A DNA stretch of 61,539 bases from Craspedostauros australis (taxonomy: Eukaryota). The notes below the pieces were generated by a model. It made no database searches. It was not told the DNA's origin and was given only the letters and a program-made list of their open reading frames with translations. The position numbers were made by a program, and so were the translations under genes. Location: positions 1 through 61,539 of the forward strand of contig JALAGF010006497.1 of assembly GCA_030167865.1 (NCBI GenBank). The letters are read 5' to 3'. Shown here piece by piece: positions 1 through 61,539 of the stretch; position 1 is the first letter of the stretch, and each line of letters starts with the position of its first letter.

Positions 1-777
1 AGTGTTGCCAGATTCGCCGTTGTCCCTGATTGTGGACCACAATGACAAGTACGTTGCCTTCGTCGGAAAGTGGGGCAAGTACGTTGCAGCCCCGGAGTCG
101 TAGACGCGCTTCACGGTCATGTTTTGAATCATCTGCTCGCAGAAACCATAAAGGAACTGAACATAGTCCAGGTACTCGAACCCCAATCCGCCTGGACCAT
201 ATGCATTGGTGTAGATGGAGGAGGAGCGGCCAAGTAAGTAATCCACCAGATGGTGATGGGTGGGAACGAAAGGTTGGCAACCAGGGGCAGCTTTTCGGAA
301 GAGCTGCAACACAGCAGCTCTTGCCCTGCGGATCTCATGGCTCGCATTGTGGAGAGCGAAGTCGTGGGCCGCGGAGACAGAGACCTTTGTTTGATGCACC
401 TCTGGGCACAACACCGACCAGTTCAAGACCTTGTTGGAGTCACCAATGCTGGAGGGCAGACAAACGTCCTGGCTCACGCCGAACTTGGCGGAAGAGAAAG
501 CACCGAAGTCCTCTGAATGTGGGTGGACATCGGGATTTTCCACAGCGCCCTCATCGTCGCTCGGCATGTATGCAACGTTGTTGTTGTCAGATACTCCAAC
601 ATTGGCAGTATCCAAGTTGGCATCCCATGCCTCAGGGGATCTGCCTGTGGCATGAGCGGACCCAGGCTCAGGAGCTGCNTCGTCACCATCATCCAACCCA
701 CCAGCCTCGGAAAGCATCGGGACGTCGACGACGTTGGCGGATTCTACGCCAGAAATCGCTTCTAAGAGAGAGTCCAT
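1..777 (-). CDS. 3'-truncated ORF (>=259 aa, runs off window edge); possible transposase N-terminal part
   Basis: Manual translation from ATG at 777 (context gcaaacATGg) is open to base 1: MDSLLEAISG...acidic disordered N-terminus...LVDYLLGRSS...FEYLDYVQFLYGFCEQMIQNMTVKRVYD...FPTKATYLSLWSTIRD. Absent from the ORF track because there is no stop in the window. One N base at 679. Confidence 0.6.
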   Translation of the reverse strand, partial: MDSLLEAISGVESANVVDVPMLSEAGGLDDGDXAAPEPGSAHATGRSPEAWDANLDTANVGVSDNNNVAYMPSDDEGAVENPDVHPHSEDFGAFSSAKFGVSQDVCLPSSIGDSNKVLNWSVLCPEVHQTKVSVSAAHDFALHNASHEIRRARAAVLQLFRKAAPGCQPFVPTHHHLVDYLLGRSSSIYTNAYGPGGLGFEYLDYVQFLYGFCEQMIQNMTVKRVYDSGAATYLPHFPTKATYLSLWSTIRDNGESGNT

Positions 778-1052
778 GTTTGCATGTAGGTAGATGTTGG
801 TTGACAAGGAGAAGAGCCAGCTGAAAGTCTTTGGTTGTGCAGAAGATGTGAATACAACATGCAAGCCAACACCAACAAACACACAGACGTCAACTTCGGC
901 ATCGGAAAGCCGCATGTCGACGATACTCAACAGAGCAGAAAAGCCAACGGTCGCAACACCCAAAACAAGAGGAAACCGGAGCGTGCTGGGAGAGGAAATT
1001 TGGACCGACCAGTCGTATTAGTCTAAAAAGAAAATTCGATTGGATTCTACGC

Positions 1053-1169
1053 GGGTTAAACAACACGGGTTGCGCCCTGACGCAAACTTATTTTGGGGTT
1101 GCGTCAGGACGCAAGAAAAGCCGTTTTTGCGTCCTGACGCAGGGGTTTTCTCCTTGTGGATATACGGTA
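1053..1169. mobile_element. Putative DNA-transposon end (subterminal inverted-repeat cluster)
   Basis: Three copies of a 15-16 bp quasi-palindrome in alternating orientation: ttgcgccctgacgcaa 1070-1085, ttgcgtcaggacgcaa 1099-1114, ttgcgtcctgacgca 1127-1141. Flanked by GGG-TTAA (1053-1059) and TATACGG-TA (1161-1169). Confidence 0.45.
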
Positions 1170-1828
1170 CATCACGAATGGTTTTGCTTTGTTCGTACGT
1201 ATGAAGCAAATGGCGAAGGGTTGTGGGATGATTGATAGATACTCTTCTCTACCCATTCCCTGCCCGTTGAACTCGCTGATGATCTCATGGATGGATCCCA
1301 CTTTCACAACCCCGCTTTGTCGACGAAGACTACATCCTGTCAGGAACACTAATTGATGCGCTGCTCCTCTCTTTGGTGGTTCCACCGTACGAGCATTGTT
1401 CATTGTGTTGTTGTGAATCGAGCTGTGCCTTTAACTTTATGAATATCTGTTGCTGTTGCATCCGTATTGACTAAAGCACTACTCTCCAGAGCCTATGCAC
1501 GACACTATGCACGGCACTATGGATCGGACTTGGGTTCGTCTTGACTTGACTTGCGTTGGCTTGCGCGTGTGCGGTCCACTAGCATGTTGAAAAAAGGGTG
1601 TTTAGTATGCACTCTACTTGTACCGCGCGTGGTGGCGGCGGCTACCTCTTCCACTCCTTCTGGTGACACGATAGCATCGCGCCGGAGTGCTTGCACCTGT
1701 GTGCTGTCCCTCGTCCAATTTGAAACATAGAGAGATGTTGAGAACGAGGGAGGGGGAGAGGAGCAAACCATGGAAGGGATTGTATGGAGCACCAGGGGCA
1801 GCGCTTTCCTTGAATGGAATCAGCGGAT

Positions 1829-3085
1829 TCAAAACATGCCATCGGTCATGCCTTCATCGATCTCATGGATGGGCATCTGATCGAAGACTTCGTCCGTGGC
1901 CGTGGCGTGACGCAGAGGGGAGGTCGCGAGCGCACCAACAGCGGCGTTGAAACTAGAGCGGTTGCTGCCTCTGCCGCTGCTTGCGTTGCCCGAGAGCAAC
2001 GTCCGCAGGGAGGGCGTGGACTCCATCAACAGCATCCAATTGAGGTCGAGGCTGTCAAAGATGTTGTCAGTGGTACCGATGGCAGAATCGGCAGATGATA
2101 GCGACGGTGCTGGCAGAAAGTACAGGTCCAGTGGATCGGTGATGAACTTCGAGCTGTTGGCGATCGTTGTTGGTTTCGAAACGCAGTTGGTGACATCAAA
2201 GTCGAGAATCGCACTGCCTTCACCCGACGAGGTCTCGAAAACACCGTCATGCTGCTTTTGCTTTTGCTGCAGATGCTTTCTCCCCTCGTATGGCATCGTA
2301 GACAGCATCGCATGCTTGGGCACAAAGTTGACTTGGCTACTCACGGGTTTGGCAGGCTCGCACAGTTCGGGCAAAGCGGCGGGACTGAGGGGAATTGAAT
2401 TCATCGCGCAGTTCGCCGATGACGAATTGTCGCCGTTGTTTGGCCTGTTCATCTGCCTCGTTGCGCCAGCGCGGGATTCGTCCGATGTATTGCATTCGGC
2501 GGCAGCCGAATTAGTAGAAGTAGTAGCAGCAGCGGCAGATGCAGAAGATGCTCCGGACGAGGTGATGGCGGATGACGCCACCGGGGATGGGTGTCGAATC
2601 CGCTGGGTCTGCCCGGAGTTGCTCTCATCGCGATCATTGTTCATTGTCGACAAAATATCTTGCAACTTAGAGGTCTTGGTCAGCTTGGCGATGTAATCTC
2701 GGATGGCGTGCCCAGTCTTTTCTCTGGCCTGGTTGTCACCAATGTCGTACCACCTTTCGGTCGTCTTATCCTTCTTGACGAAGAGCGCACCCGATTCCCT
2801 GATGCTGTCCACCACGGAGGCGACGACGAGGCTCTTCTGGATCTTTTTGGGGGCGTCGCTGTAGCGCTTCGTGTTGTTCTTGATGACTGTCTTGTACAGC
2901 TTGTTGCCCGAGTGGTTGCGGCTGCCCCTGCCACGACCACAGAGGATGTCTACGGCTGTTGGCTTGTAGTCCTTGGGCAAGGGTGATGGGCCAGGCTGCA
3001 CGTGGAGGCGCGGCGACGATCTGCAGTTGAGAGGCGTCACTGCCTTGCTCGTGCGTGAGCTCTTTCTGGTCGACTTGGCGATCAT
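1829..3085 (-). CDS. DUF6824-type domain protein (diatom-expanded family)
   Basis: DILCGRGRGSRNHSGN...KSLVVASVVDSIR...FVKKD...WYDIGDNQAREKTGHAIRD motif followed by a low-complexity tail; single 418 aa ORF. Confidence 0.88.
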   Translation of the reverse strand: MIAKSTRKSSRTSKAVTPLNCRSSPRLHVQPGPSPLPKDYKPTAVDILCGRGRGSRNHSGNKLYKTVIKNNTKRYSDAPKKIQKSLVVASVVDSIRESGALFVKKDKTTERWYDIGDNQAREKTGHAIRDYIAKLTKTSKLQDILSTMNNDRDESNSGQTQRIRHPSPVASSAITSSGASSASAAAATTSTNSAAAECNTSDESRAGATRQMNRPNNGDNSSSANCAMNSIPLSPAALPELCEPAKPVSSQVNFVPKHAMLSTMPYEGRKHLQQKQKQHDGVFETSSGEGSAILDFDVTNCVSKPTTIANSSKFITDPLDLYFLPAPSLSSADSAIGTTDNIFDSLDLNWMLLMESTPSLRTLLSGNASSGRGSNRSSFNAAVGALATSPLRHATATDEVFDQMPIHEIDEGMTDGMF

Positions 3086-3215
3086 GATGGTGAGAGTAGG
3101 AAGAAGGAGGTAATCGAGAACTAGGAGGTGGGAGGGTATCTCGTGCGATGTCGTCGCTGACTTGGATGACTGGCTGATTGGGTAGTTGTGCTGTCCTCTG
3201 TGCGTGTTTTGATCT

Positions 3216-3217
<2 letters not shown>

Positions 3218-3253
<36 letters not shown>
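3218..3253. repeat. (GTT)12 microsatellite
   Basis: Perfect trinucleotide run just upstream of the DUF6824 gene. Confidence 0.95.
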
Positions 3254-6200
3254 AGCGATCTCTCGTTCTGCCGTTTGAATTGCTGTGTTGAAGTTGCTGC
3301 TGGGAGTTGAGATTTGTGACCTGTGCTTGGTCTATGTTTGTGTTTGCGTTTGCGTTTGCGTTCAAGTTGTGTTCAAGTTTGTTTTATGAGTTTGTGAGGA
3401 GAGGAAAAGATCCTTCCGCTGATGGGTTGGTGGGCCCTCGGCGTTCGCTTGGAGACTCGTGCGCAGTGGAGGATCATTGCCGCAGGTGTGGTTGTGACCG
3501 TCGTCGAAGTTGCTCTGTGATTTCTTCAGCCTCTCTCTCTTTTCTCTCCGCTCCGATTACGAGTGCGTGTACTACCACGAGCAGCTCACACAAGGACAAG
3601 CAGTTCGCCTGTTGGTGTCTCTGTTTGTTGTCGTGGGCCTGGGGTGGAGGTTTTGCTCTTCTGTCCTTCCTCGCCGATGTTCGTTTTCCCTGTGTGCTGT
3701 GTAGTGTTCGTAGCTTGAAGCTTTCGTCCTTGTGCGCTCTCGGCGAAGAGGTATCTTGCCATGCATGCAAAGAAGGAGCAGTTTTTGATCCTGGACCTGC
3801 AAAGCACGTCGAGCATCCAGGTGTGCTAAAACCGCCAGATCGGTGGTCTTGGGTACTTCGCTGCGGATGTCTCGTTTTTCAGTGACAACATTGCTGAGCA
3901 GTTTTCTGTAGTACTTTCAATAACCGTGGGTACCATGCATATCGGTTTCAGTCGAGCGTCAATGCTGCAAAGAGGGCGACTTAGGGACGCAGTGGAGGTC
4001 ACGAACAAAGACAATGGGAGTTCGGTGACGTTCTGCGGAAGGGCCACCCAATTCCATGGCAATTGTGCGAAGAGTACCTCGTCCGGCCCCGAATGTCCAG
4101 TCGTTGTCGCCAACCGACCGCGTCGCAACCAACACTCGTTTTGATGGGGAATTGTTGGCCGAGAAGAATGTCGAGGTAAAAAAAACGTGTTCTCGTTCTT
4201 TTTGTCTGCGTGATGTCCCCACATACCCAGGATGCCTTGAAACCGGTTGCGTTCCTCCACGTCGGTACTTCCGAAATGATGTTCGTAACAACGCTGGGCT
4301 CATCTCACACCCTGTTCCATGGAACGGCATAGGTGTCGGTCGCTGCTCTGTCATGTTCTGTGCCATGGGATGGACAGGTTGGACAACGCAACGAGGTGCA
4401 GCAATAGAGCACTCTGCTCTCCTCTACTCCATTCTCAAGCATTGTACAGCATTGTTGCTCCAAACTTGATGAAGGAGGAGCGCATCGGCAGAGTGCTCTG
4501 CGACTACGAGATCGCAATCTACCATCGAGTACTTCTTCTCGTACTCGTATGTACCAGTACCATCGATGTACGGTACCTACACACTCGTGGTACTCTGTCT
4601 ATTCGCTGGAGATCTGGGAGCACACCAACACATGGTACCAGTGTCAAGAGTTGAGTGAACATCAAGTCGCATCCTCTCCCTGTAGCACACATACGCGTAG
4701 TCCTTGCTCGTATAGTAAGTACGAATAAGCGCACATGTCAATACTTATCTTCACACCAGCTCGATGGAGAAGCCTCCCTATGTTCAACATGGACGAGACG
4801 ACACAACATCTAACCGTGCTGATCAAACAGGTATACGCACCAGGAGGCACTTGAACTCCATAACGCGGATACACACAGCACAAAAGGGTTGCCACAAGCA
4901 TGTGGCACGACCTATTGAATCGAGCAACTCCCGCTGCTGCGAGTTACGTGGCTCGGATAGTATCTATTGTAGTTGTACGACCGACTCCTTGGAACACCAT
5001 CCATCGAGAGGCAGCGTGCGCGTCGGCAGCTCGGAGGCAATCGACCAGGACCTCTTCGTGCCACCCCCTGGCGAGATCAAGGGTACGCACCCTCATTTGC
5101 ATTGTATCGTGTCACCAGCGCAAACGCCACCATGCAAATCGGCACTGTCCATCTCCGCCGAGCGTCGCCGTGATGTTCATCACTCCGCAATGCTCGTGGC
5201 GTGTCGCCTTCGCCCAAGGAGAACAAGCTCTGCGGCACAGAGTGTAGTCTGTATAGTACCTCCACGCACGTCCAAGTGAATGCCATTGCGAAACACTCGG
5301 CGATCTTCGTACCCGGATGGAGATGTTGGAGGATGCGCCGGCGAGATTCATACACACATCACATAGGCCGTCCATTCCGGTTGCCCAGATAGGTGGTCAC
5401 CCATTCCCGTCGCCAGTGTTGTGGCGAAGCTGTTGGTGCCTCGCATGTGTGAGCAAGGATCAAGGCCGTGGTCTCAGTCATGGCCTCTCCGCTGCAAAGA
5501 GAGGCCAGTCGTGACAGAACTGGAGGCACAACAGAACAAAGATGAATGAATGAATGAATGGGTTGGTGGATGCATGGGCAGTTTGGGAGGTGCGCTTGGG
5601 GTACTCTGGCTTGCTCGGAAGTAAGTTACCACAGTCGAATGCGCTCTCGTCCTTCTCCTTCCGAGATTACATGTCTTCGCAGCCAGTCCAACGTTCGCAA
5701 GACAGCTGATGCTCTACTTTGCGACATCTGTCCCAACAGTAAAGCTCAACGCGCCCCGTCGCACCGCACTCTGCCGTTGAGTACTTGTACTTTATGAATT
5801 TACTAATTTATTTAGACACGCATACATGTTCCTTTTCTCCTCACAAGAGGACATCACGAAGAACCAATCGTCTCTAGTTCGGCTATCGCGTTCGACACCC
5901 CTTCATCACACATGCCCGTGTGTCATAATTGTTTGAGCCAGATGTGATGCTTCCATTCATTTCGTGTCAGTCGTGCCATTTCCCAGCGACAAACTCTCTT
6001 GCGGTGAATGGTGTGTTGCCCAGCGACTGGCGAGAACGAGACGGGACAAAATGGACAAATCCACATCCACAGCGACGCATGCGGTCGAATGGCTCAAAGC
6101 AGCGTTGCGAGTCTTGCCATTGTTTCGCCTGTGTGGTCGAACGAATCAAAATTGTAACATGAATGTGGTGTTTGTCTGAACGAGTCTTGGGGGGATCTTA

Positions 6201-6300
6201 TGCGCACAGGCGTCATGCAGCATTCCAGCTTTTTGAAGGCGTATCTTGCACTGCGTGCAGCACACTCTCTCTCCATGGTGGTCTCTACTCGCACGAGCAC

Positions 6301-6319
6301 AGAGAGAGAGAGAGAGAGA
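6301..6319. repeat. (AG)n microsatellite
   Basis: agagagagagagagagaga run. Confidence 0.9.
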
Positions 6320-8917
6320 TGCGCACATGATGGCTAGGCACAGCTGGGACAAGACTGAACCGAGTCTCTTGCTGCTTACAGTTACTAGCAGATGTGCACA
6401 AACACCCAAACTTCGCCGTTCATCCATCTGAAGTTCCTCTGCGAGCAACTATGAACACCTCACGTCAGAGACTACTACGAGCCAGGCCACAGACTGGTCC
6501 CGCGCTGTAGTTCCGCGCCTCTCTGAATCACCGCAATCTCTCTGGGTACGAGTATGGTGTGATGCTGTGCAGTTTGCTGATCAGGCATGGGCAAGCGTTT
6601 TCGCTCCAGCCTTTCAGCAGGAATCGCATGCTCCAACTTTTACTCTTTCGTGTGCGAGTTACTTTTCTATTCTCTCTACTCTCTCTCTCTCTATATGCAC
6701 ATGCATATATATAGAGAGAGTCAGAGGCGAGTTCCAAGCGCATCTTCGGTGTTGCGTCTGGATAAGCAAACCCCGTTGCCACAGCCAATCGTGGTGTCAG
6801 ACTGACATGCACCTCACAGACTGACAATTCACATTTGTGAATCAACCGACAAAGCCAAACATACAACAGATATCACTTACTATTCAAGGACACACTAATG
6901 ACTATACCAATATGAAAAAAGTGTTGGGATGGAATAGATGAGTCAACACGCATGGGGGACACACTGCAAGAAGCGCAGATAACCATCCATGCATCGCCGC
7001 GACGAACCCAGCCTGTTTCGGCTCTCCTTTTGCCTTTGTGTTCTGCCTCTGGGAGAGTCGTTGGCGCCGATAGAAGTTGCGGCAAGGAACGACGGCAAGT
7101 TGTACTTGCATGTTGTTCCAATACGTACGACCTATTATGCATCTCATGTCCTTCCCAGGCAAGTCCGCGGCATCCCAGCGTATTGATGTGGATCATTCTC
7201 CAAGACACCTGCGAGAGTATGTGGCCATGTGGAGGCGGCGCGGAGCTATCGAAAGGGCGGCTCACATACCTGATCCAGCTCAGTTCGTTGCAATGGGTCA
7301 GAATAAGTTTGGAGGCGCCACCGTGGTCCAGAAACTCCAGGACATGACGTCGCTGTTGTCCAACCATCCCAGTTGTCAATCTCACAGGTACGATGTCTGG
7401 TGGTAGCGGCACAGTGCACGCACGATGGATGCTACATAGAATACCATGCAAGACAACACGATGGCCAAAGTCCCGGCTGTGTTTGGAGTTTCTTGTCAGC
7501 GCTACCAGAGTACGCTTCAGCGCTTTTTGTACTTGTTCGTTGTGACTCTACAATTTTTTTCTTTCGTTCTCTCTTTCCAGAAACATCACCGCTGAAAATG
7601 CTATCTTGGGGACGGTGCCGAAAAGTTCCGCGCCACGATGGGACTCCTCGAAGGATGACCACGACAAACGGCAAACGGATGCTGCATACCTTGGGAGCAA
7701 GTTCGACGTTTCGATGTTCCCCAACGCAAATGTCGTGATAGGTGAAAAGGGATTTCGCTTCGCCGTCTCCTTAACGAACCAGAACACATCGTGACTGAAG
7801 TATCTCATCTTTCATGTTCTCCCCTTTTCACGGATTCTGAAGAGATGCGGTTGTGTTGACATTTCTGCACACATTTTTCTTTCCCATCTCGTGTTTTTGA
7901 TACCGTGACACGAACACGCCCTTTGATTCACTTTGTGTCTTGCTGGACACCAGAAATGTCAATGATCGTCGTCGTTCCGTCCACGCTACGTGCATGTTCG
8001 CAGACGCGCGCGCTGTCGGAATGGAATGTAAAAAGGGAGAGACCAGCGTTGTCGTGCACCACATGATGGACGAAGAAAGCTGCCCTGGAAGAATTGGTTG
8101 GTGAGAGAGGAGAAGCGGGCACACTTGGCTCAATCATGTGGGTGGGCAGAATGATGTCTTGCCCAGGCAAGCGCAAGAAGCGAAGTTGGGGCACACAGAA
8201 TTGTGTGTGGTACCGTGGCTCGGGACGACGCTTGTGTACCATAGTCGTACATGCGACCTCCCCATACCCACAAGGTCACACTCCTCCACAGTTTCACCTT
8301 CGCGCCATTCTTCGAACCCATCCTCATTTGCATCCCAACCAGCTCCATCGCTCTGACCGCAATCGTTGCCCAACATCACAGACAGAGTATATCAGAGCGC
8401 ACCACAGCGGTTGTTCTTGTGCTCGCAACCGACTTGGACTCTTTCATTTGGCATCTTCCTCACGACAAGCAGCGCGACAAGAGCGGCATCGAAACAGTCC
8501 AAAGACAGTCTCTGCCAAATAGAGCTAACGAGGATCGAAGGGAAAGGGAAAAGGCAAAGCAATCCATTTCCACCCTCGTTTCCTGCTGCGCCATCTTGGT
8601 ACTCATAGGTCGGACTCGTGCGACGGCTGAACTGGTACTGACACCAGAAGCAGCAACAATAATCCAACCTTTCGTCTGTACCATACTATCACGACCTATA
8701 CCTACCTACGAGTAAGAACAAGACCACGATCACCGGCAGAGCAAGCACAATCGACGCCCATCTCGTGAGCAACGCGAGGGCAAGACCGCACGACACAGAC
8801 CGCAGCAGCATACCAGTCCCGGCAGACGAGAGTCAGCTGCCAGCAAACCAGCAAGCAACTCAACAAGCTATCCCTCTCGTCCCATAGTCTCAACTGCAGG
8901 CGCAAATAGTCTCAAAC

Positions 8918-11900
8918 ATGAATCAGGCACGGCACCTTGCGATTCTTGGGGTTCGGGCCATCGTTGTGCAACTTCTTCTCGCAGCAACGTTGGTCCCACC
9001 ACCTCCAACATCAGCAGCAGCAGCAGCAGCAGCAGCAACGCCTTCTTTCAATGGATTCCCAACCCAAGATGTACGGTTTGTGATAGAATCATTTGATAAG
9101 GGCGAGGGCGATGCGCGCTGGACAGCAACGCTGCACAACAACAGGGGCAAGGTGGACTCCAGCGAAGTCGCTGTGCCACCACTCATCCTCAAGGGCGGCA
9201 GGGATGATATCAACATGGCCGACAATGCGATCTTCGTTGAGTACCGTTCCGTCATGACAGAGACCTGGGGTGGGTTCGTCAGCATGGAGCGGTTCTTCCA
9301 GGACAGCCCCGTCTCTTGCGTGGGCGCCGACCATGTGGAGCTGGAGTATAAGATCATCCAACCCCAGAGCGCTGCCGGTCGGGCGCATCTTCGCATCATC
9401 CTGGTGGAAGACTCGGACACCAGCGACGAGCTCAAGTTGGAGAGATACTACTCCTTCCAGCCCATATTAGACGACTCGCCATCGGCCGACTGGATGGTCA
9501 TCAAGGTCCCCTTGGTGGGAGACGATGACCCAACGTCCCCCTTCCACATCCCGGGATGGAGCGGTGGCATTGGGAACCAAGTGCTAGATCTGGAGCACAT
9601 TCGGGGATGGTCTCTGGAGTGGAACATCGACAACGTCGGCGACGTAGGAAGCTTCAGCGAGGGCAGCATGCTGATCCGTGGCTTATCTTGCGTCCAACAG
9701 CTGGAGGTGGCCGCTTTCCACGAACCCAACATGACCTCCTTGGATGGCGGTGACTTGGATGCGGACGCCGTTGCTGATGCCGATGCGAATGCGTCGGTTC
9801 CAGTGTCGTTGCTTGCGGCCGACATTGGAGCATACCCAGCAACAACCGATGATGATAATCGAACGAGGCTCGTTTATCATGGATCACTCCTCGATTCCCC
9901 CCTTCACGTGGATCGGCAGAACGCGATGTCGGACGATGAGGTCTACGACGAATCGAGATTTCTGGAAGGGGCATGGCACCAGACGCTGGAGGTGTTGTCG
10001 CAGGCACCATCAACGAATCCAGGCACCGACCAGATCTTCGTCACGACATCCTTTGAGGATGGTGTTGCCACGACATGCTACTCAACCACCGAAAAGCCGA
10101 ACGGAACTGCACCCTCCACCATGACTTCAGCAGCACCGTATAATTCCACCTCCACCACAACACAAACCACCTTCCAAGTATCATTAGAGTACAAGGCGCC
10201 TCGAGAGCTATACTTCAATCTAACATCAGATGTCAGCAGCCTACTTCTGGACGTGGAGTGGCACCCAGACGGAACGAATGCCACCGTGCAACAGCAAGTG
10301 GCCACCGTACAGCTCACTGTCATCGGAGACACTGATTATTGCGATGGGAACACCACTCAGCGCCTGGATTCATGCGGCGAGGACCCTTCAAGACATCTCT
10401 CAACAGAAAGCTCCCTGTCTCCGTCATCGCAGTCGTCGTCAGAACAACCTGCACCTATCAGGTTCCGCGACTTCACACCGCCCACACCGGAATGGAGGCG
10501 CATCAAGGGGTACCGAATCACGTTCGCATTGTCGGTGCCAGCCGATCAAATGGCCGACACCTCGACGCAAGCTGAAGCTGAGGATCTGTCTGGGCGATTC
10601 GTCATTTCGAATCTTCTCACTGAATTGACTACGTTCCATTCAGGCAACTTCTCAGACTTTGACCCAAATGGGGGCGACGGGGAACTCCCCACGTGCAATA
10701 TCATCGAAGAGATCAACGCCGACATCAGTGGGCCACAGTGGCGGGTCTTTCAGTTCTCGGCCGGCCAATGTTGCGACATCTGCATCCAGGCGGGGGAAGA
10801 TTGCAGGTACTACACAATTGGCACCTTCCGATGCGCCTTTGCACCGTACCTCGATGTTTTTATTGATGCAGACACAGACGCGTCTATCGCTACAGGCGGA
10901 AACGGGAACACAGGAGCCATTGGCAGCTCGAATGCCACAGAATCACCTCCGCCATTGAATAGTGTCCGCCCTCCCGTGGCGATCGCAACAAACCAAGAAG
11001 ACATCCTAAATGCGAAGGTGTACTGGAAGGATGATACGCAGCTACGCGGCGACTTCTGCAGACTCTGCATCTGCGACGAAGTGGCACGTCACATTGACTG
11101 CAGACACAAGGAATTGCGCCAGATCCCAAAGACGTTCACGCCCCAAGGGCAGACCAGCTCATCCGCCTCGTGGAAGCCGCTGATGCTCGACCTCCGCCAA
11201 AACCCAGGTCTCTTCGTGCTGGGAGCGGGCATGCTCGATGCGGAGATCTTCTCACAGCTGCGCGAAATCAGGTTGCCCAGCACGATCATATACACATCCT
11301 CCCGAGCATTTATTGGATTGTCCAACCTCGGGATGGTTGATATCGCTGAAAACGAGATCAATGACGATGGTACGGCCATCCCCTCCTTCGACAGAAACAC
11401 CATCACCGACGACGATGGCATCTTCACCAACATCTGTTGCAGTCGCCGTGAGTCCAGCATTTCTTCACTTGCACCAACGAACAAGCTCTCATTCTGCGAC
11501 ATTCAACACTTCAAGCCTGGCATCGATGCCGAGTACGAGCCTTTCGTCGAATACGTTGATGCCTCGTGGATCACAACCTTGCAGCAGTCGTCCTCCTTCA
11601 TGGCGGAGGCAGCCGAATCGGCAGAGAAATGCGCAGAGTACTGCTCGATTGCTGCCCGATGTGAATTCTTCACGTACGATGCGCGGTTGGGGAGGGCGGA
11701 GCATGTCTGCCACCTGTTGGAAAACCGTGGCGAGCGACAATCCGAAGTTTGTTGCAACGCCGCCGATTACGCGGATGAGATTAAACTCTCACCTGGCTTC
11801 ACCTCTGGGTACCCGCCCCGCACACGGCACGTACTGGATGACGCAAGAGTCATCATCCTTCAGACTGACCTCACGCTGAACGAGGGCAATGGGTACGCGG

Positions 11901-14900
11901 CAGAGTACCAGCTCCGGTTGGGTGCCATGCCAAAGCGCGGTGCTGTCTGGGTGGACGTCGACATGACTTCATCCATCCACGAGGACTTTCACGTTTCCAT
12001 CACTCCCAAGCGCCTCGCGTTGTACGACAATGAAACCGTTGCAACTGTTTCCGTCCGCATCTCGGATATCAAGGACGATGCCGACGGCAAGACCATTCTG
12101 GTGGCCAACTCCATCTCATCCTGCGATGTCGCTTTCCTTGAAAGAGATGCCCAATCGTTGGACGGCATCGTCTACGTCAAGGTGGAGCACCCTGTATCGA
12201 CGCCGGTCCAAATCATCGAGAGGATCTCCGGAGGCGACAACGAAAGCCGCACGCTCCTATTGGCAATCCTCATCCCGCTCGTGTGCTTGCTGGTTGTCGT
12301 TGGCGTGTACCTCTACGTCGAGCACAAGAAACGAATGGCCGATACCGTCTGGCAAATCCAATCCACAGAGCTTACTTTCGGCGACCCACCAGAAATGATC
12401 GGCCAGGGCACCTTCGGGCTGGTGTTGCTGGCGGACTATCGTGGAACTCAGGTTGCCGTGAAGAGAGTGATCCCGCCTTCCACCAGCAGCTCAAGTCAAT
12501 CCTCTTCGATGGGAGTATTTCGGCGCCGTCGCAACGGCTCTGCGCTCCGGAAAAGCCTGTTCAGTTCTCCCATTTCGCCTCGCCAGAACATGTCCTCGTC
12601 CAATTTGCCGCCGCAGGCAGAATGGAGCGACAGCCAGGAGAGCAACGGCAGTCGCGGCGACACAGATGATACCCAACACACACCGGTTCCCAACGGTGAA
12701 GCGATGGACTTGGAGAGCGGCCTACGAAGCGCGGAGCGATGGGACGAAACTGGGGACTCAGCCGTTCGGCGAGATCGTTCAATGGATGGAGGCACTGCGA
12801 GTACAACTGGCGTCTCCAAAGGAAGAATGTCATCCGTCTTCATGACGAAGAAGACTGACAGCAGGAAGCTGCAAAATGACTTCATCTCGGAAATGCGCCA
12901 TCTGTCCAAGCTGCGTCATCCCAACATCACAACCATCATGGGTAAGTTCCGAACACGAGCCATCAGACGTGCCTCCTGCTCTATGTACGAGTATGTCGAG
13001 CATGTCGATCATTTCTCTTCCAGATTTCTCGCCCGTCTCGTGCGGATGTCTCCCCCATGATATACTCGATCCTTTCCAGTTCTGTTGCATTGCATTGCAC
13101 AATGCAACCTGCTCGACAGGATTTCTTGGCACGAATCAATCAGTCCACCTCCAACCATGCGTGTGTACTCATGCATTGATCTCGCCTCTCTTGTTTTTTG
13201 TTCTGGGCCGGTCAATCTCATTCGGAATTTCAACGCCGACGATCATCTGATGTGAATTGGGCTGCCCGTTCTACTCGACTCGACTCGACTCCACTCTGTT
13301 CTCCTCTGCTGAATTCAGGTGCCGTGTTGGATCACAAGGACCCGTTGTTGGTCATGGAGTACATGGATCATGGCTCCTTGTATGATGTCTTGCAGAATGA
13401 GACCATCAGACTCGAGGGTGAGCACATCCTGCCCATCCTTCGCGACATCTCCATCGGCATCAGATTTCTGCACGCCGCGATGCCGCAGGTGATCCACGGC
13501 GATCTCAAGTCCCACAACATCCTCATCGACAATCGCTTCCGAGCAAAGGTTGCCGATTTTGGATTCTCTCAGAAGAGGAGCATCGACGTGAGAGGCACGC
13601 CGTACTGGATGGCACCCGAGCTACTACGCAAGGAGACTTCGAACAACACAGCCACAGATGTGTACTCCTTTGGTATCATCCTGTATGAAATCTATTCCAG
13701 AGCCGATCCGTACGAAGACGAGGACTACGACGAAGTGATCAAACTCATCATGGACCCATCGGTTTGCAAACGACCGGGCGTTCCAAGCGAAACCCCCAAG
13801 CGCATCCGTGCGCTGATGGGAAGATGCCTGCGGGAGAATCCAAGCGAGCGTCCTACATTCGAAGAACTCAATCAAGACTTCAAGAAGTGCGATGCGACGG
13901 AAGTTGATCCGCAGCTCAAGCGAACATCGATGCGTTCTCGGAAGGCTGCATCGCCGCAGCATGACACGGACAAGCTGCTCTACGGCGTTTTCCCTCCTCA
14001 TATTGCAGAAGCGCTGAAGGCGGGACGCAAGGTCGAGCCTGAATCGCATGACCTGGTGACCATATTCTTCAGCGACATCGTTGGTTTCACCACGCTTGCA
14101 GCGACCATGACGCCGCTTGAGATCTCGGACCTCCTTGACCGCCTGTACCACGCCTTCGATGATCTGTCCGAAAAGTACGACGTATTCAAGGTCGAAACCA
14201 TCGGCGATGCGTACATGGCATGCAGTAACCTTGTGAACGAGCAGGAGGATCACACGAAGAGGATTGCGCAGTTTGCCATCGATGCTGTGAAGGTGGCCAA
14301 CCGAACTCCCATCTCCATCGAAGATCCATCGCGTGGTACGGTCTCCATCCGAGTAGGCTTTCATTCGGGGCCGGTGGTTGCCAACATCGTGGGGTCGCGA
14401 AACCCTCGATACTGTCTCTTTGGCGACACTGTCAATACAGCCTCGCGGATGGAAAGCCATTCCATGAAGAACCGCATTCATTGCTCCGACCGCTCCTTGA
14501 AGCTGCTCCAAGCGCAAGATCCAGACAAAGACATCCCCTCGGTGTCTCGGGGAAATATTGAAATCAAGGGCAAGGTAAGGATCCTCGACACAAGGTTTAC
14601 GGTACATCAACAACAGAGGGCAGAGACTGTTGCACATGAATGTACCATATGTACTCTCCATGATAAACTTCACGTCGACCGTGGCCGTGAAGGGTCGGTC
14701 GCGTCTTCCTTCCATTCCATTCCATCATATCCCAATCCAATGCATTCATCTCACCGCAACCTGTCTTCTTGCCATCACACTGCCGACTGCATACTGCCGA
14801 CTGCCTGCTGCTCGCTGCCACATTCCGGAACGGTAACTGTCACCCTTTCGCCGTGGTCGTTGCATCTCTCATTTTGATGTGCGCTCCTGTACTTGTATTC

Positions 14901-15097
14901 CATGCTCCACCTGCTATGCCCATGCCCACACGCGTCTACCAATACACGCTCATCTATTTCATTACTTGGCCTTGACGTTGCAACACGTGCAGGGCAAGAT
15001 GAAGACGCACTGGGTTGGCGAGGACAAGCCTCTGCATGGTTCATCGTCGCATGGAAGACGCACGAGCAAGAAGCTCTCCGTCCATGGCAATGTGTAG
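8918..15097 (+). CDS. Receptor-type protein kinase-guanylate cyclase (3 exons)
   Basis: Exons 8918-12941, 13319-14574, 14993-15097 with GT-AG introns; joins read ITTIMG|AVLD and IKGK|GKMKTHWV. Signal peptide, large Cys-containing ectodomain, TM (LLLAILIPLVCLLVVVGVYLYV), kinase (GQGTFG, VAVK, HGDLKSHN, DFG, GTPYWMAPE) and class III cyclase (FSDIVGFT, KVETIGDAYM, PRYCLFGDTVNTASRMES; E and C indicate GTP specificity). Confidence 0.93.
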
Positions 15098-15476
15098 AGA
15101 GGAGGATAGTTGAGCAGGCAGCTTACGTACGAGTGCCAATGCTCTACTATTTGGAAGCATGCTCAGCGCAACATGGGCGATGATACACTGTACATACATA
15201 TACAATACATAAAGTGCTCTAGAGAGTAAAGTATGGCACTCTGCTTTCATGCATGCACACGACATCTCTGCCCGACTCGTATTCCATGCAACATCTAATC
15301 TTCGGCTTGAATGATGCCAATGCCATGACTCGCTGAGTACTCCACTCCACTCCACTCCAACTCGCATTACAGTTTGGCTCAATCCCTGTCCCAGACGCAC
15401 GCCATCATGCCAACCGAACATCGCTGAAAACGGGCTGATTCCCCAACTACTCCCCTGCCAAGCAACGTGCAACAAC

Positions 15477-17375
15477 TCATGAGGGGTCGGCCCCCGAGCT
15501 TCCGGGCAACGGGAAGTACTTGTTGATGTGATCTTCGGAGACACCGAGCTTTTCCAACTCCGCACGGCTTTTGAGGAGCTCGAAGACCGTCTTCTGCTTC
15601 TCCTGGATTGCCTTTTGCTTGGCGATCTCCTCTTCGGCTTCGAGCAGCGCGGCCGATTTGGGGACCTGGGCGCTTGGTGGTGGCGACATGGACATCTGGC
15701 TGCTCTTGCGCTTGTTGGGTCTGGGCATGCTGGGGCTGTCCACCTCCATCATGGGGGGCGCGTCAATGTGAGGTTCAGCGACCGGAGGTGGCGAGGCGCC
15801 GCCGCCGGACAAAGCGAAGGACGCCGTGGCGAGGGCCGCAGCGTCGGCGGTGGACATCCCGGTGCTGGCCTTGGTGGAGTTGACGATGGATGATTTGCGA
15901 GGTCTGCCTCCGGGATGGCGTTCCTTGTCGGGGTTGTCGAGGATGAGGCGCCTCCTCTTGTCCTTGGCGCAGGTGAGCCAGGAGAGCTGGGCGACCTCAC
16001 GCTTGCGGCCTTTTGGCGTTTCGTTGGGCGGCAGCTCCTTCTGGACGCGCGGCGTTTCGTAGAGATCCTTGATCTCGATCGCCGAGGGTGTGCTCTCGGC
16101 GGTGAGGCCTGCTGCCGAGTCGAATGCGCGGCAGATGAGGCGCACGTTCTTGATGTCCTGGTTGGTGGTGTTGGTGCTGTACTTGGAGTGTCCCTTGAGG
16201 TCGGCGGAGCCCAGCGTCTTCCAGGGCGGGATGACGATGTCGTTGAACTTTCCCGTGAGCGGGTCGGGGAACTTGGACACCTCGCCGAGATGCCAGCGCT
16301 GCCAGGCCTCCAACGGCGAGACCGTGGTGTCCAAACGGTAGTCGTTGGGCACGCGGCGGTAGGAGCCGTCGTTCCAGGAGTGCTTGGTGATGCCGATCGC
16401 GGCGGTGGCGGCAGCGGCGTTCGCCAGCCCGGCATCGCCAGGAGAGATGTGGGGGATCCTGGCGGCGAGGTTGTGCGTGTTGGTGACGACGATGGGCTTG
16501 ACCGGCGGAGGGCTGAGCGAGGCCATGGTCATGGCAGACATGGCCGATGCGGGCGTCGCCAGAGCGGGTCCGGGCGCGTGCATGGCCGAGAGCGGTGTGG
16601 AAGCGCCGACGCTGTGCAAGGGCACGTCCCCCGCTGTGGCTGAAGCGTTGGCAGCAGCCAGAGCGGTTGCCACAGCCACGGCCGTCTCCGATGGCATGGG
16701 TGCCGCAGCAGCGTGCGGAACGTGGGCGTGAGAGGCATCGGGAACGAGGCCAGCGATGCTCTTGGCCGCGGCAGCAGCCGTCGCTGTGGCCACTTCGGCG
16801 CCGTTGCTGACCCCCGCTGCAGCGGCTTCTCCTCCTGGACCTCCCTCCACTCTCACGGAGCCGACCATCTCGAGCTGGACGGCCTGCGCGGTGGCTGCCA
16901 TGGCCGCTTCGTGCGTTGCGGTCGCCATCATCACGTTGCTGTGCTGATGGGGCTGCTGATGGGGCTGCACATGGTGCTGCTGTGCTTGCACTGCCGTTGC
17001 CGTAGCTGGTGCCATTGCAGTGGGGGACTGCTGGGGTGGAGCAGTCTGGTGAATGACAACGGCGTCGTGCTTGGCCACCAAGGTTGGCTCCGGTGCTGCG
17101 TCTGCGGTCGCCACTGTTGCCGTCGCCGGGGCTGGTACTGGTACCGCTGTGGCAGGAACGGGTGTTGCTTGGACGGCAGTTGCAGCCACAGCAGGTGAAG
17201 GCACGGCTGTGGCGGCCACAGCTGTAGCGGGCACGGCCGTCGCGATCACATTGGCCACTGCAAGACCCACTGACGGTGCTGCGACGGCGGCCTGCGGTGC
17301 TGGTTGGTCTTGCAACTCACTGCTTGCTTCCGCTTCTTGTGCCTGCGTTGGTGGAGGATCCTGAGGTGAAGACAT
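15477..17375 (-). CDS. Ala/Pro/Gln-rich protein with a C-terminal Crypton/GCR1_C-like putative DNA-binding domain and AT-hook-like motif
   Basis: 632 aa ORF with strong GC3 bias; globular segment HSWNDGSYRRVPNDYRLDTTVSPLEAWQRWHLG...IPPWKTLGSADL; PGGRPRK; terminal coiled coil. Confidence 0.8.
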   Translation of the reverse strand: MSSPQDPPPTQAQEAEASSELQDQPAPQAAVAAPSVGLAVANVIATAVPATAVAATAVPSPAVAATAVQATPVPATAVPVPAPATATVATADAAPEPTLVAKHDAVVIHQTAPPQQSPTAMAPATATAVQAQQHHVQPHQQPHQHSNVMMATATHEAAMAATAQAVQLEMVGSVRVEGGPGGEAAAAGVSNGAEVATATAAAAAKSIAGLVPDASHAHVPHAAAAPMPSETAVAVATALAAANASATAGDVPLHSVGASTPLSAMHAPGPALATPASAMSAMTMASLSPPPVKPIVVTNTHNLAARIPHISPGDAGLANAAAATAAIGITKHSWNDGSYRRVPNDYRLDTTVSPLEAWQRWHLGEVSKFPDPLTGKFNDIVIPPWKTLGSADLKGHSKYSTNTTNQDIKNVRLICRAFDSAAGLTAESTPSAIEIKDLYETPRVQKELPPNETPKGRKREVAQLSWLTCAKDKRRRLILDNPDKERHPGGRPRKSSIVNSTKASTGMSTADAAALATASFALSGGGASPPPVAEPHIDAPPMMEVDSPSMPRPNKRKSSQMSMSPPPSAQVPKSAALLEAEEEIAKQKAIQEKQKTVFELLKSRAELEKLGVSEDHINKYFPLPGSSGADPS

Positions 17376-19620
17376 GGCGACGCAGCTTTCCTCACCTCCT
17401 GTTGTTGCGGCTGTTGGTGTGTTGTTCTTGTTTCTTGCTCTCTTGGTTTGGTTGATCGTTGTTGCGTTTCATGCGCAACTGGTGGTACTCCTTGGTATTG
17501 GTCTGCTGAGGATGGTACTGCACTAATACGATGACGATGGGATTGATCTCTGTGTGCGTTGCGGGTTTGTGTTTCATCGAAGGTGGTATCCGTACCACGC
17601 AGCCCAGAGTACTACGGGTACGGGCAAGATTACTGCGCGAGGAGTATCCTCGGCTCGTTCACCACCGCGCTGCACCGCGTTCCATCGTGTTCCGCTGTAC
17701 GTTACCGTGCTCTCCCGTGTTCTTGCGTGTTTCTGCATGTTGTTGCATTTTCGCGCCGTTCTTCCCTGGTCGACCGCCGCTGTTCGTTGTTTGGCCACAA
17801 AGGATTTCCCGCGCGCGGTCGGCCTCTCTTTCCTGACGACTGTTGTTCGGTCTTCGGCGCCCACGGCGCACCGCGATGCTGTCAACGTTACCGCTTCGCC
17901 TCCAACCATCTGTCTTGACCGTTTCAGACACGATACTGCCGTTGTGGTCGCGTCACGAAGGCGACGTTGACACTGTTCGAATGAGTCAAGATCGAGGATC
18001 ATGTTGATCGAATCGAGGTTTCTCTTTCTTTTTGTGTTCATTCAGCTGCTGTCAGGTACAACGATGTGCGCGATCTCACGGTGTGTGCGAACTGCGCGTC
18101 TGCAGGCAATACTTAGCCTCTTCCGTCGGTTGAAAAAAGAGTTTGGTCACGAACAGCTCTGTCAATAAACCGATGGTCCGAATTCGCACAGCCCGCCTTT
18201 CACTTCAAAGACCACCCTGCTTAAGGGAATGAGTGTCATTCTTATGTGCATGCATGCGTGTCTGATTCCGAATTACAGCCGGCATGGGTCATTTCTTTCA
18301 CGCTTTCAAACAACAGCACAACAAATGGGCACACAACTGCCTCTGCACACAACGCCCAAGGCGTAGCAGGTCATCACACCTTCCTAAATAGCCACCACGA
18401 ACAATGGTGGATCAGGGACATCCAAAGACGAGCATCTGACGCATGTTCGGGGATGAATAGAGAGCTGGGGTGTTGCTTTCTTTGTCCTTCATTCCACATA
18501 CCACAGCCTCGACAAGGGCAAAGAACAAGGCACTTTCATACGACGCAGGTACATGCCTTAGAGTACATAACATACGCACACCTCTCTGTCTGCTCCCAAC
18601 GGCAAACAGCCAATGACTGGAAATAGGAACACTCCATGTGGATGGCGCAGCAGGCGGCAATCACACACCCACGCTGACGCCGACGCTTCTCCCGATACCG
18701 CCATCGCCATTGGTTCAAGATACGGCAGAGTTGAGGCAGATCGGGATAGAGCAGGTGCATCCAACGCCCCCGTGCCCTTTCTGCTCGGATCGACCATCGC
18801 CCATTGGCCATCTCCCATTGGCCATCTTCCCGAAACCACGAAACCCTACGTGCACCGCAAAACGATCTTGGCTTTCTATCTCTCGATCAGTCCAACCGGG
18901 AGTTTGCTCGAGTGTGGCCTGTTGCGCTGAAGTCGCACGCATCTTGTGTTGCAAAAAAACGATTCAGCCCCCTCCTTTTTTGTGAATCGTTTTTTGCCCA
19001 CCGTTGCACTCTGCTTCACTTCACTCCATTTGCTCAATTTTGCTTCACTCCGAGAATACGATGAGAGTGCACCTCCTTTCGTTGTACGGTCACTCCAATC
19101 AATCACACACCTGTGACCCAGACATCATTGCGAAAAAGGCACACTCTATTCGTGCTCTTACTCCAAAACGAGATGGATGGTCCACCCAGATTCCACACAA
19201 GAGCTCACACCAGACAGATTAGAGTACAATCATCCATGCATACATACCCGTAGAGTATCAAACATACCCGCGCGAAGAACAGAACAGAGCGCACAAATCT
19301 TATCCTCTTAACATACCATTCGCGCGTGGCCTCCATCGCAGAAAGCCTACCATACTTGCGAAGCACGTGGCAGCTTCAGAACTGTTGTTGTGGCCGTTTG
19401 TTGCGCATCCATTGTCACAAACAACAACAAGGGTTCGTTACCCACATGGCCAAGGCATGGTCACATCAAGACCATTCTGTTCCAGACCATCCACAACAAC
19501 CGAAGCCACAGCAATTGAAGCCCATCCAACGACGACAACAACAACAACAACGGCAATCGCCATACCAACAAGAACAATAGCGCCGACAACACCAACTACA
19601 GCGCCGCTGACGACGATACA

Positions 19621-22600
19621 ATGGAAAGCGAGGCGCTTGACCAACCAGCCGATGGGACGGCCGATGCCATCGTCGCAGCAACAACAGCAACGACAGCGAC
19701 AACGACAGCGACAACGACAACAGCCACTGGTCCTGTTGCTATTGCTGTTGCCGTTCCTGTCCCTGTGACTGTTGCGGGCACCGGTGGAATCCATGGTACG
19801 GTTCGTACCAATGCGTGCGATACAACCATCCGACGGACTGCGTCGTCGCAATCAAACCCTTCGACGCGGATATCTGCTGCGAATGTCGCGACCACGACCC
19901 ACCCACATCACAGGTATTCAGGCAATATTTCTGAATTGGCTGGCGACGTCACGGGCATCCGAAACGCCGAAATTGCGGCAGCAAAAAAGCGCTCGGCCGA
20001 CAGAACAGAGACATCGCTCAACATCGACGAGGATCGACGGAGGACCTCTGACGATACGCAAGACGATCTGGCGTCCGTCATAGCCAGAATCACGGCTCAA
20101 TCACGGTCCTCTACGGATTCTCCTGTCCATCCCTTCTTCGAGCAGCCCCAACTGAGCGAGATGGCACAGCCCAATCGAATTGGAACAAGGCGCCAAGCAG
20201 TGACGCAAGAAGACCCTGTTTCAGTAGTCGCGCGTCTTTCAGCTCAGTCGCAGTTGTCCTCGATTCCAACCACTCGCCAGTTGGTACCGCTGGAGGCACC
20301 AAATAAAGATCATGGGACAGGTTCGCTTCTAAGCCTAAACTCCAATTACGCAACGCAACATCCACCGGCCACGACCAACGCCACGACCAATGCTAGCGCC
20401 ACCGCCACCGCCACTGCAACTGGTCATCGCAAGCGGCGTGCCACGAAGGAAGCTGCACGGCCCGTCAAAATCGCAAACCAGAAGAGCCCTGAAGGGACGG
20501 CAACATCAAGAGATGATGAATGGGACGACGACGCGCCCGTCAAAGGATACTACCGATACAAGGACTTTGGGAGTATACCGGAAAACTATGCATTATTCGA
20601 TGAAGCTGCTGGGAGGCGCACGAGCACGTGGACGGGACGCTACACGAAGCTACGAAAAGATAGAACATGGACCAAGCCGGATCCTGCGGAAAGTGATCTT
20701 TCCATCCGCAACCTGCGATTCCCATCCAAGCTGTACATGATTCTGGGTCAATCGCGGTTCAGCCATATAATCAAGTGGTTGCCACACGGGCGATCATGGA
20801 GGATTGCCGATACACGTATGTTCGAAACCATCGTCATGCCAGCTTTCTTCGAATACAACAACTACCATTCCTTCAACAGGATCACCAACGCGTGGAGCTT
20901 CCGTCGGCTGAACTGCGGATACGATCGGGGTTCCTACTATCACGAGGTACGTTGAGAGCAGACAAGGTGTCCAGCCGATGTTCGTGCTCCTCGCGCATAT
21001 GCTTTCCACGCCTCCTTCGCTAACATTGGCGTACGGGGCGGTACGGTATGATATTGTGTGGTACGGGAGGCGATGCTATGCGATGTTATGATGTGGTCTG
21101 CTGCTACGTGTGTTGGCGCACTGTCTTGTCTCCATCTGAATTTAAACTTGGATGCATACGTGCATGCACGGTTGGTCTCATTGGAGGTGTATGCGTGCTT
21201 GTTGTCATCCGGAATGGTAGAAAACAAAGCAAGAGAATGAAAGAGACAAAGAGACAGTTGGGGAGAGTACGAGTCTTCGCACATTGCTGCTCCTTGTGAC
21301 AACGTGCAGCTTTTGTCCACATCATCATGACGCATTGAATTCTTCAGGAGAAACCTACAACGGCCGCAACTTGTGCACTTCACGCGTTATGGTCAAGCAA
21401 TCAGATCCTGATTTCCATGTCTCGACGCTGGTCCATCGTCTCAACCAGTTGCCTTCTATTGATATCATTTGGTGTGCTCACCTGGTACTCCGCTCTATTC
21501 TACTCCATTCGATTCGTAGCTGTTCCTTCGTGGGAGGCCGCATCTTCAAAAGTACATGCGTCGCCTGCCCAAGGACCACAAGAAGCTCCCCATGCGCCAA
21601 CAAGATGAACCAGATTTCCACGCTCTTGACGCCGAAAGCCCACTGCCATCACTTGGGTATGTGCCGATGCCAGAATCTATACGCCATGAGGTAAATGAGC
21701 GAATGGCCGAGTACTCCCGCTCACTGTCAGAATTATCATCGTCGCCACCATCTCAGTCGGTGCTCTTACCGCCACCACCACAACCACTGCCGCAATCACT
21801 GCCGCCACAAACTGGCCATGGAATGTCGATGGTGCCAATGAAGCACGGGCTGCCGTATGCTGCACCACCGCCACCGCTGATGCATGCAGGAGGACCAGTT
21901 CATCCTCATGGCTTCATGGTGTTTCCGCCACCTCCAATGTTTCCACCGCAGCCTCCGAGGCCACTGACGCTTCCTGGATCCCCTTCGGTTGGTCAGCAGA
22001 TTGCACCACCAGTACCTCTGCCTTATCACCCTTTCCCTCACGGCTATGCCCCAGTCCACCCACTGTATCATGGCGCTGGCATTGCCGTTGGCGCAGGAGC
22101 TGTTCCTCCTGTTCATTTCAACGATCCAAGCGCAGCGCTGTATCGTGCGACCTTTTCGCCGCTCCCGGTCTTGCCGTCTCCTCACCCACACCAACCCGTG
22201 ATCCTTGGTCCTGGCAATGCCCCAACAACCACAGGTGCACCGACAAACGATGACGTTCCCGATGGAGGCACAGATCCAACTTCGCCGATTCTACGACAAG
22301 CAGGTCACGCATCGAGAAACACAGCGAGGAACACATCGGGAAACACATCCGTGGACGTGCGTGTATCAGAGCACTTGCCGATCACTCCAACTGTGACCAA
22401 GCCTGCCGACGTAAATGCAACCGAGGTGCCTGCACATGCGAGGCATGAGCGGTTGACATCTCCGTCCACGACTTCGCGAGCTCCACCGATAGCTGTTTTC
22501 GCGATGCCACCCGGTGATGCTGATCTGGCTCCCTACCGACGCATGGCCGATTCGCTTCGGGCATCATTGTTCTCCACCATGCCGCTACCGTACCCCATGA

Positions 22601-22848
22601 ACCGGACTGTGCCAGGGCGTGGATACTTGCCTCGTCTCCCACCTCCGGTGTTTACCGAAGAAGAGCCATTGCAGGAACGAGCGCGCACACCAGCGCAGGG
22701 AGATATTCCGGAATTGCTGCCGCCTCCACCGTTGCTGCCGCCGTTGCCATCAATGGGAGAGCTTCTTGAAGAGCCATCATCAGACGAGCAATCGCAATTG
22801 CAACCAGATGAGACATCTACGGAAGCAACCGACATGCATCAAGTGTGA
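19621..22848 (+). CDS. Heat shock factor (HSF-type DNA-binding domain) transcription factor (2 exons)
   Basis: Exons 19621-20946 and 21520-22848. Splicing gives FPSKLYMIL...IIKWLPHGRSWRI...YHSFNRITNAWSFRR...GSYYHE|LFLRGRPHLQKYMRR, a typical diatom HSF DBD; Pro-rich C-terminus. Confidence 0.92.
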
Positions 22849-23907
22849 TGGACGTGGGCATCCGGTACCTTCTGGCCGTGCTACACGAGGCCGGGGCGAA
22901 CGCTGTCCATTATTTTTAAATCGACAGTGCCGCGATGCCCGCACGTGAAACATGTGGCAATCAAGGTACCCACATCTGCGATCAAGAAGAAATAGAATTT
23001 CTATATCGACACCGCACAATGGCACCGCAGCATCGGCATGGGGATCGTCGTGCTGAGTGCATTGCCAGTGCGGTGTGCAGTTCGCATGGTGCCACACGTA
23101 CTCGTACTCGCACAATGCATACTCGCACATGTCATACTCGCAAGGCACGATTGTGTCGGACGAAACAGCGCACGCGAAAAAGACAGAATTGCTGGCGAAA
23201 ACCAAAACTTGGGATTTATGGTGTCGCATGTCGGGGGGTTGGTTCGGCCACGGAGGCCAAAGCCAACGGGACTGCGCCATCAGAGAGGGGCACCAATACT
23301 CGCAGACGACCAACAAGCAGACCCGGAGAGCAACCAGCCAAACTCGGCTGATGGCAGGGTAAGGAGACGAGGGTAGAGGAGGAAGGCCCCACAATCGCTT
23401 TTTCAATTCACAATTTGTGTTCGCTCAATGGGGGTGTGAGGACTCGCGGAAACTTCGTGGCGAGATGTCGCAGAAGAAAACGAAATGAATCGTGAGACGG
23501 CGTTATTCTCGGAATCGGACGAGATCAATGGCCACTCTCTGGCATACTCTGTCAAACAGTGGATCTGGAGTTCTGTCGTTCCGTCTTCAGAGAAGATCGG
23601 TCAGGGCTTACCTTGTTGATGGCTGCGCATGCGTGGACACGGGATTGTACTCGCACATCACTCTCACGAAGAAGCACACAACCGCACCAAAACGAAAAAA
23701 CATCCATTGTTCAAGTTCACAAGGCGAGGCGACACGGCAAGAACTTGCAACGACCATACTCGTATCTATCACTATTAGAAATCAATCGTTTGACACTGCT
23801 CGTACACACATACTACCACGCTGCGCCACGCGTTCTTTCGAAGGCAATGTCGCACAGGTGTGCCGCACGCAGACTTCTGGTAGAGAAGTTCGACCTTCTC
23901 TATTCTC

Positions 23908-25668
23908 TCAGAATCCATCATCAGGGATTTGGACCTGCGGAAAAGGAGCGTGGCGTGGTATCATGCCGTACATCAACAAGGTGGTAGAGACAAACGCCGA
24001 ACAACATGTGAGGGGTACGCGTACAATCTTCGCGTGGAAGGAATCATTGAAGGAACGGCCCAGCTGATCACGGTGCAAACTTGCCATCGCGGATGCTTCT
24101 CAAAGCAGCAGCCGCAGCGGTAGCGGCAGTTATCCGACAACGAGTGCACTCTGACATTCCATGCACTCACCTTTATTCCATCGAAGTCCGGCCGGACTTT
24201 TATTTGGCAGCCAAGCCTCGATCTGTTGCACCAGTCCGAAGTATCCAGAATCATGCCACGGGCAGAGGAAGCGTCATCACGGCACGAGCAAAACGAAACG
24301 CACGCGATGTAACGAGCCAATAGTCAAATAGTGAGCGAGTGTGCGCGTCCTTCGTCCGTGATTTGTGACGTGCCACCATAGTCAACAGCAACACTGAGCG
24401 GTGGCGTTCGATGCGTGCATACATGCGGCGCAAAACAACCGATCACGATCAACGAAGTGTAACCATACACACACGACGCGGCAGCCCGATGCTGCCTTTG
24501 CCGCAATCTGAATCCAACTCACGTTTCCGTCACTTCGTATGCTAGATCCAGCATGTCGTCCTCCTCCAGGTCCTTCTCCGGCAGCGAATCATAAGTCGCT
24601 TCATCGAATATCAAATGGCATGTTGAGCAAGCAAGTTCCCCGCCGCATGCTCCTGTTATAATCCAGCCAAGCGCGGCGAGAACCATGACGATGACGTGCA
24701 GCATCCGCCAACGACTCAACCGAAACGAATGAGTGTGCGAATGAGCGAATGAACGGAGTTGCATTTGTGAGTACACGCTTGAATTGACGCGGATGATTTT
24801 CTCTCGCAGATCGTTGCCTGGTCAAGGCAGGCTACGATACCTCGACGCAAGCAAATCGAGGTGTGCATATATGCGTGCGTGCATGCATGCCATCCTCACC
24901 ACCATTAACGACCTCCTGCAGTAATGATCGCTCCTTCCCCAGAACGCTCGCGGCATGCTTCTCGCGCTCCTACTATTACGCACCTTCCAATTCCACGTCG
25001 TTTTCATGCGCAGTGTCCAACAGATTCGATCCAATCTTCGCATTCACTACCCGTTCGGTGCCGTCTGGTTCGACGTAGGTGATTTCAACCGTTCCCTCCT
25101 CATCTCCCTCAGCGTTCCATCTTGTTGCTGTTGTTGTGTTGCGGAATTCAGTTTTTGCGACACATTCGGAAGGGGTTTTGCGGGTCGAAGGCCGGGCCGA
25201 TTGGGTTGATTGCGAGCGCACACGCATCAACCAAACAAATGCATGTGCAAGAAAGGGAGGAGAGAGGCGCGTCAGTACAAGTATGTTGTGGTGAACGGGG
25301 AGTTGAGCAATGAGAGCACTGTACGAGACAGCCTTGCACAGTATCGAGCGCAGGTAGAGACCAATGGCAATGAAGCTCGGATGAATGTAACTCCGCGCGC
25401 TTGTCGTTCGCATTGCACTTGGTGGAATTGACAACAACGTACCAGTGGAACCGTACGATCTCTCGTGCCGCATCTGCAGGCCTCCATTTCCGGACGATTT
25501 CGTGGAAATTGTGCTCCTCGTCAAGCCGCCGCGGGAATTCGGTGCGTTCGTCGTTCTCGTCGGAGTTTGAGGGAGTCGGATCGTCGAAGCGCTCCTTGCA
25601 GCAGGCGATGAGGCCGTCGCGAGTGATGCAGCTCCGGACGCTGCCCTTGAAATCAACCTTGGTAACAT
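23908..25668 (-). CDS. Mitochondrial-type 2Fe-2S ferredoxin (adrenodoxin/Yah1 family), 5 exons
   Basis: Exons 25668-25443, 25127-24984, 24652-24523, 24222-24171, 23934-23908, all GT-AG and phase-compatible. Product: Arg/Ser-rich presequence, then [16 protein letters not shown]...EEDDMLDLA...TSRLGCQI...VQIPDDGF*. Confidence 0.92.
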
Positions 25669-26488
25669 GCTTGCAGCGCTTTTCTCGATTTGAGGGTGAT
25701 TTCAGTTGAACGTGCTGAGTGATGGCATCCAAAGCTTGGATTGGAAAGCTCCGGTCGGTGGTGACGTGGACGTTAAGAGGGGGACAGGAACAGGTCAGCG
25801 ACCGATCCAGAATCGTTCAATGCCTCGCCGATAAATGGTGCGGGCGTTGGCGTTGGCGTTGAGTGGATTCCTCTCTCTCTTGATTGCCGCACGAGTGTTG
25901 TGATTGGTGTCGCTTGGATGTTGTTGTGCGAGGATGATGGGTGGAGTTTGCGGTTCCGGTTGCGGATCTGGCATTGTTGTTGCTGTGAGGTGGTTGTTCG
26001 ACATCGGCGGCCAAAACGGAGTTGGTCGTGCGTTTGGAGGACGTCACCACTCGTGGCGCCAAATCCATCGTGATTCATCATTCGTGATTCGTGGTTGGCT
26101 AAGAAAGTCGCTTCGACACCCTCCCCAGACTTCTGCATCGAAGTCAGACAAATCCCGGCACTGCAAACCGGGCATAGAGGAACGCAGAGTAGCACGGTAG
26201 AGAAGATGGAGCCTTTGGCGCATCCTATTTTGTTAACTTGCCTACCACATGTCTCTTTACCTGTACATTTCTTGCAGTAGGTATTGATACAATGACATGA
26301 CCACAGTGTTTCCCCTTTCGGCTCTTGATTTGTTCGTGTTGGTTCATGTTGGTTGCGGTCTCGGATGATCAAGGGATTCGGCATCATCGAACAGCTACAA
26401 GTAAGCTCCAGGCAGGGTAGAGCAATGTGATCTTGCTTTCTCTAGGACCTTGCCTTCTCTGTAGTAAGAGAATGAGGCCATTCACCGG

Positions 26489-28939
26489 TTATGACAGCCC
26501 GTACTGCTTCTTGAGTTCCTCCATCTTCTGCAGCTTCTCCATCATCTCCGTTGCCAAGTTGACGGCGTAATCGTTGGTCTGATCCGCTTGCACCGCCTCG
26601 TACAGAATGCCGCCGCGAAGCTTCAAATCATCCCCGACGCAATGCGCGCGCGCCACCAGCAGATTGGATTCGGTGCGTGCCAGCGAGGAATCGGAGTTGC
26701 GGACGCCGCCCTCCTTGCGTTTCTGGTCGATGACCGCAAATGCTTCGTCCAGCAGAACGTTGGCTTCGTCGCAGCGATCCAGGTTGAAGAGGACCATGGC
26801 GTACAGGAACGTGTTGGAAGGACCGTCAACGTGGGCGCTGCCGATGGGTCGCAGGACCTCCTCAGCTTCGATGTACCGCTGTTTGATGGAGAGTTCGTAA
26901 CCGTAGTTGTAGCGTGTGTGGTGAGACCGAGGGTTGACGAGGTAGGCATGCTCCCACAGATCCAGCGCTCTGCTCCACGCCAGGTTGCGCGCGTGAGTGC
27001 GGACGCAGAACCAAAACATCTGCACGATGAAGCCCCAGTGCCCGATCCAGAAAAGGGTCTGCTTTCGGCTGGTGAACCCCGGCGTCATGATGGACACTCC
27101 TCGCACGCAGAGCATATCAAGCAAGAGCGCCTCCAGGATGCAAAATCCAAACAACGGGAGATAGATGACACGGTCGGCCTTCATCAGCCCTACCACCACC
27201 AGGATGTTCGACGACAGCAGGAAGGGCGAAAATGCAAATGCCCACACGGCCATGTTAGCGACACGGAGTCTGGCATCATCAATGTGCAAGGATTGGGTCG
27301 TTCGCGGTGAAGACTCTGTCTTTGCGTCTGGTGTATTGGCGTCGGCGGCAGCGGCAGTCGTAGGACCACTCGTAGCGGTGGCAGCTGAGGGTTTGGCGTC
27401 CGCTGTTGTCGTTGCGCTGGCCGCTGGCAATGATGGCAGACCAACGACCATGCTCCAGAAGGATTGACCCGCAAGGTACCATAGCACGATCACGAAGATG
27501 ATGCGAGGGTCGGAGGCGGACTTTATGAGGTCGATGCTGAGGCCCGACCAGTCCGGCCCCAGGTACATGGGGTAGAGGGCGTCGCGGACGTAGAGACAGT
27601 AGACCCAAGGGATGCTGAACGATCGCGTGAATTGGTCCGGTGCGAAGCCTGCCGGATTCTGCGCTTCGATAAAGTCCGGCGATGTCTCGCCATTGAGAAG
27701 GTACCGCCAGTAGCAAACGAGCAAGGTCTGGATGGCCAGGATGATCGTTCGAAGGGCGAAGTCGCGCGCCCTCTTGCCTTCTGACGGGTTGGCCGGTGCG
27801 GTGAGCTGCTTCCACAAAGTGACGACGGTGCCGTGGTGGTAGAGGAAGTCCCAAAGCACGAGGGAGATGAGCGTGGTGGCGCCTTGTTCCTTGGAGAAAA
27901 GGGAGCAAGTCATTCCCAACCAAGGCACGATGTAGACCTTCGTAATATGTTTCATATCAACTGAATCGTGTTTGGTATTGAGTTTGGCATTGAGTTCGGC
28001 ATTGAGTTCGGCATCACGCGATGATTCGGCCGTGGAGGTGCTGTTTTCTTTGCTTTGCGCCGATGATTGGGTTGCCGAATCTGTCGCTGGGCTTGCCGCA
28101 ACGGTCTCCTCTTGCGCGGCATCCATCTTTTTCGCTGATGCGGCTTCATCTGACTGCGCTTTCGCCTTCGCTGTCGCGGTTGTTTGTGATGTTGCTGGCG
28201 ATGGTGCCATTGCAGAACTCTGGGCGGCCGCCCGGATGGCGCTTGCGTAGGATAGAAATGCGGTGAGCATGAAGCAGCTCATGAGCAGCTCGCCGCGGCT
28301 CGTGATGTTGGACACCACCTCGGCATGGACCGGGTGCAGGCCGAAGATCGCCCCGACGATGAGCTGCATGACGAAGAGATTCTGGTGAAATGACGTTGGG
28401 TTGCGCTTGCGTTTGTGGTGGTAGACGATCTCAAAGACGTAGTGCGCGGCTTCCGTGATCATGGCGGTGACGATGCCGTGCAGGAAGACGTTGACCAAGT
28501 GGAAGGTGTGGGTGGGAGGATAGGTCTCTTCGGGATCCTTGATGTGCATGGCGAGCATGTGATTGAGGATGAAGGTGATGGTGGTGATGGGACGGAAGGA
28601 CTTGTGCGAGCGAGCGGTGTCCATCTCGGCTCCCCAGAAGTCCCTCCTGAACACTTCGGTCCATGGGAGCTGTCCGTTCACCACGATGTTGCGCACCACG
28701 GATCCTGCATCATCGTAGACCCAACCGCCGCGCAGTGCCTGGTGGTCCCAGTATACGAGCACCGCGCAAAGTCCAGTCCAGAAGGATGCCCTTGACCACA
28801 GCCACTGCAGAGGCAGCGGTGCCGCCGCAGTCGGTGCTGGCTTGGCTGGTGCTGCCGTCGCCTTCGGTGGTGCAGCAGCTGTGGGTTTGTCAGCTGCTGC
28901 CGCTGATGTCGACGCTGATGTCGACGCTGGTGATGACAT
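26489..28939 (-). CDS. TMTC-family protein O-mannosyltransferase (multi-TM plus TPR)
   Basis: YDD...VRN...DFWG...SHKSFRPIT, FHLVNVFLH, FGLHPVHAEVV...R.ELL, SKEQG, ADRVIYLP, RNLAW and C-terminal TPR-like helices. Confidence 0.92.
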   Translation of the reverse strand: MSSPASTSASTSAAAADKPTAAAPPKATAAPAKPAPTAAAPLPLQWLWSRASFWTGLCAVLVYWDHQALRGGWVYDDAGSVVRNIVVNGQLPWTEVFRRDFWGAEMDTARSHKSFRPITTITFILNHMLAMHIKDPEETYPPTHTFHLVNVFLHGIVTAMITEAAHYVFEIVYHHKRKRNPTSFHQNLFVMQLIVGAIFGLHPVHAEVVSNITSRGELLMSCFMLTAFLSYASAIRAAAQSSAMAPSPATSQTTATAKAKAQSDEAASAKKMDAAQEETVAASPATDSATQSSAQSKENSTSTAESSRDAELNAELNAKLNTKHDSVDMKHITKVYIVPWLGMTCSLFSKEQGATTLISLVLWDFLYHHGTVVTLWKQLTAPANPSEGKRARDFALRTIILAIQTLLVCYWRYLLNGETSPDFIEAQNPAGFAPDQFTRSFSIPWVYCLYVRDALYPMYLGPDWSGLSIDLIKSASDPRIIFVIVLWYLAGQSFWSMVVGLPSLPAASATTTADAKPSAATATSGPTTAAAADANTPDAKTESSPRTTQSLHIDDARLRVANMAVWAFAFSPFLLSSNILVVVGLMKADRVIYLPLFGFCILEALLLDMLCVRGVSIMTPGFTSRKQTLFWIGHWGFIVQMFWFCVRTHARNLAWSRALDLWEHAYLVNPRSHHTRYNYGYELSIKQRYIEAEEVLRPIGSAHVDGPSNTFLYAMVLFNLDRCDEANVLLDEAFAVIDQKRKEGGVRNSDSSLARTESNLLVARAHCVGDDLKLRGGILYEAVQADQTNDYAVNLATEMMEKLQKMEELKKQYGLS

Positions 28940-29651
28940 TGCAGTCGTCCTTCAATGGCTTCAAGATGGTGGGCACGAATATGTTCTCCGACCAATGTGG
29001 AGCTGTGCCTCTTGTCGAACTCGAAGTATTGCTTCCTTGACTCTGGTGTCACGTCCATGTTCGCACCTCTCTGCGGAGACGAAGTTCGCACAACCGTCGC
29101 CGTTGTGGTGGGAGACGTGCGCAGTGATGACTTTTTCGTATCTTTTCTGAAACGGTCATTTGTGTCGACGGGAACTACACTTGTTCTTGATAGCTACTCT
29201 GCTATTGAGGACTCGTAGCTCGTACCACAGTGGTACGACTACTTGCACACCTGGAGACCACACTTTATCATCACTCCACCATACTCGTACGAGTACTCGT
29301 ATCATCTGGTCGTTTCGCTTGTTTACAGTGAAGATGTAAGTTTCTGTAAGTACCACGCGTGTATTATGTTCTTGTAATGTAATATTTTCCTACGAAATTG
29401 AGAAGCGAAGTGGCGTCCATGACATCACTGATCGATTCGGTTACACTGCTCTGTGAGCAATCAGCCATCATGCGTACGCGGAGTGTATTGTACGGTTGTA
29501 TGAGCATCGTCAATCTGTCAATCTGTCAATCTGACCCGTCCTCTTTTTATGTTCCCCCCTGAAGAAAGCAGCCTTGCATATTCTTCGCAAGATGAGCACA
29601 ACCACCACCAGTAGTATGGATGTGTTGTCTTTCTCTTGCGCACTACCAAAG

Positions 29652-31758
29652 TTAGTTAAAATTCCACGTGTCCTGATCGACTGCAACCCGATCGGTGGCA
29701 GGATCGACTTGCACGCGCATCGGCGGCCACACGGAGCCTTTCGCCACAATGACGCGCAGGTTGGGAATGTCGTTGTAGCTCGGCTGGTTGAGCCACGGCT
29801 GTCCTCCCAGGTTGCGGTGCACGAAGATGACCTCCTTGGAGGTGTAGTTGCTCTTAACGCGAGGGAACAGGACATCGAAGAAGTCCCTGTTGGTCTGAAT
29901 CCGAGGGTCGGCGTGAGCGAGAATGACCATGTAATCAAAGTCGTTCTGCTTCACCTGGTACTGCCCGTCGATCCAGTTCAAGTTCGCGCGGTGCCTTTGC
30001 TGCCATTCGTTTGCATCGTGTACCAATCCGCCGACGAGGTTGATGCCGAGGAACAGGACACGGTTGTACACGTACGCGAAGTTTTCCTCGTGGAATGGTG
30101 CCTGCCTCTCGATCTGCCAATGTGATGGCGCGGGGAAGTGATCCGTCTCAAAGTCCTCGATGTAGGTGCCCCAGTACTCGAATGCTTCGGTCACGTTCGG
30201 ACAATCTGTGTTGCGATTGATTCAATCAGAAGCATGGTGCAGTTCGGTGTTCACAGACAAGGCGGTGTTAGAAAAATTGGAAGTGAATGGAGTGGTGAGG
30301 GACCAATCTGTGCGATGCCTTGCGAACATGACGCGAACAAGGACGCGGCATTCTCTCCACGTGCTCTTCACAAACACATCGAACACGCACACGCACACAT
30401 CACGATATCACAAGAGGCAAGGAAAGAGCACTGCCATGCGACGTACCGTTGTATTCATTGTCACCTGGAACAAAGTAGACAGGAACCGAGCTAGTTTTGT
30501 ACACGTCGACGATGTCCGTGTAGGACGATTCGACGCATTGAGTGGCCGAGGGTGAGTTCCAATCGCCGAGATGGAACATAACCGTCTGTCCATCGTAGTT
30601 TGGAAGCGACCGCAGATTATCGGGCAAACCATCGAGCGCAGCTCCTGAGAAACGACCCGCCGTGACGAAGAATGTGACGTGCTGCGTCGTGGGTGACATG
30701 GTGGGGAGGATGGTTGGCTCGGCAGTGGTCACGATCGTTTCCGTTGGACTGGATGTCGATGAGTCGCCGGGTTGCAGGGAGGGCATTGCGGTGGGCGAGG
30801 CGGTTGTGGAACCAGGCGCGCCGGTCGCTTCCATGTTACCTGCAGTTGGTGACCGCGTTGGAGTTGCGGTGGGCGCCGGCGTCGGCTCGCTGGTGGTGGA
30901 TGCGTTGGGTGCCACCGTCGGCTCACTGGTGGTGGATACGTTGGGCGCGGCCGTGTCGGGAACGAAAATGATGGGAGCACGTGTTGGTGGAGCATCTCCA
31001 AAGTTGTCCTGTTCGAAGGACGTCGCCCGAATGTTGGAATCCTCACGAATGCGCGCAATCCCAAACCCGATGAGAGTCATGGCAGACACGAGCAGCGCGG
31101 CACTGACCACGATGAGGCATTTGACCCAGCCCGGCGCATTGTAAATCCACTCGGGAATGCATCCCGATGACTCGGCCGCAAAGGCTGCCTTGCGATTCGA
31201 GTTGTCGTCATCGAGGCTGATTTCGTTGGGAGCGGTTCTGTTGAGCGTGTCATCATCTGTGTGCCTCGACTTTCCGAGGTGGGAGGTATTGGAGCTGACC
31301 CTAGAGCGTCCCATGCTGGTCATGGCGCCCCTCGACGAGCTGCCTCCCCTCGTTCCTGCAGTGCTGGGGTTGAGGGCGCTTCTGTTCTCCATATCGAACG
31401 CCGATAGACCGAAGCCCGGCGCCCTCGCATGATCCGCTTGAGCGGCGATGCGCATCGTGTGCCGGCTGGCCCCGCCGTAGACGCTGGTGTTGATGGAGGA
31501 GACGTCGTCGTAGTCATGCGGCTGGATGATGACGGGGTTCCCCCGCATGGGCATGCGATCCTGCGGCAGGACGAGCGATTGGCCGTCCAGCGAGATGCCC
31601 GATCCACCGATCAGCTCCGTCGCGCGGTGAGGCCTGACCTCGGTGGCCGTCTCTTCGTCGCCCTCTTCATTCCTGATCTGCATGGCCAGGTCGGCTGCCT
31701 TTTCGTCGTTGCCGTCCTTGCCGTCCTTGCCGCTGCCGCGGAAGCGTCCAAACACCAT
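29652..31758 (-). CDS. Single-pass membrane protein with Thr/Pro-rich stalk and calcineurin-like metallophosphoesterase domain (2 exons)
   Basis: Exons 31758-30447 and 30205-29652; the join gives PVYFVPGDNEYN|DCPN. Motifs FHLGDW, RQ...ENF, LFLGINLVGG, VILAHA; TM WVKCLIVVSAALLVSAMTLIGFGI. Confidence 0.85.
30878..30948 (-). repeat. 36-bp coding tandem duplication (APN[V/A]STTSEPT x2)
   Basis: cgtcggctc[g/a]ctggtggtggat[g/a]cgttggg repeated at 36-nt spacing within the stalk region. Confidence 0.8.
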
Positions 31759-32922
31759 GGTTGGTCGGTCTGTGTGGCCTGTTCTTTTCTCTGCTCAGTG
31801 GGTGGTACTGCTAGTACTCGCACTCTTTGTTGCTGCGAGAGTGTTGCACGATTGCAAGTAAAGTGAGCGCTGTCTGCTGCCTGCTTTCTTATTCTTCGTT
31901 CGCCCGCAGTTCTCTGCCTGCTTTTTTCTGTCTGCCTTGATGTTGCAGTTGAAGCTGTCCTGTTGCAGCTGTGTTGTCGTTGCCTGCTTGGGTGGTCTGG
32001 TCTTGCAAATATAAGAGGAGTAGCGCAGCGGTCGAGTATTACTCTCGTATATTAGCAATATTATAATACTATACGCTGTCTGTCTGGCTCGGTTATGATC
32101 GTTGAGAAAGTCTTGCGATGCGCTTGCGTTGCCGTGCGAGTTCAAAACGTGCGTCGAAATCAATTGTGTGGAGATGTGATGAATTTGGATGGAGTGAACC
32201 AAGAAGCTTGCACACGATGTCGGCATCAACCGCGAAAAGAGAGCCGAGCGCGCAAACCCAAGTTTACCAACGCCGTCTCTGAACCCCGAATTGCACTGCT
32301 CGCGTTGCGGTCATCTTTTTTTTGGTTTTACGTGTCGTGGGTAGAGCCACAAAATTATCGAACCATTTTGCTTCAAAGTTAACGGTCGACAAGTCGGAAC
32401 GTTAACGCAACTCCAACTTTCTTAAATCTTCGACTTGTTTGAGGAAGCCAATGAACCTGTTGTCGCGCCAGGTCGCCCAAGATGACTCTTGTCGGCTGTC
32501 ACATTTTTGTTGCCCATGGTAGGAACCTCCGTAAAACATCACCCACGATTGTACTCGGGACAACGAACTTGGCGCCTCAACCTCGCCACTATCGACCATC
32601 GTGCCAATTGTGCCATTCCCCGCTTCTCCATCGGCGTTCTCTGCAAATCCACGGGAACTTTTTGGTGGCTTCGCACGACAGATCTCCGTCGAGGTTGTTT
32701 CCAGGTTCTCGCTCACCTCTTTGCGGACTGTTGGAGAGGAGAAAGATCTTCCACGTTTTCCCGTGTGTAGTCGTAGTCGTAGTCGTAAGGCAATTCAGAC
32801 AGATCGTGTCGATTTTGATGTTTCCATGATGTCCACGAAGGCAGTTTCGGGTGACAATCTCTTGGTTTGACGACAAGGGCGCCGTTCTCCACAAGAGTAC
32901 TCTCCTCGTACGACTCCCAATA

Positions 32923-32947
32923 CAACAACAACAACAACAACAACAAC
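32923..32947. repeat. (CAA)8 microsatellite
   Basis: caacaacaa... run in an intergenic region. Confidence 0.9.
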
Positions 32948-34109
32948 TCCTCCTACCGCTACTCTTACTACTACACTCGATGTACAACCAAATTCTTCGG
33001 CCAAGAGAAGAAGGATTATGGTATGGTAACACTCAAAATCTCAGTGGACGGCAATACATCCAGACTCTCTGGCTCGTGCATACGACTATTGTCAACGGTG
33101 GCCGATCGGTCGGAGTTCACTCGATCCCATCACTCGACCGTGTTCTGCGCCACCAGATCCAAGTTCTCTCGGACATGATGCCCTTCCTCTCTTGTTGATG
33201 TTGCTGGTGGAAAACCTTGCCTGTGGGCACCCGAGGCGCGCCGTCCGCTGTCGATTACTATTTGGTTGGCTGTTTGGGCGCCATCACAATCACCATGGTG
33301 ACACCAAACATGCCAAAGCAAACGCTGGACGTCGACGCAAAGACACACATAATCTCATGACACAGCGAACGATGCCAATCAGACATCCTGCCGCATGATC
33401 GGAGGCGGACCTGCCAACACCCTTGCCTGCAAACGATTCAAGATGGGACAACTCGGTGGATGGATCCAAGCACACTAGAATAAACCATATAGTGTCCTAT
33501 TCTAGTACTATTAGTCTATTGTATTATTAGAGAGCAGTCCGCTCATCCGCCTGCCGACCAACATGGGTGAAAACGAGGCGCCTCGGATACTTGGACCACG
33601 CTGACGTGGCGGTCACTTGTCAGAACTTGATCAGCTCTGTCGTTCCGACGAGACGTGGAATGGAATCTTCACAGGTGGCTCTGTGTGGTGGGATTGGCCG
33701 AACACTGAATCGTGGACAGCAATCATGACGTAACTCTGACGCAAAGCCATCACATTGTTGACACTTTGTTTCGTCAACAATTTCTCAAAAAGGACCTCAC
33801 GACATTGCGCGCACGCAATCTTTTCGAGCGCTCTTGTTTGGACGCATCTCTTCTTTGCCAGACCAACGCCGACAGAACACAAAAGCGAGAAGAGATGATG
33901 TGCAGATCTCAGTGCGCTGTGAACAGATGATGCGCGCAGGTGATGTGCGCAGCGAGAGAGAGAGAGAGAGAGGGAACTTGTGCCACAAGACAATCAGGAT
34001 TACCTACGAATCTCTTTCATAAAATGAAAAGATCATTGAGATCAGAGAAACAACAGAGGACTTCACCATCTTGAACAACACTATCCATGCCGCTGAACGG
34101 CAGCCAACA

Positions 34110-37100
34110 ATGACACCCAGCATGTTCACCATGGCGAATCCTGGCGCAGCCTCGAAGACGGCACCACTGCCGATCAAGTCACACGCATCCAAGGCTGCTG
34201 CTCCCACCATCATGGCCATCATGGTGCTGTCGGCAGCGACCGCTCCAGTTGCCAATGCATTCGTCCATCCAAGATTCGCCAACGTGCTGCCATCCTCTGC
34301 AGCCTCCTTCATCGCTGATCCTACCACAGTGCACACACCAAGCCAGCCTTCCTCGTATGATGGGCATCTCATGAAGGTCGCTCTGAACAAGCCGTCTTCT
34401 CTCAATGCTGGGGCAAGACTGCAAGATCGAGACACTGAGCAGGCACATGCGAGCCACCGTTCGAATGGTTGCGCCTCGAGTAGCAACGCTGCCAACAGGG
34501 GCAACATCAATAGCATCGCCAACCAAGAAGACGACTGCCCATCCACAACTGAGACATCCGAGCGGGTTCTATCGTCCAGAACAGAAGGCGCATCCACTCC
34601 CCGAGATCGACGCTTGTTCTTCGCATCGTCGTTGTTTGGCGCAGGCGCGCTCCTGACTGCTGATGCTGGCCCATCCAACGCACTTGAGGCTGCGGTGGCG
34701 GATTCGACGTTGCCCAATCCTTCCTGGGTGAAGGACCCCATCAACAAACGATTCGGCGTGACGGTGGATGACGCCACCAAGGCTGGATACAACGATGCCT
34801 TCATCACCTACCTCACCCGTTTCCTCCTCAACTTCGACAAGGACACGCAGGCACTCTGGTTCACGGAGCAACCGAAGATCCCGCTGCGCGCCACCGAAGA
34901 GCAGATCGACCAAATTCGCTTGGAAGAGTTCGCTCAGTTCGCAGCATCCATCAGCGCCAACCTTCTGCAAAACTACGCCGGATCGGACGGGCCCACCAGG
35001 CTGCTGCAGCAGCTCAAGAATCGCTACTGTCCCGCTGACATAGTCAACTCCGGCATCAAGCCAGCATCCGCCTCGAAGGGTGTGGACAGCAAAAACGACG
35101 ACCCAGCCTCAAAGAAGCGTAGGCGACAACGACGCGAAGCACGTGAGGCGCAGCGACAGCTCGCGATCCTTTTCGGTCTGCTCGGACGCGAGGTCCAGCC
35201 AACCAAGGAAATCACCAAGCTCCTTGGTGCCGTCGACAACGCCTCGTTCCAATCGGTGGTCTTCAACGTCGTGTCTGACAAGCCGACGGTCCTCAACGGA
35301 TTCACCAAGGATGATCCTGTCCCGGCCATCACCTTACCTCCACCGCAAGCCGAAGGCGATCAGTTCAAACAGGCAGCTGGTGTCGCCAAGCTCACGCCGA
35401 CAGGCAAGATCCTGCGCGTCAAGCTGGACGATGGTGGAGCAGGGTATGACCCAAAGTCACCACCAACAGTCACAATTGCACCTCCAGCGTCGATAGCGGA
35501 GGGTGCCCGTCCGGCCGTGCTGAAAGCCAATATCGTTGCAAGAGGACCCAACAAAGGATCCATCGAAAGCATTGACATGGTCGACTTCGGCGCAGGATAC
35601 GCCAACCAAGACAAACTGGAGATCACCATTGAAGCACCAACAGTTCCGGAGGCAGCAGGCGGCGAGAACCCAGCCGAAATCGATCCAAGTGCCATCCGAA
35701 GCGCCAAGGCGACCGCCTTACTCGATCTAGAAGTGACTGGGGTCCAGATCACGGAACCTGGCTCCGGGTACGCTGCAGAACGACCTATCAAGGTCCTACT
35801 TGAGCTTCCGCCGACGAGGAATGGACGAGAACCGGAGAGAATCGAGGTGGGAAAAGCATCGCCCCAGGCAGAGAAGACGTCCTACACTTCGTTCCGCAAG
35901 CAGGGTGATACCAAAACCATCTCGGAGAAGCAGGACCAATTCAAGGACAAGTACAAAGTCCAACCGAATGAGAGGAAGGGTACCGACAGCAATGAATCCG
36001 AAGATGAAAATGACGACGGAAAGGGTGAAAGGATCGTCAGCGGAACTGCCAGTGGTCCTGACAGTGGGTTGCCCGCCTTGCCCTTCTTGGGGCGCGCGTC
36101 GCAGTCTGAGCAGCTGCTGTCCCTGCTCCCGGAAGGGTTCGGGTTAGAATACGACGTGAAGCAAAAGTACTACTTCCTCTCGGTCGCCCCAGACTACTTG
36201 ACCAAATATACGAACCTCAGCCAGCAACCATCGGCCAACCGTCCTCTGGTGCCAGACTTTGGACCTCGCGGACGATCTCCCATCGAGCGCGACATGAAGC
36301 TGGGTCTCGCAGCCTACCTGCGGTTCAGCCTATCTGGTGCGATCTGCGCATCGGGCGTTCATCTCGCGCTGACTCCGCTGGACGTCGTGAAGACCAAGGT
36401 CCAGACCAACCCGAGCAAGTACGCCTCCGTGGGATCGTCGTTCGGCACCGTGCTGAAGGAGGAAGGCGCGTCGACTTTCTTCACCGGATGGGTGCCGACC
36501 TTCCTGGGTAACTTCGTGTCCGGCGCAACCCTGTACGCGCTGACCGAAGTCATCCGGCGCAGTCTCACGGAAGCAGCGGGCGTGGACGCGCTGAGCCTGG
36601 AAGTCCCCATCATTCTCGCTGCTGCGGCAGTCGCGTCGGCCGTGGGATCCATCATCATCTGCCCATTCGAAGCTGTCCGCATCCGATCCGTCGCGCAGCC
36701 GGACTACGCACCGAACGCATTCGGCGTGTGCAAACGGCTGCTGGACGAGGAGGGCATCGGATCGCTGGTCAATGCAATCCCGGTATTCCTGGCCAAGAAC
36801 ATTCCGTACGCGATGGTGAAGTTCACCGTGTTCGATCTGTCCACGGAATACCTGTTCCACACCTACCCGATCGCCAACGAACAGCTGGAGCTCTCGCTGC
36901 TGATCAGCCTGATCGGCGGCATCCTGGGTGGCACGTCCGCCGCCATCGTCTCCAATCCCGCCGACGCCGTGATCTCGGAGCTGAAGAAGGCGAAGTCTGA
37001 TATGTCCCCGCAGGAGGCCGTCACGAACATCCTGGATCGTGGCGGTGTGTCGGAGCTGTTCAAAGGATTGCCACTTCGCATGGTGTTCTACTCACTGGTG

Positions 37101-37223
37101 GCGAGCTTGCAGTTCTCGGTATACGATGGTGTCCGTTTTGCGTTGGGCATCGGTGCAGATGATCTGAAGCTGTACTTGGACATTCTCGGAGGGGCTCTTG
37201 CAGGAAAGGGGGGTCCGATCTAA
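34110..37223 (+). CDS. Mitochondrial carrier family (phosphate carrier-like) protein with ~730 aa N-terminal extension, probably plastid-targeted
   Basis: Three carrier signatures (PLDVVKTKVQ, PFEAVRIR, PADAVISE) typical of PiC/Mir1. N-terminal hydrophobic stretch ending VANA|FVH. First in-frame ATG at 34110; alternative start at 34212. Confidence 0.88.
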   Translation: MTPSMFTMANPGAASKTAPLPIKSHASKAAAPTIMAIMVLSAATAPVANAFVHPRFANVLPSSAASFIADPTTVHTPSQPSSYDGHLMKVALNKPSSLNAGARLQDRDTEQAHASHRSNGCASSSNAANRGNINSIANQEDDCPSTTETSERVLSSRTEGASTPRDRRLFFASSLFGAGALLTADAGPSNALEAAVADSTLPNPSWVKDPINKRFGVTVDDATKAGYNDAFITYLTRFLLNFDKDTQALWFTEQPKIPLRATEEQIDQIRLEEFAQFAASISANLLQNYAGSDGPTRLLQQLKNRYCPADIVNSGIKPASASKGVDSKNDDPASKKRRRQRREAREAQRQLAILFGLLGREVQPTKEITKLLGAVDNASFQSVVFNVVSDKPTVLNGFTKDDPVPAITLPPPQAEGDQFKQAAGVAKLTPTGKILRVKLDDGGAGYDPKSPPTVTIAPPASIAEGARPAVLKANIVARGPNKGSIESIDMVDFGAGYANQDKLEITIEAPTVPEAAGGENPAEIDPSAIRSAKATALLDLEVTGVQITEPGSGYAAERPIKVLLELPPTRNGREPERIEVGKASPQAEKTSYTSFRKQGDTKTISEKQDQFKDKYKVQPNERKGTDSNESEDENDDGKGERIVSGTASGPDSGLPALPFLGRASQSEQLLSLLPEGFGLEYDVKQKYYFLSVAPDYLTKYTNLSQQPSANRPLVPDFGPRGRSPIERDMKLGLAAYLRFSLSGAICASGVHLALTPLDVVKTKVQTNPSKYASVGSSFGTVLKEEGASTFFTGWVPTFLGNFVSGATLYALTEVIRRSLTEAAGVDALSLEVPIILAAAAVASAVGSIIICPFEAVRIRSVAQPDYAPNAFGVCKRLLDEEGIGSLVNAIPVFLAKNIPYAMVKFTVFDLSTEYLFHTYPIANEQLELSLLISLIGGILGGTSAAIVSNPADAVISELKKAKSDMSPQEAVTNILDRGGVSELFKGLPLRMVFYSLVASLQFSVYDGVRFALGIGADDLKLYLDILGGALAGKGGPI

Positions 37224-37780
37224 GGCAAGAAGAGAGCTGAACGTGCAAGTACTATGTTAATTGTGATTGAGCTTATCTCCATGGAGTGAAGTCCTGGCTT
37301 GAATACCATAATATAGTATGGTATTAGTATGATGCTGTGCTCCTACCAGCTACGACACCATGCTACGCAAGTCGGCAGAATGCTCACAGGATCGACATAC
37401 TATGATTGATCCGATTCCTCGACGTTCCCTTCATCCATGACTAACGTGTGATACAGGACTGGATCATTGCGGACCAAACACAACCAGCAAACGAAAAAGA
37501 TCGGCTTCGTTGAAACACATGTCACGAGAACTGCCCATCACCCCACAAGTGTTTGCATGGTGTGAATGCGCGCCAAACACAGAGAGAGAGCCTCCCAGAT
37601 CCTCATTCCCCACCGCCTTCATTGTTGTCTTTCATATTAGTACTTTACCATTGCATTACATTCCTTAATATTATATTATACAACACAATTGTATAATAAA
37701 ATATCTGCCTACGACTACGACTACCCCTACCCCCACCCACTTGACCGCTTGCCTACCATATTGACTGAAGTCAAGACACG

Positions 37781-39805
37781 ATGGGAGAATCGGATGAGGT
37801 GGATCCCAACGCCCCGCCTCCGCCGCCTGAGCTGCGCGGGATCTTCGGCGAGAAGGGCGACTCGCTGAACTGGCTGGACGCGACGTCCAAGTTCCCCAAC
37901 GGAGTGCCCCGCTTCAAATCGCGTGCGGAATGTCTGGAGTTCATGCAGGAGTACAACAAGATGCACGGCGGTTCCAATCCCGATCACCCGCAGCTGAAGC
38001 ACATCTTCACCACGCTCATCTCGTGGGATCAGATCAAGAAGATCCTGCTGCCGGCCATGGAGAAGGCGCGCGAAGAGCCGTCGTTCTCGAAGCCCGTCCC
38101 GCAGTCCTACGGAAACGAGCCCGATGACACATCCGACAACGTCTTCGAACACACGCGGGCGCAGAAGGTGCTGGACTCTATCAACTTCCGCTTGGACCAG
38201 CCCTTCCATCAGTGCACGACGCCCGCGTCCGTCCTCAACACGCTCAAGTACCTCTTCTTTCACATGAAGTGCGGCATCTACGTCATGATCCGCAACGGGA
38301 AGGTGCGCATCTTCTGCCCCTTCACCAACGCGGACTATCGCAACACGTGGAGTGACAAGCTCACCATCGAGACGGGGTCGTTGGATCGCTACTACACGCT
38401 CAAGGCTGGCAACTATCGCGAGGAGAACATCGAGAACGACATCGGCAAGTGGTGGGCCAACGGCAACATCATCTGCAACGAGCTCACCAAGGACGACGAC
38501 AAGGAGAAGATGCAGTACTGGGGAGACCAGTTCCTGTCGCCGTTGCGCGACATGCTGGCGGAGGCGTGCAACCAACGCGAGATCCCTGACTGCGAGTTCT
38601 TCCTCAACAAGCGTGATTACCCGCAGCTCAAGGTCAACGTGCAACGCGGCGAACCGGTGGAGCCATACGGCTTCATCTTCGACAAGGATGATCGGGATCC
38701 AGAGCAGGACGTGGACCTGGCGCCGCAGCACAAATTCAACTCGTACGCACCGATCGTCAGCTTTTACGCTGCGGCCGAGGATCGCTTCACGGATATTCCG
38801 TGGCCGTCGTCCGAGGACTGGGAAGGTGCGTGCGGTCTCGTGTTCCCGCAGACATTCATCCATGAGAAGGACAAGACCGGAGTCCCCATCTTTGGCAATC
38901 CGCGTGATCTCTTCACGGAGGAGAACTTCCGCAAATTCGAACGGGGTTGGGATGAGAACAGAGTCGCCACGGCATTCTTCCGAGGCACGGCGACGGGCGG
39001 GGGCACGACGATCGACAACAACCAGCGGCTCAAGGTCGCCCACTACTCGCACGAATGGAAGAACGACGAGGAGAAGGGCGGGGATGAGCCCTTTCTCGAC
39101 GCCGCCATCGTGGGTTGGAATCTGCGCGACAAGAAGATCGCGGATCGGCCCATGACCTTCCTGCGACAGAAGAAGTTCGGTTTCACTGCTGGTCGCCATC
39201 ACTTCACGCCCATCTACGAACAGTCCAAGTACAAGTACCTCGTCTACGTCGATGGTCACTGCGCCGCCTGCCGTTACGGATTCATGATGCGGCTGGGTTC
39301 GGTCATTCTCAAGGTCGAGCCGCGGCAGGTGGCCGACCGCATGTGGTACTTCCCGCTGCTGCAGCCCTACGTCGACCACGTCCCGGTCAAGCCGGATCTG
39401 TCCGACCTCGAGGAAAAGATCCGCTGGTGTCGCAACAATGATGACAAGTGCCGCCAGATCGCCGCCAACTGCATGGAGTTGTACAGCAAGTACGTCGCGC
39501 GGTCGGCGCTCTTGGATTACGTGCAGATGGCGACGAAGCACATGGCGAAGCGGCAGGTGAAGGTGCCGAAATGGTACTCGCCTCCACCCGCCGAACAGCC
39601 TCCGCCAAAGCTCGATCCCCCGGTGGGAAAGTGCTACGAGGACCACAAAGTGTCAAAGCTCTGCACCAGATGCAATGCTGAGGAAGAGAGAGAAAGGCAG
39701 GATCTGGAAAAGGCAGAAGCTAGACTCAAAGAGGACAAGAAGGACAAGACGAAGAGGAAGAAATCTCTCCGATCTCGAATGCTCAAGCGGGTGAAGAAAA
39801 GCTGA
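37781..39805 (+). CDS. Glycosyltransferase family 90 (CAP10-like) protein
   Basis: PDCEFFLNKRDYP, DIPWP..EDW, AFFRGTATG, EQSKYKYLVYVDGH...RY, WYFPLLQPYVDHVPVKPDLSDLEEKIRW...D..C..IA; intronless with very high GC3. Confidence 0.9.
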   Translation: MGESDEVDPNAPPPPPELRGIFGEKGDSLNWLDATSKFPNGVPRFKSRAECLEFMQEYNKMHGGSNPDHPQLKHIFTTLISWDQIKKILLPAMEKAREEPSFSKPVPQSYGNEPDDTSDNVFEHTRAQKVLDSINFRLDQPFHQCTTPASVLNTLKYLFFHMKCGIYVMIRNGKVRIFCPFTNADYRNTWSDKLTIETGSLDRYYTLKAGNYREENIENDIGKWWANGNIICNELTKDDDKEKMQYWGDQFLSPLRDMLAEACNQREIPDCEFFLNKRDYPQLKVNVQRGEPVEPYGFIFDKDDRDPEQDVDLAPQHKFNSYAPIVSFYAAAEDRFTDIPWPSSEDWEGACGLVFPQTFIHEKDKTGVPIFGNPRDLFTEENFRKFERGWDENRVATAFFRGTATGGGTTIDNNQRLKVAHYSHEWKNDEEKGGDEPFLDAAIVGWNLRDKKIADRPMTFLRQKKFGFTAGRHHFTPIYEQSKYKYLVYVDGHCAACRYGFMMRLGSVILKVEPRQVADRMWYFPLLQPYVDHVPVKPDLSDLEEKIRWCRNNDDKCRQIAANCMELYSKYVARSALLDYVQMATKHMAKRQVKVPKWYSPPPAEQPPPKLDPPVGKCYEDHKVSKLCTRCNAEEERERQDLEKAEARLKEDKKDKTKRKKSLRSRMLKRVKKS

Positions 39806-39946
39806 TGTAGAGTGGCATACTCTTGCGTTACGCCATCCATCGGTGACAACATACTTAGATCCAGTCTTATTCGTTTCTGGTGTTGCTGTTGCCGTTGCTG
39901 TTACCGTTGCTACTGTTGTTCGGTGACATATGAGAGGTAACGGCCA

Positions 39947-42900
39947 TCAAAAGAAATCATCGTCGCTTTCGCTACTTCCGGCACCGACATCCATGTCCTG
40001 ATCGCCATCGCTGTCTGAATCCCCAAGATTCTGAACGTGAAGCGTGCATCCCGGGCTCAGCTTTCCCCTGAGTTCGGTGCTTCCGTCACCGAACACTGTA
40101 TCCGATACAGTCTTTCGAGCTGGAATTGACACCAAACTCTTCTTAGTCTGCTTCTGCCTCTGTTTCATCTTACTCCTCAACTTGTTTTCTCTGTTGATGT
40201 CCCTCTTCAAGCCCATCAGGTAGGTCTTGTACCCTTTTGGTCGATGATTCGGCCGCAGGGATAGATCATGGTCTGGTTTGGCCTTGATTGCGCTGCCTAG
40301 ATCCAGATTTGCAAGGTATGACACGTCCAACGGTGGGAGGCCCGAGATGGGGAACAGCTCCTTCATGGGAGTTGCATCGAAGATGTCATCTTCCTCCGGC
40401 GAGCTCATGCAGGAATCCCTCTCACTTGCCTTGCTCTTTGCGTCGTTGGCCATCCTCGCTGCCTTCGTCGTAGGCGTCTTCACCAAGGAGAAGAACTTAT
40501 CCTGGCATTCTGCGGCACTTCTGTTCGGCATCCTCTCCGCTACATCACACCAGAATGTGGAAGAAAGTGGGTCGATCTTGCTCCTCGTGGAATGCAGCAG
40601 ACTCAGCTCGTCCTGAGTCCATTCATCTGCACGAACTGAACTTGTCGGAACGCCGTCCACACCTGCTGCGATTGTGACTTTCTTCACCGGTGACTTGGAA
40701 GTGTTGGACGACGACTTACGACTCCCTTTCAACGCGGATACTCGTCTGTTCGATTTCCCGCGCTTCTTGCGATTGGTCTTGCCGTCGTCGTAGTCGCTGC
40801 TGGCGTCGTTGTCGTCAGCCTCCGATGTGACATGTTGCTCTTCCCTCGATTCCTCCTTTTCCTCTTGCTCTTGCTGTTTTTTGTTGTTTGGAGCAAGATT
40901 CGTTTCCATGGCCTCAGGACTTGCATCCATGTACGTGCCGAAACGATTAGTCTGTCGACGACTGCGCCTGGACCGGCGGACATTGCCTTTGGATTCTTCC
41001 AATGAGACGTTCATCGCGACATTCACTTCAGCCTCGTCGGTCATCCGTGCAGTTGATTTGCTTCGATTTTCCTCACCGAGCGCCTTCATCTCACTGGAGT
41101 TCGCTGCTGTTGCTATTTCCAAATCTGGATCTGAGCGGCATGATTCTGTTTGTGATGACGTTTGTGAAGTGTTTGATGAAGTGGATGCATCCGATATGCG
41201 CGATGAAGTGGATGCACTCGCTGAGTCCTCTGATGAACTCGGCGCTGAATTCTGAGATATGATTCTTTCGTTCTCAGATGGATCGTCCGCATCAACGATG
41301 GGTTGCTCCTGGCTTTGGGCTGCCTGCACCATTGAGTTGCTGGTTGAGCTGCTGGTCGTACTGTCGTTGGAGAGCCGCTTGCTCCTCCTTCTCTGCTTCA
41401 GCGAGTGCTTCGTAGCAGACTTCTTCTTCGTCGTCACTCTCTTGTCGTTTTGCTTCTGCTTGGTAGCAGACGACCGCCGTTTTCGCTCTGATTTGCGTAA
41501 TGATGATACAGCAACATGGCGTGGTGTCGGCTGGTCTTGTGGTGGTGAGTCACGGGCATCAGTATCATGTATTACCTCTTCAACGATTGGTTCATGAAAC
41601 GAGGAGTCTTGGTGGAATGCTCGGCGAACTTCGTCCAACGATCTGCGACTCTTTGCATGGAAGCGATTTGGGCTGCGGTCGATTGACACAGTTGCGTCGA
41701 AGCTTTCCATGCGAGTTTCGCTTGCAGGTGTCATGAGTTCTACGTCGTTGGTACGATTCGTTGTGTCTTCCTTACGGTCGTGTTGCGTGGCCACTGCTCG
41801 AAGAGGGGACGAGCTGATGCTCGGCCTGTCGCTCTCTCCTGTCGTTTGCTGCGCGGCGCTGGACTTCCTCCTATCGTCACTGAGTGTGGAAGCTGGTTGG
41901 TCCACCAAGTTTGGAAACATGGCAACATCCATGTCGATGGGACTGGCAGTCGCTGCGTCCCTTCGGATGGTCGAGCAACAGATGGCGTGCGGTCGTCCCC
42001 CGTGACATGTTAGCGGTTCCCCACCGCTAACACTGTTCTGTGCCGATGCGCTCGAGCGCCGTCGCTGGCTTTGTCGTCTGGATGATTGTTTGCATGAATG
42101 TTTGGATTTGGACGTTGCTGGTGCTTGGAGCTTTCGATCGCTTGCAGAGGAGACCTCATCAGCCGTCTCGGTTTGGCCTGCAGTGGTGCCGATGGTTGCA
42201 ATTTGCATGTCATCCTGATGAGGTTCCAGCTGCGCGCTATTTTCTCTTGATGCTGGAAGGCAGGGCTTTCTGAGGGAGGGTGGATCTGGCGCCCTGTCGC
42301 TGGTGGTGAATACATCTGCAACGATTTCATTCATAGCATCCACCGGCTGCTTCAGACTGTCTGTCGTCGCTGCCGTCTCCTCTGGCGGATCAGGTCGTTG
42401 CACCGCTCCATTCTCGCGCAAGTTGTAGCGTGACGATTTGCGACGGTTTTTTGCGCCAGGCGGGTCATTCCGGTCCGATGGGTCCCAGCTGGGCAGGACC
42501 GGCATGTAGTAGCTCGTCGATGTGGATTCAGTCGCATGACAGGAACCCATACTTGTAGTCAATATCGGTTCAGACAAGACGCTCGTGACAGGATCGGGCT
42601 TTTCCTCTGATGCACGAGTATATACTCCGTCTCTGGTTTCGCGTTCATCAGGTGTGATGCCATCGCTCGCGCTGGCTGCGTTGGCCGTTCCCAGTCGTTC
42701 ATCATCCATCGCGTCGATCATAGCTGTGTCGATGTCGTCATTGTCAGCAGGCTGATCAGGAATTGTTGGCTGGCCATCCGATTCGGTGAAATCATCCGAT
42801 GCCAGAGGTAGGACTGCGTCGTGCTCGTCACGATGATCATTCTCGTCATCGGTCTTGTTTGGTGGAGATTCCTGTGGTGCGCTGCAGTTCATGGCATCGC

Positions 42901-44365
42901 TGATTTCGTCCCCAGTTTCTGTCTGTGTCGAATCTGTTGCTGCCAACAGTTCCGGTTCTGTGGTGTCCCGCTCTGGTAGGGCGATGCGAGTGTTTGCAGC
43001 GCCGGGTGCCCCATCCGCGTGTTCTTCGCTAGCAGCGTCTCCATCTTCAGAAACCGTTGCGAGGTTCTCTGCGTTGTGGTCTTCCACTTCGGCTGTTGGC
43101 GCAGTCTCGCATGCAGCACCTTGCAGCGTTTCATCTGATGGATTGTCGTCTGTTGCAGTGTTGTCCGTGGTGTGTGCTGATATCTCTTGCTCCGCTTTCG
43201 CTTTCGCTTCCACTTCCTCCGACAATGCTTTTCGTTTGTGCTCATCCCGCAGGAGCCGAGAAAGCGTTGACAGCGATCCTGATGCTGGCCTGGACCTCGA
43301 TCTTGATCTTCGTTGTGATCTCGACCGCGATCTGGATCGCGACCTTCGTCGAGGGCGGCTTCTCGATCGTGATCGTTTTCGTCTCTTGGGACTACGAGTC
43401 AGCATCGTTATCGACGCATTGATCTGCTCTGTTTGATCCTTCGATCCATCCTTCGATCCATCCTTCCCGCATCCCATTGGTTTGACGAACATTTCACCCA
43501 GCACACCGAATCCATTCGATTTGCTCGTTTTGGGACCAGCCGGTTTCTTCGTTCGCTTCGAACGGCTGCTGGTGCGACCGCGTTGGAATGATGTCGAGGT
43601 CGAGGTCGATGTCGACTGTTTCTCCTCCGTTGCATTGCTCGCGTTTGCTACGTTCTCCTTGTCGAACAGCATTGCGAACATCCCGATGCCAGATGAAGCG
43701 GCCTTTGCTTTGCGCGATCTCGATGCCTTTCCTTGATGGATGGCTGCGGTTCGTTTCGTCGATGCAACTGCTTGGTTCTTGCTTCGTTCCTTTGTGGCCG
43801 ATGATGATGACGATGATGAGAGAGATGTTGTAGATGAGGATAAGGACGACGGACTCTTCTTACGCTTGCGAGTCTTCTTCTCTGGCTGTGGCTCTCGCTG
43901 TTGATGTGGCGCTTTCGGTTCACGTGTCGATCGATGGTGCGCACTTTGGGTCCGCTTCTTGGTGATGTTGTGAATCGATGACAGAGCATCGCTCCTGAAA
44001 CCTCCGATCGTTCCCACAACCTGGCTCTTTGCCGACGTGGTTGGCCTCAGCGTCTCCTTTGCTTTCGCCTTCGCCCTCGCCTTCGACGATTGCGACAGCG
44101 TTGACCGCTTCGTCTTTTTCTTCGACTCGGTCTTGTTGTTCTGTTGCCCTTTGCTTCGGTGCACTTCCGCAGCTGCAAGGCCCGAGCTCAGCATGGCCAG
44201 GCTGTCTACCGGCACCAGTGGTCGATTCTTTCTCCTCGTGCTGACGGAGAGAGTTTCATCTTCATCGGCGGCCTTTTGTGCATCGTTCGACGTGGTGTTG
44301 CCCAACGGGAACAGTACCTTTTTAACAACATTCATCGTCGTCTTCGTTGAGGACATGGCCTTCAT
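39947..44365 (-). CDS. Large disordered nuclear protein with a C-terminal SANT/Myb domain (M18BP1/KNL2-like)
   Basis: 1472 aa ORF, Ser/Lys/Arg-rich with an RS tract; EWTQDELSLL...FWCDVAERMPNRSAAECQDKF followed by EEDDIFDATP. Confidence 0.82.
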   Translation of the reverse strand: MKAMSSTKTTMNVVKKVLFPLGNTTSNDAQKAADEDETLSVSTRRKNRPLVPVDSLAMLSSGLAAAEVHRSKGQQNNKTESKKKTKRSTLSQSSKARAKAKAKETLRPTTSAKSQVVGTIGGFRSDALSSIHNITKKRTQSAHHRSTREPKAPHQQREPQPEKKTRKRKKSPSSLSSSTTSLSSSSSSSATKERSKNQAVASTKRTAAIHQGKASRSRKAKAASSGIGMFAMLFDKENVANASNATEEKQSTSTSTSTSFQRGRTSSRSKRTKKPAGPKTSKSNGFGVLGEMFVKPMGCGKDGSKDGSKDQTEQINASITMLTRSPKRRKRSRSRSRPRRRSRSRSRSRSQRRSRSRSRPASGSLSTLSRLLRDEHKRKALSEEVEAKAKAEQEISAHTTDNTATDDNPSDETLQGAACETAPTAEVEDHNAENLATVSEDGDAASEEHADGAPGAANTRIALPERDTTEPELLAATDSTQTETGDEISDAMNCSAPQESPPNKTDDENDHRDEHDAVLPLASDDFTESDGQPTIPDQPADNDDIDTAMIDAMDDERLGTANAASASDGITPDERETRDGVYTRASEEKPDPVTSVLSEPILTTSMGSCHATESTSTSYYMPVLPSWDPSDRNDPPGAKNRRKSSRYNLRENGAVQRPDPPEETAATTDSLKQPVDAMNEIVADVFTTSDRAPDPPSLRKPCLPASRENSAQLEPHQDDMQIATIGTTAGQTETADEVSSASDRKLQAPATSKSKHSCKQSSRRQSQRRRSSASAQNSVSGGEPLTCHGGRPHAICCSTIRRDAATASPIDMDVAMFPNLVDQPASTLSDDRRKSSAAQQTTGESDRPSISSSPLRAVATQHDRKEDTTNRTNDVELMTPASETRMESFDATVSIDRSPNRFHAKSRRSLDEVRRAFHQDSSFHEPIVEEVIHDTDARDSPPQDQPTPRHVAVSSLRKSERKRRSSATKQKQNDKRVTTKKKSATKHSLKQRRRSKRLSNDSTTSSSTSNSMVQAAQSQEQPIVDADDPSENERIISQNSAPSSSEDSASASTSSRISDASTSSNTSQTSSQTESCRSDPDLEIATAANSSEMKALGEENRSKSTARMTDEAEVNVAMNVSLEESKGNVRRSRRSRRQTNRFGTYMDASPEAMETNLAPNNKKQQEQEEKEESREEQHVTSEADDNDASSDYDDGKTNRKKRGKSNRRVSALKGSRKSSSNTSKSPVKKVTIAAGVDGVPTSSVRADEWTQDELSLLHSTRSKIDPLSSTFWCDVAERMPNRSAAECQDKFFSLVKTPTTKAARMANDAKSKASERDSCMSSPEEDDIFDATPMKELFPISGLPPLDVSYLANLDLGSAIKAKPDHDLSLRPNHRPKGYKTYLMGLKRDINRENKLRSKMKQRQKQTKKSLVSIPARKTVSDTVFGDGSTELRGKLSPGCTLHVQNLGDSDSDGDQDMDVGAGSSESDDDFF

Positions 44366-45304
44366 GGTTGAAAATTAAGAGTTCACGCCTGATCTGGCAA
44401 TGCCCATGCCTGGCGAGTGATGTCGTGATGTGTTCGTTGCGTCGGCTGTTTGCTTGACAGCAATAGTGGGGCTCTCTTGTCGAACGATGATGGATGGAAC
44501 CAAATGGTCCTGTCTGCGTGCTTTGTTCCAGTTCTGTTCGTCTTGTCGTGGCTTATCTCAGTTTTGCTTGTCTCAATTTTGCTTGGCTCTCGTCTATCGT
44601 TGGTAGTTTCACCAATGTCACTGCAAGCACACATCAATGAATCTTCCTCCAGTTCAGAGGTCCCTGTTGTTGTGGTGTTTGTTGCTGTTGTCATCGGCAC
44701 ACCGTCGAACCTCGTTTCACACAACAACGCGCAACCACAAAAGCACCCAACACGCGACAAAATGTGGCTCTTTGATTCAAATCACAAACGACCGTTGTGG
44801 AATGAGTGTGACATGTCACATACGACTCCGTGGAGACAAATTGAACACAATTGAATCGTAACAAATGAATCGAATTTGAATTCACCGGATATCCCAATCT
44901 AGTATTTGGTGGCTGAGGATAGAGTGGTCGGAAAATCGTTGCTGCACTTGATTCGACCACTGCGAAGATGCGCCAATCCGACCTCCGATCATCCTCAACT
45001 ACCGACAACATCAATGCACCATGCTATGCTGTACTCAGGGACGAGACATGGTTGGATTGTCATCTAATCTATTCATTTTCCTACCTAACTGCATTGGTAA
45101 ATCTGTTCTTGTATTTTTCTTCATGGTGGTACAGATACTCTGCCACGTTTCTTTCTTGCTTTGGCTCTTGTTGTCGGTCGATCTCGCGTTCCGTGTGCCC
45201 AAGGCATTGGCGACGCGAATGGGGCTGTGCCTCTACGTTTGGGCTCTCTTGAGTATCCTTGATCGTGGCGGCGACGCACGAAGCCAAGCGTTTCGCCTTT
45301 TGGT

Positions 45305-45682
45305 TTACTGCATGCCGTCACTGTTGTCGAGGAGGGCCTTTGCGACTGCAAATTCAGCCACGGTTGCGACGATCGCCGTCATGAAGACCACCAGCAACAT
45401 GGTTGATGACGATGCGCCAGGCATCGTTGCCAACGACGATCGTCTTCGTCGCCGCTGAGTGCGCCTGCTGGGTTCACGAACGTTCAGCTCGTTGCGCATC
45501 GGCACTGTGGACTCGTAAAACTCGTGCTTCAAGTTCGACGCTGCAGCTGACGCTCCTGCTGCTATTGCTGCGATTTCGTCGCTGTCGCTATGTGAATCTT
45601 CTGAGAGCAAGTTGGGTGTGCATTCGACGGCGTTGCGGTATGCGGCACTTTGCATTCGCCGGTTCCATTGGTGGCTTGTCAT
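45305..45682 (-). CDS. Hypothetical small protein with a C-terminal hydrophobic helix
   Basis: ATG 45682 preceded by a CAA-rich leader typical of 5' UTRs in this window; 125 aa ending MLLVVFMTAIVATVAEFAVA. No recognised family. Confidence 0.4.
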   Translation of the reverse strand: MTSHQWNRRMQSAAYRNAVECTPNLLSEDSHSDSDEIAAIAAGASAAASNLKHEFYESTVPMRNELNVREPSRRTQRRRRRSSLATMPGASSSTMLLVVFMTAIVATVAEFAVAKALLDNSDGMQ

Positions 45683-46330
45683 CGTTGTGGTTGTTATTGT
45701 TGTTGCTGGTATCGCTGGCTGCTGCTTTTGTGGGAAGAAGATGGCCTGGAATGCTTTGTTTTGTTTCGCTTTGCTTTGCTTTGTTGTGATGTGATGTGCT
45801 TTTCTTTTTTGTGAGCAGAAGGTGGGAGGATGAGGCATTGCACAACGTCGCTGCTCCCAACTGTTCCAAGGCGAGAAGACGCGAAGATGAAAATCATTTT
45901 GTGGGCGTTACCGTTTTTCACGTTGCAGCCATGTAGGATTTGGCCCAATTGCGCCAATAGATACTTCACAGGACCAACTTCGCAATGGAATCACGCATCA
46001 GGCTATTATTGATTCAAGCGACCTTAACGAACACCTCGATCACATCAAATCCCACAGCGAAACTGTTCGGAAACACACGACACGAACAACAACGACTTCT
46101 CCGCGCCCACACATCAACAACACCCGCAACAACAACACCCACAACACCCACAACACCCACAACAACCACAACCACAACAACACCTCTTCTTTTTGCCACG
46201 AACGGCATTGACAAGCCACAACGATCACAACCAGAGAGGAGCCACCCCCCACGAACACCCTCCAGGAGAAACACAACTATACACACCATCAGTCCATCCA
46301 CCAGTGCCACACATCGCTAGACAGAGAACA

Positions 46331-46354
46331 AGAGAGAGAGAGAGAGAGAGAGAG
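46331..46354. repeat. (AG)12 microsatellite
   Basis: Perfect dinucleotide run upstream of the gene at 46461. Confidence 0.92.
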
Positions 46355-46460
46355 CAACAGCAACAGCAAGAGCAGAGAAGATTTTCAGATTTGATCGATA
46401 TCAGGCCTCACCACTACTCGTAGCTTCACTTGTGATTGTGCCCACAGAATAAGAGACAAG

Positions 46461-48002
46461 ATGGCCCCGAGTGTATCCGCAGGCAAGGATGGGACGGAGA
46501 AGAGCCACGGCAACTCGGAAGGAGAAGCGGATGGTGGTGCGAGCACCAAGGATAGCGGGAAGGTGGAGGGCAACACCGCCGTCAGCGTCGGGAACAAGGA
46601 TGACAACAACACCGATCAGAACACTTCGAACGCCTCCAAAATAGAACAAACGAACGAAAACGAATCCACAGACGAAGAGGCTAACAGCGAAGAGACGACC
46701 GCGGAGGGAGAGGCCAAGGAATCAAACGAACCTTACCGTGCCCTCTACAAGTCGCCTCGCGTGAAGGGATACCTCACCATCGCGTTCGCTTCCATCATCC
46801 AGTTCAGCGAAGCTCTCATCTCCAACGACCCGCTTGACACCAGAGTGGTGCCAGCCTCGATGCGCCAGAAGCGGTATGCCACAGGCGTCTCCATCACGTC
46901 TGCAAGCATCGCGTGCATACTGGTGCTCATCCATTTCGATCAGCACTCCCCGCTGCGCAAGTTCTGGTACAAGCTATTCAGCCCCAAGAGCACATTCGAG
47001 TGGTACATCATCGCCTTCCTGATTCTCTGGTGGCTCCCCGCCACAGTCGTGCAAACGACTGTGCGAGGGATCGCGGGCGACGGCAAAGGGCAGTACAATA
47101 TCTACTACAGCACGTGGCTCTCCATGTGGGCCTCGTTCTACTGCATGGACAAGAAGCTCATCGATCATGGGTTTCCTGGATTCCAGAGCTTCATCTCCAG
47201 CTGGCCCTTCAGGGCGCCCGGATGGATCGCGATCTTCGTCTCCTGCTTCTTCTCCCTGTTCTGGTACCTCGATGTCTTCCTCAACAGCTCCAGGGATTCG
47301 TCTAACCTCACCAGCACGGTGGATCTCTTCTACACCGAAATATCGGACGGGCAGTACCGAACCTCGCTGATCCTCGCGGTATTCACGCTGCTGCCATCGG
47401 CCGTGTTCGTGTTCGTTGAGATCTTCCGCGAAACGGCCATCCAGCACAAGTCGAACCTGGAAACAGTTCTGGAGGGGTTCTTCCTCTTTCTGCTCGTCAT
47501 CAGCTGGGTTCCGGCCGTCATCTCCACCACCACACCCGGCGGGTTTGCGTCGTTGGTTGGTAATTCGTACTTCTTCACGTGGGGCACAACGGCGCTCGTC
47601 ATGGAGACTTTCCTGTGGTTCGTTCATGACTGTCGGGCCACCGTACACTCCGATATGCAAGAGAAAGAGAGGGAGTACAGACGCCACCAGGAGCAGGTGC
47701 TGCAGCACACGAATCGCATCGCGGAACGTCACGAAGACGAATCCGTCATCGCATCCAGCAATGCCAACAATCATACGAGCCATGGCGATAGCAACGAAAG
47801 CATCATGGGGATACGATCGCACAGGCCGCTGAATCGACGGCTGTACGATGACTGCGACAATTTCATAGCGGAGATGCCGACGAGAGATCGTGGTGAGTTG
47901 GACACGCAGCAAGGTGCAGGCGATACGGAAAATCGGCGTCCCAGTCTTGCCGTAAGTGACGCCGAGTTCTTTGACGCGCAACAGGAGTTTGTCGATCCAT
48001 AA
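46461..48002 (+). CDS. Multipass membrane protein (~8 TM, internally duplicated 4-TM unit)
   Basis: 513 aa; two similar halves ending W...T...GIA...NIYYSTW and W...T...GFA...NSYFFTW; acidic disordered termini. Confidence 0.85.
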   Translation: MAPSVSAGKDGTEKSHGNSEGEADGGASTKDSGKVEGNTAVSVGNKDDNNTDQNTSNASKIEQTNENESTDEEANSEETTAEGEAKESNEPYRALYKSPRVKGYLTIAFASIIQFSEALISNDPLDTRVVPASMRQKRYATGVSITSASIACILVLIHFDQHSPLRKFWYKLFSPKSTFEWYIIAFLILWWLPATVVQTTVRGIAGDGKGQYNIYYSTWLSMWASFYCMDKKLIDHGFPGFQSFISSWPFRAPGWIAIFVSCFFSLFWYLDVFLNSSRDSSNLTSTVDLFYTEISDGQYRTSLILAVFTLLPSAVFVFVEIFRETAIQHKSNLETVLEGFFLFLLVISWVPAVISTTTPGGFASLVGNSYFFTWGTTALVMETFLWFVHDCRATVHSDMQEKEREYRRHQEQVLQHTNRIAERHEDESVIASSNANNHTSHGDSNESIMGIRSHRPLNRRLYDDCDNFIAEMPTRDRGELDTQQGAGDTENRRPSLAVSDAEFFDAQQEFVDP

Positions 48003-50758
48003 TGAACACGGCGTTGCTCTGAGCACACATCACGACGACGTACGAGGATACAAAATTGCGATTCGTCCTGACGTATTCGCAGTCACGCGCATGTACATGG
48101 GTAGATGCCAATAGTAAAGCCGATGAAGACGATCATCGCAACACTCAGCACTCAACACCACCTAGAGCAACAGCAATAGCAACACCGACGGCTGCGAAGT
48201 TCACACTGATAGGCAGCAGCAGTTCTGGGTGTGCCAAGATATCAGTCAAGTCTGTCATGTGGTGTCGATTTGGATGCTGCCTTACCAAGCGCAGCATTCC
48301 TTCCGAAATCATCTTGGTCTCAAGGCTGGTGCTATCAACGCTTGGTGCCAGAATGTCGACCTGTGATCCATCATCGTCACAGCGATGATGCAAGCCACTC
48401 TCGGACCACCAGCGTACCGCGGCAGGCCCATGAACAAGCCGCTTCGATTCCATGCCGGCGCCAGTGCATACATGCTGCGCTCGCATAATCCAGGCTCAAC
48501 CAAAGTCCGCAGAGTGCTGCACGATAAGTACGAATAAGTTTGAAACTATCACATTCATACCGTGCAGAAGCCATGGGCTGGTTTAGGTCTGCCTCGTCAT
48601 CCAACCTTGCTCCTGGCGGGATGTAGACATGGCCGTGCAAGTTCGATCCAAATCTACCCAGCTGTGACGTTTGTGCCGACTGCGCATCGCCATGCCTGAC
48701 TATATGGTACCAAGCACCTTGAAAGGTGAGACATTTACCAGTTGCTTGATTGACGAATGGATTGACCAGTTGCTTGGTTGATTTACTGGCTCTCTACGAT
48801 CCAGAGAGCCATGGACTGGCCACCGGCCAAGCATCTCAAGGTGGATTCGCTGATTACTCGTACGTCGCTCCTACCTGTCGATTACTGTCATCTGCTGGCA
48901 AACGAATGGAGATCACATATGGATTATACGGCTGATGAACCTTGACGCCATGCGGTCGCCGTGATTCTAAGCGGGTCATCCTTTGCCGTCTCCGTTGAAC
49001 ACGCAATAGCACGCTCGATCATTGCGAAACACAGGCAGTCTTGGACACACTGCGAGTAGCTGTTGACCAAGCATCAAACTGGGTCTCTACACAGCCGGCA
49101 CAACCCCCTCCATTCCAGGAGCTTCCCTTGCAGTATTCCACCTTGCTAAGCGCGAGAGGGGTGTCAGAAGGCATGTTCATACGCTATATTATCCATACTC
49201 TGAAGGCACGCGTTACACCAGCCCAGTCGAGCTCCCTGCCACAAGGTGGAGGCAGTGGGTCCCAAGCTCACAGCTGGTCTAAATTCTGCCCACGCACATG
49301 TGTGCTCGGAATGTACGTATAGAGATGTCCATTCCCATGCGCGTATCTAGTCGCCCTTGAATGACCTGTGATACTCGGATGGAACACCCAGCTCTCAGCG
49401 TCAGTATTCGTATCCACACGAACACATGGTAGATCTGGGCGTCGAGTCATTGATCGCAATCCATCATTTTCACCCAGCTCTGGCCGGTGTCCACCCCGCC
49501 GGCGTTGATGGTGCTCGTGCTACTGCCTCTACCTAGTTGTGCAGGCGGGCAACTCCAGGTGGAGTGTACCGCAGCTAGTAGGCGTCCACTGTAGGTAAAA
49601 ACGAGTACTCCACTCCACGCTATGACTCTATACTCCACGTGTGCATGTGCCTCCTGCCGGCTGGAGCATTGGTACTATACGTATGAGCACATTCCCGTTT
49701 GTGCTCACACACATCAACGCCCATTTCTCTGTTTCAAGTGAGTGTGACTGAGTTGGTCTTGGAGAGTTTTGACATCGAATCCCATTACTCTCTGTCGGAA
49801 TGTCCAACCAGCAAAAGCAGTCACTTCAGACGATCCCTACCTTGCGAGCTGCTCGTATGTGCAGCTTGTACGTGTTGGTACGGTCCATGTATCAGCTATG
49901 GCCTGCGAGCGACGAGCCAGGAACATGTACCAGAGTACATGCGAGCCACGGGTACTCTATTTGCTCACTGGATTCTACCTGTCGCCCAAAGTCCAACCGA
50001 AGTCACACACCACTCCCACACCACAAACTGGTGAAATGCCTCAAATTCTTTTGATGTGGGTCATACTTCGTTATTTGCGATCCGCCCTCGTTGTACCCAG
50101 AGCTCGTGGAACAGTAGTAGTGACGGATGACAGACGGGCAAATCAAGATTCTCCGTGCCGGTCACCACAAGAACAAGCGACGAAGGCTTCCCCTCTCGAT
50201 TTGTTTTCGCCAACAATCAACACGCCAGGGTACACTCGTGGCAAACGAGGGAGTTGGCAAATCGATTTTTTGGACACCTCGGGGAGCCGACGACCTGATC
50301 ATAAACTTCCAAATCGCAAAAAAGCAATCGCAAGGCATCTTCTCTCCACTCTCCACGATACAAGCAACCATACATCAGTATCACCGTCAGCATCAATCAC
50401 ACTATCGGTATCAACACAACCGGCGACCACACCAATAGTATCGGACATCGCGTACATCTGCGTACTCAAGCAAAAACGCAACAACATTCACAACAGGCTT
50501 TGACAAAACTGACACAGACGCAAAAGACCTCCAGACGATCAGCACATACCAACAACTACACAGCACAGCATCGAGGCGCATACTCATTGCAGTATCAAAC
50601 GACGCACTACACTCTCACACTAAAGCATACCAACCAAGGCACAGCATCTGCGACATCACACCACAAAGCGCGCCACCACCACCGCCATTGCCACCGCTAC
50701 CAAAGCAGCGACTTGAAACATCAGCAACGACACCAACTGAACACTCCAGATAGCCAAC

Positions 50759-52002
50759 ATGGTCGACCGCGGTACATTCTCGAAGGAGATGAAGGATCTC
50801 ACCTACATCCATGACAAGATCAGATCGAAGGCGCAGGTTCGGAACATGACGCCCATGGGCAGCGACTTCCAGCCAGACAACTGGAGCGTCATCTGCGGCA
50901 GAGGCCGAGAATGCTATGACCACAGTAAGTGCGTTGATCGATATTGCACCAAATGATCTCGGCGGCGCCGGTACTTGTATCGGCATCAGTACTGAGCCGC
51001 GCTCGCAGCCACCACCTGAGTGGACAAGGCCAAATCGCCTCTATCTGTTTCGGGCGAGCACCGTCGAATTGACTGGCAGCGTTTGTGATGAACAACACCT
51101 CGACCATGACCACCAATCTGATCCTCTCGCTTACATGATCATCAATCTTATTCCTCTCTCTCTCTCTCTCTCTGCCGCGCCGTCTATGACCACCACCCTC
51201 CATGTCGCAATGATCCATACCTCTGCTCCCAATACATTCAACAGTTGGCAACCGCCGATTCCGATTGCTCGTCGAGATCTACCTCAGCAGATACCAGGCG
51301 GCAAAGACCAAGTTCGAAAAGTCTGTCATTGTTATGGATATCCTCGATACCGTCCGGGAAGCCAGCAGTCACGGTGGCTTCGTCAAATACGACGCATCCT
51401 GCAAGCGATGGTTCGAAGTGGGTGACAGTCTCGCGCGAGAAAAGATCGGCCAGCAGTTCAGGACGTCCATCAGCGATGAAAAGCGAAAGCAAAAGCAGAG
51501 ACTATCCAGAAAGAAGACGGGTGCGCAGACCAATACCTCGCCAGCGCTGTCCGACACCGCCTTCCTCGAGCCATTCAAAATCGACCTCTCCACCATCTCG
51601 ACCACCAGGCACAGACGCCGCCCAAACCAGAAAAGGGAGCGCCCGACCAAGTCGGTGTCAACGGATGCGCAGCCAGATACCTGCCAGGAATCCCAGGATT
51701 CAAGACTGCCTCGCTCCTCGTCGCTGCAGGATGTGGTAACCACCATGTGCGCTGACCAGCCGAGGGAAGATGTACTGATGACGATGCCACTCAGCCGCGA
51801 ATTGTCAGGATTTGACCTGCCCGATACGCAACGCAGAGTTTCTGTTTCGTCCAAGGAGGCATTGAGGCAAGAGCATGGCGCGTTCAGCCCAACGACGGCC
51901 GATCGCCGTGGGCTGGTCGGCCCAAGATCCTCATTCTCGCTCCCACACAACATTATCACATGTGAGGATGCAACCGAACCGCAGAACTGTGCAGATGTGT
52001 AA
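50759..52002 (+). CDS. DUF6824-type domain protein (2 exons)
   Basis: Exons 50759-50924 and 51245-52002; splicing gives VICGRGRECYDH|IGNRRFRLLVE...KFEKSVIV...GGFVK...WFEVGDSLAREKIGQQFR. Confidence 0.9.
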
Positions 52003-53591
52003 CGTGAATGGCAGACAGCGACAGCGACATCAAGAAAATACTCGTAATTGACGTGCATGTATAATATTTACACTAGAATATTGATCCAGATACTCCTCCT
52101 CTGTTTCCAATCAACAAAAGGTCGTTCCATCGTAAAGTCGATTGACGACTGAGTGCTAGACACCAGGCAATACCGCTACGCGTTGGAATGATGACACGTG
52201 CCTATGCATGTTGTAGACCAGCTAATACATGGCCACAGAGGTAGTACTGCTCCACAGATATTCAGCCAGCGAGATAACAGGTATCCACAGCTTGGTTCCG
52301 AAATTCCGCCGCTTTCATGGAGCATTTGGGATAGCGAACGGGTCCATTACAGTAGAATCGACGTTTCAGACATGCACGCATGCGCGCCTAGAGAGTCGGG
52401 AGAATGGTAGAACAAGACGGCAAGGCAGATAGGAACGGACGGGCGGATGGATGGATGGATGGATGCCTGGATGGTTGAGTAGATGATGTGCTATCTTTTG
52501 CCCACTCCAAGCGTCTCAAGGTGCTAGTGATGCCATAGCAACGTACGCATCGTGGAAAACAGTCACTGAGATGGTCCCGTCTCAGGAGTTAGTGGAAGCA
52601 AGGTACAGTCGAAGCGCTGCAATAGGGGAGAGTACAGAGAGGACAAGCTTTTCCCATCTGATGGGAGGTGGTTCTGGATAGCGAATGGTACGAGTCCAAC
52701 GAACTGGTGTTTTCCGAGTCACACCAAGGTCCAAGTCTCGTCCGCCGGGGTGGCTGGTGAATTATTATAATGATTTGGCTGATGTCTGGTGAATTCATCC
52801 CCATTACCACCACATTATCTCTTGGAGTTGACGTTGAGGTTGAGCTTGAGGTCAGGTCTGCTTGACTCCAGGATCAGCAACCAGCTACTCCATTTGGATT
52901 CGTCATCGAAACCCACTCCTTCGTCCACCAAAGTAACCGGCATCTTTCGTTTTCTTCGTGGTGATGTCCGTATCGACGTCCGGAGTGGATATCAATCGCT
53001 CTCTTGTCTGTTCTTTCGATGTTTGACCTGTTCTGCTCCGTTCGATTCCTTGTCTGCCGGTTGTTGTGTGACTGGTGGCCAGTAACTTTTGTTGGTGCCT
53101 GCTTCGAGTTTGATGCCTTGTGTCGCTGCGACGATGATTCATTCGTTGTTCCTCAATCACAGTTGGCGCCAAAATGAATCGTCAGTTTTTATATTTTGCC
53201 GCAACTTTATTGATACCACAACAACTGCGACAGAGTTGATCAGTATCTCGTGGTATCGTTTATCGAACCTGAAAATGACTCAACCGACCACAAGCAAAAG
53301 GTGTGACAAGCAAACAGTGACGCCATCCACAAGATCCAAAACAGATCTTTCTTCGATTGACAAGTTCGTTGATGTCTCAGGATCTCAACAGATCTTCTTC
53401 GGGCGCGATACTCGCAGCCGCACCAGCCGCACCAGTATCCATCATCAATCACAAGCCGCTGCAGAGCCCCCAAGAACATTGGCATCGTTCTCGTATCCAG
53501 ATTCTGCCATCCATTCATCCTTCCATCCATCTGTTACATACATCTGTTACATACATCAAGTAGCTCGAATCCATCAACCGAAGCCATCAAG

Positions 53592-55428
53592 ATGATTCCA
53601 TCAGCTTGGATGATTGCTGCCTCGCCGTTGCTGACGTTGTCGTCACTGCTGATCGTGGCAGGCGGCAGTGTTGCCAGAGATGGTCCCGCTGTTCTCGTTT
53701 CTGCCTTCGTCCCATCATGCCAGCATCGCCCTCGAGTAGGAGCGCCGGCATCCGTCGGCGCCGACACGATTTTCGACGGGCATACCACGATGGCTCTCTC
53801 ATCATCGAAGGGCGAAGCCGACCGTCGTACTGTGCTGCAAGCCGGTGGCGCTGGCGGTGGTTGGCTGGGCCTCAACTCGCTGTTTGGCGACGGCAATGAC
53901 AAGAGCAACGCAGCCAAGGCAGCTTCACTGCCCAAGTCCAGCAAAGGCCCAACCAACCAGATCGGCAAGGTCGTGAAGGGCATGAAGCGACGCCGCCTGG
54001 GAGGATCCGACATCTTCGTCAGCGAGCTTGGACTCGGCACGCAGCGATGGGTGTCCTCCGACTTCAACGCGCCTTCGAAGGAGACGTGCTTCAAATTCAT
54101 GGATGATGCCATCCTGAAGGGCGGCGTCAATCTGATCGACACAGCCGAGCAGTACCCCATTCCCAGCAACGGCGCGACGGCCAGAGAGGGCGACTCGGAA
54201 CTCGCCATCGGCGAATGGATGAAGGATCGCAAGGTCAGGCGAGAGGACGTCGTGATCGCCACCAAGATCACGGGCGGGCGCAATGTGACGCCCAAGAACA
54301 TCCGCAACGACTGCGACGCGTCGCTGAAGCGGTTGCAAACCGACTACATCGATGTGTACCTGCTGCACTGGCCGCAGCACTACTCCCCGCAGAGCAATTG
54401 GGGACAATCGTTGAAGTATAATATCGATGCCGACGCCTCGCCGTACTGGAGGGGCATGGGCGGAGCGACATCCTTCGAAGATCTTTGCGTCGCGATGGAG
54501 GATCTGGTCCAAAAGGGCAAGATCCGAGGATGGGGACTCTGCAATGACAACGCGTACGGTCTGACGGCATGCACGCGCACAGCAAAATTCCTTGGGACAA
54601 CACCACCGTGCACGATGCAAGGTGACTTCAGCATCCTGGACCGCAAGAGCGAAGAGAATGGTGTTGCCGAAGCAGCTTCGCCTTTCAACGAGAACGTTGG
54701 CTTCATGTCGTACAATGCTCTCGCCGGTGGCATGCTGACGGGCAAGTACATGGACGTGCCGGCTGCTTTGGACAATCCCAACCGTGATCAGGCCATGCAG
54801 GCTTTGCAAAACCCAAGAGGAAGAATGGACACGAGAGGTAAGCCTGTGTTGTTTCTTCTCTAGTTTTGATTGTGTGCGCTGGTGTGGCTACTACTGCTGC
54901 TGCTGTTGCAAGTGGCAAGATGTGCATTCCGCAGTGTGCTCGTATCGACGAAAGGATGATGAGCCTTCCATGATTGTTCTCGTATGCATAATCGTTGTCC
55001 AACAACGCCATGTAATATCACGTCTTATTCCCACACATGCACCATACTCACACATTGAAACCAATCCACACGTCGCCATCTACGCCACAGGCTGGGGAGG
55101 CACACTGTACAGATACCGCACAGAGGCCGCACAGGAAGCCATAATCGAATACAACAGACTTGCCAAGGCGAGCGGCATGTCCCTGACAGAGCTGAGCTTG
55201 CGTTGGTGCAGGCAGCGCGATCTGATCACGACAACACTGGTGGGACACACGAATCCAGCGCAGCTGCAAGAGTCGCTGAACTTCTTCACCAAGTCCGACC
55301 CGCTCCCGGAAGACCTGATGTGGCAGATCGACCGTATCCACATGAGGAACCGGCTGCCGCTGTTTAGCTCGCGCAGAGTTGGCAAGGATTGGAACGGCGA
55401 GGGTGAGATCGGCGAACCCATTCCATGA
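53592..55428 (+). CDS. Aldo-keto reductase (Tas-like), predicted plastid-targeted (2 exons)
   Basis: Exons 53592-54837 and 55091-55428 (RMDTR G|WGG). VSELGLGT, IDTAEQY, IATK, SLKRLQTDYIDVYLLHWP, LAGGMLTGKY; signal peptide plus VSA|FVP motif. Confidence 0.93.
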
Positions 55429-56846
55429 GATGATGGATCTACTCGCATGGTCAAGATTGATCCTCTGCTGCGTCCAACGAGTGTGTGTGGTCCCATGGTC
55501 CATCAGTACTCGCGCTTGCTCGACAGCCGCCACCATTGGAGAATAATTGCTAACCTTTCACACACATCCATCGTCCACAGGCAGCTCGTATTGCGTAGCG
55601 TATTGATGTATAGTACTCACAATCGTTGTCATGAATCCACAAATTCAGCAATCAATTCACAACAGGTTGGGAGACCGCGGCGACATTGGTGGTGGTGGCG
55701 GTGGTGGATCAAAACGACATGTTCTCGGCAGCCTCGCTGAACGTGATGGTTTGGCCCCACCAATGCCTTGGGAAGCGTGGTAAAGACGATGTCCCTCCCT
55801 TGTTGGTGCGTGTATCCGGCAACCGATCTTTTGGAGGCGACATGGATGGCGTTTGTGCTGTCTCTTGATTGTTGTCGCAGCCGTGTGTTCGTCTTGTTTC
55901 TGGTCCAAGTGCTTCCGGGTTCTGTGGGATGACACAAGTAGTTTCTGGCCGATCCATTCTCCAGTGAATGAACCGAAGTGCGAACTGGGTGGGCATAACA
56001 CCGAAGTGGAACAGATTGTTGGTTCCAAACGCGATCCAGAGAAGCGATGTTTCTTTGGGGATGGGGACAAGGAATCATGAGATTGTTCTCCCCTCCATCG
56101 GTTGGAACCCATGCGTTCGCGTGATGCGATTGACACTTCTCTGGGTACATTGGAGTACCCGTACCAATCCGAACAGAACTCGTCACGATAAATGGTGCAT
56201 GTCAGAATGTCCTCTCCAACCACCCATGGTTGCGAACCGTTGTGTCTGTTCGCTCCCACCAACTGGCCATGGAAAGTACCAACGACAAGACAACGCACCC
56301 CTGCCATCAATGCCGAAGGAGAAGCGAATTCAGAACTGCGTCGAAAGAGCCGCCCCAGAGAGCGCTGGCCAGAATTCCAATGTGAACCATGCGCGTCTGC
56401 AGAGAGCGGTTTTGAAGCCGTGTACCAACAAGGATGATTGCAGGGCAGAGAGGGCGCGTCCATGCTCCCGCCGTACGACTACAAACAAGCTGCTCCATGC
56501 CCGCAGAGGAGGCGCTGGCCGAAGGCTTGCTACCAGCAACACAACAGGAGAGAAACGCAAACAAGAGAAACACAAACAGAGGAGAAGGAGCAACCAGGAG
56601 CACCACAGTACTATACATCGATCACAGAGAAACACAACAAGAACAACAGCAACAACAGCATCACAACCACGAGGACCAACAGCACTGCACAATACTCGGA
56701 CCATACCATACAACACACCCTCACAATCCATCACCCTTCGCCACACCCGTAACCCTGGCCGTAGCTGTACCTCCGACCGCGTCCACAACAACGAGTCTCG
56801 CACCAGAAGTGAGAAGCCAACTTCATCAGCATCCACAAGCCCCAAC

Positions 56847-58364
56847 ATGATCGTACCATCGCATCTGGAGTCGTCACCGGCCTTTGATCATGCTCGTACA
56901 ATGCTGCCTGCCAAGAAGCCAGGCAACAGCACCGCGTTCACTTCGTCGGCACAAACCAACAGGATCAAGAAGACCGGAGTGAGTGTCTCGGAAACGTCCA
57001 GAACAACCGCTTTGCATGCGAGCGATGGCCAAAGCAGTTCTGCCGCACAAGTCGATGCCCCCACAGATCGACTTCATGCAGATTCCCAAAGACCAACATT
57101 GATGGCAGCCACCAAGTCGCCGGGAACCGCCGTGGATGGCAATGTCAATGGAGATAAGGGTCTGGACAGCCACGCTGGTGTCGCCGCCGCTGCGGCTGCT
57201 GCTACTCATAGCAATGGCGATGTCGGCAATGACGAGACTCCAGTAGCAACCCAATTGAGATCAATATACTCGACATTGACTACACACAGCGGCACCAGCA
57301 CATACGATGAGTCTTCCCCAACAGATGACCAGGCTGACAATGACCAGAACGACGTCAGTGTTGACAATCAATGTCGCAAGGATCTTCGCCAACCCAGCAG
57401 CAGCGCAAGCCTGTTTGAGAGACGTAGGTACATCCTGCACATCACGTGGCGATCCGTCAACTACGGTCTGCGCGACATGAAGGCCATCGAGATCTTTTAC
57501 GATCGTTTGTTCTCTCAGCACCCGTCCGTCAGAGAGCTGTTCCCCGCCAGTATGAAACAGCAACTCAAGAAGATCTTTCAGGCCATCTCCTTTGCCGTTC
57601 GTTGCCTGGATGAGATCGGCGACGATGCACTTGACATTGATCTGGGCGATAGTAGAAATCACGACTTGAGCACGCAATCCATAAGAACGAGGTCAGATTC
57701 AGACTGTAGTGGAGACGGCATGAAAGAAGATAAGCAACGCAGCGAGGCATCCATCGCTTGCTTTGCCAACAGCAGCAGCAATGACAATGGAGACGACGAA
57801 GGTGGAAGCTTCTGGACCTACCAGAGCCATGTTTCATCGTACAGCAACTGGGATTCTGAATGTCAAGATACGCATGCTGCTACAGATGCAACACGCGCCA
57901 CAGGGGCAACAGGAGATGGATCCAGCGCCCAACGCAGCGAGGAACGAACGCACGGAACTGGGAATGGCGGGAACAAAAGCACGAGCCCAAAACGCACAAG
58001 CAAAACCAAGGACAGCGGAACGGACCGCCTGATCCCGGTCCTGCAGGAATTGGGACGTCGGCACTCCGTATCGTACGGTGTCAAGCGAGAGCATTACTCT
58101 GCTGTCGCGGAATGCTTCGTGTGGACACTGCAGACCTACATGATGGATCAGATGGCCTACATGGCGCGCGGCATGGCCTACGATGTTGCAGATGCGTGGG
58201 GGTTCGCGCTGCAGTTCATTGGCACCATCATGGCAGATGCTGGTGACGAAGCGCTGCGGCAATTGCAGGATGAGCAGGATGCGATGCAAGACATGTCGTC
58301 GTCAAGCGAAGGCAGCGACGGTGGCGAAGATGGCGATAAAGTTGCCACCAGCAATCACCGCTGA
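56847..58364 (+). CDS. Globin-domain protein (flavohemoglobin-type 3/3 fold) with a long internal insertion
   Basis: ATG 56847 chosen (follows a CA-rich leader). N-half TW...IEIFYDRLFSQHPSVRELF...KQQLKKIFQAI; C-half LIPVLQELGRRH...YGVKREHYSAVAECFVWTL...DAW. Confidence 0.85.
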   Translation: MIVPSHLESSPAFDHARTMLPAKKPGNSTAFTSSAQTNRIKKTGVSVSETSRTTALHASDGQSSSAAQVDAPTDRLHADSQRPTLMAATKSPGTAVDGNVNGDKGLDSHAGVAAAAAAATHSNGDVGNDETPVATQLRSIYSTLTTHSGTSTYDESSPTDDQADNDQNDVSVDNQCRKDLRQPSSSASLFERRRYILHITWRSVNYGLRDMKAIEIFYDRLFSQHPSVRELFPASMKQQLKKIFQAISFAVRCLDEIGDDALDIDLGDSRNHDLSTQSIRTRSDSDCSGDGMKEDKQRSEASIACFANSSSNDNGDDEGGSFWTYQSHVSSYSNWDSECQDTHAATDATRATGATGDGSSAQRSEERTHGTGNGGNKSTSPKRTSKTKDSGTDRLIPVLQELGRRHSVSYGVKREHYSAVAECFVWTLQTYMMDQMAYMARGMAYDVADAWGFALQFIGTIMADAGDEALRQLQDEQDAMQDMSSSSEGSDGGEDGDKVATSNHR

Positions 58365-58984
58365 CCTAGAGAGGGGGGGATCATCAATAAGAATCGACGC
58401 TCAATTTTGGACGAGATACAGCGGTCGGCATAAAATGGATGCACTGGAATACTCGACAATACGGTACAGCCTGGAAATCATTGCTGTGCTGAGATTTTCA
58501 AATACATGAGGCTGTATTACTCAGCTATCATACGTTGCCACTGTCGGATTGCCGGAACAGCTGGTCCAGGCTGCAAACAAAACGTTGTGGTGTCGATGTA
58601 ACCTAACTTAGTCTACGTATACCATTCCAATGGACTAATCCGATCGTACAACATCATTTTCCGGTTGAAGGACGAACGACAAGATCCAACCACAAACCAG
58701 AAACTAATTTTGATTTGTGGTGAACGAGCCATCAAGATGATCTTCCATCAACAGCTTTCTTCGTTACCCGCCAAAACACGGCCCACATCAGCTCTCTGGA
58801 CACAATAAAAAAGGATCAGATCTCCGAGGATGGATCTGCGTTGATTACACGTGCCCACGCCGTGCCATGGAGATTGGAACCATCTGATGAAGCGTTCACA
58901 ACATCGTTGACTACCACATCCAAACGGTGGGCCCAAGAGCAACGAGGCCTGAATGCCGCCAAATCCTACGTTACTCGTCACGTG

Positions 58985-60913
58985 ATGGTTCACCGTGCTC
59001 AGCATCTGGTCTCTGGCTCTGCCTTGGCTGTGCCTTCAGCGTTCAATGTCATCATGATCATCGCGACACTATGCACACGGAGCTTTGCTTTTGAATTTCA
59101 TCATGCGCAAACGCGCTCGCTGAGAAATCAATTGCAACAGCAGCAGCTGAAGCCCATCGCTCGTAAGTGCTCTGCTTTCGTTGCAACTGCTGGAGCGTCT
59201 TCTCTATCAGCCAAAAGCAACAACAACGATGACGATGTTGATGAGCATGCCGAAGATGCATTGCCAAAAAGGGTTGCTGTTGTTGGAGGTGGTCTGGCTG
59301 GACTGTCCATCACGTTCCACCTGCTTCAAAAGCAGCCGAACATTGACATTACCATCTTTGACAAGTCCGCAGTTGGTTGCGGTGGTGCATCGGCTGTGGC
59401 TGGAGGGTAAGTCCATTCGAGGCGTCTGTTCAAGTTGGACAACAGCGCAAATGAACTTCCTCCTATTCTTACACATAGTTGGTTTGGTACAAGTGTCAGG
59501 TTGCGAGCAAGTCGGTGACGAAAGAAAAATGTTTGCTACTCCTCATCAAGCCCCAGCTTATGACGACATACATTACCACCAAGATCTCTGAGACTGCTCC
59601 GCAACCCGTACAACATTAATGATAACGATGACAACCGCCCCAAAGAGCAACCTCGTCTATTGGCCATCACTGTGCATGCAAGTATGCGCACATCACAGAG
59701 TGTTGAATGTCCAAATCGTTGACGCTCACATCAATCTAACGCTTTTCGTGCTTCCATTCGAATTCGTATCATGCACCTCGCTTCGCTCTTCAGATTGCTG
59801 CACCCGCTGAGCCCACGCGGCAAGTTGGTCTTCCTCGGGATGGAAAGTTTGAAATGCACCAATGCTATGGTTGATGAAGCCCGCAAGCACTTGGACCTTG
59901 ACGATGATCACGGCCCCAACAAGGTGGTGCTGTTGGACGAAATCTACCGCGTTGCAACAACGGACAAGCACGTGGGGCAGTTGCAATCAACCGCAACACG
60001 ACTACCGCACATTTGCGAGTGGCTCGGCCGTGATGATCTGATCGAACTGCCCATGTACGGCGAAACGTTCCGCAAGGAATCGTCCATACTCGGCGGATTG
60101 AGGATGCACTCCGGCTGCAGAGTCATTCACGTCCCATCCTACCTGAAGAGCTTGTACAAGACCTGCTGCTCCATGAGCGCAGGGTCGATCAAGTGGGTGC
60201 AAGATGCACAAACGGAACAGAAGACCAAAGAAGCGCAGGAATGGTACCCGCAGCTGAAGGATTTCGATGCTGTCGCGTTCTCCGCCGGATCTGGCCTTTT
60301 CGAAGACGCCGTCCTCTCTTCCATCGCCGGCACACAAGACGCAACAGATGGTGAAGTCACGAACCCATTTCCGATCACGCTGGTCCGAGGCCAATCCATC
60401 GAGCTTGTTCCTCATGAGCAAGTGGACGAAGGTGCGGCGCCAGCAATCGGAAGTAGCATGGGAGCTGGCAGCCGAATGCCAGCCATGCTTTGTGGGAAGT
60501 ACCTCTCTCCGTTACCAACGCCTGGGCGCATGTCGCTTGGAGCGACGCACGAATTTAAGACCAAGGCGCTGGATGCAGAACAAGTCGTGGCCGAGTTGAA
60601 GGACCGATCCTATTCCTTCGCGAAGGAAGTGTGGGATAGCAGCAAGGTCAGCAAGATCACAGGTGCGAAACGAGTGCAGAGCAACCGCGGCAATTTCGGA
60701 CGCCTGCCGATTGCTGGCAAGCTGGACACGCCAATCCACAATAATGCATGGATACTGACAGGCTTGAGCAGCCGTGGCCTGCTATATCATGGGATCTACG
60801 GCAGGACGGTGGCCACGATGATGCTTCAACAGCAGCTGCAGGACCATGAAAAAGAAGGATCAGATGATGTGACGGTCGACGTTGACACACTGGACTGGTG
60901 GAGAACCAAGTAG
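58985..60913 (+). CDS. FAD-dependent oxidoreductase (DAO/glycine oxidase-like family), 2 exons
   Basis: Exons about 58985-59406 and 59794-60913; RVAVVGGGLAG...IFD...GGASAVAG|GLLHP, VRGQ, LGATHE, LP..G, TGLSSRGLLYHG. Start uncertain (58985 or 59054); SFA|F plastid-like motif. Confidence 0.9.
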
Positions 60914-61539
60914 AGGAGAATAGACTCTTCAGCAGAGATATAATATGTGCATGGAGTGGAGTCATGCAGCTAGAATACTACTATATAATATTAGAATAGA
61001 GTAGAACAGAATAAGAGAGAGGAAATTCACGAACCAGCCCTTTTGAAGTGCTGATTTGCATGTGCATCCAACGGAGCCAAGAGCACTTACCAACTACTTC
61101 GTGCGAGTACGTACCATACGCGTACAACGTGTAATACATACATTCGGGCACGTCGAGCGCTGTCGATGAAAGTGCTCCACGATACTCTCCTGGTGCGGCA
61201 GCAAGTCGACAGAACAATCTCAAAGGTCGGAGGCGTTTCCTTGTTGACGGCAGTCTCTCCTCCGCTTGCGGAATAGGTCATCATGTACTCTCACTCATTG
61301 TATGTCATCGTCGGCAAACTGGTCTGCTCGTACTCTACTCTCTAGATACCTCTATCTATTCCCCTCGCCTCTGGACTCGCAACTGTGTTAACTTTGCATG
61401 TTCCGTTTTCCATCAGGGTCGAAGTGCGTCGAGACTTCGTTCGATCCGTCATTCAAAACGTCACGTTTGCCATGCCGCAGTTGCAGATGGCGATGTGTAC
61501 ATGCCTTAGCCAAGCAAGCAAAGGCGCGGTGTTGCGACA

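What the first reader, a model, noticed from the sequence alone, without database searches (positions are those of the whole stretch)
40200..40985. Candidate diatom M18BP1/KNL2 centromere-licensing factor lacking an evident SANTA domain
Seen, in order: VRRSRRSRRQTNRFG, SANT EWTQDELSLLH...STFWCDVAERMPNRSAAECQDKF, EEDDIFDATPM and GYKTYLMGLKR. From recall, the vertebrate M18BP1 C-terminus has the same order: a CENP-C-like RxR motif (non-mammals), SANT EW...EL..LH...FW..VA....RS..ECQ.KY, DDFFS.TP and a KY...M.K helix. No SANTA domain is recognisable in the preceding ~1100 disordered residues, and the CENP-C-like motif lacks the canonical YW. Inference: a divergent or split CENP-A loading factor, relevant to poorly known diatom centromere biology.
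Basis: partly seen in the sequence, partly recalled or inferred. Interest (0 to 1): 0.72.

Follow-up and report, generated by a model that had tools for sequence, protein, structure and literature searches.

The report
Diatom M18BP1 lacking its centromere domain
This diatom gene appears related to the animal protein M18BP1; it has kept the short docking signal that switches on the chromosome-compacting machine condensin II but shows no sign of the domain animals use for centromere upkeep, suggesting the protein's two jobs may have come apart.

Summary
The motifs are real and lie at the end of a single-copy, 1472-aa open frame (39947-44365, minus strand). It belongs to a family whose few named members are diatoms. 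Homology to M18BP1 is supported. A family profile ranks human M18BP1 first in the PDB, its only non-diatom-like hits are three animal M18BP1s, and an animal M18BP1 C-terminus returns this gene as best hit in the genome. It is in register with human HDDFFSTT993P, the CDK1-regulated motif that docks on CAP-G2 to activate condensin II and is dispensable for CENP-A loading. It occurs in 153 of 161 proteins. The genome encodes CAP-G2 and CAP-H2. The centromere parts are missing or altered: SANTA 0 of 98, canonical CENP-C motif 0 of 119, no Mis18 found. A non-canonical RRSxR motif stands upstream of the SANT, and some members carry a Tudor domain. Best reading: a mitotic condensin II activator that no longer licenses CENH3 loading (0.55). 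A retained centromere role is the main rival (0.3). Binding is inferred, not shown. I found nothing in print on diatom M18BP1.

The parts
39947..44365 (-). Open frame for a 1472-aa, mostly disordered M18BP1-like protein; single copy in the assembly
   Evidence: own-genome search gives only itself below E 0.2
44306..44323 (-). N-terminal KKVLFP, family motif [RK]xxLFP. It resembles a cyclin-docking RxL motif (recalled, untested) and shows that the 5' end of the frame matches the family's N-terminus
   Evidence: 54 of 119 long members, 1.85 expected, median position 16, here 15
44195..44209 (-). VDSLA, a family motif often repeated; function unassigned
   Evidence: 44 of 119, 1.0 expected
43652..43660 (-). 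KEN box-like tripeptide (possible APC/C degron, inferred)
   Evidence: 67 of 119 against 24 expected; weak
40937..40978 (-). Arginine motif RRSxRxxxx[PT]xR[FL]. In register with the CENP-C motif for R, P and the first aromatic position, but without the final Trp (here P is also replaced by T)
   Evidence: 90 of 119 long members, 0.15 expected; canonical form 0 of 119; canonical in 3 of 3 animal M18BP1
40490..40624 (-). SANT/Myb three-helix domain of M18BP1 type
   Evidence: PDB best hit 1wgx E 0.0011, profile E 2.3e-8; AlphaFold pLDDT about 90-97, helices 16-28, 36-43, 49-59
40472..40480 (-). Conserved KTP, a possible second CDK site (inferred)
   Evidence: T 93%, P 95% of aligned rows
40361..40396 (-). 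EEDDIFDATPMK: CAP-G2 (condensin II) docking motif with a full CDK consensus TPxK, counterpart of human HDDFF 986-990 and T993
   Evidence: aligned in register to human DDHDDFFSTTPL in 9f5w_M; D 98%, D 99%, F 98%, P 100%; 153 of 161 proteins
40283..40297 (-). GSAIK, family G-S-[PA]-I motif; usually an SP site, SA here
40202..40234 (-). GYKTY..[ML][RK]R helix; aligns with the YI.RM[KQ] helix of animal M18BP1
   Evidence: predicted helix 144-169 of the 237-aa piece
40034..40090 (-). Family-specific beta-hairpin block GDxExxGxLSPGGTL before an acidic tail; no clear animal counterpart
   Evidence: G 98%, T 93%, L 91%, P 91%; strands 197-201, 207-210, pLDDT 61-79

Best explanation
The gene descends from the M18BP1/KNL2 lineage and works mainly as the mitotic activator of condensin II. 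At mitotic entry CDK phosphorylates the TP after DDIF (inferred from human). The acidic-aromatic motif docks on the HEAT repeats of CAP-G2 and releases condensin II from autoinhibition (shown in human, inferred here). The long basic disordered region, the RRSxR arginine motifs and in some species a Tudor domain tether it to nucleosomes in general (inferred). With SANTA and the Trp of the CENP-C motif gone, and no Mis18 found, it no longer licenses CENH3 loading. Shown here: sequence anatomy, homology, conservation, partner genes. Not shown: binding, phosphorylation, localisation.
For: Homology: PDB profile hits M18BP1 E 2.3e-8 and 4.5e-8 against DNAJC1/2 about 2.5e-5. 3 of 18 protein-database hits are SANTA-bearing animal M18BP1, and no other named non-diatom protein appears. 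Reciprocal best hit in the genome, E 6e-4, next 0.27. A profile without the SANT still matches 2 of 3 animal proteins above all local shuffles (12 bits against at most 5.8). Motif: exact register with human HDDFFSTTPL; sea anemone DDIFDSTPYK and sea cucumber EDLFDATPYR are nearly the diatom form; 166 of 177 instances have a full CDK consensus, and 20 of 161 proteins carry 2-3 copies. Human data: the motif binds CAP-G2, pT993 raises affinity, and the mutant keeps CENP-A loading. Partners: CAP-G2 E 2e-39 and CAP-H2 E 2e-19 in the genome. The region around human K496, the crosslink site, is YHVVP, invariant in 21 of 21 aligned CAP-G2 sequences. Loss: SANTA 0 of 98 by Pfam with a positive control at E 1.8e-22; canonical CENP-C motif 0 of 119; the only Yippee-Mis18 hit reads as a Yippee/YPEL protein (identification recalled).
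Against: SANTA is dispensable for centromere localisation of chicken KNL2 (PMC10015371), and the SANTA-less C-terminal part of Arabidopsis KNL2 localises to centromeres (PMC11879092), so loss of SANTA need not mean loss of the centromere role. The arginine motif is conserved and partly in CENP-C register. The genome's CENH3 candidate ends in a non-hydrophobic tail, so loss of the Trp could be co-adaptation. CAP-D3 was not identified: 5 of 12 Cnd1 matches were checked and were CAP-D2 or adaptins. The third animal protein (fish) has a degenerate motif and did not score. The animal GTxKRK segment before the motif is in 0 of 160 family proteins. Family members and CAP-G2 relatives were collected by similarity to these same regions, which inflates their conservation. 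Genome-wide absence searches had no positive control.
Confidence: 0.55

Rival explanations
1. Still bifunctional: it activates condensin II and also licenses CENH3 loading, reaching centromeres through the RRSxR motif, a diverged CENP-C-like motif matched to a diverged CENH3 tail. This is closest to the first reader's view.
For: The motif is in 90 of 119 members, often 2-3 times and upstream of the SANT as in animals, with R at 0, P or T at +5 and F, L or Y at +8. SANTA is dispensable for targeting in chicken and Arabidopsis. The CENH3 candidate has a polar C-tail.
Against: The Trp that stacks on the CENP-A tail in chicken KNL2 (W536) is absent from the canonical position in all 119, and +9 is mostly G, T or S. 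In human, SANTA surface mutants abolish localisation and CENP-A loading (PMC12953894). No Mis18 was found.
Confidence: 0.3
2. Split gene: a separate SANTA (plus CENP-C motif) protein elsewhere in the genome does the centromere job, while this protein holds the condensin half.
For: Plant KNL2 has SANTA without SANT (PMC11879092), so the halves can exist apart. The genome searches lacked positive controls and SANTA evolves fast.
Against: No candidate with the Pfam model or with an animal SANTA. Nothing in the window or in 32 related loci (212 kb) with a three-sequence SANTA profile, best 6.8 bits. The ESM Atlas query with SANTA showed only chordate and streptophyte clusters. No CENP-C-type PLx[YF]WxGE gene among 7 loci read.
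Confidence: 0.09
3. Not an M18BP1 descendant: an unrelated SANT protein (DNAJC1/2 or RADIALIS type) that gained a CAP-G2 motif convergently, possibly acting as an MCPH1-like inhibitor.
For: Foldseek rank 1 is DNAJC2 (E 0.017). Single-sequence E-values are modest (0.0011 against 0.034). Short motifs arise easily.
Against: Profile ranking, reciprocal best hit and post-SANT similarity all point to M18BP1. No DnaJ or BRCT domain at E<=10. The TP sits three residues after the aromatic pair, as T993 does in M18BP1.
Confidence: 0.06

Closest known systems
Human M18BP1 (MIS18BP1/KIAA1903), C-terminal fragment 873-1132; condensin II activator (PDB 1WGX, 9F5W)
   Same: SANT, then the acidic-aromatic CAP-G2 motif with TP in the same register, then a YI.RM-type helix and an acidic tail; long disordered N-terminus; single copy.
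   Different: No SANTA; shorter SANT-to-motif spacer (median 52 against 73-78 aa in three animals) without the GTxKRK segment; an extra LSPGGTL hairpin; motif duplicated in 20 of 161; Tudor in some members.
Non-mammalian KNL2/M18BP1 with CENP-C-like motif (chicken; sea anemone, sea cucumber and fish P0164-P0166)
   Same: An arginine-anchored motif upstream of the SANT; docking motif almost identical in the two invertebrates.
   Different: They have SANTA and RxxxxPxx[WFY]W; the diatom motif lacks the Trp and is often repeated.
Plant alpha/beta KNL2
   Same: Shows that M18BP1 modules can be lost separately.
   Different: Mirror image: plants keep SANTA (with or without CENPC-k) and have no detectable SANT; the diatom family keeps the SANT and condensin motif and has no detectable SANTA.
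MCPH1 central YDDYF motif (condensin II inhibitor)
   Same: Competes for the same CAP-G2 site with a similar DD-aromatic motif.
   Different: No BRCT or Microcephalin match here; SANT and motif spacing are M18BP1-like.
DNAJC1/DNAJC2 and RADIALIS SANT domains
   Same: Same three-helix fold.
   Different: About 1000-fold weaker profile E-value; no J domain here.

Membership tests
M18BP1/KNL2 (domain definition) | SANTA domain, said to be in all KNL2 homologues so far (PMC11879092) | tested here: not met
   None in the query at E<=10; 0 of 98 relatives, control E 1.8e-22; local profile best 3.8 bits over 159. So not filed as a canonical member.
M18BP1/KNL2 | M18BP1-type SANT domain | tested here: met
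   Foldseek could not tell SANT subtypes apart
M18BP1/KNL2 | Reciprocal best similarity (descent) | tested here: met
   Diatom profile finds animal M18BP1; animal C-terminus finds this gene first in the genome, E 6e-4. One animal query only; no broad SANT tree.
M18BP1 condensin II activator module | HDDFF-type motif followed by a CDK TP site | tested here: met
M18BP1 condensin II activator module | Condensin II partner in the genome | tested here: inconclusive
   CAP-G2 and CAP-H2 found; CAP-D3 not identified
M18BP1 condensin II activator module | Physical binding to CAP-G2 and phospho-regulation | not testable with these tools
Non-mammalian KNL2 | CENP-C-like motif RxxxxPxx[YFW]W | tested here: not met
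   RxxR form 0 of 119, relaxed form 1 of 119; 3 of 3 animal controls have it
Mis18 complex | Mis18alpha/beta partner encoded | tested here: inconclusive
   One Yippee-Mis18 match that reads as Yippee/YPEL (identification recalled); fragmented assembly of 6734 contigs, no eukaryote control
M18BP1/KNL2 | Centromere localisation and need for CENH3 loading | not testable with these tools
   Bench experiment
DNAJC1/2 (Zuotin) | J domain | tested here: not met
   No DnaJ hit at E<=10
MCPH1 | BRCT / Microcephalin domains | tested here: not met
   None in the protein; genome search empty without a control

The most novel reading that the evidence does not exclude
Diatoms have uncoupled the two jobs of M18BP1 by evolution. 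They keep a dedicated, sometimes multivalent or Tudor-bearing, CDK-switched condensin II activator and have dropped Mis18-KNL2 centromere licensing altogether. That would fit their short low-GC centromeres, which foreign DNA can mimic. It would also mean the CAP-G2 switch is shared between animals and stramenopiles and so is very old.
Probability: 0.35. Interest if true: 0.85.

Novelty: new variant of a known kind. Interest (0 to 1): 0.66.

Why it matters
M18BP1's role as condensin II activator was found only recently and argued to be conserved from human and nematode data. A motif-exact counterpart with its partner in diatoms would extend the switch to a distant supergroup. KNL2 homologues are described as always carrying SANTA, so a SANTA-less lineage would be missed by domain-based surveys and would be a natural separation-of-function case. 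It gives a direct test, in tractable diatoms with episome tools, of whether their permissive centromeres are maintained without epigenetic licensing.

Tried and rejected
Complex prediction of the motif with diatom CAP-G2 was not available; nothing was folded, so there is no verdict. No RNA holder was listed for the gene, so expression and the lack of introns are unconfirmed. SANTA searches of the own genome were empty but had no positive control, as was Microcephalin. The CENP-C cupin search found no candidate. The pattern for PLx[YF]WxGE gave 11 matches; 7 loci were read: 4 near-identical repeats of retrotransposon type (identification recalled) and 3 with no CENP-C-like context. CAP-D3 was sought among Cnd1 matches: 5 of 12 checked, none was CAP-D3. 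Foldseek gave nothing at E<=0.001. A missed upstream exon holding SANTA was rejected because the family's N-terminal motif sits at residue 15. A neighbouring SANTA gene was not seen in the window or in 32 loci; the profile there came from only three animal sequences. The ESM Atlas hit to an oomycete cluster with SANTA in 42% of members scored 0.80 and is a lead only. The metagenome scan used the motif itself as its pattern, so it is not counted as evidence of motif conservation. Two multi-Myb proteins (P0146, P0149) were kept in the count of 161 and dropped from the 159. Earlier findings of the scan: none.

Full report
Observation. The interval is the 3' end of one open frame on the minus strand, 39947-44365, 1472 aa. 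Pfam gives only a weak Myb/SANT match (E 0.035, under cut-off) and no SANTA at E<=10. The gene is single-copy in the assembly. The neighbours are a glycosyltransferase 90 and a mitochondrial-carrier-domain protein; 13 other long frames in the window show no centromere or chromosome-segregation family. No RNA run was listed, so the unspliced model is unconfirmed.

Family. The last 237 aa match 228 cluster representatives at E<=0.001, of which the best 150 were returned. Few members have names; those that do are diatoms (Bacillariaceae sp., Thalassiosira profunda, T. oceanica, Chaetoceros neogracilis), and the nearest ESM Atlas cluster is mostly Bacillariophyta. 'Diatom family' is therefore partly inferred. 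A tree of 69 rows places the query in a weakly supported group with the Bacillariaceae sequence. Conserved blocks are the SANT, KTP, EDD[IL]FN[SA]TPMR, GS[PA]I, GYK[TS]Y and GDxExxGxLSPGGTL. N-terminal motifs are shared too: [RK]xxLFP in 54 of 119 long members at median position 16, and at 15 here. The 5' end of the frame thus looks complete, and SANTA is not hiding in a missed exon.

Relation to M18BP1. The single sequence hits the human M18BP1 SANT first in the PDB (E 0.0011; DNAJC2 0.034). A 19-sequence profile gives E 2.3e-8 and 4.5e-8 for M18BP1 against about 2.5e-5 for DNAJC1/2, and aligns a second stretch, DDiFnstPm, on human DDHDDFFSTTPL (that stretch scores only 3.1 bits alone). In the large protein database the profile found 18 proteins among the 7998 candidates scored: 15 diatom-like and three SANTA-bearing M18BP1s from sea anemone, sea cucumber and a fish. 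The sea cucumber C-terminus finds this gene as best hit in the genome (E 6e-4, next 0.27). A profile that leaves out the SANT still scores 12 bits on two of the three animals, above all local shuffles; the fish protein did not score. Against this, Foldseek ranks DNAJC2 above M18BP1, neither significantly, and the animal GTxKRK segment is absent from the family. I put common descent at about 0.9.

What the conserved motif is. [quoted passage not shown] CDK1 treatment raises affinity about ten-fold, with pT993 seen in crosslinks. The motif mutant loses condensin II from chromosomes but deposits CENP-A normally (bioRxiv 10.1101/2024.05.02.592151). Binding relieves an autoinhibited state (PMC13759321) at HEAT repeats 11-12 (PMC13252511). 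The diatom EDDIFDATPMK matches this position by position, including the TP. The pattern is in 153 of 161 proteins (10 of 16100 shuffles), 166 of 177 instances have a full CDK consensus, and 20 proteins have two or three copies. The genome encodes CAP-G2 (two exons) and CAP-H2. The CAP-G2 segment aligns to human 430-609, and the stretch at human K496, which crosslinks next to the motif, is YHVVP in 21 of 21 sequences, inside the best-conserved 40-residue window. Both sets were collected by similarity to these regions, which inflates conservation. CAP-D3 was not identified (5 of 12 Cnd1 matches checked). Binding itself was not modelled or measured.

What is missing. SANTA was found in 0 of 98 long members by Pfam, with the sea anemone control at E 1.8e-22, and in none of 159 by a small local profile. 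Searches for a separate SANTA gene were empty but uncontrolled. The canonical CENP-C motif (PMC4830207) is in 0 of 119, while all three animal proteins have it. Instead 90 of 119 carry RRSxRxxxx[PT]xR[FYL], often repeated. It keeps the anchoring Arg, which binds the acidic patch in chicken KNL2, but not the Trp that reads the CENP-A tail (PMC10015371). I read it as a general nucleosome tether; that such motifs are common in chromatin proteins is recalled, not tested. The only Yippee-Mis18 match reads as a Yippee/YPEL protein (recalled identification). A Tudor domain (PF21743) is in 11 of the 98; a local profile adds two clear and three decayed cases, none in the query. It lies upstream of the SANT, before or after the arginine motif depending on the protein.

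Mechanism and rivals. Best reading (0.55): a CDK-switched condensin II activator that has shed centromere licensing. The condensin half alone I rate near 0.75. Main rival (0.3): it still also serves centromeres. SANTA is dispensable for targeting in chicken and Arabidopsis, and the genome's CENH3 candidate has a polar tail that could explain the lost Trp. In human, however, SANTA mutants abolish localisation and loading (PMC12953894). A split gene (0.09) and convergence (0.06) are less likely. The loss reading fits reports that diatom centromeres are short low-GC tracts which foreign DNA can mimic (bioRxiv 10.1101/096016) and 'might not be epigenetically dependent' (PMC7082073), but that link is inference.

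Novelty. Searches for KNL2 + M18BP1 + stramenopile, Mis18BP1 + diatom + kinetochore and KNL2 + Phaeodactylum + centromere returned 0 papers. Searches listed nothing on a diatom orthologue by title or abstract start. The kinetochore survey PMC5579357 has no Mis18 or KNL2 term in its text or in 6 supplements. PMC11879092 states that all KNL2 homologues so far have SANTA. The library lacks most subscription papers, and I could not see the conservation figures or supplements of the bioRxiv condensin paper or its Mol Cell version, which might include stramenopile sequences. By the domain definition this is not a canonical KNL2; it is a SANTA-less variant that probably works like the M18BP1 C-terminal module.

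What I saw of each paper. Passages only: PMC9210943, PMC12953894, PMC10015371, PMC11879092, PMC7082073, PMC9252888, PMC13252511, bioRxiv 096016, bioRxiv 2025.11.28.691167. Passages plus section 11: bioRxiv 2024.05.02.592151. Abstract, part of Results, section 11 and Discussion: PMC13759321. First part of the text: PMC4830207 (1 of 2), PMC12781423 (1 of 3). Term searches in text and supplements: PMC5579357.

Verdict. Real, conserved, probably M18BP1-derived, and most likely a condensin II activator rather than a CENH3 loading factor. Interest 0.66; new variant of a known kind.

Noticed in passing
L018:1483-2133 (G000:C4463, minus strand): Divergent histone H3 with a short Arg/Pro-rich N-tail, one extra loop-1 residue and a polar C-tail ending GQHRE; a CENH3 candidate.
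   Followed up: partly
L003:3046-7289 (G000:C504, minus strand): CAP-G2 gene in two exons with an apparent 212-nt GT-AG intron at 5517-5728.
   Followed up: yes
Family members P0014, P0029, P0034, P0039, P0054, P0059, P0085, P0095, P0097, P0099, P0124, P0158, P0159: A PTM/DIR17-type Tudor domain scattered over several clades, with decayed copies in P0005, P0035 and P0046; suggests repeated loss or gain of a chromatin reader.
   Followed up: partly
P0005, P0029, P0053, P0059, P0085, P0095 and others (20 of 161): Second and third copies of the DDIF..TP motif, mostly upstream of the SANT and concentrated in one well-supported clade; possible multivalent condensin II binding.
   Followed up: partly
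ESM Atlas, rank 9: An oomycete cluster with SANTA in 42% of members resembles the C-terminal module (0.80); hints that oomycetes keep both halves.
   Followed up: no
window 43292-43395 (minus strand, inside the frame; approximate): An RS-dipeptide-rich tract (RSRSRSRPRRRSRSRSRSRSQRRSRSRSR) in the N-terminal region, like SR proteins.
   Followed up: no
window 34110-37223 (+): 1037-aa protein with a long N-terminal region fused to a C-terminal mitochondrial carrier domain.
   Followed up: no
window 8918-14877 (+): Two adjacent frames with PAN, kinase and guanylate cyclase domains; probably one spliced receptor guanylate cyclase-like gene.
   Followed up: no
window 55968-58364 (+): 798-aa frame with a C-terminal globin match (E 1e-6).
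   Followed up: no
L009, L011, L013, L014: [quoted passage not shown]
   Followed up: partly
G000, whole assembly: No CENP-C cupin (PF11699) candidate was found; diatom CENP-C may be highly diverged or missed by the search.
   Followed up: partly
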